DNA of 41,982 nucleotides from Alphaproteobacteria bacterium. Lineage in GTDB: Bacteria; Pseudomonadota; Alphaproteobacteria; CAAHEQ01; UBA3637. The DNA is taken from the NCBI GenBank assembly GCA_900772625.1, contig CAAHEQ010000025.1, positions 1 through 41,982 of the forward strand. The letters are read 5' to 3'. The notes under the pieces were generated by a model. It made no database searches and had not been told where the DNA came from. It saw only the letters and a program-made list of their open reading frames with translations. Positions 1 through 41,982 of this stretch are shown here, piece after piece. The first letter of the stretch is position 1. Each line of letters opens with the position of its first letter. The translations under genes and the position numbers were made by a program.

Positions 1-622
1 AGCCGCTGTTGCTTAAAGGGGCAAATAGTGGCAAGTCAGCGGCCGCAACAGTGTCAACCGTCAAAAGCCCGCACGCCGTTTTTGGGTGCAAGTCTTTTTT
101 GTATTCCAACATAAAAAACTTTTCGCCCAGCGCATTAGGGGTCAGGCTTTCGATATAATTGCCAAACTCGGATGCGATATTGTCGCTGGTGATATAAGAA
201 ACTAAAAAGTCGGTTGAGCCATACGGCGCGTCTGTTAAGGGTGATGTCCGTGTGATGTTTGTGTCGGGAGCACGTCGCCCGCAAAGATTGGTTTGAGGCA
301 CACCCGTTTTGTTGTCAATGCAAAATAATTTCCATTGCACATTGGTGTTGAGATTGTATCCTGTGGGTAAAAACTGAGTTGCTGTAGAAGGAAAAGTCGT
401 TGTACCACTCCAAAACTCGTACGCAAGCTTTTGCACGTCTGAGTCTTCCTCTTTTTGGACAATTTCACCTGCTTGCACCAATGCATTGTGTTGCACAAGC
501 AATTCCGTGACAGGCAAGTCTGCCTGCGGTTTATCCATCATTTTGAGAGCATCAGAGCGCGGATAAAATCCGTAAAAAACGATGCTGAGCAAGAAAGTAA
601 AGGCAACCAGTAAATATAACAT
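1..622 (-). CDS. hypothetical membrane-anchored protein, truncated by the window edge
   Basis: Hand translation: the reverse frame is open from ATG 622 to base 2 (207 codons, MLYLLVAFTFLLSIVFYGFYPRSDALKMMDKPQADL...). It is absent from the ORF track because there is no stop in the window. It has an N-terminal hydrophobic helix; no family recognised. Confidence 0.45.
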   Translation of the reverse strand, partial: MLYLLVAFTFLLSIVFYGFYPRSDALKMMDKPQADLPVTELLVQHNALVQAGEIVQKEEDSDVQKLAYEFWSGTTTFPSTATQFLPTGYNLNTNVQWKLFCIDNKTGVPQTNLCGRRAPDTNITRTSPLTDAPYGSTDFLVSYITSDNIASEFGNYIESLTPNALGEKFFMLEYKKDLHPKTACGLLTVDTVAAADLPLFAPLSNSG

Positions 623-679
623 TTTATTTCCCTTTATTACTACTTTCAAAAGGATAACTCCTTTTTTGTTATTTTTCAA

Positions 680-712
680 CAAAAAAATGCATTTTTTATA
701 AAAAAGAATGCA
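680..712 (-). terminator. putative rho-independent terminator after the YgjP-like gene
   Basis: AT-rich hairpin TGCATTTTTT/AAAAAGAATGCA (688-712) overlaps the stop codon. It is followed on the minus strand by a run of 7 T (complement of 681-687). Confidence 0.4.
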
Positions 713-1376
713 GCTTCCCGCCGTTTTGTTTCAGCCAGTTCTTGGCTTTGGCAGCTTCGGGGTACAGCTTGCGCACAACTTGCCAAAATTGTGGTGAATG
801 GTTCATCTGAGTTAAATGTGCCACTTCGTGCGCGATGACGTAATCGAGCACATCTTTGGGCGCCAGCGCAAGCCGCCACGAAAAGGACAGATGTCCTGTG
901 CCAGAGCAACTTCCCCACCGCGAAAACGTGTCACGCACGGTGACATGTTTGATGGTTTGACCCGTGTGCTCGGCATAGATTTGCGCTTGATGTGTGATGT
1001 ACTTTAAAAGCTCGACTTTGATAAAATCCTTTGTACGGCGGTGAAAATGCTCGATGTGTCCCGAAATGTAAAGCGTGCCATTTTGGATAAATGCGCCTTG
1101 CTTTAAAGTCGTTTGCTTTAAGCACAGCGGTTGCCCTAAAAGTGATATTTGCATATCGGGTGCAAAAGTTTGCTTTGCAGGGTGCGCTTTGATATTGGCC
1201 TTAAGCCACACAAGGTGCTTTGCAGCAAAAGCTTTTGCGATAAGCAAAGGGCACAGATAGGGAATACTCAAAGTCGGCCTGCCCGTTTTAGCGTTAATGC
1301 TCAGCGCCATCGAGCGTCTGCCTTTTTTGCGCACAACGTCAATTTCAATGCCTTCAAGTGTTATAGATCCTGCCAT
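696..1376 (-). CDS. YgjP-like M48-family metallohydrolase (DUF45/WLM-like)
   Basis: 226 aa with a C-terminal HExxH motif in the typical context (DYVIAHEVAHLTQMNHSPQFW). Its start overlaps the upstream ycgN-like gene by 16 nt. Confidence 0.75.
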   Translation of the reverse strand: MAGSITLEGIEIDVVRKKGRRSMALSINAKTGRPTLSIPYLCPLLIAKAFAAKHLVWLKANIKAHPAKQTFAPDMQISLLGQPLCLKQTTLKQGAFIQNGTLYISGHIEHFHRRTKDFIKVELLKYITHQAQIYAEHTGQTIKHVTVRDTFSRWGSCSGTGHLSFSWRLALAPKDVLDYVIAHEVAHLTQMNHSPQFWQVVRKLYPEAAKAKNWLKQNGGKLHSFL

Positions 1377-1810
1377 TTGACAACATAGTCTTCATAATTA
1401 TCGGGTTCGATATAAGGGATTGCGCGGTCTTTGACCGAAATGCCATACGTGTGAACAGAGTTTCTTTTACCCGAAATCAACGGGTGCCACGGCGGCAAAG
1501 TTTTATACTTCATCAGCCACAAATAAGCACATGTTTTTGGAAGCCACTTTTTGCATTTTTTAATGTTTTGAGGCGTCAGCTTAATGCAATCGGGTACTGT
1601 GTCCCAACGCTTTGCATAATCTTTGCAGCGTCCCGAGCACACATCAAGCAACGGGCAAGCGATTTTTGTAAAGCGAATACGCCACACGCCGATTTTGACT
1701 AAACAGCACTTGCCGCACTTGTCACACACGGCTTCCCACTCTTTATCGGTCAGCTCGGAAAGCTTTTTGTTTTCCCAAAAAGGTTGCATTGTTTTATCTT
1801 TTTTCATCAT
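1361..1810 (-). CDS. ycgN: UPF0260 family protein YcgN
   Basis: 149 aa collinear with E. coli YcgN: FWENKKLSELTDKEWEAVCDKCGKCCL, DCIKLTP, CAY, PWHPL. Confidence 0.8.
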   Translation of the reverse strand: MMKKDKTMQPFWENKKLSELTDKEWEAVCDKCGKCCLVKIGVWRIRFTKIACPLLDVCSGRCKDYAKRWDTVPDCIKLTPQNIKKCKKWLPKTCAYLWLMKYKTLPPWHPLISGKRNSVHTYGISVKDRAIPYIEPDNYEDYVVKWQDL

Positions 1811-1910
1811 ACAAGCATTATAGTTCGTTTTTATACAAAATCAATTAAATTTTTGCGTGACAAAAAGAGCTATAAATGATAACATCAAAGTATTAAAAAA
1901 GGAGATGAAA

Positions 1911-2111
1911 ATGATTCGTTTTATTTTATCTATGTTGTTTATCGGTGCTTTCTTGGCGTTTTTTGTCATCGCCGTTTTGTGCGTTTGTATGGGCTTTACC
2001 GTTAAAGAATCGATTAACTGGATTTTAAACAGAGCCGAGCAGACCCAAAGCGTTGTTGTCAGCACGGTTAAAGAGGCCAGCAAAACTGTCGAGAAAATAT
2101 CCAATGAGTGA
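1911..2111 (+). CDS. small membrane protein, unknown function
   Basis: GGAG at 1901-1904 lies 6 nt before ATG 1911 (the track ORF starts at 1857). One clear TM helix (FILSMLFIGAFLAFFVIAVLCVCMGF). The stop overlaps the next start. Confidence 0.45.
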   Translation: MIRFILSMLFIGAFLAFFVIAVLCVCMGFTVKESINWILNRAEQTQSVVVSTVKEASKTVEKISNE

Positions 2112-2589
2112 GTCCGAAAACAAATCCTTTTTACACACGTTGTTGATGCCGTTGGCATTGTTTTTTGCAGGGCTAAAACATTTTTCAAGGTGGATTATCT
2201 TTTTTACTTTAATCGGTCTTGTTCTGTTTTTCTTATACGACCGATATGCGAATTCGACTTATCTAGAAGATTCGACAAGCGATTTTCAGGTCGGCTCTTT
2301 TGCGCGCCACAAAAAGTACAACAGCCCCCTAAAGCGTGGTCGAACAGTCGATTTAAAAGACGAGCTTGCCAAACATTATGGCACTCAGGTTGAAAAGGGC
2401 AAAGCCACCGCACCTGTGGTTAAAAATCGGGTGTCGTCCGAAAATGCGCTCCAAAAGCCAAAAGCAAAGCCTTTGCCAGAAGTAAAGGTCAAGGTTGAAC
2501 CTGTCGTGGATTTAAAGCCTCTTGGCGCGGATTTTGCGCCTCTTTCAAAAGGTTCGATTCAAGACGAAGTGCGATCTCGCTTGCAATAA
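2104..2589 (+). CDS. membrane protein with a Lys/Pro/Val-rich tail, unknown function
   Basis: ATG 2104 overlaps the preceding stop (ATGAGTGA). Two hydrophobic segments and the tail KPKAKPLPEVKVKVEPVVDLKP. The track ORF starts at 2053. Confidence 0.5.
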   Translation: MSESENKSFLHTLLMPLALFFAGLKHFSRWIIFFTLIGLVLFFLYDRYANSTYLEDSTSDFQVGSFARHKKYNSPLKRGRTVDLKDELAKHYGTQVEKGKATAPVVKNRVSSENALQKPKAKPLPEVKVKVEPVVDLKPLGADFAPLSKGSIQDEVRSRLQ

Positions 2590-2692
2590 AATTGCGCGTT
2601 TTTGAGGTTGTGCGGCGCATTTATGTGCCGTTTGAACCAAAGTAGATATTGTTTTTTCGCTTTATTTTTTTCATTTGTTTAATTGAGGAGAA

Positions 2693-3205
2693 ATGATGCG
2701 GGAAAAGAGACTTTATTTACTGCGCCATACGCAAGCTTGCAAAGCGTGTAAAACATGCATAGACTTTGAAACACCGCTGACGAAAAATGGGCGCAAGCAA
2801 GCTCAGCAGGTTGGTTTTTATTTAAAAAAGCACGCCTGTCACCCAGAGCTTGTCTTTTGCTCGAAGGCTAAACGCTGTATTGATACGCTGAGTATTATAA
2901 AAAAAGATATGCCTCCTGCGCCTGTTGTTTATCACCACTTTTTATATTTAGCATCAGGCTATACAGTTTTGGAAATGCTTAATTTTATTGGTGATGATAT
3001 TGACAATGTGTTAGTCGTTGGGCACAGTCAAGCCATCTGTCAATTGCCAGTATTGTTGCTGCCCGATGTGCGCCATATCGACAAGCGGTTAAACAGAGCC
3101 TATCCATGCGGTACGCTGATTTGCTTAAGCTTTCCTTTTTCAAGCCCGCATTGGCGTGACGTGTTGTGTCATCAAATGAAAATTGACGACATTTTTTATC
3201 CGTGA
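2693..3205 (+). CDS. histidine phosphatase superfamily protein, SixA-like
   Basis: 170 aa with LYLLRHTQA (RHG-like motif), PLTKNGRKQA, SKAKRCIDT and VVGHSQ, in the SixA order. GAGGAG SD precedes the start. Confidence 0.6.
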   Translation: MMREKRLYLLRHTQACKACKTCIDFETPLTKNGRKQAQQVGFYLKKHACHPELVFCSKAKRCIDTLSIIKKDMPPAPVVYHHFLYLASGYTVLEMLNFIGDDIDNVLVVGHSQAICQLPVLLLPDVRHIDKRLNRAYPCGTLICLSFPFSSPHWRDVLCHQMKIDDIFYP

Positions 3206-3269
3206 AAAAACTTGCAGTATCCCTTAAATTATGCTACAACCAAGAAAGAAAGTTGAAAAGGGGATTAAA

Positions 3270-5083
3270 ATGGCTCGGCAATCACACAAAAAATACGAAT
3301 TCGAACAGATCGTTGTTGACGTGACAGTCGCAAGTAAAATGACTGAGGCGCAAAAAAAAACAATTGAAACGCTTGTAGCCAAAGCGGTGGGCGCTAAAAC
3401 GGCGCTACTGAATATCAAATATGATGCGGGCTTGCTCGGCGGATTGCAATTGCAAGTTGGCTCGTGCTTGATTGACGCGTCTGTGCGTGCCAAGTTGTCT
3501 AAGATTGAAAATATCCTTGAAACTGCGCGGTTGAAAAAGACCACGCCCGAGGATTTTGAACAAATCCTCAAAACATGGGCAGATAATCATTTGCTTGCCC
3601 CAAAGGTGGAAAACGTGGGACGTGTGTTGTCGGTTAAAGACGGTATTGCGCGCGTGCAAGGAATGAACCGCGTGAAGGCGGGCGAGCTGATTCGCTTTAA
3701 CGATACCGTGGCGGGAATTGTTTTTACCGTGAATAAAAACTATACAGACGTTGTTTTGTTGGCCGAAGCAGGTGCACTGGATGAAGGTGACCTTGCTGTG
3801 CAGACGGGCGATGTAGTGCGCGTACCTGTGGGGATGTCGCTGATTGGGCGCGTGGTGGATGCTTTGGGCACGCCGATTGACGGGTTGGGCGATTTGAATG
3901 CGGAAATGAAAATGCCGCTGGAAGCCCCTGTTGCAGGCATTGTTGAGCGCCAGCCTGTGTGCAAGCCTTTCCCAACGGGATTAAAAGTCATTGACGCGTT
4001 GGTGCCGATTGGTTTGGGGCAACGCGAGCTTGTCGTTGGCGACCGCCAGACGGGCAAAACTTCCATTTTAATTGACGCGATTTTAAATCAAAAAGAACAT
4101 AATTTACAGGCCAAAAAGCCACAAGATAAAATCTATTGCATTTATGTTGCCATTGGGCAAAAGCAATCCACGGTGGCTGAACTCGTGCGCTTGTTGCAAG
4201 AATCGGGCGCGATGGATTATACGTGCGTTGTGAGCGCGTCTGCGTCTGATACTGCGGCTTTGCAATATGCTGCGCCGTTTACGGGCACAACAATTGCAGA
4301 GTACTTCCGCGACCGTTCGATGAATGCGGTTGTGTTTTACGATGACTTGACAAAGCACGCAAATGCGTATCGGCAAATCTCGCTTTTGCTGCGCCGACCA
4401 CCTGGCCGAGAAGCCTACCCTGGTGACATTTTTTATTTACACTCGCGCTTGCTTGAGCGTGCTGCGATGATGAGCGATGACAAGGGTGGCGGCTCACTGA
4501 CGGCAATTCCTGTGGTGGAAACGCAAGAAGGCGACCTGTCGGCCTATATTCCAACAAATGTGATTTCGATTACGGACGGGCAGATTTTCCTTGAGAACAG
4601 TTTGTTTAATCAAGGCGTACGTCCTGCCGTGAATGTCGGGCTTTCCGTCAGCCGTGTCGGATCGCAAGCGCAGCGCCCGCTGATGGCAAAAATTGCAGGC
4701 TCGATGAAGCTAGAGTTGGCGCAGTACCGAGAAATGCTTTCGTTTGCGCAAATTGCCTCGGATCTGGACTCCTCAACGCAAGAGTTGCTCCACAAAGGCG
4801 TTCGAATGACCGAAGTTCTAAAGCAACCCGTGCATAAACCGCTTGCCTTTGTCGATGAGTATTTAAGCCTTTATGCCGTCAGCAACGGTTTTTATGTGGG
4901 AATTAAGCCTGCGGACATTGCTGCCATAGAGCGAGGCTTGATTGACAAAATGCATACGCATTACCCCGACTTAATCGATGCGATTGACCGAGCGGGTAAA
5001 GAGTTGCCAGCTGCTAGCAAAAAGCAACTGGACGAGGCTATTCGTGAAGTAATTACTGAGGTTATGGCAAACGAGCAAAGAAA

Positions 5084-5087
<4 letters not shown>
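3270..5087 (+). CDS. atpA: F1 ATP synthase alpha subunit carrying an N-terminal fusion of the delta (OSCP) C-terminal domain
   Basis: 605 codons from ATG 3270 (AAGGGGA upstream; the track ORF starts at 3231, just after an in-frame TAA at 3225). The first ~88 aa match the delta C-domain (VVDVTVASKMTEAQ...LLGGLQLQVGSCLIDASVRAKLSKIENIL). From ~3540 the sequence is canonical alpha (VGRVLSVKDGIARVQGM, Walker A GDRQTGKTS). There is no stop or ATG at the junction. Confidence 0.9.
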
Positions 5088-8085
<2,998 letters not shown>

Positions 8086-8088
8086 CAC

Positions 8089-8117
8089 TTGACTTTTCTT
8101 TGACGCGTTTGTATGAT
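8089..8117 (+). promoter_or_regulatory. sigma70-like promoter for the TPR/GT41 gene
   Basis: TTGACT (8089-8094), 17-nt spacer, TATGAT (8112-8117). Confidence 0.45.
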
Positions 8118-8142
8118 GCTTTTCAAACAAAAGGAGACCACT

Positions 8143-9720
8143 ATGACAAACTTTGAACAACTGAATAAATCTGCTCAAGATTTTATCGAAAAGAAAGAAT
8201 ACACGCAAGCGGAAGTGTGCTTAATGCGGGCGTTGCAGTTAAAAAGCGATGACGCTGAAGTATGGCATAATTTGGCAGGCGTTCGGATGTGCCAAAAAAG
8301 ATTTAAGGCTGCGGCCGATTTTTTTGGGCGCCAACTCGAACTTGATCCATACGATATCCAAGCTGCGCTCGATATGATTTATGCAAAAGAATGGCACTTT
8401 ATTTGGGAAGATTTTCAACAAGATGTTCGTTCCGTTAAAGAAAAAATGGCCGAATTGGACGCTTTTTCAACGCGCTCGATGTTTATGGACTTGCCCCATA
8501 CGTTTGAAGAGCTCTATACATGGCTTTTAAAGCGTCACGCAGGCGATGCTAAATTGCAAGACATTTATGCGCAAAACTTTACATTTGACCACTCCAATCA
8601 TAAAATTGGCCCAAAAATTAAGGTGGGTTATTTTACAACTGATTTAGGGCCGTCCCCTTGCGGCAATGTGATGACGGCGTTGTTTGAAAACCACAATCAC
8701 GCACAATTTGAAATTCATTGCTTTGCGACAACGGACTTGGCAAAAGCCAGCCAAAAAGACTATGGCAAGCGATTGGTCGAACGGCAAATGAAGTGCTTTG
8801 ATTTTTATCATGATATGTCGAAAATCAATAATGAAAAAGAAATGGCACAAGCGATTTATGACGCAGGCATTGACATTTTAATCGATGTGAATGGCGTGGG
8901 CAACAAGATGTATCGCACGCTTGCGTACCGTCCAGCCCCTGTGCAGGTGGATTATTTTGGCGTTCCTTCTACAACGGGCTTGCCGTATTACGATTACGTG
9001 ATTGGTGACAAGTTTACGATGCCAGAATCGCAAAGAAAATATTTTTCGGAGAAAATCAAGGATATGCCGCTTTGCTATCATCCCGCTGATGACAAGCCCG
9101 AGTTCGGCCCTGTCTTTAGCAAAGAGGATTGCTTTTTGCCAGAGGACAAAGTGATTTACTGTTCGTTTGTATCGGCGTTCAAAATTACGGAAAAGTACTT
9201 TGATATGTGGTGCCGCATTTTAAAAGCTGTGCCCGATTCGGTGCTGTGGCTTTTATCACGCGAGGATGTGGACGAGGATAACCTGCGTCACGAGGCAATC
9301 AAGCGTGGTATTACGCCTGAGCGCATTATTTTCTTACCGTGTATGGATCGGCCATTCTTCCTGTCGGCGCTGAGAAATGCAGATTTATTCTTGGACGTGG
9401 AAATATGGCAAGCGCACTCAACGTGCTTGGAAAGCTTGTCCGCCTGCGTGCCGCTCTTGACATGTACAGGCAACAGCTGGGCATCGCGTGTGCCATCGAC
9501 TATGCTGAAGACTTTCGGTTTGCCCGAGCTTGTCTGCGCCAGCGAGGCCGAGTACGAACAAAAAGCCATTGCTTATGGTTTGGACAAAGAAAAGCTTGCT
9601 GCGTTAAAGGAAAAGACAAAAGCGCTGATGAGTCCCGAAAACCCATTGTTTAATATGAAGCAATATGCTAAGTGGTTCGAGGATAATTTAATGGAAATGC
9701 TTCACGAAAAATTGAGATAA
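8143..9720 (+). CDS. TPR-repeat protein with a GT41 (O-GlcNAc transferase/SPINDLY-like) glycosyltransferase domain
   Basis: AAGGAG precedes ATG 8143 (the track ORF starts at 8113). N-terminal TPRs (AEVWHNLAGVRMCQKRFKAAADFF), then the GT41-type core (KIKVGYFTTDLGPSPCGNVMTALFENHNHAQFEIHCFAT...VIYCSFVSAFKITE). Confidence 0.75.
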   Translation: MTNFEQLNKSAQDFIEKKEYTQAEVCLMRALQLKSDDAEVWHNLAGVRMCQKRFKAAADFFGRQLELDPYDIQAALDMIYAKEWHFIWEDFQQDVRSVKEKMAELDAFSTRSMFMDLPHTFEELYTWLLKRHAGDAKLQDIYAQNFTFDHSNHKIGPKIKVGYFTTDLGPSPCGNVMTALFENHNHAQFEIHCFATTDLAKASQKDYGKRLVERQMKCFDFYHDMSKINNEKEMAQAIYDAGIDILIDVNGVGNKMYRTLAYRPAPVQVDYFGVPSTTGLPYYDYVIGDKFTMPESQRKYFSEKIKDMPLCYHPADDKPEFGPVFSKEDCFLPEDKVIYCSFVSAFKITEKYFDMWCRILKAVPDSVLWLLSREDVDEDNLRHEAIKRGITPERIIFLPCMDRPFFLSALRNADLFLDVEIWQAHSTCLESLSACVPLLTCTGNSWASRVPSTMLKTFGLPELVCASEAEYEQKAIAYGLDKEKLAALKEKTKALMSPENPLFNMKQYAKWFEDNLMEMLHEKLR

Positions 9721-9740
9721 GCCCTTTGTGAAACGTTGTC

Positions 9741-9779
9741 AAAAGGCGTACCGTTTGTGTGCGCCTTTTTTTATTTTTG
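9741..9779 (+). terminator. rho-independent terminator of the GT41 gene
   Basis: Stem AAAAGGCG(T)AC / GT(G)CGCCTTTT, followed by TTTTTTATTTTT. Confidence 0.75.
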
Positions 9780-9828
9780 CACGCCGCAACTGTTCTGAGG
9801 ATTTCAAGAGATGTAGTGTTTAGTTTTC

Positions 9829-9860
9829 CACAAAAAAACGCTCCCCAAGCGGGAAGCGTT
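9829..9860 (-). terminator. rho-independent terminator of pilin-like gene 1
   Basis: Hairpin AACGCTCCCC-AAGC-GGGAAGCGTT (9837-9860, one mismatch), followed on the minus strand by T7. Confidence 0.7.
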
Positions 9861-9885
9861 TCTTTTACATTGCGTTTCAATAAGA

Positions 9886-10293
9886 TTAGTTGTTATTGAA
9901 TGTGAATGTTGTACCAGCTGTTGTAGCACCAGAAATTGTGACCAAAGCAGATGTACGGCCAGCCAAAGCAGCTGCGATTGCATCAGATGGAACATTTGTG
10001 ACAGCAATCACGATTGGAGCTGTTGCAGATTCACGAGAGACAGCACCAGCAACACCAGATGGAGCTGTTTCGCCAGGCATCAAGTCAGCACATGTTGTAG
10101 CGGATGTTTCATCGCCCATACCACGTGTTTGAGCCAAAACTGCACAACGAGATACATAGTCCAAAATGTTGTTTGCACGGTAACGGTTCATAGCCATTGT
10201 GTAGCCAGCCAAACCACCGATAGACAAAACACCAATGATTGCCAAAACACCGAGCATTTCAATCATTGAACGACCAGATTCAATTTTTTTCAT
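9886..10293 (-). CDS. prepilin-type (class III signal peptide) pilin/pseudopilin-like protein
   Basis: Begins MKKIESG|RSMIEMLGVLAIIGVLSIGGLAGY: a short basic leader, Gly at -1, Glu at +5 and a hydrophobic helix. It has two Cys and a Ser/Thr/Ala-rich C-terminal half. AGGAA lies upstream and the gene has its own terminator. Confidence 0.75.
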   Translation of the reverse strand: MKKIESGRSMIEMLGVLAIIGVLSIGGLAGYTMAMNRYRANNILDYVSRCAVLAQTRGMGDETSATTCADLMPGETAPSGVAGAVSRESATAPIVIAVTNVPSDAIAAALAGRTSALVTISGATTAGTTFTFNNN

Positions 10294-10639
10294 TTTTTTA
10301 TTCCTTTTCTTTTTGTTTCTAGGTTAATTAACCGATTCTAAAACTAGCATCTCTTTAAAAGAAATGCAAGAAAATTTTCTCTACTTGCGTAAATTTATTT
10401 TCTTGATACTAAGCATAGAAACAAAAATGTTAATAAAAAGTAAAAAAAATATGAATTTATATACTTTTTTTGTACAAAGAATTAGACTAAAAACAAATTA
10501 AAACTTTAGTTGATTTTGTTTTTGTCTTTGCGCGAAATAGTGTGCTTTTTTGCCTTTTTCGGAAGCTTTTTGGATGAAAAGCTCCAAAAGTGAAACATAT
10601 ATTCGTATGCTTTTACTATTTATAAAATGATCTTTAATA

Positions 10640-10667
10640 TCCGAATCGCAGCTTGTCCGAATCGCAG
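10640..10667. repeat. direct repeat TCCGAATCGCAG x2, 16-nt register
   Basis: Identical 12-mers at 10640-10651 and 10656-10667. Confidence 0.8.
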
Positions 10668-10718
10668 GGAAAAAAAGAGCTAAATGCTGATCGGATTTTA
10701 AACACCGATTGAAGGTGT

Positions 10719-10863
10719 CTAGCGTTGATTTACGCCAATATAGAGGCTCGGGCTGATTGAGCACATCTGCCTTTGCTTTGCGCCAATAAATAGACGCTTG
10801 AAGGCCGATTGCGCATCTAGCGTTGTTTTGCGCCAGAATAGAGGCTTTTGATGCAGAGCTTAA
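10719..10863. repeat. three degenerate ~49-bp tandem repeats immediately downstream of rlmN
   Basis: TCTAGCGTTGATTTACGCCAATATAGAGGCT (10718-10748) matches TCTAGCGTTGTTTTGCGCCAGAATAGAGGCT (10816-10846) at 27/31 positions. A weaker middle copy, TTTGCGCCAATAAATAGACGCT, lies at ~10777-10798. Confidence 0.65.
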
Positions 10864-11948
10864 ACTTTCTGTCCGTGGGCGGCGGATTTTAATTGGCCAC
10901 AGGCCGCCATAATATCTTGCCCACGCGCGGTGCGAATCGGGGCTGCAAAATAAGCGTCCTCCAAAACTTTCGCAAAACGGTGCACTTGATTGTTCGAGGA
11001 AGGCTCGAATACGCTGCCTTTCCACGGATTAAATGGAATCAGGTTAAACTTAACCTCCAACCCCTTGACCAGCTCGATTAGTTCTTTGGCGTTTTCAATC
11101 GAGTCGTTGACGTCTTTAAGCATAATATATTCCATTGTGATATATTGCCTGTGTTCCAAACGGGCTTGGTATTCTTTGCACGCTTTGATTAACACTTCCA
11201 GCGGATACTTTTTGTTAATCGGCATAATTTGGTTGCGAATCTGATTATTCGGCGCGTGCAAGCTGATTGCCAAACGGCAACCTAAATCAGTCGCAAGCAA
11301 CGGGATTTTGTCGGCGATACCACTGGTCGAGACGGTAATGCGGCGCTTGGACAAAGCAATGCCTTCGCCGTCCATCAAGATGCGCATCGCGGGGACGAGG
11401 TTATCATAATTCATCAACGGTTCGCCCATGCCCATCACGACAACATTGGAGAGCATGCGCGTTTCATTGGTTGGAGAGGGCCATTCGCCATAGCTGTCTC
11501 GAGCCGCCATAAATTGACCGACTATTTCGCCCGCCGTTAAGTTGCGTTGCATCAGCTGAGTGCCTGTGTGGCAAAACTTGCAGCCCATCAAGCAGCCGAC
11601 CTGAGTCGATAAGCATACAGCGCCACGATCTTCTTCGGGAATATAGACTGTTTCGATTTCTTTGCCGTCTTCAAAACGGAACAGCCACTTGCGTGTGCCG
11701 TCTGTCGAGCGTTGCTCGGTGACGACTTCGGGACGCGAGACGTAAAACATTTCAGCTAATCGAGCTTGCAAAGGCTTGGATAGGGACGACATTTTGCTAA
11801 AGTCCCGTTCACCTTTGTTATAAATCCATTGCCATAACTGTTTTGTGCGGAAAGGCTTTTCGCCAATCGACACCATTAAGTCACACAATTGTTGCCGTGA
11901 AAGGCCGACTAGGTCTTGCATTTTTTTGGGATTTACTTTCTGCCACAC
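10860..11948 (-). CDS. rlmN: 23S rRNA/tRNA adenine-C2 methyltransferase RlmN (radical SAM)
   Basis: Radical-SAM CxxxCxxC cluster motif in GCLMGCKFCHTG, plus MGMGEPL and a C-terminal AACGQL. Confidence 0.9.
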   Translation of the reverse strand: MWQKVNPKKMQDLVGLSRQQLCDLMVSIGEKPFRTKQLWQWIYNKGERDFSKMSSLSKPLQARLAEMFYVSRPEVVTEQRSTDGTRKWLFRFEDGKEIETVYIPEEDRGAVCLSTQVGCLMGCKFCHTGTQLMQRNLTAGEIVGQFMAARDSYGEWPSPTNETRMLSNVVVMGMGEPLMNYDNLVPAMRILMDGEGIALSKRRITVSTSGIADKIPLLATDLGCRLAISLHAPNNQIRNQIMPINKKYPLEVLIKACKEYQARLEHRQYITMEYIMLKDVNDSIENAKELIELVKGLEVKFNLIPFNPWKGSVFEPSSNNQVHRFAKVLEDAYFAAPIRTARGQDIMAACGQLKSAAHGQKV

Positions 11949-12445
11949 GCGCGATCAATTGCGTTTGCAGCCTTTGTAAAGCCATTCAGCGAGAATGTAT
12001 CCGTTGTCGTATTGCCAAGCGATGACTTGCCCACGATGACGGCTTTGTTGCCGTTTCGCATCATCTTGACAAGTTTTGCATCAGCAGCCGAGCTCTTTGC
12101 CCATGCCGAGTCTTCGTGTGTGAAAAGTTCAACGGACTTTTTATCATCGATAGTAATTGTGGCAGTCGAGTCTTTTTTATAATTATAACCCGCTGTCAAG
12201 TTGACTACGTTGAAAGACTTTGCTTTTGGGCGGTGCGCAATGATTAAAAAGACATCGCCGCGGCGTTTATATTTACCGCTGGACTTTTGAGGCACGGAGG
12301 CCATATAGCACAAATTAGCGCCGTTTTCTTTCATTCTGTAGGCTGTCCAATCGCCGAAAGTACCGAGCAATTCTCTGCGTTCAGCGGCGTGTGCAACACT
12401 ACAAGTCAACATTAAAAATAAAGCGAATAAAGTCCATTTTTTCAT
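11933..12445 (-). CDS. secreted protein, IalB (invasion-associated locus B) family-like
   Basis: Signal peptide MKKWTLFALFLMLTCSVAHA. FGDWTAY...C pattern and a size typical of IalB-family proteins. Confidence 0.5.
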   Translation of the reverse strand: MKKWTLFALFLMLTCSVAHAAERRELLGTFGDWTAYRMKENGANLCYMASVPQKSSGKYKRRGDVFLIIAHRPKAKSFNVVNLTAGYNYKKDSTATITIDDKKSVELFTHEDSAWAKSSAADAKLVKMMRNGNKAVIVGKSSLGNTTTDTFSLNGFTKAANAIDRACGRK

Positions 12446-12488
12446 AATAAGAGTCTCCTTCTGTTCTTTTTGTACACCGAAATGATTT

Positions 12489-13748
12489 TTATTGCAACTT
12501 TTTTTTCAATAGGGTTGCAAAAAATCCGTCCATTCCTTGATATGGGAATGTACGAATGTCGCCCTCGGGCGTGAGGAAAGGCTTAAAACGAGCATTTGTA
12601 ATTGGGACTCGCGTGTATACGTCCGCAAAGCTGGCAATGACTTTTTCGCCCTCATCAGGTTGCAGCGAGCACGTGCAATACACAATCAGCCCGTCATTTT
12701 TCAGCAAGCGATGCGCTGTTTTCAAAAGCTTTTTTTGTACAATACTTAATTTCGCCACATCTTCAGGTGTGCGATGAAAATATAAATCGGGGTGGCGCAT
12801 AATCGTGCCTGTGGCGGAGCACGGTGCATCAATTAAAATCGCGTCATAAATTTCTTGACCTTTGATACGGTTGGCGTCCAGCGCGATTAAGTTGGTGGTA
12901 TAGCCTAGGCGGTTTAAGTTTTCCTTGATGCGCTCGAGGCGTTTTTCGGAAATATCAAACGCATCGACATCGGCGCCTTGAGCCAATAATGCCGCTGTTT
13001 TGCCACCAGGAGCCGCACAAAAGTCCGCAACTTTTTTGCCCTTTAAATCGCCAAATAATTGCACAGGAATGGACGCCGCTTGATCTTGCACCCACCAATC
13101 GCCCGCCATAAAGCCTTCCATATGCGGCACGTAAACGCCGCTTGGCAATTCAATCGATCCCGTCTGCGTCACTTTACCATTTAATTTTTGAGCCCAAAAG
13201 TCGGGGTCTTTTTTGACCGAGACGAATGTAGCAGGCTCGTTTAAAAAAGCCGCCGCGATGCGTTTAGCCTCGTCCACGCCATAGGCTTTTTGCCAGCTTT
13301 TGTAAAGCCAGTCAGGTACGTTCAGCGTGGGATCAGAGAACTTTTCAAGCAGTTCGTTTTTATGGCGGCACAGGTTGCGCAAAACGCCGTTAATTAGCTT
13401 TGTGTAAAAATCGCTGTCTTTCGCTTTTGCCATATCCACGGCGGTTGAAACAGCCGCGTGTGGCGCCGTTTGCATAAACAAAATCTGGCACGCGCCCAAG
13501 ATTAAAATGCTTTGGACGAATTTGGCTTTGTTCGGAAGCGGACGTGCCATCAAGCTTGCTAAAATGGCTTCAATCTGTCCACATCGGCGCATTGCAGTTG
13601 TGGCCAGCATTCGCACAAACGATTTATCGCGTAAATCCAGCGTTGACGCCAAACGTTCAAATGTATCGTCCAGATTTTGTTTTTTATAACGGACTTGATA
13701 AAAAATTTCTAACGTTGTAAGCCGTGCTGTTAATATATCGGTCATCAT
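12489..13748 (-). CDS. rsmB: 16S rRNA m5C methyltransferase RsmB/Sun
   Basis: NusB-like N-domain, SAM motif DFCAAPGGKT, DAPCSATG and the catalytic TCS. Confidence 0.85.
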   Translation of the reverse strand: MMTDILTARLTTLEIFYQVRYKKQNLDDTFERLASTLDLRDKSFVRMLATTAMRRCGQIEAILASLMARPLPNKAKFVQSILILGACQILFMQTAPHAAVSTAVDMAKAKDSDFYTKLINGVLRNLCRHKNELLEKFSDPTLNVPDWLYKSWQKAYGVDEAKRIAAAFLNEPATFVSVKKDPDFWAQKLNGKVTQTGSIELPSGVYVPHMEGFMAGDWWVQDQAASIPVQLFGDLKGKKVADFCAAPGGKTAALLAQGADVDAFDISEKRLERIKENLNRLGYTTNLIALDANRIKGQEIYDAILIDAPCSATGTIMRHPDLYFHRTPEDVAKLSIVQKKLLKTAHRLLKNDGLIVYCTCSLQPDEGEKVIASFADVYTRVPITNARFKPFLTPEGDIRTFPYQGMDGFFATLLKKKLQ

Positions 13749-13779
13749 ATCGCCTTGCTTTTTGTTTTTTTCGTGTGCG

Positions 13780-15483
13780 CTATCTTAAAAACGCGGGAAT
13801 GTTCAGCTCTTCTTCTTTAGGCAGCTCGGGCACAGTGCGTTCCGTATTTGGGCGCTGTTCAGCTTGCGCCTGCAAACGTTTTTTGCTTTTTTCAATCATA
13901 TTTTTGTCTGAGAAAATAGACGGAAACAAAACGTCCGAAAAAAGCCCTTTGCGCTTTTTGTTTACGCCCTCTTGCGTGCTTTCTTGCGCCGATCCTTTGG
14001 TGCTTTCTGCCGAGCCTATGCCAGCTTGAGTCCCCCCCACTGCGCCCATAGAGGAAAAGCCAGCAGCATCCGCTTGTGCGAGCGTCTGGGAGGCCTCGAC
14101 ATTCAATGATTTGAGCAAAGGCGGAAATAAGTCCGTTTCATCTTGTTCTTGATGCATTTGCTCTTCTAATGCGGGGCTAGCTTCCGCAGCAGGCTCTGCA
14201 ATAAAAGTATCTTCTGGCACTTTTGGCTGAACGTTTTCGGCAATCTCGACCGTTTGGGTGGAAACGACAATATCAGGCGAGTTCGGTGCAGGAACAAACA
14301 AGACAGATTGTTCTTTTTTCTCGGGCTCTTGTTCTTGCACAGCTTCTTGCAATTGCTCGTGGCCTTGCGGCGTAATGACGATAGGTTCAGGAATGTTGCT
14401 CAGTACATGCGCTGTTTCGGGGGCTTTGTTGTCTTTGATTTCATTCAATCCAGTCGCAACGACCGAAATGCGCAATTTGTCGCCTAGCGTATCATCATTG
14501 CAAACACCAAAGATAATGTTGGCGTCTTCATCCACTTCTTGGCGAATACGATCCAGTGCGTCAGCTGTTTCCGTCAACAACACGTTTTTGCCAAAAAAGC
14601 CAATTAACACGCCTTTTGCGCCTTTCATCGATACATCAAGCAGCGGGTTGACAATGACTTTTTCAACCGCTTCCACGGCGCGATTTTCGCCCTCGGCCTC
14701 ACCTGAGCCCATAATTGCTTTGCCCATACCCTCTGTCACAGCTCTGACGTCCGCAAAGTCAACGTGCACTTCCATTGTGTCAATCATTAAATCGGTAATG
14801 CTGCGCACGCCTTGATACAAAATGTCGTCAGCCATTTGGAAAGCTTGTTGCAATGTAGTTTGAGGGCTTGCAACCAAGAACAGATTTTGATTTGGAATGA
14901 TAATCAGCGTATCTACATATTTGGATAATTCTTCAATGCCCGCTTCGGCAATGCGCATTCTTTTTTTGTTTTCAACAAGGAAGGGCTTTGTCACAACGCC
15001 GATTGTCAAAATGCCCATTTCTTTGGCAAGCTTGGCAATCACAGGAGACGCACCTGTTCCCGTGCCGCCACCCATACCCGCCGCGATAAAAAGCAAGTTG
15101 ACGCCCTGCAAGGCTTCCTTGATTTTATCCAAACTTTCTTCAGCCGCTTTTCGACCGATGTCAGGATTAGAGCCCGCGCCTAAACCTTGCGTTAATGATG
15201 CACCCAACTGGATGCGCTCGTGCGTTAAGGACCGCGACATTACTTGCGCGTCCGTATTCGCGACAACAAAACGCGTGCCCGTCAGATGAGAGCGAATCAT
15301 ATTGTTAATTGCATTACCGCCCGCGCCACCAACACCGATAACGCAAATATTGGGGCGCATTAACACTTCTGGCGCCGCAGTCGGCAGAGCAATACTCAAA
15401 TCCGAGTCAGGCTCTTTGTTTTCGTTTTCTGGCACGGTAATTAGAAATTCTGTATTATCCATCTGAACGTCCTTTTTATCCAA
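13780..15483 (-). CDS. ftsZ: cell division GTPase FtsZ (long linker)
   Basis: [13 protein letters not shown], the tubulin signature [13 protein letters not shown] and a C-terminal conserved peptide, LNIPAFLR. The start may be the Met at 15462. Confidence 0.95.
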
Positions 15484-16691
15484 TTAGGTTTGTTGTCAAT
15501 CTGTTTTTTTATTTTCTTATCTTCTTTTTGTATACGATGATTAAGCGCATAAAGCAAGAGCCCAATACTCGTGCTCATCGTTGTCAGTGGTAAAATATCT
15601 GGCAACCCTTTGATATACAAAGGTTTTCCACACCGAACTTGCGCTTCAAAAAATGAGGAAGCTTTTTCTTGCAGGCCTGCTGTTTGGCTGACGCCACCGC
15701 AAAAAACGATTCGCCGAGTCGCAAGGTCTTCTTTTTCCTGACTCATCAAATGCATCCGCAAAAAGTCCAATATCTGCTCGATTCTGGCCACCATAATCGA
15801 GATTAACATTTTGCGCGAAACGTTGGTGGTCACGCCTTCTTTTTCCTCGCCAATCAGCGGCAATGTAATTGAGGCTTTTTCATCGCTTGGCGACAAAAAC
15901 GCACAGCCGTTTAAGGTTTTTGTCCGCTCGGCATCTTTTAATGGCGTTTTTAAAATATAGGAGATATCTTTCGTAATTAAGTTGCCACCCAGCGGGAGCA
16001 CCGCCGCATAGCGGATAAAGCCGTTTGAGAAAATGGCCATAGACGCAATGCCGCTGCCGATGTCGATAAGGGTTGTGCCGTTATCTTTTTCGGATTGGCT
16101 CAGCACCGCCAGCGCGGACGCGTAAGGGGTTGCGACTTTCGAGCTGATCCATACATGGCAACGCTCAAGCGCCATCACAAGGTTGCGGATTTGGGAAAGA
16201 GGCGCTAAAATTAAATGCAACGTCACGCCCAACTTTTCGGCGCTCAAGCCTGTTGGCTCGTCTTGAACATCATTCACGCCGTCCAATCGATACTCGATCG
16301 GGATTTGGTGAATAATCTCTTTTTCTTTTAAATCGACTTTTGCTAGCGCTGCATCAATAACTTTGCGCACGTCAGAAGGGATAATCACGCGCGTATCGGG
16401 AATGGATATTTCGGCCGAAATATAAACCGACTCCAGCTGAGGAGACGATACGTTCACAATCACATCTTCAACCTTGCGGCCTGCTTTGGCTTCGGCTTCG
16501 AATATCGCATCTTGAATAGAGCCTGCCGCCTGATTGATGTTGATAATCAAACCGTTTTTAATGCCTTGCGCCTGAGCACAACCTGCACCGACTATGCGCA
16601 GGGAATCTTCATTTTGCTTGGCTATCAGGCAGCAGATTTTTCCCGATCCAATGTCAAGCGCTGTGATATAACCGTTTTTCCTGCGCGCCAT
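15441..16691 (-). CDS. ftsA: cell division protein FtsA
   Basis: Actin-like ATPase motifs ([21 protein letters not shown]) and dcw position. Confidence 0.9.
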
Positions 16692-17527
16692 TACTTTTTC
16701 TCCTTTTTCGGCAGAATAACAGACTCTTTTGTATCCAGCTCGACAATTGTTCTGTCCGCCAAACGCAAGTCCAGTATTTTGATTTGCTTATTAAAGATGT
16801 GCTCTTTTTGATCAAGTGCGTTTAAGCGCTTTAAAGAGGCGTCTAAATTGCCCTCAGGCAACTTGACAATCATTTCGTGGTTGTTGTCGGTAATGTACAA
16901 GTTCCAACGTCTGGAGCCAATCCAAACCGCGCCTTGCACACGTTCATAAAGCTCTGGATACTTCATCAGGGCTTTGATTAAATAAGGCGCGCTTTTGGGA
17001 GCTGTGCCGCCAACAACGACAATCAAATAAGCGCTGACGTTATCATAGGGCGCATAAACGACATTGCCGTCCTCGTCTAATGGATAGTGCTTGTTTTTGT
17101 GTTGCCACAGCGCAATAGGGGTGCGCTCTTGAATATCGACAATCAGCAAGGAGGGCAGCTGGCGATAAATGGAAGCGCTTTTAATCCACGGCAAGCGCTC
17201 TAGATTTTGTTGCATTTGCTTTAAGTCAAGCGAGGTAATCAGCTTGCCAGTCGGTGCTCCGAGCGCTTTGTTAATCTCGTCCATAGACGTGCGTACGCGC
17301 CCGTTTATCAGCACGTCATCAACTTCAAAGCCGACATCTTTCATCAGGCTTGCTGCCGAATCGTTAAACGCATTCCACTTGTCAGAAAAATAATTCGTGT
17401 GAATGCCCCAACCGATTAACACAAACAAAATCAATAAACACAAAATCACAAGGCACATTACCGCTTTTTTCAAAAGCAGAAGCAGCCGTGATTTCAAAGT
17501 TGTTTGTTGTTTTGTTATTTGTCGCAT
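16691..17527 (-). CDS. ftsQ: cell division protein FtsQ
   Basis: Single N-terminal TM and a POTRA-like region; sits between ddl and ftsA. Confidence 0.8.
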   Translation of the reverse strand: MRQITKQQTTLKSRLLLLLKKAVMCLVILCLLILFVLIGWGIHTNYFSDKWNAFNDSAASLMKDVGFEVDDVLINGRVRTSMDEINKALGAPTGKLITSLDLKQMQQNLERLPWIKSASIYRQLPSLLIVDIQERTPIALWQHKNKHYPLDEDGNVVYAPYDNVSAYLIVVVGGTAPKSAPYLIKALMKYPELYERVQGAVWIGSRRWNLYITDNNHEMIVKLPEGNLDASLKRLNALDQKEHIFNKQIKILDLRLADRTIVELDTKESVILPKKEKK

Positions 17528-18462
17528 TGTGCTTCCTCTACCAGCAATGATACCAAATCTTCATAAGAAATGCCAGCATATTTTGCGCTTTCTGGCAACA
17601 AAGATAATTCCGTCATACCAGGTTGTGTGTTAATCTCCAGCGCAACGATTTTTGCCGCTTGTCCTGCGTCTGTGTCGTCATAACGAAAATCTGTTCTGGA
17701 AGCGCCGCGGCAGCCTAAGGCTTTGTGTGCTTTGAGTGCATAGTCCATCATCTTTTGCGCGTCTTCGGCAGGAATTGGCGCAGGAATAATATGGTCTGTA
17801 CAACCTGCTTGATACTTGTTTTGAAAGTCATAAAAGCCGTGTTTGGGTGCAATTTCGGTGACGCCCAACACGCGGTCATTTAAGACGCTAACAGTCGTTT
17901 CACGGCCTTTGATATAGCTTTCCATCATCACAACCGCGCCCGCATACGGCCAATTTTGAATTAAGGTCAACTCTTGATCTGCGTTTTCGATAATGTGCAC
18001 GCCAACAGACGAGCCTTCACGTATGGGTTTGATGACATAAGGGTAGGGCAATTTTTTGCCCGCTTTGACTTCGGCCAGCGTGACGAGCAATTCGGGCGCG
18101 ACAGGAATACCCACAGAGGCAAAGATTTTTTTTGCATAGGATTTGTCCATTCCCAGTGCCGAGGCTAAAACGCCCGAATGCGTGTAGGGGATTTTCATCA
18201 AGTTGAACAGTCCTTGCACACACCCATCTTCACCGTATTTGCCATGTAGCGCATTGAAAATCACATCAGGTTTGACGGCTTCAATGTCTTTGATGAATTG
18301 AGCAATGTTGTCCGTCAGCTTTATCAGCGAGGCATCATAGCCTTTTTTTATCAACGCCTTGAGCACGCCTTGCCCGCTTAAAAGCGAAATATCTTTTTCG
18401 CTGGATAGTCCATAAGCAACCACTGCAACCTTTTTCATTTTAATCCTCTTCACTTTCTTCAT
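17515..18462 (-). CDS. ddl: D-alanine--D-alanine ligase
   Basis: ATP-grasp Ddl pattern (HGKYGEDGCVQGL, EGSSVGV, LEINTQPGMT). An alternative start lies at 18438. Confidence 0.9.
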   Translation of the reverse strand: MKKVKRIKMKKVAVVAYGLSSEKDISLLSGQGVLKALIKKGYDASLIKLTDNIAQFIKDIEAVKPDVIFNALHGKYGEDGCVQGLFNLMKIPYTHSGVLASALGMDKSYAKKIFASVGIPVAPELLVTLAEVKAGKKLPYPYVIKPIREGSSVGVHIIENADQELTLIQNWPYAGAVVMMESYIKGRETTVSVLNDRVLGVTEIAPKHGFYDFQNKYQAGCTDHIIPAPIPAEDAQKMMDYALKAHKALGCRGASRTDFRYDDTDAGQAAKIVALEINTQPGMTELSLLPESAKYAGISYEDLVSLLVEEAQCDK

Positions 18463-19381
18463 TTTGTTTGTTGACGCCTACGCGCTTGATTTCCCATTCA
18501 AGCGTGATGCCGCTTTTTTCTTTGACGCGTTTGCGCACTTGCTCGCCCAACATTTCCACGTCATAAGCTGTGGCTTTGCCTTTGTTGATTAAGAAGTTGG
18601 CGTGCTTTTCGCTGATGCACGCATCTCCCCGTGTCAAGCCACGGCAACCAGCGCTGTCAATTAACTGCCACGCTTTAAGGCCCTCAGGATTTTTAAAAGT
18701 CGAACCGCAAGTTTTAATGCCAATCGGCTGGCCTTTTTCACGGCTGACCTTAAACTGCATCATTGTTTGCAAGATTTTTTCTTTTGACTCAGGCGTGCCT
18801 TTGAATGTCGCGCCGATAAAAATAAAATCATCGGGCAGTGCGTTTTTGCGATATTTGAAAAAATCAGCTTGAGGTGTAAACTCTTGCACTGCGCCGTTGC
18901 CGTCTATTGCGCGAATCGATTGAATAATGTTTTTGATTTCCGAGCCATAAGCCCCCGCATTCATTCGAAGTGCGCCTCCAACTGTACCTGGAATACCGCT
19001 TAAAAACTCGAACCCCGACAAGCCCACCTTTTGCGCGAATCGTGCCAAGTCGATTGTCAGCAAGCCCGCGCCACACTTGATTAAATCACCGTCTTGCTCA
19101 ATGGTTGCAAAAGGCTTGCCTAAGTGGATTGTAATCCCTGGCACGCCGCCGTCACGAACAATAATGTTTGAACCGCCGCCAAGCACCAAAGTCGGGATTT
19201 GCGGTTTGTTTTTAATAAAGTTGCTTAAATCTTTTTCATTGGCAGGCTCAAAGTAAAACTCGGCTGCTCCACCAACTCCCATCCACGTTTTTTTGGCCAA
19301 AGGCACGTTTGTTTTAATCTCGCCGATTGTTGCGGGAAACAAATAACGTTTGCGTTTGGTGAATAATTTTTTGAGTATCAT
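18440..19381 (-). CDS. murB: UDP-N-acetylenolpyruvoylglucosamine reductase
   Basis: FAD-binding GGGSNIIV, GIPGTVGGALRMNAGAYG and GSTFKNP. Confidence 0.9.
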   Translation of the reverse strand: MILKKLFTKRKRYLFPATIGEIKTNVPLAKKTWMGVGGAAEFYFEPANEKDLSNFIKNKPQIPTLVLGGGSNIIVRDGGVPGITIHLGKPFATIEQDGDLIKCGAGLLTIDLARFAQKVGLSGFEFLSGIPGTVGGALRMNAGAYGSEIKNIIQSIRAIDGNGAVQEFTPQADFFKYRKNALPDDFIFIGATFKGTPESKEKILQTMMQFKVSREKGQPIGIKTCGSTFKNPEGLKAWQLIDSAGCRGLTRGDACISEKHANFLINKGKATAYDVEMLGEQVRKRVKEKSGITLEWEIKRVGVNKQNEESEED

Positions 19382-19386
19382 TTAAC

Positions 19387-20772
19387 TCACTCCTTTTCAT
19401 CTTCCAACATTTGCGGCATTAGGGCAATCCATTTTGAAATGCTGCCTGCACCTAAGCCTATCACAAAATCATCGGGCTTTAAAGTCTTCTTAAGCTCAGC
19501 ACATAAAGCATATTGATCACTGACGCCAAAGACATTTGCTTTGCCATGCATTTTAGCAATGAGGGCTTCCTTATTGACGCCCGCGATCGGTTGTTGGCCT
19601 GCGCTGTACACATCGCAAATAAACAAGACGTCCGCCTCATCAAAAGCTTTTGCAAACGCGTCCATTAACTCTTGCAATCGGGTGTAGCGGTGCGGTTGAA
19701 ATACGGCGACAATTCGGCGATCGCCCACAGCTTCACGCGCGGCTTTAAGCGTTGCTTTGATTTCTTCGGGGTGATGCGCATAATCATCATAAAAGGGTAT
19801 GCCTTGCCAAGTGCCCCGCTTTGTAAAACGCCGTTGGACACCTTGAAAGTTGGCAAAGCTGGCGCGGATATTGTCAATGCTCATCCCTAGCTCGCTGACC
19901 ACAGCAAAGGCCGCCAGCGCATTTAAAATGTTGTGGCGTCCAAACATCGGCAATTTAAAGTCTGGATAAGTTGTGCCATTTTTGATGATGTCGAATTCAA
20001 GCAAGCCCGTAGAAATACGAATGTTGACAGCACGCACCGCCGCATCTGGGGAAAGGCCATAGCTGATCATACGGCGTCTTGAAACTTTTTGTGCGATTTG
20101 CTTGACAACAGGGTGATCGGTACACACCACGCAAAAACCGTAAAATGATGTCGTTTGTAAAAAATGCAAAAATGCCAGATTCATTTGCTCGACTGTGCCG
20201 TAATAGTCCAAGTGCTCTGGATCCATGCTGGTGACTACCGCGACTGTTTTGTTCAGGCGTAAAAAGCTGCCATCCGACTCGTCTGCTTCAACCACAATCC
20301 AATCGCTGTGCCCGAGTACCGAGTTGCTGTCATAGTTATTCATAATGCCGCCGACAATCGCCGAAGGGTCAAATCCGCCGTCTATCATCAAATGTGTAAT
20401 CATCGCCGAAGTCGTTGTTTTGCCGTGCGTGCCCGCAATAGCAACGCCTTGTTTATAGCGCATCAATTGCGAAAGCATTTCAGACCTGTGCCCCACAGGA
20501 ATGCCTTTTTTCAAAGCCGCAACTAATTCAGGGCAATCGTTGGGGGTTGCGGAGGAAATAATCGCGACATCAACATTATCAATAACGTGCGGGTCTTTTT
20601 GTCCGATAAATACTTTGATGCCTTGTTGTTGAAGGCGGCGCGTGTTCGCGCTTTCGACAATGTCCGAGCCTTGCACCTTAATGCCCATCTCGTGTAAGTT
20701 TTCCGCAATCGCGCTCATTCCGATACCACCAATACCGATGAAGTGAATAAGCTTGTCTTTAAAGTAAATCAT
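19387..20772 (-). CDS. murC: UDP-N-acetylmuramate--L-alanine ligase
   Basis: HFIGIGGIGMSAIAE and the P-loop GTHGKTTTSAMI. Confidence 0.95.
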   Translation of the reverse strand: MIYFKDKLIHFIGIGGIGMSAIAENLHEMGIKVQGSDIVESANTRRLQQQGIKVFIGQKDPHVIDNVDVAIISSATPNDCPELVAALKKGIPVGHRSEMLSQLMRYKQGVAIAGTHGKTTTSAMITHLMIDGGFDPSAIVGGIMNNYDSNSVLGHSDWIVVEADESDGSFLRLNKTVAVVTSMDPEHLDYYGTVEQMNLAFLHFLQTTSFYGFCVVCTDHPVVKQIAQKVSRRRMISYGLSPDAAVRAVNIRISTGLLEFDIIKNGTTYPDFKLPMFGRHNILNALAAFAVVSELGMSIDNIRASFANFQGVQRRFTKRGTWQGIPFYDDYAHHPEEIKATLKAAREAVGDRRIVAVFQPHRYTRLQELMDAFAKAFDEADVLFICDVYSAGQQPIAGVNKEALIAKMHGKANVFGVSDQYALCAELKKTLKPDDFVIGLGAGSISKWIALMPQMLEDEKE

Positions 20773-21872
20773 TTTTTGTCTTTCATCATTTTAATAATTG
20801 CTTGACCCATCGCCTCATCGGCTGAAATGCTGGGTTGCGCTTGCTCTAAACACTGTGCAGCACGGCGCAAAATCTCTGGTGTCTCAATCAATTCTGTCAA
20901 GCGCTCTGCTATCGCTTCGGGCGTTGTTTGCTTTTCGATAATCAGCCAGCCGCCGCCAGAAGTGCACCAAACTTTCGCATTCGCGGTTTGGTGATCGTCC
21001 GCCGCAGTCGGCAATGGCAATAATAACGCAGGGCGTGCCAGCGCGGAAAATTCGGCCAAACTGGACGAGCCCGCCCGCGAAATGACAAGGTGAGCATTCG
21101 CAAGCAGTTCTGGAATGTTATCGAAAAACGGCGCGAGTGTTAGGGATTTAATGCCCGAGTTGCGATACTCTTCTTTGACTTTTTCCATATCCTCAGCACG
21201 CACTTGCTCGGTGACGCAAAGTTTACCTTTAATTTCGGGCGAGAGCATTACAAGGGCTTTTGGTAAAAGCGCACTTAAAGCGCGTGCTCCTTGCGAGCCG
21301 CCCATAATCAGCAAGCGAAATTCTTGCGTGTCTGTTGAATAAGGAGTTCCTTTTTTTTGCAAAATAACGGGACGCACAGGCATACCCGTTTGCACCGTTT
21401 CAATGCCCTCGGGGATTCGCTCGGTTGGTGTGAACGATGTTGCAATCAAACGCGTACGGCGCGCCAGCAAACGATTAGCTTTGCCTAAGATTGCATTTTG
21501 TTCGTGCAAGACAACAGGAATATGTAAAAACTGTGCCGCTAAAGTGGCTGGAATGGACGCATAACCGCCAAAGCCAACCACCATTTTTGGGTTAAGCTTA
21601 ATCAAAAGGCGCAATGATTGAAGAGTTCCAATAACAAGCTTGATAGCGGCTTTTGCTTTGCCAAACACGCCCTTGCCAGTCACGGACGCGGCGCACACAT
21701 AATAAACAGGCAAGCTTGCCAAAGTGCCTTTTAGTTTGTCCTTGACGCGCTTGTCAGTGACAAAAACAAGGTTATAGTTTGCATGTGCTTTCAGATAAGA
21801 GGCAACAGACTCGGCAGGAAAAACGTGTCCGCCTGTGCCACCTGTTGTTAATACGATAGTATTTTTCTTCAT
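20769..21872 (-). CDS. murG: UDP-GlcNAc:lipid I GlcNAc transferase MurG
   Basis: GGTGGHVFPA N-terminal motif; GT28 architecture. Confidence 0.9.
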   Translation of the reverse strand: MKKNTIVLTTGGTGGHVFPAESVASYLKAHANYNLVFVTDKRVKDKLKGTLASLPVYYVCAASVTGKGVFGKAKAAIKLVIGTLQSLRLLIKLNPKMVVGFGGYASIPATLAAQFLHIPVVLHEQNAILGKANRLLARRTRLIATSFTPTERIPEGIETVQTGMPVRPVILQKKGTPYSTDTQEFRLLIMGGSQGARALSALLPKALVMLSPEIKGKLCVTEQVRAEDMEKVKEEYRNSGIKSLTLAPFFDNIPELLANAHLVISRAGSSSLAEFSALARPALLLPLPTAADDHQTANAKVWCTSGGGWLIIEKQTTPEAIAERLTELIETPEILRRAAQCLEQAQPSISADEAMGQAIIKMMKDKK

Positions 21873-23005
21873 TCCAATCCTCCCTGCGTAGGGTGCCTAC
21901 GCGTCAATGATAAAATAATTCCAAAGCCCAAAGCCAGCGAAAGAAGCGATGATCCGCCATAGGAAATAAATGGCAATGTCATTCCTTTCGTTGGTACAAG
22001 GTGCAGTGTTGATGCCATATTGATAAAAGCTTGTACACCAAATTGAGTCAAAAGTCCAGCAACCGCCAGCATATTAAACAGATTTTTTTCTTTACTCATA
22101 ATATAAAAGCCGCGGCACAAAATAAAACCAAACAACGCGACAATCGCAAGGCACATCAAAAATCCATATTCTTCCGCCGCTACCGCCAAAATAAAGTCGG
22201 TGTGCGCATCTGGCAACTTGCTTTTGATGATTCCCTCGCCAGGGCCAAGTCCAAACCACCCCGCATTATGAAAGGCTTGCAAAGATGTATCGACTTGAAA
22301 CGAATCGCCGCTGTCTGGAAATAAAAAGCGTTCGATACGACTGTGTACATGCGGCATAAAAGCATACGCCGCTGTCACGCCACAAACGGCTAAGCCCGAT
22401 AATATGGCTATCCACCAAAATGAAATGCCCGCCAAAAATAACTGAGCGCCCCAAATGGCCGAGACGGTAAATGTCATCCCAAAGTCAGGTTGCAACATCA
22501 ATAACATAAAGAGCATTCCATAAATCGCTCCTGCAATTGGAATGCCGTGAAAGCCTTTGACCAATCGGCCAGAGGCAAAAATCCACGCGCACACGACCGC
22601 AAACGCGGGCTTGATGAACTCAGAAGGTTGGATTGAAAAGAACTTAAAGGAAAGCCAGCGTTTTGCTCCTTTGATTTCTGCGCCAAAAATCAACGTGCAG
22701 AAAAGCATAACTAAGAAAACTAAAAATACAACAATTGAAATGCGTCTGATGTGCTTTGGGGACAGCATGGAAATCCACAACATAAAGACAACGGACGGCG
22801 CTAAAAAAAATAATTGCTTTTTGACAAAATGAAAGCTGTCTTTGGTGTGTAACACGCGATCGGCGACCGAAGGACTTGCTGAAAACGTCAAAATAATGCC
22901 GCAAATAATTAACGCCAGAATCGCCCACAGTAAGCCTCTGTCAAGCGTGCGCGCCCAGTTGATTAAAAATGCTTTACTTTGCTCTATGTGCTTTTTAAGC
23001 GTCAT
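21869..23005 (-). CDS. ftsW: SEDS peptidoglycan polymerase FtsW
   Basis: About 10 TM segments, LPDAHTDFILAVAAEEYG and LPFISYGGSS. Confidence 0.9.
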   Translation of the reverse strand: MTLKKHIEQSKAFLINWARTLDRGLLWAILALIICGIILTFSASPSVADRVLHTKDSFHFVKKQLFFLAPSVVFMLWISMLSPKHIRRISIVVFLVFLVMLFCTLIFGAEIKGAKRWLSFKFFSIQPSEFIKPAFAVVCAWIFASGRLVKGFHGIPIAGAIYGMLFMLLMLQPDFGMTFTVSAIWGAQLFLAGISFWWIAILSGLAVCGVTAAYAFMPHVHSRIERFLFPDSGDSFQVDTSLQAFHNAGWFGLGPGEGIIKSKLPDAHTDFILAVAAEEYGFLMCLAIVALFGFILCRGFYIMSKEKNLFNMLAVAGLLTQFGVQAFINMASTLHLVPTKGMTLPFISYGGSSLLSLALGFGIILSLTRRHPTQGGLE

Positions 23006-23006
23006 T

Positions 23007-24032
23007 TTACCACACCAAATCTGCTAATCCCAGCAGTGCGCAAACAAAGGCGAACAGCCAAAAAACGCGCACGACTTTTACTTCACTCCAGCCCATTTTT
23101 TCAAAATGGTGATGAATAGGCGCCATTAAAAACACGCGCTTTTTGCGCAGTTTAAACGAGCCAACTTGAATAATATCCGAAACCGCCTCGATGACAAAAA
23201 GGCCGCCGATGATGGCCAACAAAAGCTCTTGCTTCACGCACAAAGCCATTGTCGCCAGCACGCCGCCTAATCCCAGCGCACCCACATCACCCATAAAGAT
23301 TTTGGCGGGCTTTTTGTTATAGAACAAGAACGCCATCAAAGCGCCAATCAACGCCAAGCAAACAATGCTGAGCGCGCCGACATTCGGAATATAGTTTAAG
23401 TAAAGAGATTGACTGAGCGTGATTTCACCCGAGGCATAGGCAATAAAGCCAAAGCAGGCAAAAGCTATCATCAACGGCACTGAAACGAGCCCGTCCAGTC
23501 CGTCCGTTAAGTTCACAGCATTGGTCGTGCCTGTAATGACCAGCGCACCAAAGGCTACATATGCAGCCCCCAACGGCAACAAAATGTGCCAGTAGGGGAT
23601 TTCAACTTGTACGGCCAGCTCGGCAGGCAGATGTGCGATAATCCATAAAATCGCAACTGTGCTGACCAAAAACTCAACAAACAAACGGCGTCTGCCCGAA
23701 ATGCCACCATAGGCAGATTGGTTCGTGATTTTCAAATAATCATCTTGAAAGCCAACGATGCCAAACGCCAACATCATAAACACAGCGACTTGAACAAACG
23801 CATTCGAAAGCGGTGCTGTCAGAAGCGTTGCAATCAAGCTCCATAAAATCACCATCACTCCGCCCATTGTCGGCGTGCCTTTTTTTACAAGATGCGTTTT
23901 TGGGCCGTCATCGCGGATGGGCTGGCCTTTTTTCGATATGTGATGCATCAGGCGGATAAATAACGGCATAGACGCAAAGCACCCACAAAATGCAATTAAA
24001 AACGCGCAGGTGTATTCATTGATAAAAGTCAT
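23007..24032 (-). CDS. mraY: phospho-N-acetylmuramoyl-pentapeptide transferase MraY
   Basis: GTPTMGG, QDDYLK, NAVNLTDGLDGL and PIHHHFE. Confidence 0.95.
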   Translation of the reverse strand: MTFINEYTCAFLIAFCGCFASMPLFIRLMHHISKKGQPIRDDGPKTHLVKKGTPTMGGVMVILWSLIATLLTAPLSNAFVQVAVFMMLAFGIVGFQDDYLKITNQSAYGGISGRRRLFVEFLVSTVAILWIIAHLPAELAVQVEIPYWHILLPLGAAYVAFGALVITGTTNAVNLTDGLDGLVSVPLMIAFACFGFIAYASGEITLSQSLYLNYIPNVGALSIVCLALIGALMAFLFYNKKPAKIFMGDVGALGLGGVLATMALCVKQELLLAIIGGLFVIEAVSDIIQVGSFKLRKKRVFLMAPIHHHFEKMGWSEVKVVRVFWLFAFVCALLGLADLVW

Positions 24033-24033
24033 T

Positions 24034-26844
24034 TTATTGCCTCATTAACTTTTCCATAATTATGTTCATTTTCATACTGTTCGAGCCTTTAATCAGCACG
24101 ACATCGCCGTCTTCAAGACGTGATTGGAGTGTGTTGATAACCTCGGGCGCGCTTTCAAAAAAGCCGCCTTTGATGGTGTCAGGCAAAATGTCGTACAAAG
24201 GCTTTGTCTCTGCCCCCACGCAAAAGACTAGGTCTATGTGGTTGCGAGCAATGGCATCATTCAAGCCTTGATGCAATACGGCGGACTTTTCGCCCAGCTC
24301 ACGCATTTCACCGATGACAGCCACTTTGCGCCCGTGGTTTGCTCCCAACACATTCAAGGACGCCGTCATCGACGACGGATTAGCATTATAGCAATCATCA
24401 ATAAAAGTAATGCTTTTGCCCATAACCGAGCCTTTGACGAGCGCACCGCGACCTTTGAGCGGTTTCATTTGCGCCAAGTTTTCAATGGCTTTGTCTACAT
24501 CGGCGTTCAGCGACAACACAACTCCCAGCACGCCTAGCGCATTTTGAATAAAGTGCAAGCCTGCCATTTGAAGTTTCAGCTCTTTTTCCTTGCCATTGAC
24601 GTGGATGATTGCACGCGAACCTGCCTCGTCTATGTGATAGTTGATCAGGCGCACGGTGCTGCCCTCTGCCGAGCCGAATGAGTAAATATGACTGAGCCCG
24701 TTTTCGGTGGCTTTTTGTTTTAAAAAGTCGAACATTGCATTGTCTTTGTTCAAAAATACTGCGCCGTTTTTGTTCATATGCGTAAAGATTTCGGCTTTGG
24801 CGGCGGCAATATCTTCAATGGTTTTAAAAAACTCGTGATGCGCCGAACCGACCATGGTAATCAAGGCAACATCAGGTTTGACAAGGTAAGATAAATACTC
24901 CATTTCGCCCGTGTGATTCATTCCCATTTCGATAATCGCCCAATTGGACAGTCGAGGCAATCTTGCCAAAGTCAACGGCACGCCCCATTGGTTGTTCAGG
25001 TTGCCCTTTGTTGCGTGCACAGTGCCTTGACCTTGCAACGCCAACGCCAACATTTCTTTTGAGGTTGTTTTGCCCGAGCTGCCTGTAATACCGATTTTCA
25101 TCGCGCGTGAGTTTTGCGCTGCATAGCGCGCCATATCTTCCAACGCTTCATCGGTGTTGACAACAAAAAAGAGCTTTTCTGTTTGCGTGATGTTTTCAAC
25201 ATCTTGGCTGACAATCGCGGCAACAGCGCCTTTTTTAAGCGCTTCTTTGACATAGTTGTGACCGTCCACTTTTTCGCCTTTCAAAGCGATGAAAATGTCA
25301 CCAGGTTGCAGCGTTCTGGTATCAATCGAAACGCCATAGGCAACGAATGTTTTATAACTTTTGCCACCTGTGGCGTGCTTGAGCTCATCACTTGTCCACA
25401 GCGGTTTTTCTTCTTGACTACGCAAGGCGAGTTGTGCTTGAATCTTGTCATTAAACGGGTGCATAAAGCCGTTAATCAGCTGACCTTCTTCGTGCCCTTT
25501 TCCTGCGATGAGCAGCGTATCATTGGCCTGAAGCTTATGGATAGCGTGATAAATGGCTTTGGCTCTGTCACCAATCGGGCGCGCGTTGGGGCAGCCTTTC
25601 ATAATCTGAGCGCGAATCTCGCCCGCATTTTCAAAACGTGGATTGTCATCAGTGACAACAACATAATCGGCGATACGTTCAGCAATTTGTCCCATAATCG
25701 GACGCTTGCCTGTGTCGCGATTGCCGCCACAACCAAAGACGACCAGCAGCCTGCCTTTCGTTTGCGCGCGCAGTGAGTTGAGTGCGTTTTCAAGCCCGTC
25801 TGGCGTGTGCGCATAGTCCACAAAAATCGGTGCACCTGCTTTTGTTTTGGCGACCAATTCCATCCGTCCTGAGGGGCTTTTTAAGCTCTTCAGCGTTTTT
25901 AAAATGTCCTCCACATCAAAGCCACAGCCAATCACTAATCCGATAGCGGTTAAAATGTTCATTCCTTGGAAGTTGCCCGCCACAGGAATGTCAACGTGAT
26001 AATCTTTGCCAAAGATTTGCAAATCAAGCGTTTGCGATGTTTCTTTTAATTCTTGCTTAATCAAGCGAATGTCTTGCCCTTTGTAGCCATAGGAAATGAC
26101 ACGCAGTCCTTTTTTGAGGCAGGCATCTTTAATGAGCTCGAACTCCTCAATGTCGGCATTTAAAACGGCCACTTCTTTTGTCAGCTCTGTAAAAAGCTTT
26201 AACTTGGCATTTAAGTAATTTTCCATCGTGCCGTGATAGTCCAAATGATCGCGCGTTAAGTTCGTAAAAGCGCTGGCTTTAAATTCAAGGCCGCTTAAGC
26301 GATGTTGCGCAAGCCCGTGACTGGAAGCTTCCAGCGCTGCATACTCAACGCCATTTTCGGCCAATGTTTCAAGGTCTTGATTGAGCGTTAAGCTGTCTGA
26401 AGTTGTCATACCGCCGTATGAGGTAAACTTGCCCGATTGAACCCCGAGCGTGCCGAGTGTGGCTGCGCTTTTGCCGAGGGCTTCCAAAATCTCGCGCACA
26501 AAAAAGACGGTTGAGGTTTTGCCGTTTGTGCCCGTGACAGCGACAAGTGTTTGGGGCTTTTTATTATAATAGTGCGCGCAAATCAAAGCAAAAGCTTTGC
26601 GCACGTCTTGTGTTTCAAATGTGGGAACATCGGCATTGATTGTATGATCTAAAAGCACGGCAACGGCGCCATTTTTGATTGCGACAGGAATGTAATCTTC
26701 ACCGTTTTCCTTGACGCCTTTGAGCGCAACAAACAAATATCCTTTTTTGACTTTGCGCGAATCGCACGCGATGCCTGTAATTTCAATGTTGGCGTCAAAT
26801 GGCGTATCAACTTGTCCTGCTTTTAATAATTCCGATAAAATCAT
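24034..26844 (-). CDS. murE/murF: fused MurE (meso-DAP-adding) / MurF (D-Ala-D-Ala-adding) Mur ligase, 936 aa
   Basis: The N-half is MurE (VTGTNGKTST, DYAHTPD, VTDDNPRFE, AGKGHE). After the linker ...QLALRSQEEKPLWTSDELK (~25402-25425) comes a complete MurF (GITGSSGKTTSKEM, DCYNANPSSM). Uninterrupted single frame. Confidence 0.9.
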   Translation of the reverse strand: MILSELLKAGQVDTPFDANIEITGIACDSRKVKKGYLFVALKGVKENGEDYIPVAIKNGAVAVLLDHTINADVPTFETQDVRKAFALICAHYYNKKPQTLVAVTGTNGKTSTVFFVREILEALGKSAATLGTLGVQSGKFTSYGGMTTSDSLTLNQDLETLAENGVEYAALEASSHGLAQHRLSGLEFKASAFTNLTRDHLDYHGTMENYLNAKLKLFTELTKEVAVLNADIEEFELIKDACLKKGLRVISYGYKGQDIRLIKQELKETSQTLDLQIFGKDYHVDIPVAGNFQGMNILTAIGLVIGCGFDVEDILKTLKSLKSPSGRMELVAKTKAGAPIFVDYAHTPDGLENALNSLRAQTKGRLLVVFGCGGNRDTGKRPIMGQIAERIADYVVVTDDNPRFENAGEIRAQIMKGCPNARPIGDRAKAIYHAIHKLQANDTLLIAGKGHEEGQLINGFMHPFNDKIQAQLALRSQEEKPLWTSDELKHATGGKSYKTFVAYGVSIDTRTLQPGDIFIALKGEKVDGHNYVKEALKKGAVAAIVSQDVENITQTEKLFFVVNTDEALEDMARYAAQNSRAMKIGITGSSGKTTSKEMLALALQGQGTVHATKGNLNNQWGVPLTLARLPRLSNWAIIEMGMNHTGEMEYLSYLVKPDVALITMVGSAHHEFFKTIEDIAAAKAEIFTHMNKNGAVFLNKDNAMFDFLKQKATENGLSHIYSFGSAEGSTVRLINYHIDEAGSRAIIHVNGKEKELKLQMAGLHFIQNALGVLGVVLSLNADVDKAIENLAQMKPLKGRGALVKGSVMGKSITFIDDCYNANPSSMTASLNVLGANHGRKVAVIGEMRELGEKSAVLHQGLNDAIARNHIDLVFCVGAETKPLYDILPDTIKGGFFESAPEVINTLQSRLEDGDVVLIKGSNSMKMNIIMEKLMRQ

Positions 26845-26847
26845 TTT

Positions 26848-28590
26848 TTACCTCTTTTTTTTGTTCTTTTTGTACTCATAAGCTTGCTCCATATAGCTTG
26901 GAAGCGGCTTATCTTCCTGCGGTTCAACACGCAACACAGGCGCAAGCGTTTCAATAATTTTGCCACCTGTTGGACACGCATTCCAGCCTGCTGTATTGAA
27001 GTACCAATCTTCTTTACGTTTGACTGGATTTTCTATCATAACATACACGATATATTTCGGGTTGTCCATCGGAAAAGCACTGACAAATGAAGTTCTGACT
27101 TTTCCTTCGATGTACTTGCCCGTTTGTGGGTTTTGCATTTGCGCTGTTCCCGTTTTACCGATGACTTGAAAACCTTTGATATTTGCGCTTTTGCCCGAGC
27201 CGATTTCGATGACGCCACGCAACAAGTGACGCATACGATTCGATGTTTTGGCGGACAGGACTTGTTCAGACAGTTGGTTATCATTGCCACCTTTGATAAA
27301 CGTTGGCGTGTGGTACAGCCCGCCGTTAATCAATGCCGCAAAAGCCGCCGTTAAGTGCAACGGCGATACGGCCAGTCCATAGCCATAACCAATTGTTGCT
27401 GTTTCAACATCGTCCCATTTTTTTTGCACAATCGGCTTGCCTTTTTCGGGCAAAGCTAATGGTAGTTGCGATAAAAAGTGAAAGCGCCCTAGGAACTCTT
27501 TTTGGCGTTCGCTGCCCAGCATTTGTGCGATTTTAGCGGTGCCGATGTTGCTGGAGTAAATCAACACCTCGGGCACACTCAAAACACGGTTTTCGGCTTG
27601 AAAGTCGGTAATCGTACGGCCTCTGGCAAGCTTATAGGGATTATGCGCATCAACTTGACTGGTGGTGATAATCAGCCCCGATTCTAACCCAAACGCCACT
27701 GTAAAGGGCTTCATCACCGAACCTAATTCATACATACCGAGGCTGGCTTTATTCAGCGGAATTTTGTTGGCGTCTATCGGCATTTTGTTGAGGTCAAAGT
27801 CTGGCATGGAAATGAGTGCCAGCACTTCCGCATTTTGTGCGTCCATAATAATGCCAACAGCGCCGTCCGCTTGGAACTTTGCCACGGCTTCGGTTAAAAT
27901 CGCGTGCATAATTGTTTGCAAGCGTACATCAACGGAAAGCGTGATTTTTGTATCTGAAGTCAAAAGCGTTTCATATTGTTTTTCAAGTCCTGCAATGCCT
28001 TGGTTATCGATATCGGTAAAGCCGATTAAGTGCGACAAAAGATTGCTTTGCGGGTAAACGCGCCGCTCTGAGTTAATGAAGTTTAATTGTGGATAGCCTA
28101 AATTATTGACTTGGAATTGCTCTTGCGGCGTTAAGTTGCGGCGCAAGTATTTAAATGCGGCTTTGGAGTGGAGCTTTTCCAGTAAATCAGCTCTGTCCAT
28201 CGATGGAAAAATCTGGATTAAATCATCGGCAATTTGATCTGGGTCAGAGATTTGTCTGGCGTCCACATATAAATCGACAATTGGCAGACTGGTCGCAACA
28301 ATGACGCCGTTGCGGTCGGTGATGTCGGCGCGGGAAATTGGATAATCCAGCGGCATTGATGCGTGCTTAAAAGGGTGCGTGTTTTGGCGGATAATGCATT
28401 GTTCGAACAATCGAATGCCTAAAATGGTAAACAAAAAGACAAAGCCGTATGCCAACATCATCATACGGAACTTGCCCGTTTTCAGCGCGTGCACCGTAAT
28501 CGAGTCCAAAAAGCGATAAGAGTCGTTTTCTTTGAGCGGGATTTCTTGGCCGATAGGATAGAGCTGTTCTTCTTTTTTATGAAAAAACAT
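26848..28590 (-). CDS. ftsI: penicillin-binding protein 3 (FtsI transpeptidase)
   Basis: N-terminal TM; SxxK (GSVMKP), SxN (YSSNIG) and KTG (GKTGTAQ). Confidence 0.9.
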   Translation of the reverse strand: MFFHKKEEQLYPIGQEIPLKENDSYRFLDSITVHALKTGKFRMMMLAYGFVFLFTILGIRLFEQCIIRQNTHPFKHASMPLDYPISRADITDRNGVIVATSLPIVDLYVDARQISDPDQIADDLIQIFPSMDRADLLEKLHSKAAFKYLRRNLTPQEQFQVNNLGYPQLNFINSERRVYPQSNLLSHLIGFTDIDNQGIAGLEKQYETLLTSDTKITLSVDVRLQTIMHAILTEAVAKFQADGAVGIIMDAQNAEVLALISMPDFDLNKMPIDANKIPLNKASLGMYELGSVMKPFTVAFGLESGLIITTSQVDAHNPYKLARGRTITDFQAENRVLSVPEVLIYSSNIGTAKIAQMLGSERQKEFLGRFHFLSQLPLALPEKGKPIVQKKWDDVETATIGYGYGLAVSPLHLTAAFAALINGGLYHTPTFIKGGNDNQLSEQVLSAKTSNRMRHLLRGVIEIGSGKSANIKGFQVIGKTGTAQMQNPQTGKYIEGKVRTSFVSAFPMDNPKYIVYVMIENPVKRKEDWYFNTAGWNACPTGGKIIETLAPVLRVEPQEDKPLPSYMEQAYEYKKNKKKR

Positions 28591-28880
28591 TACGGCTCCT
28601 TTTGAATGTCGGCAATTTGCGAAAAGCGAATGATTTGGCTGGCTTTGACGGGTTGCAGCTTGGTGTTTTTGTCGGCCAGCATTTTAAGCCGCTCTGGATT
28701 ACTCAAGTTCGTCCATTCCGCTTTCAGGATATGAATAGAGCGATTGTTTTGCATAATCTTGCGGTGCAGCTGTGCCAGCTCGGTTTGCTTGGCCAGTACG
28801 TGGTATTTGAGCATAAACATACCACACGTTGCGCTAAACGCGATCAGGCCACAGAAAAAGTAAAGGATAAAGCGTTTCAT
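28590..28880 (-). CDS. ftsL: cell division protein FtsL
   Basis: 96 aa, a single TM plus a coiled-coil region, located between rsmH and ftsI. Confidence 0.7.
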   Translation of the reverse strand: MKRFILYFFCGLIAFSATCGMFMLKYHVLAKQTELAQLHRKIMQNNRSIHILKAEWTNLSNPERLKMLADKNTKLQPVKASQIIRFSQIADIQKEP

Positions 28881-29812
28881 CAGACCTCGTCCTTTAATCG
28901 AACCGCACTGCGCAAGCGAGCAGAGCGCGCCCGTGGGTTTATCTTTGTTTCCGCTTCAGATGCCGCCAGCGGTTTTTTGCTTTTTAAACAAAAAGCGCAC
29001 GGGCTTGGGGCTAAAGCTGCGTCTTTTTTATATTTGTTGACGTGGACGTTGGGCGCTGTTTCGGATTGGAAGAATTGCTTAACAATCCTGTCTTCCAGAG
29101 AATGGAACGTGACGACCGATAAAACGCCATTAGGCTTCAGGATTTTCTTGGCGGCTTCAAGAGCTTTTTCAAGCTCTCCCAATTCGTTGTTGACGTAAAT
29201 ACGCAGCGCTTGGAATGTGCGCGTAGCCGAGTCTATATCGCCCGCCTTGTGAGGCATTACGGCGTGAATAGCACACGCCAGTTGCAGCGTGTCTGTAAAC
29301 GGGGTGATTGTACGCTGCGTGATGATTTGGTGCGCAATACGGCGTGCAGCGCGTTCTTCCCCGTAATGGAACAAAATGTCAGCAATTTCGTCTTCTTTAA
29401 AAGTGTTGACAATGTCGGCCGCGCAAAGACCTTGCTGGCTCATACGCATATCGAGCGGCCCTGACTTTTGAAATGAAAAGCCACGCTCGGGCTGGTCGAT
29501 TTGCATAGACGATACACCAATGTCTAGTACGACCCCATCCACAGGTTCGGTTGCAATCTCGGCCATTTGGCTAAAGCGCTTTTGATATAGTTGCAGGCGC
29601 GGCGCGTACTTTTTTACAAGCGCTTGCCCATCGCGAATAGCATTCGGGTCTTGGTCTATCGCCAGCACGCGCGTGTCGGGTGCAGCGTTTAAAATGGCCT
29701 CACTATAGCCACCTGCGCCAAAAGTGCCGTCTATGTATGTACCGCCTTGATGAATGTCTAACGACTCTATGACTTCATTCAACATGACGGGAATGTGCTT
29801 GCGTTCAACCAT
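28880..29812 (-). CDS. rsmH: 16S rRNA m4C1402 methyltransferase RsmH
   Basis: HIPVMLNEV...DGTFGAGGYSE. The start was chosen at Met 29812; the track start at 29881 adds 23 non-homologous residues. Confidence 0.9.
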   Translation of the reverse strand: MVERKHIPVMLNEVIESLDIHQGGTYIDGTFGAGGYSEAILNAAPDTRVLAIDQDPNAIRDGQALVKKYAPRLQLYQKRFSQMAEIATEPVDGVVLDIGVSSMQIDQPERGFSFQKSGPLDMRMSQQGLCAADIVNTFKEDEIADILFHYGEERAARRIAHQIITQRTITPFTDTLQLACAIHAVMPHKAGDIDSATRTFQALRIYVNNELGELEKALEAAKKILKPNGVLSVVTFHSLEDRIVKQFFQSETAPNVHVNKYKKDAALAPSPCAFCLKSKKPLAASEAETKINPRARSARLRSAVRLKDEV

Positions 29813-29904
29813 TTTTATTTTGTCGCCTTTTTGTAAAAACTTTTTCTTAAATGGATAGCACGACAGCGCATAAAAAGTCAATAAAAAATTAAGTCTTTTT
29901 TTAG

Positions 29905-29933
29905 TTTACATTTGCCGAAATATTCGCTACAGT
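29905..29933 (+). promoter_or_regulatory. sigma70-like promoter for dnaB
   Basis: TTTACA, 17-nt spacer, TACAGT. Confidence 0.35.
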
Positions 29934-29957
29934 AGAACCGAAAAGGAATCCAAAAAA

Positions 29958-31424
29958 ATGAATGATATGACAACACAAGACATTACCAATTTACGCTTGC
30001 CACCGCAGAGTTTGGAGGCAGAACAAGCGCTGTTAGGTGCGATTTTGACGAACAACCGCGCTTTGGAAAAGGTGGTCGAGTTTTTAAAGCCCGAACATTT
30101 TGCAAACCCGATTCACGGCAAGATTTATGCGGCATGTCAAGTGTTGACTGAACGCGGCCGATCCGCGGACCCGATTACGCTGAAAGATTATTTTGCAAGC
30201 TCGGGTGCACTGGAAGATGTCGGCGGCGCAGATTATTTATTTCAACTGGCCGCATCGTCCACGACAACGATCAACGCGGGCGATTATGGTAATCAGATTT
30301 TCGATCGCTATATGCGCCGTCAACTGATTGGCTTGGGCACGGATATCGTAAACGATGCGTTTGACATTAAGCTTGATAATTCGGCCATTCAACAAATCGA
30401 GCACGCCGAAAAAAGTTTGTATGATTTAGCTAATGAAGGTGAGCTGGAGGGAGGCCCTAAACCCTTGACAATCGGCGCGGCGCAATTGCTTGCCGCAACG
30501 CAAGAGGCGATGAATAATCCCAACGGTGTCGGTGGTATTCCAACGGGGCTGGCAGATTTAGATCGTCTGCTGGGTGGTTTGCATAACACGAACTTGATTA
30601 TTTTGGCGGGGCGTCCTGCGATGGGTAAAACGGCGCTTGCCACTTGTATTGCCGCGAATGTGGCGCGTTATTTTAAAGAGCAAAACCAAAAAGGCGGCGA
30701 AAAGAAAAGTGTTGCATTTTTCTCGCTTGAAATGTCGGCCTCTGAATTGGCGGGGCGTATTTTGTCGAACTATACGCAAATCGAGGGCAACCGTATTACA
30801 GGTGCTGGCCTGACTGTGCCCGAGTTTGAAAAAATGGCCGAGGCAATCAAGGACTTGGAAGACTTGCCTTTGCTGGTTGATGAAACTCCAGCCGTGACGG
30901 TGACCGCCATTAAAAACCGCGCCCGCCGTATGAAACGTGATAAAGCGCACGGATTGGGCTTAATTATCATCGATTACTTGCAGCTGATTCAAGAAAGCGG
31001 ACGCGCCGAAAACCGTGTACAGGCTTTGTCCGAAATGACGCGAACGCTCAAAATTATGGCCAAAGAGTTGGACGTGCCCGTGATTGTTTTGTCGCAGCTC
31101 AGCCGTTTGGTTGAATCGCGTGATAATAAACGGCCTCAGCTGTCGGACTTGCGTGAATCTGGCTCTATCGAACAGGATGCTGACATTGTGATGTTCGTTT
31201 TCCGCGAAATTTATTATTTGATGAATGACCAGCCTATTCAGCGCGAGCGCGAAAGCAATGAAGCATTCCAAAAACGATGCCAAGAATGGGAGCAAAAGAA
31301 AATCGATTTGGCGCAGCGTGCCGAAGCAATCATTGCAAAGCAGCGTCATGGCTCGACAGGAACGGTTGATTTATACTTTGATGGTAAATATACCTTCTTT
31401 GGCAATCTTGCAAAGAATGGATAA
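29958..31424 (+). CDS. dnaB: replicative DNA helicase DnaB
   Basis: LPPQSLEAEQALLGAIL N-domain, Walker A GRPAMGKTALA and IIAKQRHGSTG. Confidence 0.95.
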   Translation: MNDMTTQDITNLRLPPQSLEAEQALLGAILTNNRALEKVVEFLKPEHFANPIHGKIYAACQVLTERGRSADPITLKDYFASSGALEDVGGADYLFQLAASSTTTINAGDYGNQIFDRYMRRQLIGLGTDIVNDAFDIKLDNSAIQQIEHAEKSLYDLANEGELEGGPKPLTIGAAQLLAATQEAMNNPNGVGGIPTGLADLDRLLGGLHNTNLIILAGRPAMGKTALATCIAANVARYFKEQNQKGGEKKSVAFFSLEMSASELAGRILSNYTQIEGNRITGAGLTVPEFEKMAEAIKDLEDLPLLVDETPAVTVTAIKNRARRMKRDKAHGLGLIIIDYLQLIQESGRAENRVQALSEMTRTLKIMAKELDVPVIVLSQLSRLVESRDNKRPQLSDLRESGSIEQDADIVMFVFREIYYLMNDQPIQRERESNEAFQKRCQEWEQKKIDLAQRAEAIIAKQRHGSTGTVDLYFDGKYTFFGNLAKNG

Positions 31425-31429
31425 AAAAC

Positions 31430-31458
31430 TTGACAAACGTATTGGCGTGTGTTATAAG
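31430..31458 (+). promoter_or_regulatory. sigma70-like promoter (extended -10) for the ankyrin gene
   Basis: TTGACA, 17-nt spacer, TATAAG preceded by TGT. AAGGAG SD precedes ATG 31491. Confidence 0.55.
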
Positions 31459-31490
31459 AAACGAACGTTTTTTATAAAAAGGAGCTTGAT

Positions 31491-32747
31491 ATGTTTGATT
31501 TTGATAATATCTACAGTGAAGATGATTTGCTTGAACTTAAAGAGCAGGGCGCAAGCCGCGAGGAGCTTTTAAAAGCGTATGCGATGATTCCACAAAACAA
31601 TCGCCGCAAAGAGCGTCTTGCTAATCAAGAGCGCAAACAAGCCCAAGAAAAAATCTTGGCGGCGCGCGTTTTTTCAACAATGTATCCAAAGAATTGGGAA
31701 GCAATTTATTTACAAGATGTTGAAGAGCTGGTGCGCAAAGGTGCTGATATCGAAGCAAAGGACGTTTTTGGCTCGACAGCCCTTAAAAACGCCGTGCAAG
31801 CAAATCGCCCTGATTTGGTAGCTTTCTTTATTAAAAAGGGTGCAAATGTCAACACGCAAGATAACAGCTCGGTGACGCCACTGATGGCGGCAGCCGATAA
31901 GCCAGATGGGCTTGCAATGGCTTTACAGTTGCTCAAAAACGGAGCTAAAGTCGATGCAACAGATGTTTTCGGTTATACCGCATTAAGCGCGGCAACCACA
32001 AATGAAATGCGTTTTTTATTGATTAAGCACGGCGCGAAAGTCAATGTACCAAGTAAACTTGTCCGTGGGCAAACAGTCTTGATGACAGTCATTGGCGGCA
32101 AAAATCAAACATCCAACAGATTGACAGAAATAATGATTGCAAAAGGTGCTGATGTGAATGCGCAAGACAATAACGGTCTGACGCCACTGCACTATGCGTG
32201 CGGTGCGGGCAAAGAGATGACAGAGACGCTTTTGAAAGCCAAAGCGAACCCAAACATTCAAAACAAAAAAGGTCAAACGCCACTGATGTATCAAATCCGC
32301 ACGCGTTCAAAGGAAGAAATGGCAACTTTGCTGGCTCATGGTGCAAACGTAAATGCAAAAGACGGCTTTGGGCGCACAGCTTTGATGTACGCGGCTCAAG
32401 TTGGGTTAAAGGACAAGGTTGCATTCTTGCTTGAAAAAGGGGCTAATCCGCTCTTTTTTGATCGTTCAGGTCACACAGCGTTATCGCTTGTCACACATAA
32501 CAAAGAAAACCAACCGTTGATTAAATTGTTGGAAGAGGCTACGAAAATGAGCTATGCCGCATCGCAGATGCTGGTCGGCCAGTTTGAAGAGCGCAGCCAA
32601 AAGGCCTCAGAGATTTTGGAAGTCAATAATCATAAATTGCGCCGTGCCTTGTTTATGGGCGTTTCGCACACAATGCCAATTAATGTGAACAGGTGGCAAA
32701 GGCAACGGCAAATAAATTACGACCTCTTATCAAAAGAGCGTGATTAA
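31491..32747 (+). CDS. ankyrin-repeat protein (~8 ANK repeats)
   Basis: Repeated 33-aa units carrying G.TPL/G.TAL motifs (GSTALKNAV, VTPLMAAA, GYTALSAA, GLTPLHYACGAG, GQTPLMY, GRTALMYAAQVG, GHTALSL). Confidence 0.9.
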   Translation: MFDFDNIYSEDDLLELKEQGASREELLKAYAMIPQNNRRKERLANQERKQAQEKILAARVFSTMYPKNWEAIYLQDVEELVRKGADIEAKDVFGSTALKNAVQANRPDLVAFFIKKGANVNTQDNSSVTPLMAAADKPDGLAMALQLLKNGAKVDATDVFGYTALSAATTNEMRFLLIKHGAKVNVPSKLVRGQTVLMTVIGGKNQTSNRLTEIMIAKGADVNAQDNNGLTPLHYACGAGKEMTETLLKAKANPNIQNKKGQTPLMYQIRTRSKEEMATLLAHGANVNAKDGFGRTALMYAAQVGLKDKVAFLLEKGANPLFFDRSGHTALSLVTHNKENQPLIKLLEEATKMSYAASQMLVGQFEERSQKASEILEVNNHKLRRALFMGVSHTMPINVNRWQRQRQINYDLLSKERD

Positions 32748-32766
32748 GAAAAACGCGAAAAAGATA

Positions 32767-32802
32767 AACGGCGAAAGTTAAAATCAAGAAGCTTTCGCCG
32801 TT
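32767..32802. terminator. bidirectional hairpin terminator between convergent genes
   Basis: 11-bp stem AACGGCGAAAG / CTTTCGCCGTT with a 14-nt loop. There is a T-rich tract on the minus side and GTTTGTT on the plus side. The stop of the 112-aa gene lies in the loop. Confidence 0.65.
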
Positions 32803-33122
32803 GTTTGTTCCAATTCAAAAGCTGGCAATTGTGGCGTCACGACCACAGGCAAAAAGTAATCTGAAATGACAGTTTGAGTATGTGTATCGACTTCAAAAAG
32901 CAATACTTTGCCGCCTTGACGCAAAACAATTTTGGCCGCATCGTTTAAGTAATCCAAAATAAAAGGTTCTTCAGGGCGTCTGTAAAGCAATGCGTGATCA
33001 CCGCCGTCATATAAGATTTTTGGCGTTGCGTGTGGCAACCCTTGTATCGCAGGGATGACAATGATTAACATTCCTGTTTCACTGATAAAGCAAGTATATT
33101 GTTTTAATTGGTTGATAATCAT
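32784..33122 (-). CDS. small acidic cytoplasmic protein, unknown function
   Basis: 112 aa. Its ATG overlaps the stop of the upstream gene (ATGA at 33119-33122). No TM and no recognised motif; by hand count, 12 acidic versus 8 basic residues. Confidence 0.6.
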   Translation of the reverse strand: MIINQLKQYTCFISETGMLIIVIPAIQGLPHATPKILYDGGDHALLYRRPEEPFILDYLNDAAKIVLRQGGKVLLFEVDTHTQTVISDYFLPVVVTPQLPAFELEQTTAKAS

Positions 33123-34282
33123 CGCGCACTCCTTATGTCTTTAGCAATCAAGGCTGCATCTATGCCAAGCGATGCCGCTGTGCCAGGACCAGGGAAGCAA
33201 CTTGCAACGCCCGATGACAACTCCATTCCTGCGCCCGTCCAGTCGCCATCCATAGCACGAGTCGTTGCAAAGACTGCGCCACAGACCGCTCCGATGACGG
33301 GGATTTTCTTTGCGCCCGTTTTCAGCGCCGCTTTTGTCGCAATTTTAGCCCCCGTTTTTTGAGCCGTTTTTTCGCTGATTTGCTTAACCAGCTTGTTGGA
33401 TAGCGGTAGCCGTTTGGCTGTTTGCTCGGCAACTTTCGAGGCTTCTTGCGCGGCCGTTTTAACCGCAGGTATTGCCACTTTGGCGGCTTCTTGTGTCACC
33501 ACTTTAGACGGCGCCGCGGCCGATTTCACGGTTTCTTGTAATGTGGATTTTGTTGCGGGTGCTGCCGCTTTCGTGGCCCCTTGCGTCATCGTCTTGGCTG
33601 CACTTGTCTCTGCTTTTGCCGTGGATGAAGCTGTCTTAGCACTCTTTTCGGCCAAAGCTGCGGCTTTGTCTTGCGCTTTCGTATTCTTGTAATCGTTCCA
33701 CGCGCGCTTATATGTATCAATCCGCTCCTTCATCGAAATATGCGTTTTGCTTTTTTCCGCTGCCTCGGCCGCTTTTTGAGTATGCTCATCCAAAAATGAT
33801 ACAAAATTATGATTCAATTTGGCAGGCAAGCCATTGCTCATACGTTTAATCATCTCGGGATTATTTTTGATGTACTTTTCGGCGGTATAGAGCGGGCTTT
33901 GTCTACGGATAAAGTGCTCGATAGCCTGTTCGCGGATTTTTTCGGGAACATTCGCTTTTGTCATCTGACGCCCGAACAGTGACGCTTGCCGCAAGGCGAT
34001 GTTTTGTAGATATTTAATATGCCCGTCCGTCCACTGCTTAGCTCCCACAGCAAAACCCGAGCATAAAACCGCCGCAGGTAAGTCGAATGCAAAGTTCATG
34101 GGAATGCTTAAGCCTCCGACAACGCCCACCGCGACAAGCGTATATTTTACAAACTTGTTCGCCATAGGCCATGCTTTGTTGCCAAGCTTGTTGCGTGCTT
34201 TTGCGAATGCCGAGCCTTTGAGCCCCGTGGCGCAATAGTCTTCGACAAGTTTGACTACATAAGGATCCGTTGGTGTTTTCAT
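33119..34282 (-). CDS. unknown membrane/repeat protein (388 aa)
   Basis: The start was chosen at ATG 34282: AAGGGGA SD upstream, and the promoter at 34305-34333 excludes the track start at 34357. It has an N-terminal paired hydrophobic segment, four ~15-aa Ala/Lys/Thr/Gln repeats, and a C-terminal Gly/Ala-rich hydrophobic pair. Confidence 0.65.
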   Translation of the reverse strand: MKTPTDPYVVKLVEDYCATGLKGSAFAKARNKLGNKAWPMANKFVKYTLVAVGVVGGLSIPMNFAFDLPAAVLCSGFAVGAKQWTDGHIKYLQNIALRQASLFGRQMTKANVPEKIREQAIEHFIRRQSPLYTAEKYIKNNPEMIKRMSNGLPAKLNHNFVSFLDEHTQKAAEAAEKSKTHISMKERIDTYKRAWNDYKNTKAQDKAAALAEKSAKTASSTAKAETSAAKTMTQGATKAAAPATKSTLQETVKSAAAPSKVVTQEAAKVAIPAVKTAAQEASKVAEQTAKRLPLSNKLVKQISEKTAQKTGAKIATKAALKTGAKKIPVIGAVCGAVFATTRAMDGDWTGAGMELSSGVASCFPGPGTAASLGIDAALIAKDIRSAR

Positions 34283-34304
34283 TTTTCTATCCCCTTTTAA
34301 TTGA

Positions 34305-34333
34305 ATTATAACATAAAATAAAATCGAATGCAA
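34305..34333 (-). promoter_or_regulatory. near-consensus sigma70 promoter of the 388-aa/112-aa operon
   Basis: Minus strand reads TTGCAT, 17-nt spacer, TATAAT preceded by TGT (extended -10). It lies 23 nt upstream of ATG 34282. Confidence 0.65.
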
Positions 34334-34351
34334 ATTTTTTATAAAAAGTAC

Positions 34352-34380
34352 TTGCAAAAGTTTAACGACTGTGTTATAAG
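34352..34380 (+). promoter_or_regulatory. sigma70-like promoter of tRNA-Val
   Basis: TTGCAA, 17-nt spacer, TATAAG preceded by TGT. The -10 ends 19 nt before the tRNA 5' end. Confidence 0.55.
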
Positions 34381-34399
34381 AGTTTTGCTTTTAACAAAA

Positions 34400-34476
34400 G
34401 GGTGTGTAGCTCAGGTGGTTAGAGCGTTACGTTGACATCGTAAAGGTCAGAGGTTCGAGTCCTCTTACACCCACCA
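34400..34476 (+). tRNA. tRNA-Val (anticodon GAC), CCA-encoded
   Basis: Hand-folded cloverleaf: acceptor GGGTGTG/TACACCC, D arm GCTC-AGGTGGTTA-GAGC, anticodon arm TTACG-TTGACAT-CGTAA, T arm AGAGG-TTCGAGT-CCTCT, then ACCA. Confidence 0.9.
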
Positions 34477-34481
34477 ATTTT

Positions 34482-34515
34482 AAAACTGGAACGTTTTTTC
34501 CAGTTTTTATTTTTA
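34482..34515 (+). terminator. rho-independent terminator after tRNA-Val
   Basis: AAAACTGGAA-CGTTTT-TTCCAGTTTT, followed by TATTTTTAT. Confidence 0.75.
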
Positions 34516-34638
34516 TCCGCCACGTCCCATCTCTTTGCAACTTTTTTGTGTGCAGGCGATCGTTTTTTCAAAAAAATCCTTGTGGGTCAGTCGAAAAACG
34601 TGTAGGCTTCTTTTGAGCTAAAATACAAAGGAGGGAGA

Positions 34639-34965
34639 ATGCAAGAACTTAAAAACAATCCAACACTCAAGGATTTTCAAAACTATGTGGCGCAAATGAA
34701 AGTGGAACGTGGTTTTAATACCACAGATAAGTTTTACGAATGCTGTTTGCTTGCCGAAGAATGCGGCGAGGTCATTTCGTCCGTGCGCAAAAATAACAAA
34801 GGCGGTTCGGTTGGCGATAACTCCAAAGTCGGCAATGTTGCTTTGGAATTGGCCGATTTGTTTATGTATGTGTGTTCGCTTGCCAATATGCACGGCGTTG
34901 ATTTAGAGCAAGCCTTTCGCCAAAAAGAACAAATCAATGCAACGCGCACGTGGAAGCGTCTTTAA
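34639..34965 (+). CDS. MazG-like all-alpha nucleoside triphosphate pyrophosphohydrolase
   Basis: 108 aa. AAGGAGGGA SD. EExGE-type motif LLAEECGEV and a second metal motif, LELADLFMY. Confidence 0.8.
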   Translation: MQELKNNPTLKDFQNYVAQMKVERGFNTTDKFYECCLLAEECGEVISSVRKNNKGGSVGDNSKVGNVALELADLFMYVCSLANMHGVDLEQAFRQKEQINATRTWKRL

Positions 34966-34981
34966 GACAAAGGAGGAAGGA

Positions 34982-36058
34982 ATGCAAAAGCTTTTGAAAC
35001 CTAAGGCCTTGAAGCAGGGCGATAAAGTTGCAAGTGTTTCTCTGTCGTGGGGAGGCGCGGGCGTGTTTCGGGCTTTTTATCAAAAAGCCAAAAAACAATT
35101 CGAAACGACATTTGATGTGCGCCTTGTCGAAATGCCGCACACGCTGGACACTCCGCAAGAGCTTTACGATAACCCCGCGTATCGGCTTGATGATTTAATG
35201 CAAGCGTTTTTGGACCCGTCTGTGCGGGCGATCTTGTGCACGATTGGCGGAGATGATACGATCCGCCTGTTGTCCCACATGACGGACAAGCATTTTGACA
35301 TCATACGCAAAAATCCGAAAATATTTTTGGGAATGTCGGATACGACAGTCAATCATTTTATGTGCTTGAAAGCAGGGCTTTCATCATTCTATGGCCCAAG
35401 CCTGATGTATGGTTATGCTGAGCCAGACGGCGTGCCCGAGCTCACGCGCCTCAATACTTTGCAAACGCTTTTTAACGCGCAGCCCATAGGCATATTGCAA
35501 GAAAGCCAAACTTATCGGGTCGAGCGCTTTGATTGGGCGCAAGATAATCCGCAAACGCCCGCAAAGCTTTCCTCTCCTCACTCCAAATATATTCAGGGAC
35601 GTAAAAGCGCGACAGGCCGTCTTATCGGCGGTTGTATGGAAGTTTTAAATATGATTAACGGCACCCCTTTGTGGCCGAACTTGGATCAATGGCAAGACAC
35701 GATTTTGTTTCTCGAAACAAGCGAAGAAATGCCGCCTGCGTCACAACTGTTGTACTTTTTAAGAAATCTCGGGGCTCAGGGCGTTTTGGATAAACTGCAA
35801 GGGATTTTATTTGCACGCCCTGGTGGCGATTTTGCCCCCGATCAGCAGCAAGAGCAAGCTCAGTGGTTGGCACATTTTGGGGACTATGATAAAGCGTTGT
35901 TGCAAGCGTTGGCAGAATTCGAACGATCCGATATACCTGTTGTCACGCATATGGATTTTGGGCATACGGTGCCGCAAAATATTTTGCCCTATGGGGTGTT
36001 GTGCGAAATTGATCCCGTTCAAAAACGGGTTGCAATTTTGGAAAGTGCGGTCGTTTAA
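34982..36058 (+). CDS. S66 peptidase, LD-carboxypeptidase/MccF-like
   Basis: AAGGAGGAAGGA SD before ATG 34982 (the track ORF starts at 34937). Nucleophile motif FLGMSDTT, GRLIGGC, and the His motif HMDFGHTVP. Its 358-aa length and central insert fit the MccF-like subgroup. Confidence 0.8.
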   Translation: MQKLLKPKALKQGDKVASVSLSWGGAGVFRAFYQKAKKQFETTFDVRLVEMPHTLDTPQELYDNPAYRLDDLMQAFLDPSVRAILCTIGGDDTIRLLSHMTDKHFDIIRKNPKIFLGMSDTTVNHFMCLKAGLSSFYGPSLMYGYAEPDGVPELTRLNTLQTLFNAQPIGILQESQTYRVERFDWAQDNPQTPAKLSSPHSKYIQGRKSATGRLIGGCMEVLNMINGTPLWPNLDQWQDTILFLETSEEMPPASQLLYFLRNLGAQGVLDKLQGILFARPGGDFAPDQQQEQAQWLAHFGDYDKALLQALAEFERSDIPVVTHMDFGHTVPQNILPYGVLCEIDPVQKRVAILESAVV

Positions 36059-36597
36059 AAAGCGATCAAATCGGTGTTGGCAAACTTGCGAGGAACGTAA
36101 TCGCTCCAATACTTGCGTCCGTCAAATGGTTGGGTTGGATTTTCTTTGTAATAAGTCGCCATACGGATAAAGCCACCGTGCGTGACGGCCAAAATACAAG
36201 AGGGTGAATGAGCATATTCATCTATAAAGTCTTTTGTGCGCGCAAAGGCTTGCCATGGCGCTTCGGCCTCTATCAACTCTGGTTTCGTGTGGTACTTAAG
36301 CCAAATCTCGTCTGTTAAGTCTTTGGACAGCACGCCTTCGATTTGTCCATATTTAAACTCGCGCAAACGCGTATCAAGCGTGATTTGCAGCTTCAAATGC
36401 GTGTTGATAATCTGCGCCGTTTCCAAGGCACGGCTTAAATCGGATGAAATAATCCGATCAATTTTTAAATCCGTCAATTTAGGTGCAATCAGCCGCGCTT
36501 GCTCTTTGCCCGTCTCATTCAAGGGAATGTCCGATTGCCCTTGAATCTTGTGTTCGATATTCCAATTCGTTTGACCATGCCTGACAAAGTAAATCAT
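36055..36597 (-). CDS. histidine phosphatase family protein (GpmB/PhoE-like)
   Basis: MIYFVRHGQTNWN, SDLSRALETA and VTHGG. ATGA overlap with the upstream Nudix gene; the track start at 36648 was rejected. Confidence 0.85.
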   Translation of the reverse strand: MIYFVRHGQTNWNIEHKIQGQSDIPLNETGKEQARLIAPKLTDLKIDRIISSDLSRALETAQIINTHLKLQITLDTRLREFKYGQIEGVLSKDLTDEIWLKYHTKPELIEAEAPWQAFARTKDFIDEYAHSPSCILAVTHGGFIRMATYYKENPTQPFDGRKYWSDYVPRKFANTDLIAF

Positions 36598-37301
36598 TGT
36601 TGTGCGCCTTTGCTTTGAGTGCTTTGTAATCGTCTGTTTAATTCCCATAGCGCGATTTTGTGCAAATCATATCGGTACAATATTGTCGCCGTGTGATAGG
36701 GCAGCCATTTAAAATCTGCATGCTCGCTCGATAAGTGAATGTCAAGCCCCGTGGCATCTACACCAAAGCAGGACTCGGGGATTAGCAAAGCTTGACCTTG
36801 ATAGGTCGGATCAATCCATTCGGCGGGCGTGTTAGCACAGGCTGTCAGCTCGATAAAATGTGCTTTGTCGGGGGTAATGCCAGCTTCTTCAAATGTCTCG
36901 CGCATAGCCGCTGTAAGTGGCGTTTCTGTCGCCTCTACACCTCCCGTGATTGCTGCCCAGTATACATCACCGTTGCATAGAAAGCAACCATATAAAAACT
37001 CCCCCTTTTCTGTGCGTTGATAAGGAATGACGACCACTTCGGCAGGCAGACTTTTGTCATTACCTTTAACGCCAAAAACAAGCTTGAAATTGGGTCGGGA
37101 CTTTTTGCACCATTCAACTCCTTTTTTCGAGACAACCAGCACGCGCCATCCAATCCACAGCCGAAAATAATAAGCTTTATCTTTCAGCTTGACTTTGGCT
37201 TTGCATCGCCTCTCTGTGCCGTTAGGCATTTCTATTTCAACGCTTCGCCCCAGTCCAAAGCGGTTGTTATCAAAGTCAATGCCGTACTCAATATATATCA
37301 T
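36594..37301 (-). CDS. Nudix hydrolase with an ~90-aa N-terminal domain of unknown function
   Basis: Nudix box GGVEATETPLTAAMRETFEEAGI. No in-frame Met lies between the ATG at 37301 and the Nudix fold. Confidence 0.75.
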   Translation of the reverse strand: MIYIEYGIDFDNNRFGLGRSVEIEMPNGTERRCKAKVKLKDKAYYFRLWIGWRVLVVSKKGVEWCKKSRPNFKLVFGVKGNDKSLPAEVVVIPYQRTEKGEFLYGCFLCNGDVYWAAITGGVEATETPLTAAMRETFEEAGITPDKAHFIELTACANTPAEWIDPTYQGQALLIPESCFGVDATGLDIHLSSEHADFKWLPYHTATILYRYDLHKIALWELNRRLQSTQSKGAQQ

Positions 37302-37317
37302 ATCCCAAGTTCCTTAA

Positions 37318-37354
37318 ATACAAAAACGCCCACTTGCGTTTGCGCAAATGGGCG
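37318..37354 (-). terminator. rho-independent terminator of thrS
   Basis: 12-bp stem CGCCCATTTGCG/CGCAAGTGGGCG (one mismatch), followed on the minus strand by TTTTTGTATTT. Confidence 0.75.
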
Positions 37355-37368
37355 CTGAGATTTGCTTG

Positions 37369-39129
37369 TTATTTCCAAAGTTGCAAAGATTTAGATTCGT
37401 CAATATAACGAACGTTTTCAATGAACTCGTCAATGTTCAAGCCGCCTTTTTGATTGTTTTGACGGTCGCGAACAGAAATCGTTCCGCTTTCAAGTTCCTT
37501 ATCGCCCAAGATAATTGCGTAAGGAATCTTTTGCTCGTGCGCGGCGCGGATTTGATAACCGATTGTATTCGATTGACGCTCCATTTCTGCGCGAATGCCT
37601 GCGTTTTGGAGCTTTTCAACTAAAGCCGCTCCAGCTTCGCGGTGTTTGTCGGAAACAGGCAATACACGGACTTGAACAGGCGCAATCCATACAGGGAAAG
37701 AACCCGCAAAGTGCTCTGTAATCACGCCAAAGAATCTTTCCAACGAACCGTACAAAACGCGGTGAATAACGACAGGTGTTTTTTCCTTGCCGTCTTTGTC
37801 AACATACTTGCAGCCAAAGCGTTCCGCTAATTGGAAATCCAATTGGAAAGTACCTGTTTGCCATTCACGACCCAAGGCATCTTTCATTTGAATGTCGACC
37901 TTTGGACCATAGAAAGCACCGTCTTTGTCTTTAATTTCATAGTTGCCAGCACCACATTTTTTATCCAAAATACGGCGCAAAGCGGCTTCGGCTCTGTTCC
38001 AAGTTTCAACATCTCCGATGAAATCATCTGGACGAGTAGAAAGTTTCATTTGATACTTCAGTCCGAACAAGTTATAAAATTGATCGGCCAAAGCGAACAA
38101 ACGTTCATACTCTTCTTCAATTTGTTCTTCTGTAATGAAAATATGCGCATCGTCTTGATGGAACTCACGAACGCGGAACATACCGTTTAATGCGCCCGAT
38201 GCTTCGTTGCGGTGAATCATATCAACGTCCGAGAAACGAATAGGCAAATCCGCATACGAGCGTGTCTTCAAGTTAAACAACAACATAGTTGCAGGGCAGC
38301 TCATTGGCTTTAATGCATAAACTTCATTTTCTGGCATTTCGTTGGCTGTCAGCAAGTACATATCATCTTTATAATGATCCCAGTGACCCGAGATTTCCCA
38401 CAGTTGACGCGAGTTCATCAGGGGACCTGCAAACTCTAAATAGCCCGCTTTTTCGTGTTCTTTACGCCAATAATCCAACAAGATGTTGTACATCTTTAAG
38501 CCCTTTGGCAACCAATAAGGGCAACCTGGAGCAGTTGGGTCAAAGTGGAATAACTCAAGCAATTTCCCGATTTTGCGGTGGTCGCGCTTTTTGGCTTCTT
38601 CAATCATATTTAAATAATCTTCAAGCTCTTTTTTCGATGCAAAAGCTGTGCCATAAATGCGTGTCAGCATCTTATTGTTCGAATCACCGTGCCAGTATGC
38701 ACCTGCGACCGACAAAAGCTTGAAAGCCTTAATGTCCGAAACCCAACCAACGTGAGGGCCACAGCACAAGTCAACAAACTTGTCGCCTGTCCAATAAACT
38801 GAGGCTTGCTCGCCACGCTTTTCAATTTCGTTAATCCAATCTTGCTTGTATTCGTTGCCTTTAAATAAATCGCGTGCTTCGGCAATCGAGATTTCCTTGC
38901 GTGTCAGGGGCACGCGCGAGTCAATAATCTTTTTCATTTGCGCTTCGATTTTTGGCAAGTCGTCTGTGGAAATAGAAACGCCCTCAGGCAATTCAAAATC
39001 GCCATAAAAGCCGTCTTTTGTGGCTGGCCCCATCGCCATTTTGACGCCAGGGTACAAATCATACATCGCTTGAGCCAATACGTGTTGGCAAGAATGGCGC
39101 ATTGCGCTGATATCAATATCTTTACTCAT
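37369..39129 (-). CDS. thrS: threonine--tRNA ligase lacking the N-terminal TGS domain
   Basis: 586 aa, beginning at the editing-domain motif RHSCQHVLAQA. Also AGAYWHGDSNNKMLTRIYG, KRDHRKIGK, class II motif FRVREFHQDDAH and GAFYGPK. AAGGA lies 9 nt before the ATG. Confidence 0.95.
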   Translation of the reverse strand: MSKDIDISAMRHSCQHVLAQAMYDLYPGVKMAMGPATKDGFYGDFELPEGVSISTDDLPKIEAQMKKIIDSRVPLTRKEISIAEARDLFKGNEYKQDWINEIEKRGEQASVYWTGDKFVDLCCGPHVGWVSDIKAFKLLSVAGAYWHGDSNNKMLTRIYGTAFASKKELEDYLNMIEEAKKRDHRKIGKLLELFHFDPTAPGCPYWLPKGLKMYNILLDYWRKEHEKAGYLEFAGPLMNSRQLWEISGHWDHYKDDMYLLTANEMPENEVYALKPMSCPATMLLFNLKTRSYADLPIRFSDVDMIHRNEASGALNGMFRVREFHQDDAHIFITEEQIEEEYERLFALADQFYNLFGLKYQMKLSTRPDDFIGDVETWNRAEAALRRILDKKCGAGNYEIKDKDGAFYGPKVDIQMKDALGREWQTGTFQLDFQLAERFGCKYVDKDGKEKTPVVIHRVLYGSLERFFGVITEHFAGSFPVWIAPVQVRVLPVSDKHREAGAALVEKLQNAGIRAEMERQSNTIGYQIRAAHEQKIPYAIILGDKELESGTISVRDRQNNQKGGLNIDEFIENVRYIDESKSLQLWK

Positions 39130-39195
39130 TTTATAAAATCCTTATTTTAAAGTATTAAATTGTTTTGTTGAAATTATTTTGTGTATGCGAAATTG

Positions 39196-39211
39196 AACCC
39201 CCTACGGGGTT
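39196..39211 (-). promoter_or_regulatory. leader hairpin AACCCC-GUAG-GGGGUU enclosing the uORF stop codon
   Basis: 6-bp stem (4 GC pairs). The UAG of the leader ORF lies in the tetraloop. It is followed by CAAUUUCG, a poor U-tract. Confidence 0.5.
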
Positions 39212-39258
39212 GTCGTCTTTGTCGTTGTTGTTGTCAAATAAAATAAGTACTTGAACAT
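39202..39258 (-). CDS. putative thrS leader peptide MFKYLFYLTTTTTKTTTP (18 codons)
   Basis: Hand translation of the minus strand: ATG at 39258 with AAGGA 7 nt upstream. Codons 9-17 are ACA ACA ACA ACG ACA AAG ACG ACA ACC, and the TAG stop is at 39204-39202. It lies between the predicted promoter and thrS. Confidence 0.55.
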   Translation of the reverse strand: MFKYLFYLTTTTTKTTTP

Positions 39259-39285
39259 CAATAATTCCTTTTGCTTGTTAAAAGC

Positions 39286-39315
39286 AGTATAGCACCACTT
39301 TTTATATCAAGTCAA
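39286..39315 (-). promoter_or_regulatory. sigma70-like promoter (extended -10) of the thrS leader
   Basis: Minus strand reads TTGACT, 18-nt spacer, TATACT preceded by TGC. Confidence 0.5.
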
Positions 39316-39350
39316 TAGAAAAAATCATTTTTTTAAGCGCTTTATTTTGG

Positions 39351-40583
39351 CTACCAGCGACCAGAGGCACCGCCGCCACCAAAAGAGCCTCCGCCACCCG
39401 AAAAGCCACCGCGTCCACCCGAACTGCGGCCACCGCCCGAGCCGTGGGAGTGATAGCGTGCTCTAAAAGCTTTGTTGGTAAAATAGCGATCGTTCTTGAG
39501 ATCGAACCAGTCACCCATAAAAATAAATGAGTGAATGAAAAAGAAAATGTACGCCGCAAGGGCTTTATAAAAGTCGAAATAAATACTAAAAAAAACGATA
39601 AAAATCGAGTAAGCAATAACGCCAGCAACCCATGAGTTTTTAAATTCTTTTTTGTTTTTGGCAATTTGCTTTTTCTCATTTTCGGTAAATTCGGGTTCAG
39701 GCTTTGCTTTAAAGAGCTTTGAAAAACACGACTTGATAAGATAAGGTAAAAATAAGCGCACGCTCCAAAACCCTACCAAGCCGCACAGCGCGTTAAGCGT
39801 CAGACGCAGTGCATTTGGCACGTCAGAGACTATGCTTAAGTATAAGGAGGCTATGCCCACACCACTTGCAAATAAAATAACCCACACAAGGGCAAACGTC
39901 GCCACAAGGGCAAACGGGCACAGCAAAATTAAAAATGTTCCCACGATTGCAAAGTTAAACTTGCTGGGAGATATTTCTTTTTCGTGTTGATAAATGCGGC
40001 GAAATTTTGGCCAAATAAACTTGAATACCACAAAAAAGGCGGGAAATAAGCAACAAATGCGCCAAAAGTTGCTTTCTTGCTCTTTTTCCTGAATGGGGAC
40101 TTGTGGCGCGATAGATCCGCCGTTCAGCACGTCCAACACAGCCTCTGACCCTTTGATAAGTGATTCGTCATACTTTCCTTTTTTGGCCAAAGGCAGCATA
40201 ATGCGGTTGATGATTTGGCTTGCCTTTGCATCCGTCAGCGTGCCTTCCAGCCCATAGCCAACCTCGATGCGCATTTGACGTTGCTCGGGTGCGATGATCA
40301 CCAGCACGCCGTCATCAATTTCTTTGCGGCCGATGCCCCAATGGCGGCCAAGCGCTACGCCATATTCTTCAATTTCATCGCCTCGGAGAGATTTGAGCGA
40401 TACTGCGACAACCTGATGCGGTTCGGCTTTCTTTAACGTCTCCGTCAGGAAAGCTTCTTGTTCGGGTGAAAGAATGCCTGCCTCATCGACAACGCGCCCC
40501 GTCAATGCTGGAAAATCCAGAGCATTTGCTCCGCTCAACGTCAGCGCAATAATGGCAATAGCAAAAATAAACCGCTTAATCAT
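39351..40583 (-). CDS. TPM-domain (YgcG-like) membrane protein with a Gly-rich tail
   Basis: Signal peptide and a TPM phosphatase-like domain (LTGRVVDEAGILSPEQ...VLVIIAPEQRQMRIEVGYGLEG). Several TM segments and the C-terminal tail GGGRSSGGRGGFSGGGGSFGGGGASGRW. Confidence 0.85.
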   Translation of the reverse strand: MIKRFIFAIAIIALTLSGANALDFPALTGRVVDEAGILSPEQEAFLTETLKKAEPHQVVAVSLKSLRGDEIEEYGVALGRHWGIGRKEIDDGVLVIIAPEQRQMRIEVGYGLEGTLTDAKASQIINRIMLPLAKKGKYDESLIKGSEAVLDVLNGGSIAPQVPIQEKEQESNFWRICCLFPAFFVVFKFIWPKFRRIYQHEKEISPSKFNFAIVGTFLILLCPFALVATFALVWVILFASGVGIASLYLSIVSDVPNALRLTLNALCGLVGFWSVRLFLPYLIKSCFSKLFKAKPEPEFTENEKKQIAKNKKEFKNSWVAGVIAYSIFIVFFSIYFDFYKALAAYIFFFIHSFIFMGDWFDLKNDRYFTNKAFRARYHSHGSGGGRSSGGRGGFSGGGGSFGGGGASGRW

Positions 40584-40600
40584 GGGATGAACCTTTGGAT

Positions 40601-41188
40601 TTAAAAGTTGACCGTTGGGAGAGCTTTGGCCGTTTCAGCAATATCAAACTGAGCCTTAGGCTCTAAGTTCGTAAAGGCTTTGGCAATCCAAGAAGTCGGA
40701 ATAGTTCTGATTTTCGAATTAAAAACTTGAATCGCTTCAATATAGTCTTTGCGAGCTACGGCAATGCGGTTTTCTGTGCCCTCCAGCTGGCTTTGCAAAG
40801 CAACAAAGTTCTCACTGGCCTTTAAGTCTGGATAGTTTTCGGCAACCGCCATTAAACGCGCTAATGCAGAGCTCAAAGAGTTTTGTGCTTGTTGAAAGTT
40901 TTTAACCGCGGCCGCATTGGATAAATCATTCGTTGTTAAAGTGATGCTGGTCGCTTTAGCTCTGGCCTCAATCACGTTTTGCAACGTTTCCCTTTCGTGT
41001 GCGGCATAGCCTTTGACTGTGCTCACCAAGTTCGGGATTAAGTCGGCACGCCGTTGATATTGATTGAGCACTTGCGAAAACTTTGCGTTGACGTTTTCGT
41101 CCATTCGTACTAATCCGTTAATGCTTGAAATAACACCGAGCACGGCAATCACAGCCAGTGCAACTAAGATAATAATTGTTTTTTTCAT
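40601..41188 (-). CDS. lemA: LemA family protein
   Basis: N-terminal TM, then NQYQRRADLIPNLVSTVKGYAAHERETL...ENYPDLKASENF, typical of LemA. Confidence 0.9.
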   Translation of the reverse strand: MKKTIIILVALAVIAVLGVISSINGLVRMDENVNAKFSQVLNQYQRRADLIPNLVSTVKGYAAHERETLQNVIEARAKATSITLTTNDLSNAAAVKNFQQAQNSLSSALARLMAVAENYPDLKASENFVALQSQLEGTENRIAVARKDYIEAIQVFNSKIRTIPTSWIAKAFTNLEPKAQFDIAETAKALPTVNF

Positions 41189-41549
41189 ACTTTCCTCCGT
41201 GTTAAGAATGAATCCATTCTATAAACATCAAATTGCATAGTCAAGTATTTTTAATGTATGCTTATATTTTCTCAATTTTACGTTTTTTTTGCTCAAAAGC
41301 TAGTGCGGATACGCCCAAGCGCCAGAAATCAGCTCATAAAATGCCGCACATCACTCTTAAAGTGCGAGGCGCTAATTTTCGCGCTCACGCCCCGCGCTTT
41401 ATTTCATTTCACTCAGACTTTATTCGCCGTGCGGATTTCCTTCATCGCCGACACGCGGCGAAGGAAAATACAATAAAATCGTTTAAAATCAATGAGTCAT
41501 ATGAAAATAGAGAAAATCAAAAAAAGCATAAAAAATAACCAAAATGATA

Positions 41550-41578
41550 TTGACAGCAAGCTTGGTTTTTTGTAGCAT
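41550..41578 (+). promoter_or_regulatory. sigma70-like promoter of pilin-like gene 2
   Basis: TTGACA, 17-nt spacer, TAGCAT. Confidence 0.45.
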
Positions 41579-41658
41579 GGCGAAAGATGCAAAAGCAGTT
41601 GCGCTGATTTGGTGTGAAAAAATTAACGGCTGTTTGTGAATAAAACAAAGGAGATAAA

Positions 41659-41982
41659 ATGAACAACAAAAAAATGAATTGTCAGGTTGTTTGTGCGGAA
41701 AAATCCGCGCGGCGAATTGAGGGTGCAATGCAAATGGCACACACGCAAAAGAGCGGGGCGGGCGCGCGGATTGAAAATAGCCTCAGAACTTCTGCACAAA
41801 CAGGTCGGTCGATGGTGGAAATGCTGGGCGTGCTGGCGATTATCGGTGTGCTCACGATAGGCGGCTTGATGGGCTATCGGTATGCGATGAACAAGCACAA
41901 AGCCAACACTATTTTAAATGATGTCAGTTTAGCTATGGCGGACTTGACGGTTCTTGACCCAGACGGAGGCGCTATCACGCGC
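41659..41982 (+). CDS. prepilin-type pilin-like protein, paralog of 9886-10293, 3' end outside the window
   Basis: Hand translation from ATG 41659 (AAGGAG SD): MNNKKMNCQVVCAEKSARRIEGAMQMAHTQKSGAGARIENSLRTSAQTG|RSMVEMLGVLAIIGVLTIGGLMGYRYAMNKHKAN... The frame stays open to the window end, so it is absent from the ORF track. An alternative start lies at 41728. Confidence 0.7.
   Translation, partial: MNNKKMNCQVVCAEKSARRIEGAMQMAHTQKSGAGARIENSLRTSAQTGRSMVEMLGVLAIIGVLTIGGLMGYRYAMNKHKANTILNDVSLAMADLTVLDPDGGAITR

What the first reader, a model, noticed from the sequence alone, without database searches (positions are those of the whole stretch)
3270..3560. ATP synthase delta C-terminal domain fused in frame to alpha; no delta N-terminal domain encoded
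Seen: the ~88 residues ahead of alpha read as the C-terminal half of delta/OSCP (VTVASKMTEAQKKTIETLVAKAVGAKTALLNIKYDAGLLGGLQLQVGSCLIDASVRAKLSKIENIL). They run without a stop or ATG into the alpha N-terminal helix (TTPEDFEQILKTW...VGRVLSVKDGIARVQG). An in-frame TAA at 3225 and the SixA-like gene upstream leave no room for the delta N-domain.

Established: delta is normally a separate ~180-aa subunit present once per F1. Its N-domain docks on alpha N-termini and its C-domain contacts the peripheral stalk.

Inference: a covalent link may replace the N-domain docking. That would put the delta C-domain on all three alpha copies unless alpha is also made by internal initiation or by proteolysis. In-frame TTG and GTG codons exist near the junction, for example AAGGTGG-N5-GTG at ~3603-3617.
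Basis: partly seen in the sequence, partly recalled or inferred. Interest (0 to 1): 0.65.

Follow-up and report, generated by a model that had tools for sequence, protein, structure and literature searches.

The report
Natural delta-C/alpha fused ATP synthase subunit
This gut alphaproteobacterium makes its ATP synthase alpha subunit with the stalk-docking half of the delta subunit permanently attached and lacks the other half at this locus, the same design that engineers built in 2025 to give the enzyme up to three stator stalks and about twice the protons per ATP.

Summary
One ORF (3270-5087, +) encodes 605 aa. [quoted passage not shown] Residues 93-596 are a full atpA. No delta N-domain lies between the upstream SixA-like gene and the start codon.

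It is not an artefact. About 60 protein clusters at 48-71% identity, from independent gut metagenome assemblies, share the architecture and the local synteny. They form one clade among alphaproteobacterial alphas (199/200 NJ bootstraps). The spacing from the delta-C domain to the alpha barrel is fixed at 49 residues in 46 of 47 members, and no internal start is conserved.

The design is already described. Ueno et al. (Nat Commun 2025, PDB 9jc1) engineered this deltaΔN-alpha fusion in Bacillus PS3. They obtained up to three peripheral stalks and a-subunits and H+/ATP of 5.8 versus 3.0. They also noted natural fusions in Acidaminococcus.

The window protein aligns collinearly with chain 9jc1_I, and 9jc1 chains K and I are the two best structural matches of its model. 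I read it as an independent, ancient alphaproteobacterial origin of that design. It probably gives a multi-stalk, high ion/ATP enzyme, but stoichiometry and a stand-alone atpH elsewhere could not be tested. Verdict: new member of a known kind, moderately high interest.

The parts
2693..3205 (+). SixA-like histidine phosphatase gene. It is the conserved upstream neighbour and occupies the place where atpH would normally start.
   Evidence: Pfam His_Phos_1, E 8.3e-10. A His_Phos_1 gene of 167-172 aa lies directly upstream of the fusion in L017, L018 and L021, and an ORF of similar size in L001 and L019.
3206..3269 (+). 64-nt intergenic spacer with an in-frame TAA (3225-3227) and a Shine-Dalgarno-like AAAAGGGG (3256-3263). 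There is no room for a delta N-domain.
   Evidence: Sequence read. Anti-SD duplex energy is -7.8 kcal/mol for ATG 3270. Equivalent strong SDs precede the start in all 9 loci examined.
3270..5087 (+). The whole deltaΔN-alpha fusion gene (605 aa plus stop).
   Evidence: ORF list, Pfam and NCBIfam, about 60 homologous clusters with the same architecture. It aligns collinearly with engineered chain 9jc1_I, residues 21-581 against 11-561.
3270..3299 (+). Short basic N-terminal tail (residues 1-10). It is variable in length and sequence and is predicted disordered.
   Evidence: pLDDT is below 50 for residues 1-7. Gap fraction in this stretch is 0.36 across 47 members.
3300..3524 (+). Delta/OSCP C-terminal domain (residues 11-85), the module that docks the C-termini of the b-subunit stalk in canonical enzymes.
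   Evidence: Pfam OSCP matches residues 12-82 to profile 101-171 of 172. The best PDB match is Paracoccus delta 5dn6_H residues 115-185, E 5.6e-9. The AF2 model gives four strands and two helices with pLDDT 85-89. G58 and D69 are invariant and S71 is nearly invariant across 47 members.
3525..3605 (+). Junction: former delta C-terminus, former alpha start (now Thr91) and the alpha N-terminal helix (residues 86-112).
   Evidence: Helix predicted at residues 93-105. The stretch is only 18% identical across the clade, yet the D69-G117 distance is 49 residues in 46 of 47 members. No conserved start codon or SD.
3606..5084 (+). Canonical alpha body: beta-barrel, nucleotide-binding domain and C-terminal helical domain (residues 113-605).
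   Evidence: Pfam ATP-synt_ab_N 113-180, ATP-synt_ab 237-461, ATP-synt_ab_C 468-593. It passes the TIGR00962 equivalog cut-off.
5084..6151 (+). atpG (gamma), 355 aa. It carries two insertions found in all seven fusion-clade gammas examined: about 15 aa after the N-terminal helix, and about 54 aa where chloroplast gamma has its regulatory insert by my recollection.
   Evidence: Pfam ATP-synt matches residues 4-353 to profile 2-282. Alignment of 7 fusion-clade gammas (355-363 aa) against canonical gammas of 290-294 aa.
6156..7652 (+). atpD (beta), 498 aa.
   Evidence: Pfam ATP-synt_ab, E 3.6e-71.
7645..8085 (+). atpC (epsilon), 146 aa.
   Evidence: Pfam ATP-synt_DE_N, E 1.7e-15.

Best explanation
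The gene is a natural deltaΔN-alpha fusion, and it is the alpha (and delta) of this organism's housekeeping F1 operon.

Origin (inferred): an alphaproteobacterial atpH-atpA pair lost the delta N-domain, and the delta stop and alpha start were merged.

Shown: every alpha chain is translated with a delta C-domain at its N-terminus. It is held at a fixed 49-residue spacing ahead of the beta-barrel.

Inferred from the engineered precedent: the alpha3beta3 head has no delta N-domain plug on its three-fold axis. It therefore offers three equivalent docking sites (delta C-domain plus alpha N-helix) for b-type stalks. The holoenzyme can then carry more than one peripheral stalk, each bringing an a-subunit, up to three. 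Each c-subunit would translocate an ion at each a-subunit per turn. This raises the ion/ATP ratio about two- to three-fold and lowers the membrane potential needed to make ATP.

That would suit a gut anaerobe living on small ion gradients. The physiological part is speculative.
For: - Architecture: delta C-domain only, then a complete atpA.
- It is real and old. About 60 clusters of roughly 600-aa proteins at 48-71% identity come from many independent assemblies. Conserved synteny in both deep subclades: the YgjP-like gene upstream and fusion-gamma-beta-epsilon in L015 and L017/L018, with the His_Phos_1 gene called in L017/L018 and L021; the short contig L019 keeps the fusion-gamma-beta-epsilon run.
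- Single origin on an alphaproteobacterial backbone. The fusion clade is monophyletic in 199/200 NJ bootstraps and groups with canonical alphaproteobacterial alphas in 180/200. Its delta part is closest to Paracoccus delta. GC content is in line with the rest of the window.
- Structural constraint: spacing is fixed at 49 residues in 46 of 47 members although the linker is only 18% identical.
- No conserved internal start or SD in 9 loci.
- Same design as the engineered enzyme. With the first 157 aa as query, the only PDB sequence at E<=1e-9 is the engineered chain 9jc1_I, residues 21-156 against 11-146 with no net indel. 9jc1 chains K and I are the two best fold matches of the AF2 model (575 columns, TMq 0.78).
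- Ueno et al. 2025 (PMC12229609) showed that this design gives up to three b2 stalks and three a-subunits, H+/ATP of 5.8 versus 3.0, and ATP synthesis at half the pmf. They predicted natural multi-stalk enzymes from the Acidaminococcus fusion.
- No delta N-domain was found in the 42-kb window or in the 14 loci searched by tblastn, and no gene with an OSCP Pfam hit other than the fusion was called in 7 further loci.
Against: - Nothing here measures stoichiometry. Even the engineered enzyme averaged about two stalks.
- Fo genes (a, c, b/b') of this clade were not found in any locus, so their copy number and features are unknown.
- A stand-alone atpH elsewhere in the genome could not be excluded with the tools available.
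- From general knowledge, alphaproteobacteria use a b/b' heterodimer, whereas the engineered case used a b2 homodimer. Whether three heterodimers assemble is untested.
- The taxon and its energy metabolism are not established beyond 'uncultured Alphaproteobacteria bacterium' gut MAGs.
Confidence: 0.55

Rival explanations
1. Single-stalk enzyme with a covalent tether. The fusion only replaces the non-covalent delta-N/alpha docking. All three alphas carry a delta C-domain, but just one binds the single b/b' stalk and single a-subunit. The other two domains idle on top of F1, and the ion/ATP ratio is ordinary.
For: In the engineered enzyme, single-stalk particles were among the cryo-EM classes and the average was about two stalks, so occupancy is not automatically three. 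Stalk number could be limited by Fo assembly or by b/b' heterodimer geometry, and neither could be examined here.
Against: In the engineered enzyme, removing delta-N and fusing delta-C to alpha was enough to recruit extra stalks and a-subunits without any other change. There is no obvious selective reason to delete delta-N and fix the fusion across an order-level clade if nothing changes. The strict 49-residue spacing is kept in the gene that encodes all three alpha copies.
Confidence: 0.3
2. Two alpha species. Internal translation initiation or proteolysis near the junction yields plain alpha alongside the fusion. A complex then carries one fused and two unfused alphas, which restores 1:3 delta-C:alpha stoichiometry.
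For: The window has an in-frame GTG at 3615-3617 behind AAGGTGG, with anti-SD duplex energy -7.2 kcal/mol. Some relatives keep a Met at the ancestral alpha start (11 of 47). The linker is poorly conserved, and pLDDT dips to 71 at residues 81-90.
Against: The GTG and SD are unique to the window. None of the 8 other loci has a start codon at that position. In many members of the clade the residue there is Ile, which is not a normal start codon. The ancestral Met column is Leu in 19 members, Met in 11, and Ile, Lys, Val or Thr in others. Where Met is present the SD is weak (+0.3 and -2.1 kcal/mol). An alpha starting at V116 would lack the whole N-terminal helix.
Confidence: 0.07
3. A full-length delta is encoded elsewhere in the genome and caps F1 as usual. 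The delta-C on alpha would then be a redundant or regulatory appendage, or this operon would be a second, specialised F1.
For: Only 42 kb of this genome and about 20 kb around each relative's gene were visible, so absence is shown only locally.
Against: The operon is the canonical alphaproteobacterial F1 operon with the delta N-domain removed at the atpH position. The alpha passes the atpA equivalog cut-off and fails the alternate-F1F0 model (538.8 bits against a cut-off of 750.5). By my reasoning, a delta N-domain on the axis would have to share the three alpha N-helices with three tethered delta C-domains. Ueno et al. argue that the delta N-domain is what limits stalk number to one.
Confidence: 0.06
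4. Assembly or sequencing artefact, or a pseudogene: a deletion in the assembly or a frameshift at the A9 tract joined a truncated atpH to atpA.
For: MAG-derived sequence. A homopolymer A9 lies inside the delta part.
Against: The same fusion is present, without gaps, in dozens of independently assembled contigs from different studies, down to 48% identity. Delta homology is in frame on both sides of the A9 tract. Key delta-C residues are kept: G58 and D69 are invariant and S71 is nearly invariant.
Confidence: 0.01

Closest known systems
Engineered deltaΔN-alpha fused FoF1 of Bacillus PS3 (Ueno et al., Nat Commun 2025;16:5410, PMC12229609; PDB 9jc1)
   Same: Same polypeptide design: delta residues from about 105 to the end are joined to the alpha N-terminus and the delta N-domain is absent. 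The window protein aligns collinearly with chain 9jc1_I (residues 21-581 against 11-561, and 21-156 against 11-146 with no net indel). 9jc1 chains K and I are the two best fold matches.
   Different: The engineered protein is man-made, on a Firmicutes backbone, with a b2 homodimer, an added short linker and a truncated epsilon. The window protein is natural, alphaproteobacterial and about 47% identical. Its Fo genes are not adjacent to the F1 operon in any locus examined. It comes with a gamma carrying two extra insertions. Its stalk number is unmeasured.
Natural deltaΔN-alpha fusions noted in Acidaminococcus fermentans (UniProt D2RLW6) and in UniProt G4Q3K6 and A0A1I2C5T3 (Discussion and Suppl. 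Fig. 9 of Ueno et al. 2025)
   Same: Natural genes in which the delta C-domain is fused to alpha and the delta N-domain is missing. The authors predict multi-stalk enzymes, which are unverified.
   Different: A different phylum and, by my analysis, an independent origin. An Acidaminococcaceae-type fusion family (P0187, P0314) has Negativicutes and Firmicutes alphas as its nearest canonical relatives. The window clade is monophyletic among alphaproteobacterial alphas, and its delta part is closest to Paracoccus delta. I did not have the D2RLW6 sequence itself, so the comparison is through that family.
Chloroflexus aurantiacus F1Fo with two peripheral stalks (Zhang et al., PNAS 2025, PMC12002316; PDB 9itj)
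   Same: A natural F-type enzyme in which changes to delta raise stalk and a-subunit number (alpha3beta3 gamma epsilon delta2 a2 b4 c10). Each delta C-domain links one b stalk to the head.
   Different: In Chloroflexus delta is a separate subunit with a shortened four-helix N-domain that dimerises on top of F1, which gives two stalks. Here there is no N-domain and the C-domain is covalently attached to alpha, which gives three potential sites.
Mycobacterial b-delta fusion (for example PDB 7jg5 chain d, 445 aa)
   Same: Another covalent fusion involving delta in the peripheral-stalk attachment. Its delta C-domain matches the window's residues 13-79.
   Different: Delta is fused to b rather than to alpha. 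By my recollection of the published structures it keeps its N-domain and stays at one copy with a single stalk.
Canonical alphaproteobacterial atpH plus atpA (for example Paracoccus denitrificans, PDB 5dn6; Holosporaceae MAG loci L007 and L010)
   Same: Same operon order (delta)-alpha-gamma in L007 and L010. Best sequence matches for both parts.
   Different: Canonical delta is a separate 188-aa protein with an N-domain, alpha is about 510-522 aa and gamma is about 290 aa.

Membership tests
deltaΔN-alpha fused F-type ATP synthase (Ueno et al. 2025 design and its natural counterparts) | Delta/OSCP C-terminal domain at the N-terminus of a complete alpha, in one reading frame | tested here: met
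   PF00213 matches residues 12-82 to profile 101-171 of 172, and TIGR00962 matches residues 93-596. There is no stop between 3270 and 5084.
deltaΔN-alpha fused F-type ATP synthase (Ueno et al. 2025 design and its natural counterparts) | Delta N-terminal helical-bundle domain absent from the polypeptide and from the operon | tested here: met
   Nothing matches OSCP profile positions 1-100. Only 64 nt separate the upstream gene from the start codon. tblastn with full-length deltas finds only the C-domain in the window and in L001-L006.
deltaΔN-alpha fused F-type ATP synthase (Ueno et al. 2025 design and its natural counterparts) | Collinear with, and structurally like, the engineered fused chain | tested here: met
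   9jc1_I aligns 21-581 against 11-561 and 21-156 against 11-146. Foldseek ranks 9jc1_K and 9jc1_I first and second, with 575 columns and TMq 0.78.
deltaΔN-alpha fused F-type ATP synthase (Ueno et al. 2025 design and its natural counterparts) | No separate full-length delta subunit in the genome | not testable with these tools
   Only the 42-kb window and about 20-kb loci of relatives could be read. None contains one.
deltaΔN-alpha fused F-type ATP synthase (Ueno et al. 2025 design and its natural counterparts) | More than one peripheral stalk and a-subunit per complex, with a raised ion/ATP ratio | not testable with these tools
   This needs purified enzyme. It has been shown only for the engineered PS3 enzyme.
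F0F1 ATP synthase subunit alpha (atpA, TIGR00962) | Score above the equivalog cut-off over the full model | tested here: met
   665.6 bits against a cut-off of 484.45, model positions 4-499 of 503. The alternate-F1F0 alpha model fails, with 538.8 bits against 750.5.
F0F1 ATP synthase subunit delta / OSCP (atpH, TIGR01145 and PF00213) | Full-length two-domain delta: N-terminal bundle plus C-terminal domain | tested here: not met
   TIGR01145 scores 48 bits, below its 57.5 cut-off, and covers model positions 101-172 only. The other 12 delta-containing models also score below their cut-offs and match only the delta C-terminal part of their profiles. The domain-level Pfam hit passes, but only for the C-terminal 71 positions.
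Chloroflexus-type two-stalk F1Fo | Separate delta with a shortened N-domain that homodimerises on top of F1 | tested here: not met
   There is no delta N-domain of any length. Only about 10 disordered residues precede the C-domain. The Chloroflexus feature is described in PMC12002316.
Mycobacterial b-delta fusion | b-subunit transmembrane helix and coiled coil N-terminal to delta | tested here: not met
   The protein starts 10 residues before the delta C-domain, and tblastn finds no b-like sequence at the locus.

The most novel reading that the evidence does not exclude
An entire, ancient (roughly order-level) clade of gut Alphaproteobacteria runs on an F-type ATP synthase that naturally has three stalks: (deltaC-alpha)3 beta3 with up to three b/b' stalks and three a-subunits. 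Its ion/ATP ratio would be two to three times the canonical value. This would have arisen independently of the Acidaminococcaceae case, and the clade-specific gamma insertions would have arisen alongside it. With the other delta-C rearrangements seen in passing (delta with two or three tandem C-domains, b-deltaC-alpha triple fusions), it would mean that stalk number, and hence the ion/ATP gear ratio, is a trait nature has tuned repeatedly by changing the copy number of one 75-residue module.
Probability: 0.35. Interest if true: 0.8.

Novelty: new member of a known kind. Interest (0 to 1): 0.6.

Why it matters
The ion/ATP ratio of ATP synthase has long been thought to vary only through c-ring size. 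In 2025 one engineered enzyme and one natural enzyme (Chloroflexus) showed that the number of peripheral stalks and a-subunits is a second gear.

The engineers predicted natural three-stalk enzymes from a single gene fusion in Acidaminococcus, and this has not been verified. The window shows the same fusion is fixed in a large, diverse clade of gut Alphaproteobacteria. That clade has a single origin and tight structural constraint, and its origin is independent of the Firmicutes case. It offers a second and much broader natural test bed.

It also suggests that low-energy gut anaerobes repeatedly evolve high-ratio ATP synthases. There is a practical annotation point too: these genomes will look as though they lack atpH, and metabolic reconstructions may wrongly score their ATP synthase as incomplete.

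Tried and rejected
- The 25-sequence alignment A1 was too diverse for the genome scan. The 6-sequence alignment A2 worked.
- Three scan hits that seemed to extend the fusion to Bacteroidetes and Saccharibacteria (L009, L013, L014) do not support it. L009 has ordinary separate atpH and atpA. In L013 and L014 full-length delta aligns just ahead of the alpha match, which points to the same arrangement.
- The profile search of 1.84 billion representatives did not enumerate full-length fusions. At 50% identity they cluster with ordinary alphas, so the list was mostly N-terminal fragments and ordinary deltas. It did reveal other delta-C rearrangements.
- Fo genes and a stand-alone delta were searched for by tblastn in the window and 14 loci, and by Pfam-labelled gene calls in 7 further loci. 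None was found in the fusion clade.
- The internal-start hypothesis was tested and rejected as a conserved feature.
- The promoter and terminator scan of 2500-8400 was at chance level and gave nothing usable.
- The 684-702-aa 'full delta plus alpha' proteins (P0070, P0081, P0087) keep a Met at the junction and group with canonical alphas. They are probably read-through or gene-calling artefacts and not intermediates.
- The taxon could not be narrowed beyond 'uncultured Alphaproteobacteria bacterium' gut MAGs. Literature on the gut orders Rs-D84 and RF32 is suggestive (no respiratory chain, F0F1 plus H+-PPase in some Rs-D84 genomes), but I could not assign the window to either.
Full report
**1. 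What is in the sequence**

The window carries an alphaproteobacterial-type F1 operon on the + strand. A SixA-like histidine phosphatase gene (2693-3205) is followed by a 64-nt spacer. Then come a 605-codon ORF (3270-5087), gamma (5084-6151), beta (6156-7652) and epsilon (7645-8085).

- TAA at 3225-3227 closes the frame upstream.
- ATG 3270 follows AAAAGGGG, with anti-SD duplex energy -7.8 kcal/mol. The other candidate, ATG 3231, scores +0.7.
- The A9 tract is at 3352-3360.
- AAGGTGG-N5-GTG is at 3603-3617.

Pfam places the OSCP model on residues 12-82, using only profile positions 101-171 of 172 (E 6.1e-14, above the gathering score). The three alpha domains lie at 113-180, 237-461 and 468-593. 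NCBIfam's atpA equivalog covers residues 93-596 at 665.6 bits, above its cut-off. Every delta model matches only its C-terminal part and scores below its cut-off.

tblastn with full-length delta of E. coli and of a Bacteroidetes MAG finds only delta residues about 108-178 in the window. It finds no a, b or c subunit gene anywhere in the 42 kb.

**2. It is real, old and constrained**

A search of 5.8 billion proteins returned about 60 clusters of 591-619-aa proteins. All have the same Pfam architecture (OSCP plus alpha domains), at 48-71% identity. They come from NCBI, ENA, JGI and Logan assemblies. Their N-termini align with the window across the junction with almost no gaps, and G58 and D69 of the delta motif are invariant, with S71 invariant or nearly so.

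Loci from human and other gut MAGs, titled only 'uncultured Alphaproteobacteria bacterium', share the gene order. This holds for the most distant subclade too. The order is YgjP-like peptidase, small ORFs, His_Phos_1 gene, fusion, long gamma, beta, epsilon.

In an NJ tree of the alpha body, all fusions of this type form one clade in 199 of 200 bootstraps. They group with canonical alphaproteobacterial alphas, including Holosporaceae, in 180 of 200. The delta part is closest to Paracoccus delta residues 115-185. GC content is about 44-51% at the operon against 42-48% elsewhere, so nothing suggests recent transfer.

Region by region, mean pairwise identity across 47 members is:
- 36% in the delta C-domain;
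- 18% in the linker plus alpha N-helix;
- 75% in the nucleotide-binding domain.

Yet the distance from D69 to G117 is exactly 49 residues in 46 of 47 members. That length is about what simple concatenation of a canonical delta C-terminus and alpha N-terminus gives. I counted 50 for the Holosporaceae pair in L010. I therefore infer that the delta stop and alpha start were merged and the delta N-domain was deleted. An artefact or pseudogene is excluded.

**3. One product or two?**

I listed every in-frame ATG, GTG and TTG with its anti-SD duplex energy in nine loci. The annotated start always has a strong SD (-5.1 to -7.9 kcal/mol). The GTG behind AAGGTGG exists only in the window. In many members of the clade the residue at that position is Ile. 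A Met at the ancestral alpha start survives in 11 of 47 members (Leu in 19), and with weak SDs where it was scored. Internal initiation is therefore not a conserved property of the system. Proteolysis cannot be addressed from sequence.

**4. What it works like**

The literature search found that this exact design has been built. Ueno et al. (Nat Commun 2025, PMC12229609) deleted residues 2-104 of Bacillus PS3 delta and fused residues 105-178 to the N-terminus of alpha. They reasoned that the delta N-domain sits on the pseudo-three-fold axis and so limits the enzyme to one peripheral stalk.

The fused enzyme bound up to three b2 stalks, each with its own a-subunit (cryo-EM). It showed about 2.2-fold more a-subunit and 1.8-fold more b-subunit per gamma. 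H+/ATP was 5.8 against 3.0, and it made ATP at half the pmf.

The window protein compares with that construct as follows:
- It aligns with the engineered chain 9jc1_I in one collinear stretch, residues 21-581 against 11-561.
- With only the first 157 residues as query, 9jc1_I is the sole PDB sequence at E<=1e-9. The match is 21-156 against 11-146, with no net indel across the junction.
- An AlphaFold2 model built on 47 clade members has mean pLDDT 82. Residues 11-85 form four strands and two helices (pLDDT 85-89), which is the delta-C fold described for Chloroflexus delta. A helix at 93-105 and the barrel from 113 follow.
- Foldseek against the PDB ranks 9jc1_K and 9jc1_I first and second, with 575 aligned columns and TMq 0.78. 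Ordinary alphas align over only about 480-510 columns.

The best-supported mechanism is therefore that each alpha presents its own stalk-docking module and nothing occupies the axis. The complex can then recruit more than one b-type stalk and a-subunit, which raises the ion/ATP ratio.

What is shown here: the polypeptide design, its conservation, and its equivalence to the engineered chain. What is inferred: the stalk number and the bioenergetic consequence in this organism.

**5. What is already known, and where this differs**

Ueno et al. already noted natural counterparts. [quoted passage not shown] Two further UniProt entries show the same. The authors wrote that natural multi-stalk enzymes await verification. 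No later paper on a natural multi-stalk fusion turned up.

A separate natural route is known in Chloroflexus aurantiacus, where two separate deltas with shortened N-domains dimerise and hold two stalks and two a-subunits (PMC12002316).

The window is therefore not a new kind of system. It is a new lineage of a kind first pointed out in 2025, and apparently an independent one. An Acidaminococcaceae-type fusion family (P0187, P0314) has Negativicutes and Firmicutes alphas as its nearest canonical relatives. The window clade sits among alphaproteobacterial alphas. Two other fusions (P0165, P0288) fall outside it. I did not have the D2RLW6 sequence itself.

Features particular to this clade:
- Fo genes are not adjacent to the F1 operon in any locus examined.
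- The SixA-like gene takes the place of the atpH 5' half.
- Gamma is 355-363 aa in all seven members examined, with two conserved insertions.

**6. Limits**

I could not read whole genomes, so a stand-alone atpH or a second atp operon elsewhere is not excluded. I could not find the clade's a, b/b' and c genes. The taxon is known only as gut 'Alphaproteobacteria bacterium' MAGs.

A paper on the gut order Rs-D84 reports no respiratory chain, with F0F1 plus an H+-pyrophosphatase in some genomes. That would fit an enzyme tuned to small gradients. I could not assign the window to that order, so the physiological argument is speculative.

**7. Verdict**

The finding is a natural deltaΔN-alpha fusion of single, ancient origin in gut Alphaproteobacteria. 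It matches a design that was engineered and briefly noted in nature in 2025. Novelty: new member of a known kind. Interest is 0.6, because it gives a broad natural clade in which the predicted multi-stalk, high ion/ATP F-type ATP synthase can be tested.

Noticed in passing
window 5084-6151 (+); also gamma genes in L001, L015, L017, L019, L020, L021: Gamma is 355-363 aa in all seven fusion-clade members examined, against 290-294 aa in Holosporaceae and Bacteroidetes. There are two conserved insertions. One is about 15 aa after the N-terminal helix. The other is about 54 aa with conserved motifs (W.FL, Y..[RK]D..G, YDY), at the position where I recall chloroplast and cyanobacterial gamma carry their regulatory insert. 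It co-occurs with the fusion; its function is unknown.
   Followed up: partly
window 24034-26844 (-): A 936-aa ORF in the dcw cluster has two sets of Mur-ligase domains, so it looks like a MurE-MurF fusion. No murD lies between mraY (23007-24032) and ftsW (21869-23005), where it usually sits. This is a second gene fusion in the same window.
   Followed up: no
proteins P0124, P0127, P0129, P0128 (not in the window): Some delta subunits have a normal N-domain followed by three tandem C-domains: P0124, 364 aa (NCBI 'MULTISPECIES: F0F1 ATP synthase subunit delta [Clostridium]'), P0129, 412 aa, and P0127, 360 aa. P0128 (299 aa) has two. This may be another natural way to offer several stalk-docking modules on one F1.
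   Followed up: no
proteins P0139, P0146, P0157 (not in the window): Proteins of about 141-146 aa consist of two tandem delta C-domains with no N-domain. P0139 is annotated as delta in a Pseudomonadales MAG.
   Followed up: no
proteins P0192 and P0288 (747 aa), P0165 (676 aa), P0167 (not in the window): P0288 is a b-subunit (transmembrane helix plus coiled coil) fused to a delta C-domain fused to alpha in one chain. P0165 has a short non-canonical N-part, then delta-C, then alpha, on a non-alphaproteobacterial alpha. P0167 is an N-terminal fragment that runs from delta-C into alpha and keeps a Met at the junction. P0165 and P0288 fall outside the window's clade in the tree; P0167 was not placed.
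   Followed up: partly
L015 14968-21818, L017 and L018 14914-21845, L019 5384-7935 (downstream of epsilon in the distant fusion subclade): A conserved minus-strand cluster has phage-like genes: T7-like capsid, 'nozzle', a terminase-like gene and a cell-wall hydrolase. It sits directly after the atp operon in several MAGs, so it may be a prophage or a gene-transfer-agent-like element in a fixed position.
   Followed up: no
proteins P0061 (650 aa, partial), P0070 (684 aa), P0081 and P0087 (702 aa): These are full-length delta (both domains) read through into alpha, and they group with canonical alphaproteobacterial alphas in the tree. P0070, P0081 and P0087 keep a Met at the junction and are probably read-through or gene-calling errors. 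P0061 has no Met there and might be a genuine full delta-alpha fusion.
   Followed up: partly
window 8113-9720 (+): A TPR plus family-41 glycosyltransferase (O-GlcNAc-transferase-like, 535 aa) lies directly downstream of the atp operon.
   Followed up: no
window 9886-10293 (-): A 135-aa ORF has a type IV pilin-like N-terminus (MKKIESGRSMIEMLGVLAIIGVLSIGG...) and no Pfam hit at E<=1e-4.
   Followed up: no

What the first reader, a model, noticed from the sequence alone, without database searches (positions are those of the whole stretch)
39130..39315. Threonine-codon-rich leader ORF upstream of thrS: candidate ribosome-mediated sensor of Thr-tRNA charging
Seen (hand translated; the ORF is too short for the track): downstream of a TTGACT-18-TGC-TATACT promoter, AAGGA lies 7 nt before an ATG at 39258. 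This opens an 18-codon ORF, MFKYLFYLTTTTTKTTTP, with 8 Thr codons among codons 9-17. Its UAG stop lies in the loop of the hairpin AACCCC-GUAG-GGGGUU, 66 nt before the thrS ATG. The Thr tract (ACAACAACAACGACAAAGACGACAACCCC) is C/A-rich and G-poor.

Established: runs of cognate codons in leader peptides control the thr, his, leu, trp and phe operons, and also the synthetase operon pheST (pheM). The textbook thrS controls are a translational operator (E. coli) and a T-box (Bacillus).

Inference: thrS here may be tuned by ribosome stalling at Thr codons. I could not find a classical antiterminator/terminator alternative. One possibility is that a stalled ribosome masks a rut-like tract so Rho cannot load; another is that ribosome position controls formation of the stop-codon hairpin.
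Basis: partly seen in the sequence, partly recalled or inferred. Interest (0 to 1): 0.75.

Follow-up and report, generated by a model that had tools for sequence, protein, structure and literature searches.

The report
Threonine-codon leader peptide controlling thrS
A tiny 18-codon gene packed with threonine codons sits in front of the threonyl-tRNA synthetase gene of an uncultured gut alphaproteobacterium and recurs in many relatives, so it very probably lets the cell read its supply of charged threonine tRNA through ribosome speed; this is a familiar kind of switch, newly seen on this gene and in a stripped-down form.

Summary
It comprises a promoter, an AAGGA Shine-Dalgarno sequence (SD), the upstream ORF (uORF) MFKYLFYLTTTTTKTTTP, a UAG in the GUAG loop of AACCCC/GGGGUU, and 66 nt to the thrS ATG. 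About 14 distinct thrS loci (ThrRS N-domain identity roughly 52-92%) carry a short upstream ORF with a Thr run that ends at a GC hairpin holding the stop codon. Thr-rich small ORFs occur in 11/159 thrS upstream regions, against 0 on the antisense strand and 1.75±1.4 in shuffles. Two distant members (L092, L102) are textbook three-helix attenuators with U-tract terminators. This ties the Thr leader to transcription attenuation. The window holds a minimal form with a hairpin only, no U-tract and no antiterminator. Its output step is therefore unresolved. I favour ribosome shielding of bare leader RNA from Rho (tna-like), which is inferred, not shown. Intrinsic termination at the hairpin and post-transcriptional effects are rivals. 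No Rfam family matches. Precedents are pheST, Streptomyces trpS/leuS and a weak two-Thr 'thrL' before S. lividans thrS. Verdict: real, a new member of a known kind, of moderate interest. In passing, thrS here is a recombinant mosaic whose 5' module travels with the leader.

The parts
39286..39315 (-). Sigma-70-type promoter: -35 TTGACT (39315..39310), 18-nt spacer with extended -10 TG, -10 TATACT (39291..39286). The predicted start is near 39279, about 21 nt before the uORF ATG.
   Evidence: 10/12 match, TG present. Promoter-like elements at the same distance (24-27 nt from the -10 to the uORF start) occur in L001, L162, L163, L161, L101 and L168 (alignment).
39266..39270 (-). Shine-Dalgarno AAGGA of the leader ORF, 7 nt before the ATG.
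   Evidence: Read directly. SD-like motifs (GAGAGG, AAGGAG, AAGAGG, AAAGGA, GAAGGA) precede the uORF in relatives. L084 and L102 instead appear to be leaderless uORFs.
39202..39258 (-). Leader ORF (thrL-like), 18 codons plus UAG: MFKYLFYLTTTTTKTTTP*.
   Evidence: It is conserved in about 14 distinct loci. It shows a within-species K3E polymorphism in L081 and L168.
39208..39234 (-). Thr tract, codons 9-17 (ACA ACA ACA ACG ACA AAG ACG ACA ACC), proposed as the sensing codons. The last two Thr codons form the 5' arm of the hairpin.
   Evidence: unique in the window. Thr-rich small ORFs: 11/159 thrS upstream regions on the sense strand, 0 antisense, 1.75±1.4 in shuffles.
39196..39211 (-). Hairpin AACCCC-GUAG-GGGGUU with the UAG stop in the loop. 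It corresponds to helix 1:2 of the classical members. A ribosome on the late Thr codons or on the stop codon melts it.
   Evidence: The core ACAACCCCGTAGGGGGT is identical in window, L001, L162, L163, L161 and L082 although the flanks diverge. Variants keep the pairing (ACCGCC/GGCGGT in L084, CCCCT/AGGGG in L101, CACCCC/GGGGTG in L089). The stop lies in a hairpin loop in 9/14 leaders against 2.8% of 795 control small ORFs.
39184..39193 (-). Block ATTTCGCATA just 3' of the hairpin, conserved in the closest relatives; function unknown. C39189/G39188 lie 10-11 nt after the G run, which fits the G-10/Y-1/G+1 pause consensus (consensus recalled from my own knowledge; the fit is inference only).
   Evidence: Alignment (window, L001, L162; near-matches in L163 and L161).
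39130..39195 (-). 66-nt spacer, 78% A+U, with only 3 G and no predicted stable structure. It contains the thrS SD AAGGA (39143..39139). The distance from uORF stop to thrS ATG is 68-95 nt in all single-hairpin relatives.
37369..39129 (-). thrS, 586 aa, without the N-terminal TGS domain (tRNA_SAD + class II core + anticodon-binding domain); this is the regulated gene. It is mosaic: residues 1-190 belong to the leader-linked lineage, and residues 200-586 are 94-100% identical to a TGS-containing ThrRS (L002).

Best explanation
This is a leader-peptide attenuator for thrS, a thrL-like element.

Proposed sequence of events:
- Transcription starts about 21 nt before an 18-codon ORF whose codons 9-17 are almost all Thr.
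- The time a ribosome spends on that tract reports the supply of Thr-tRNA(Thr).
- When charged tRNA(Thr) is scarce, the ribosome lingers on the Thr tract. Its last codons are the 5' arm of the hairpin, so the leader RNA stays covered and the hairpin stays open. RNA polymerase then continues into thrS, and more ThrRS is made.
- When charged tRNA(Thr) is plentiful, the ribosome runs to the UAG in the hairpin loop and leaves. The hairpin refolds, and about 150 nt of untranslated, G-poor leader RNA is exposed. Transcription then ends prematurely.

Two distant family members end transcription with a classical terminator/antiterminator pair. The window has neither a U-tract nor an antiterminator. 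I therefore think its off-step is most likely Rho-dependent, shielded by the stalled ribosome as in tnaC, speFL and cruR. In that reading the hairpin acts as the pause and synchronising helix.

Shown by comparison: the leader ORF, the Thr run, the hairpin holding the stop codon, the promoter position, and the classical attenuators in relatives.
Inferred: that stalling turns thrS on, and all of the output step.

My estimates: about 0.8 that this is a functional sensor of Thr-tRNA charging for thrS, and about 0.35-0.4 that the output in this window is Rho-dependent.
For: Anatomy confirmed.

Conservation and statistics:
- The uORF, Thr run and stop-in-hairpin are conserved in about 14 distinct loci, down to about 52% ThrRS N-domain identity.
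- Thr-specific enrichment: 11/159 on the sense strand, 0 antisense, 1.75±1.4 in shuffles. With at least 5 Thr the counts are 7 against 0.25.
- The run is unique in the window.
- The stop codon lies in a hairpin loop in 9/14 leaders against 2.8% of controls.
- The N-terminal peptide is variable and polymorphic, while the Thr codons are kept through synonymous and neighbouring changes.

Link to attenuation:
- L092 and L102 switch between an antiterminator (ribosome on the Thr codons) and a terminator with U6-7 (ribosome on the stop codon) in masked folding.

Pointers towards Rho in the window:
- No terminator on this strand.
- The best C>G 78-nt window starts exactly at the first Thr codon, with C/G 1.9, the 97th percentile for this DNA.
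- The spacer has 3 G in 66 nt and no predicted structure.
- uORF-dependent rut shielding is an established mechanism (PMC12360218).

My own geometric reasoning (inference): a single hairpin acting as an intrinsic terminator gives the wrong sign. A ribosome can block the hairpin only when it is closely coupled to the polymerase, that is, when translation is fast.
Against: - There are no experimental data of any kind.
- C content is only 24% in the best window and about 14% in the spacer. The C>G bias follows automatically from ACN codons.
- No rho gene is seen in the 42-kb window, so the presence of Rho in this organism is assumed.
- Several single-hairpin relatives (L084, L089, L169, L171) have long U-rich runs after the hairpin, which points to intrinsic termination.
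- L082/83 keep the hairpin with only 3 Thr codons, and L085 lacks the leader altogether. The element is therefore dispensable or variable.
- The role assigned to the hairpin (pause and synchronisation) is conjecture.
Confidence: 0.55

Rival explanations
1. The sensor is the same, but the output is intrinsic termination at the conserved hairpin itself (direct occlusion). The hairpin plus the U-containing tail (UUCAAUUUCG) would be a weak terminator. A ribosome held on the last Thr codons covers its 5' arm and lets the polymerase through.
For: In relatives the same hairpin is followed by U-rich runs: L084 CGGUAUUUUCUUUUUUU, L089 UGAUUUUCUUUUACUUUUUUU, and U7 tracts in L169 and L171. Masked folding shows that a ribosome at late Thr codons abolishes the hairpin. 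Regulatory codons overlapping a terminator with no antiterminator are described for actinobacterial ilvB leaders (PMC1262725).
Against: The window clade has only 4-6 U in the 14 nt after the stem, and the scan calls no terminator on this strand. In L169 and L171 the U7 run lies 12-14 nt from the stem. By my own reasoning (inference), a ribosome reaches the last Thr codons only after the polymerase has passed the release site. Fast translation, not stalling, would then suppress the hairpin, which gives the wrong regulatory sign. The ilvB precedent is itself unresolved.
Confidence: 0.2
2. The sensor is the same, but the output is post-transcriptional. A ribosome stalled near the 5' end would stabilise the thrS mRNA against 5'-end-dependent decay (as in ermC-type induced stability). 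Alternatively it would change access to the thrS ribosome-binding site.
For: The sign is right without needing any alternative structure. The A/U-rich single-stranded spacer would be a good endonuclease substrate. The stalled-ribosome 5' stabiliser is known from erm leaders (my own knowledge, not checked here).
Against: Pairing between the U-rich 5' part of the uORF and the thrS SD region is no better than in shuffled controls across 16 leaders (z between -3.2 and +1.6, mostly near 0). No conserved structure involves the thrS SD. The classical relatives clearly act on transcription.
Confidence: 0.1
3. The minimal leader in this window no longer senses Thr. It would be a decayed remnant of a classical attenuator, or a uORF and hairpin kept for another reason, such as constitutive damping of thrS or a pause site.
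For: The window lacks the terminator and antiterminator. L082/83 retain the hairpin with only 3 Thr codons, and L085 has lost the whole leader.
Against: The Thr run is kept or even lengthened (5 to 10 Thr) in six distinct sequences of the window clade. Their flanking leader sequence has diverged heavily. A remnant would not keep an SD, a start codon, the reading frame and the Thr codons.
Confidence: 0.12
4. The Thr-rich ORF is a relic of the lost N-terminal TGS-domain coding sequence. TGS-containing relatives read ...DLTTPITT... just before the conserved MRH motif.
For: Local resemblance: L002 GATTTGACAACGCCTATTACAACGG (DLTTPITT) against L001 TACTTGACAACAACCACTCCTACGACAAC (YLTTTTPTTT).
Against: The two are not collinear: 132 nt against 78 nt to the MRH motif. 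The leader occurs with TGS-less ThrRS as distant as 52-69% identity. The leader-linked 5' module is a separate lineage from the TGS-containing genes (34-50% identity over the first 150 residues). A promoter and an SD sit in front of the ORF.
Confidence: 0.03

Closest known systems
E. coli thr operon leader thrL (Rfam Thr_leader, RF00506)
   Same: [quoted passage not shown] Ribosome speed on it reports charged tRNA(Thr). The stop codon lies next to the first helix.
   Different: It controls the biosynthetic thrABC operon, not the synthetase. It also contains Ile codons. It has a full terminator/antiterminator set. No Rfam model reports a match here, even at E<=10.
pheM-pheST attenuator of gamma-proteobacteria, and the trpS, leuS and alaS leader attenuators of Streptomyces
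   Same: An aminoacyl-tRNA synthetase gene is governed by a leader peptide rich in its own cognate codons (PMC1262725; PMC8079986).
   Different: A different amino acid and different taxa. Those are classical attenuators with U-tract terminators. The window has only one hairpin.
'thrL' upstream of thrS in Streptomyces lividans TK24 (MKRVRPFLETTPGFVPAR)
   Same: A leader ORF before thrS, proposed from RNA-seq. It has two Thr followed by Pro (TTP, as in LTTP* of L082), one hairpin and no U-rich tract. It is leaderless, as L084 and L102 appear to be (PMC8079986).
   Different: It has only two Thr codons, and the stop codon is not described as lying in the hairpin. It comes from a high-GC actinobacterium. 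No homology is shown and it has not been tested.
uORF-dependent Rho attenuators (tnaC-tnaAB, speFL-speF, cruR-bfrG)
   Same: A ribosome held at the end of a short uORF shields adjacent RNA from Rho. Release of the ribosome allows premature termination (PMC12360218). This is the logic I propose for the output step.
   Different: Those use arrest peptides that sense a small molecule at the stop codon. Here the stall would come from hungry codons, and the peptide sequence is not conserved. Rho dependence is untested.
Actinobacterial ilvB leaders with regulatory codons overlapping a terminator hairpin
   Same: The cognate codon run overlaps the hairpin directly, and no antiterminator can be found (PMC1262725).
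   Different: Those hairpins carry poly-U runs. The mode of regulation is itself stated to be unclear.
Textbook thrS controls: the E. coli ThrRS translational operator and the Bacillus T-box
   Same: The same gene and the same physiological goal, matching ThrRS to tRNA(Thr) charging.
   Different: There is no T-box match, although T-boxes were found before Clostridia thrS in L009, L016 and L043. There are no anticodon-arm-like hairpins next to the SD. This ThrRS lacks the TGS part of the N-terminal region that, in E. coli, competes with the ribosome (my own knowledge).

Membership tests
Ribosome-mediated leader-peptide transcription attenuator (trp/his/thr/pheST type) | A short translatable ORF with its own initiation signals, downstream of the promoter and upstream of the regulated gene | tested here: met
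   Promoter 10/12 with extended -10; AAGGA 7 nt before the ATG; 18-codon ORF; the same layout in relatives.
Ribosome-mediated leader-peptide transcription attenuator (trp/his/thr/pheST type) | A cluster of codons for the amino acid cognate to the regulated gene | tested here: met
   8 Thr in codons 9-17, unique in the window, 0 in 100 simulations. The enrichment upstream of thrS is specific to Thr and to the sense strand.
Ribosome-mediated leader-peptide transcription attenuator (trp/his/thr/pheST type) | The leader ORF and its codon cluster are conserved in orthologous loci while the rest of the peptide drifts | tested here: met
   About 14 distinct leaders; alignment; exceptions are L082/83 (3 Thr) and L085 (no leader).
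Ribosome-mediated leader-peptide transcription attenuator (trp/his/thr/pheST type) | An intrinsic terminator (GC hairpin followed directly by a U run) between the leader ORF and the gene | tested here: not met
   No terminator is called on the minus strand, and 4 U are found in the 14 nt after the stem. The feature is met in relatives L092 (CUCCC-AAC-GGGAG + U7) and L102 (CCUCCC-GAUA-GGGAGG + U6).
Ribosome-mediated leader-peptide transcription attenuator (trp/his/thr/pheST type) | A mutually exclusive antiterminator whose formation depends on ribosome position | tested here: not met
   Masked folding of the window leader gives only the single hairpin or no structure. The feature is met in L092 and L102.
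Ribosome-mediated leader-peptide transcription attenuator (trp/his/thr/pheST type) | Expression responds to the level of charged cognate tRNA | not testable with these tools
   Needs reporter, Term-seq or ribosome-profiling experiments.
Rfam Thr_leader (RF00506) | A match to the covariance model | tested here: not met
   No hit in 38900..39500 even at E<=10. None at gathering score in the window or in 40 related loci.
T-box leader (RF00230) | A match to the covariance model (specifier loop and T-box sequence) | tested here: not met
   As a positive control, T-boxes were detected in L009, L016 and L043.
E. coli-type ThrRS translational operator | Anticodon-arm-like stem-loops (7-nt loop with NGU) flanking the thrS SD | tested here: not met
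   The 66-nt spacer has no stable predicted stem-loop, and the only hairpin has a 4-nt GUAG loop 50 nt from the SD. Binding by ThrRS cannot be tested here.
uORF-dependent Rho attenuator (tnaC/speFL/cruR type) | A C-rich, G-poor, unstructured rut of about 70-80 nt overlapping or adjoining the site where the ribosome stalls | tested here: inconclusive
   The best 78-nt window starts at the first Thr codon, with C 24%, G 13% and C/G 1.9 (97th percentile). The spacer alone has about 14% C, and the bias is largely dictated by ACN codons.
uORF-dependent Rho attenuator (tnaC/speFL/cruR type) | Readthrough depends on Rho (bicyclomycin or rho mutants) | not testable with these tools
   No experiment is possible. 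rho is not among the genes identified in the window.
uORF-dependent Rho attenuator (tnaC/speFL/cruR type) | A conserved arrest peptide that senses a ligand | tested here: not met
   The peptide outside the Thr run is variable (MFKYLFYL, MIQGFDFFYL, MKHEFNFFSF, MSWIVNK...). The stall would come from the codons, not the peptide.

The most novel reading that the evidence does not exclude
The single-hairpin leaders, including this window, could form a distinct class. In it the run of cognate Thr codons (ACN, hence C-rich and G-poor) would be both the sensor and the Rho-loading site. A ribosome starved for Thr-tRNA would then shield the very RNA that Rho needs. This would be a Rho-dependent attenuator of an aminoacyl-tRNA synthetase gene that senses charged tRNA. 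It would have evolved from, or into, classical three-helix attenuators within one gene lineage. It would also move by recombination together with the 5' editing-domain module of thrS.
Probability: 0.3. Interest if true: 0.7.

Novelty: new member of a known kind. Interest (0 to 1): 0.5.

Why it matters
thrS is the textbook case for two other control modes: protein autoregulation in E. coli and the T-box in Bacillus. A third mode, codon-run leader-peptide attenuation, has so far been only hinted at for thrS, by one RNA-seq annotation in Streptomyces.

This work yields a family of about 14 sequences, unannotated in Rfam, from gut, rumen and other metagenomes. Within one homologous series it spans textbook three-helix attenuators and stripped-down one-hairpin forms. 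That series is useful for two questions:
- how attenuators are simplified or rebuilt during evolution;
- how a one-hairpin leader can give the right regulatory sign.

The second question is also open for actinobacterial ilvB and cys leaders. The link between the leader and a recombining 5' module of thrS suggests that regulatory leaders and enzyme domains can be exchanged together.

In practice, annotation pipelines miss this ORF and would report a plain 5' UTR.

Tried and rejected
1. Sequestration of the thrS SD by the U-rich 5' part of the uORF. In the window CUUAUUUUA pairs with UAAAAUAAG. Duplex energies across 16 leaders are no better than in dinucleotide shuffles, so I rejected it.
2. 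The TGS-relic origin of the Thr run. I rejected it on collinearity and phylogeny.
3. Known RNA families. Nothing matches in Rfam at E<=10. The three weak hits (STnc130, mir-244, osmY) are noise.
4. A hidden region 3 or 4 in the window. No AACCCC-like partner for the 3' arm and no second GC hairpin lie in the 66-nt spacer.
5. The GGGGG 3' arm acting as an SD for a second small ORF. An AUG follows it in L082, L088 and L161, but not in the window, L001 or L163, so it is not conserved (read).
6. A formal covariation count on the hairpin. The gapless alignment (A1) puts the pairs out of register between variants, so I did not run the count of structure pairs. I relied on per-sequence folds.
7. A rut-like spacer. 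C/G is 0.5-3 with low C content, which is not convincing on its own.
8. Literature searches for thrS leader peptides. Only the S. lividans thrL mention turned up.
Full report
**Observation.** thrS lies on the minus strand (37369..39129, 586 aa).
- -35 TTGACT (39315..39310), an 18-nt spacer ending in TGC, and -10 TATACT (39291..39286). The promoter scan scores this 10/12 with an extended -10 TG.
- AAGGA (39270..39266), 7 nt before the ATG at 39258.
- An 18-codon ORF, MFKYLFYLTTTTTKTTTP, that ends at UAG 39204..39202.
- That UAG sits in the GUAG loop of AACCCC/GGGGUU (39211..39196), at about -9.3 to -9.9 kcal/mol.
- 66 nt from the hairpin to the thrS ATG, or 72 nt from the stop codon.

This is the only place in six frames of the 42-kb window with at least 7 Thr in 9 codons, and 100 second-order Markov simulations gave none. 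No Rfam family matches the region even at E<=10, and the window holds only a tRNA-Val at gathering score.

**Context.** The ThrRS has the tRNA_SAD editing-domain motif, the class II core and the anticodon-binding domain, but no TGS domain. Upstream on the same strand are LemA and a TPM-domain protein. Downstream are a NUDIX protein and a histidine phosphatase. The rest of the window carries a cell-division and cell-wall cluster, dnaB and an ankyrin-repeat protein. The nearest genomes are uncultured gut Alphaproteobacteria MAGs.

I anchored on ThrRS and collected loci from genomes and from metagenomes, using the N-terminal 200 aa so that hits include the upstream region. I also took contigs encoding close homologues. 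About 14 distinct leaders emerged (table).

| Locus | ThrRS identity | Leader peptide |
|---|---|---|
| window / L081 / L168 | same species (ThrRS N-terminal part identical) | MF(K/E)YLFYLTTTTTKTTTP |
| L001 | 90% | MIQGFDFFYLTTTTPTTTTP |
| L162 | 90% | ...YLTTTTTTTTTTP |
| L163 | 90% | ...YLTTTTITTTP |
| L161 | 92% | MKHEFNFFSFTTTTTP |
| L082/83 | 86% | MNSLATHSFLTTP |
| L088 | 85% | ...CIYFYTTCLKTTP |
| L084 | 80% | MIRDDLYLHTTCVTTTA |
| L164 | 69% | MSWIVNKTTTRLTTTP |
| L089 | 66% | ...KITTTTTATTPKGV |
| L101 | 62% | MFDNFIYAITTTTTP |
| L169 | 57% | ...GFLTTATTITTL |
| L171 | 57% | ...GTFTTTTL |
| L092/93 | 61% | MKVSSLSICTTTTNPF |
| L102/103 | 52% | MFTTTHTTTTILPL |

The N-terminal residues, the spacer and the promoter sequence all diverge. 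The Thr codons are kept through third-position and neighbouring changes. Most leaders are preceded by SD-like motifs. L084 and L102 have a strong promoter whose -10 ends 6-7 nt before the start codon, so they are probably leaderless uORFs.

Small ORFs with at least 4 Thr in 8 codons occur in 11 of 159 thrS upstream regions on the sense strand. They occur in none on the antisense strand and in 1.75±1.4 (maximum 6) of dinucleotide shuffles. With at least 5 Thr the counts are 7 against 0.25.

**The hairpin.** In nearly every leader the ORF ends in or at the loop of a GC hairpin whose 5' arm is made of the last Thr codons.
- The core ACAACCCCGTAGGGGGT is identical in six diverged sequences of the window clade.
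- More distant leaders keep the pairing with other bases: ACCGCC/GGCGGT in L084, CCCCT/AGGGG in L101, CACCCC/GGGGTG in L089, and CACC(A)CCC/GGGGGTG in L169 and L171.
- By a strict criterion (at least 5 bp, at most -7 kcal/mol, stop in or at the loop), 9 of 14 leaders qualify, against 22 of 795 (2.8%) small ORFs in the other thrS upstream regions.

**Link to attenuation.** L092 and L102 are complete classical attenuators. I masked the RNA that a ribosome would cover and refolded the rest.
- L092, no ribosome: helix 1:2 plus the terminator CUCCC-AAC-GGGAG followed by U7.
- L092, ribosome on Thr codons 12-13: the antiterminator GGGAGGUU/AACCUCCC forms instead.
- L092, ribosome on the stop codon: the terminator forms again.
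- L102 behaves the same way with CCUCCC-GAUA-GGGAGG followed by U6.

In both, the helix that holds the stop codon is helix 1:2. The window's hairpin corresponds to that helix. The Thr leader family is therefore tied to transcription attenuation with the usual sign: stalling gives readthrough.

**The window's minimal form.** The window and most relatives have only this one hairpin.
- In the window there is no partner for the 3' arm downstream, no second GC hairpin and no U-tract. Only 4 of the 14 nt after the stem are U, and the scan calls no terminator on this strand.
- Some single-hairpin relatives do have U-rich runs after the hairpin (L084, L089, L169, L171).
- The distance from the stop codon to the thrS ATG is 68-95 nt in all single-hairpin loci.

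**How it most likely works.** The sensor part is well supported. The output part is inference.

A single hairpin acting as an intrinsic terminator has a problem of sign. A ribosome can occlude the hairpin at the moment of decision only if it follows the polymerase closely, and that happens when translation is fast. A ribosome held at the early Thr codons leaves the hairpin free. It also cannot reach the last Thr codons until the polymerase has passed the release point. This is my own reasoning from the known ribosome and polymerase footprints, and it was not computed.

The one difference between starved and replete cells that has the right sign is whether a ribosome remains on the leader. I therefore favour a tna-like scheme.
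- With ample Thr-tRNA, the ribosome terminates at the UAG and leaves. The bare, G-poor leader then lets Rho load and stop the polymerase.
- With scarce Thr-tRNA, the ribosome stays on the Thr tract and on the 5' arm of the hairpin, and it shields that RNA.

Such shielding by uORF ribosomes is established for tnaC, speFL and cruR (PMC12360218). The support from composition is modest.
- The 78-nt window with the highest C/G begins exactly at the first Thr codon. Its C/G is 1.9, the 97th percentile for this DNA.
- That bias follows from ACN codons.
- The spacer alone has only about 14% C.

The block ATTTCGCATA, conserved just after the hairpin in the closest relatives, places a C-G step 10-11 nt after the G run. 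It could be a hairpin-stabilised pause site. The pause consensus is recalled from my own knowledge and was not checked here, and this reading is conjecture. I put about 0.8 on a functional Thr-tRNA sensor for thrS. For the output I put about 0.35-0.4 on Rho, 0.2 on intrinsic termination at the hairpin, 0.1 on a post-transcriptional effect and about 0.1 on a remnant that no longer senses.

**Rejected ideas.**
- Pairing of the U-rich 5' part of the uORF with the thrS SD looked attractive in the window (9 bp). It is no better than in shuffles across the family.
- The Thr run resembles the ...DLTTPITT... end of the TGS domain of related ThrRS. The leader, however, occurs with much more distant TGS-less enzymes, and the two are not collinear.

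**What is known.**
- Leader-peptide attenuation of synthetase genes is established for pheST. It is predicted for Streptomyces trpS and leuS (PMC1262725).
- An RNA-seq reannotation of S. lividans lists alaL, trpL2 and leuL2. It also lists a 'thrL' (MKRVRPFLETTPGFVPAR, two Thr, one hairpin, no U-tract) before thrS (PMC8079986).
- Exchange of T-box and leader-peptide control before the same gene in different phyla is documented for hisS (PMC2965389).
- Regulatory codons overlapping a terminator with no antiterminator are noted for actinobacterial ilvB leaders, and their mode is stated to be unclear.
- Seven full-text searches found no description of a Thr-run leader before thrS beyond the S. lividans note.
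- Rfam has no family for it.

I therefore file this as a new member of a known kind. It has an unusually clear codon run. Within one homologous series it includes both classical and minimal architectures.

**Side finding.** thrS in this window is a recombinant.
- Residues 1-190 are 100% identical to L168, which has the same synteny and the same leader.
- Over those first 150 residues the window is only 34-50% identical to L002.
- Residues 200-586 are 94-100% identical to L002, a TGS-containing ThrRS without a leader.
- Over those residues the window is only 22-54% identical to L168.
- A neighbour-joining tree of the N-terminal 150 aa groups most of the leader-bearing loci (L092 and L102 fall outside). 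It places the TGS-containing genes elsewhere.

The leader thus travels with the 5' (editing-domain) module of the gene.

**Verdict.** The central interpretation is supported by comparative evidence, and the mechanism of the output step is open. This is a new member of a known kind, with interest about 0.5.

Noticed in passing
window 37369..39129 (minus); L168, L002: thrS is a domain-level mosaic. Residues 1-190 are 100% identical to L168 (same synteny, same leader), but residues 200-586 are only 22-54% identical to L168. Against L002 (a TGS-containing ThrRS without a leader) the pattern is reversed: 34-50% identity over the first 150 residues, then 94-100%. There is a recombination breakpoint near residue 190-200, and the leader moves with the 5' module.
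   Followed up: partly
L003, L004 and L005, about 40-70 nt upstream of the TGS-containing thrS start: The TGS-containing orthologues have no leader ORF. Instead they have a promoter followed by a short hairpin with a GGGGU loop (for example L004 TCGGGCA-GGGGT-TGCCTGA) just before the SD. This could be a protein-binding operator. The loop does not fit an anticodon-loop mimic in an obvious way.
   Followed up: no
L085 versus L169 and L171: L085 shares the upstream chorismate-mutase gene and the promoter region with L169 and L171 and has a closely related ThrRS. It lacks the leader ORF and hairpin entirely. The leader has therefore been lost or gained within a narrow clade.
   Followed up: partly
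L167 1203..1514 and 1501..3141: In this relative the TGS domain is called as a separate 103-aa gene that overlaps the start of a 546-aa ThrRS. This is a frameshift, a pseudogene in the making or an assembly error.
   Followed up: no
window 39196..39211, plus strand: On the opposite strand the same palindromic hairpin is followed by the T-rich complement of the Thr codons (GTCGTCTTTG...), and the scan scores it as terminator-like. No plus-strand gene ends there, so this is probably incidental.
   Followed up: no
window 24034..26844 (minus): A 936-aa ORF carries two sets of Mur-ligase domains, apparently a fused MurE-MurF. It lies inside a cell-division and cell-wall cluster with a PBP transpeptidase, FtsA and FtsZ.
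   Followed up: no
window 31491..32747 (plus) and 39351..40583 (minus): There is a 418-aa ankyrin-repeat protein, a type often seen in host-associated bacteria (the association is from my own knowledge). The TPM-domain protein upstream of the leader ends in a Gly-rich tail (…GGGRSSGGRGGFSGGGGSFGGGGASGRW).
   Followed up: no
window 36055..36648 and 36594..37301 (minus): The NUDIX gene downstream of thrS and the histidine-phosphatase gene overlap by 55 nt as ORFs are listed. In L168 the two called genes overlap by only 4 nt, so the true start of the phosphatase gene is probably further in.
   Followed up: no
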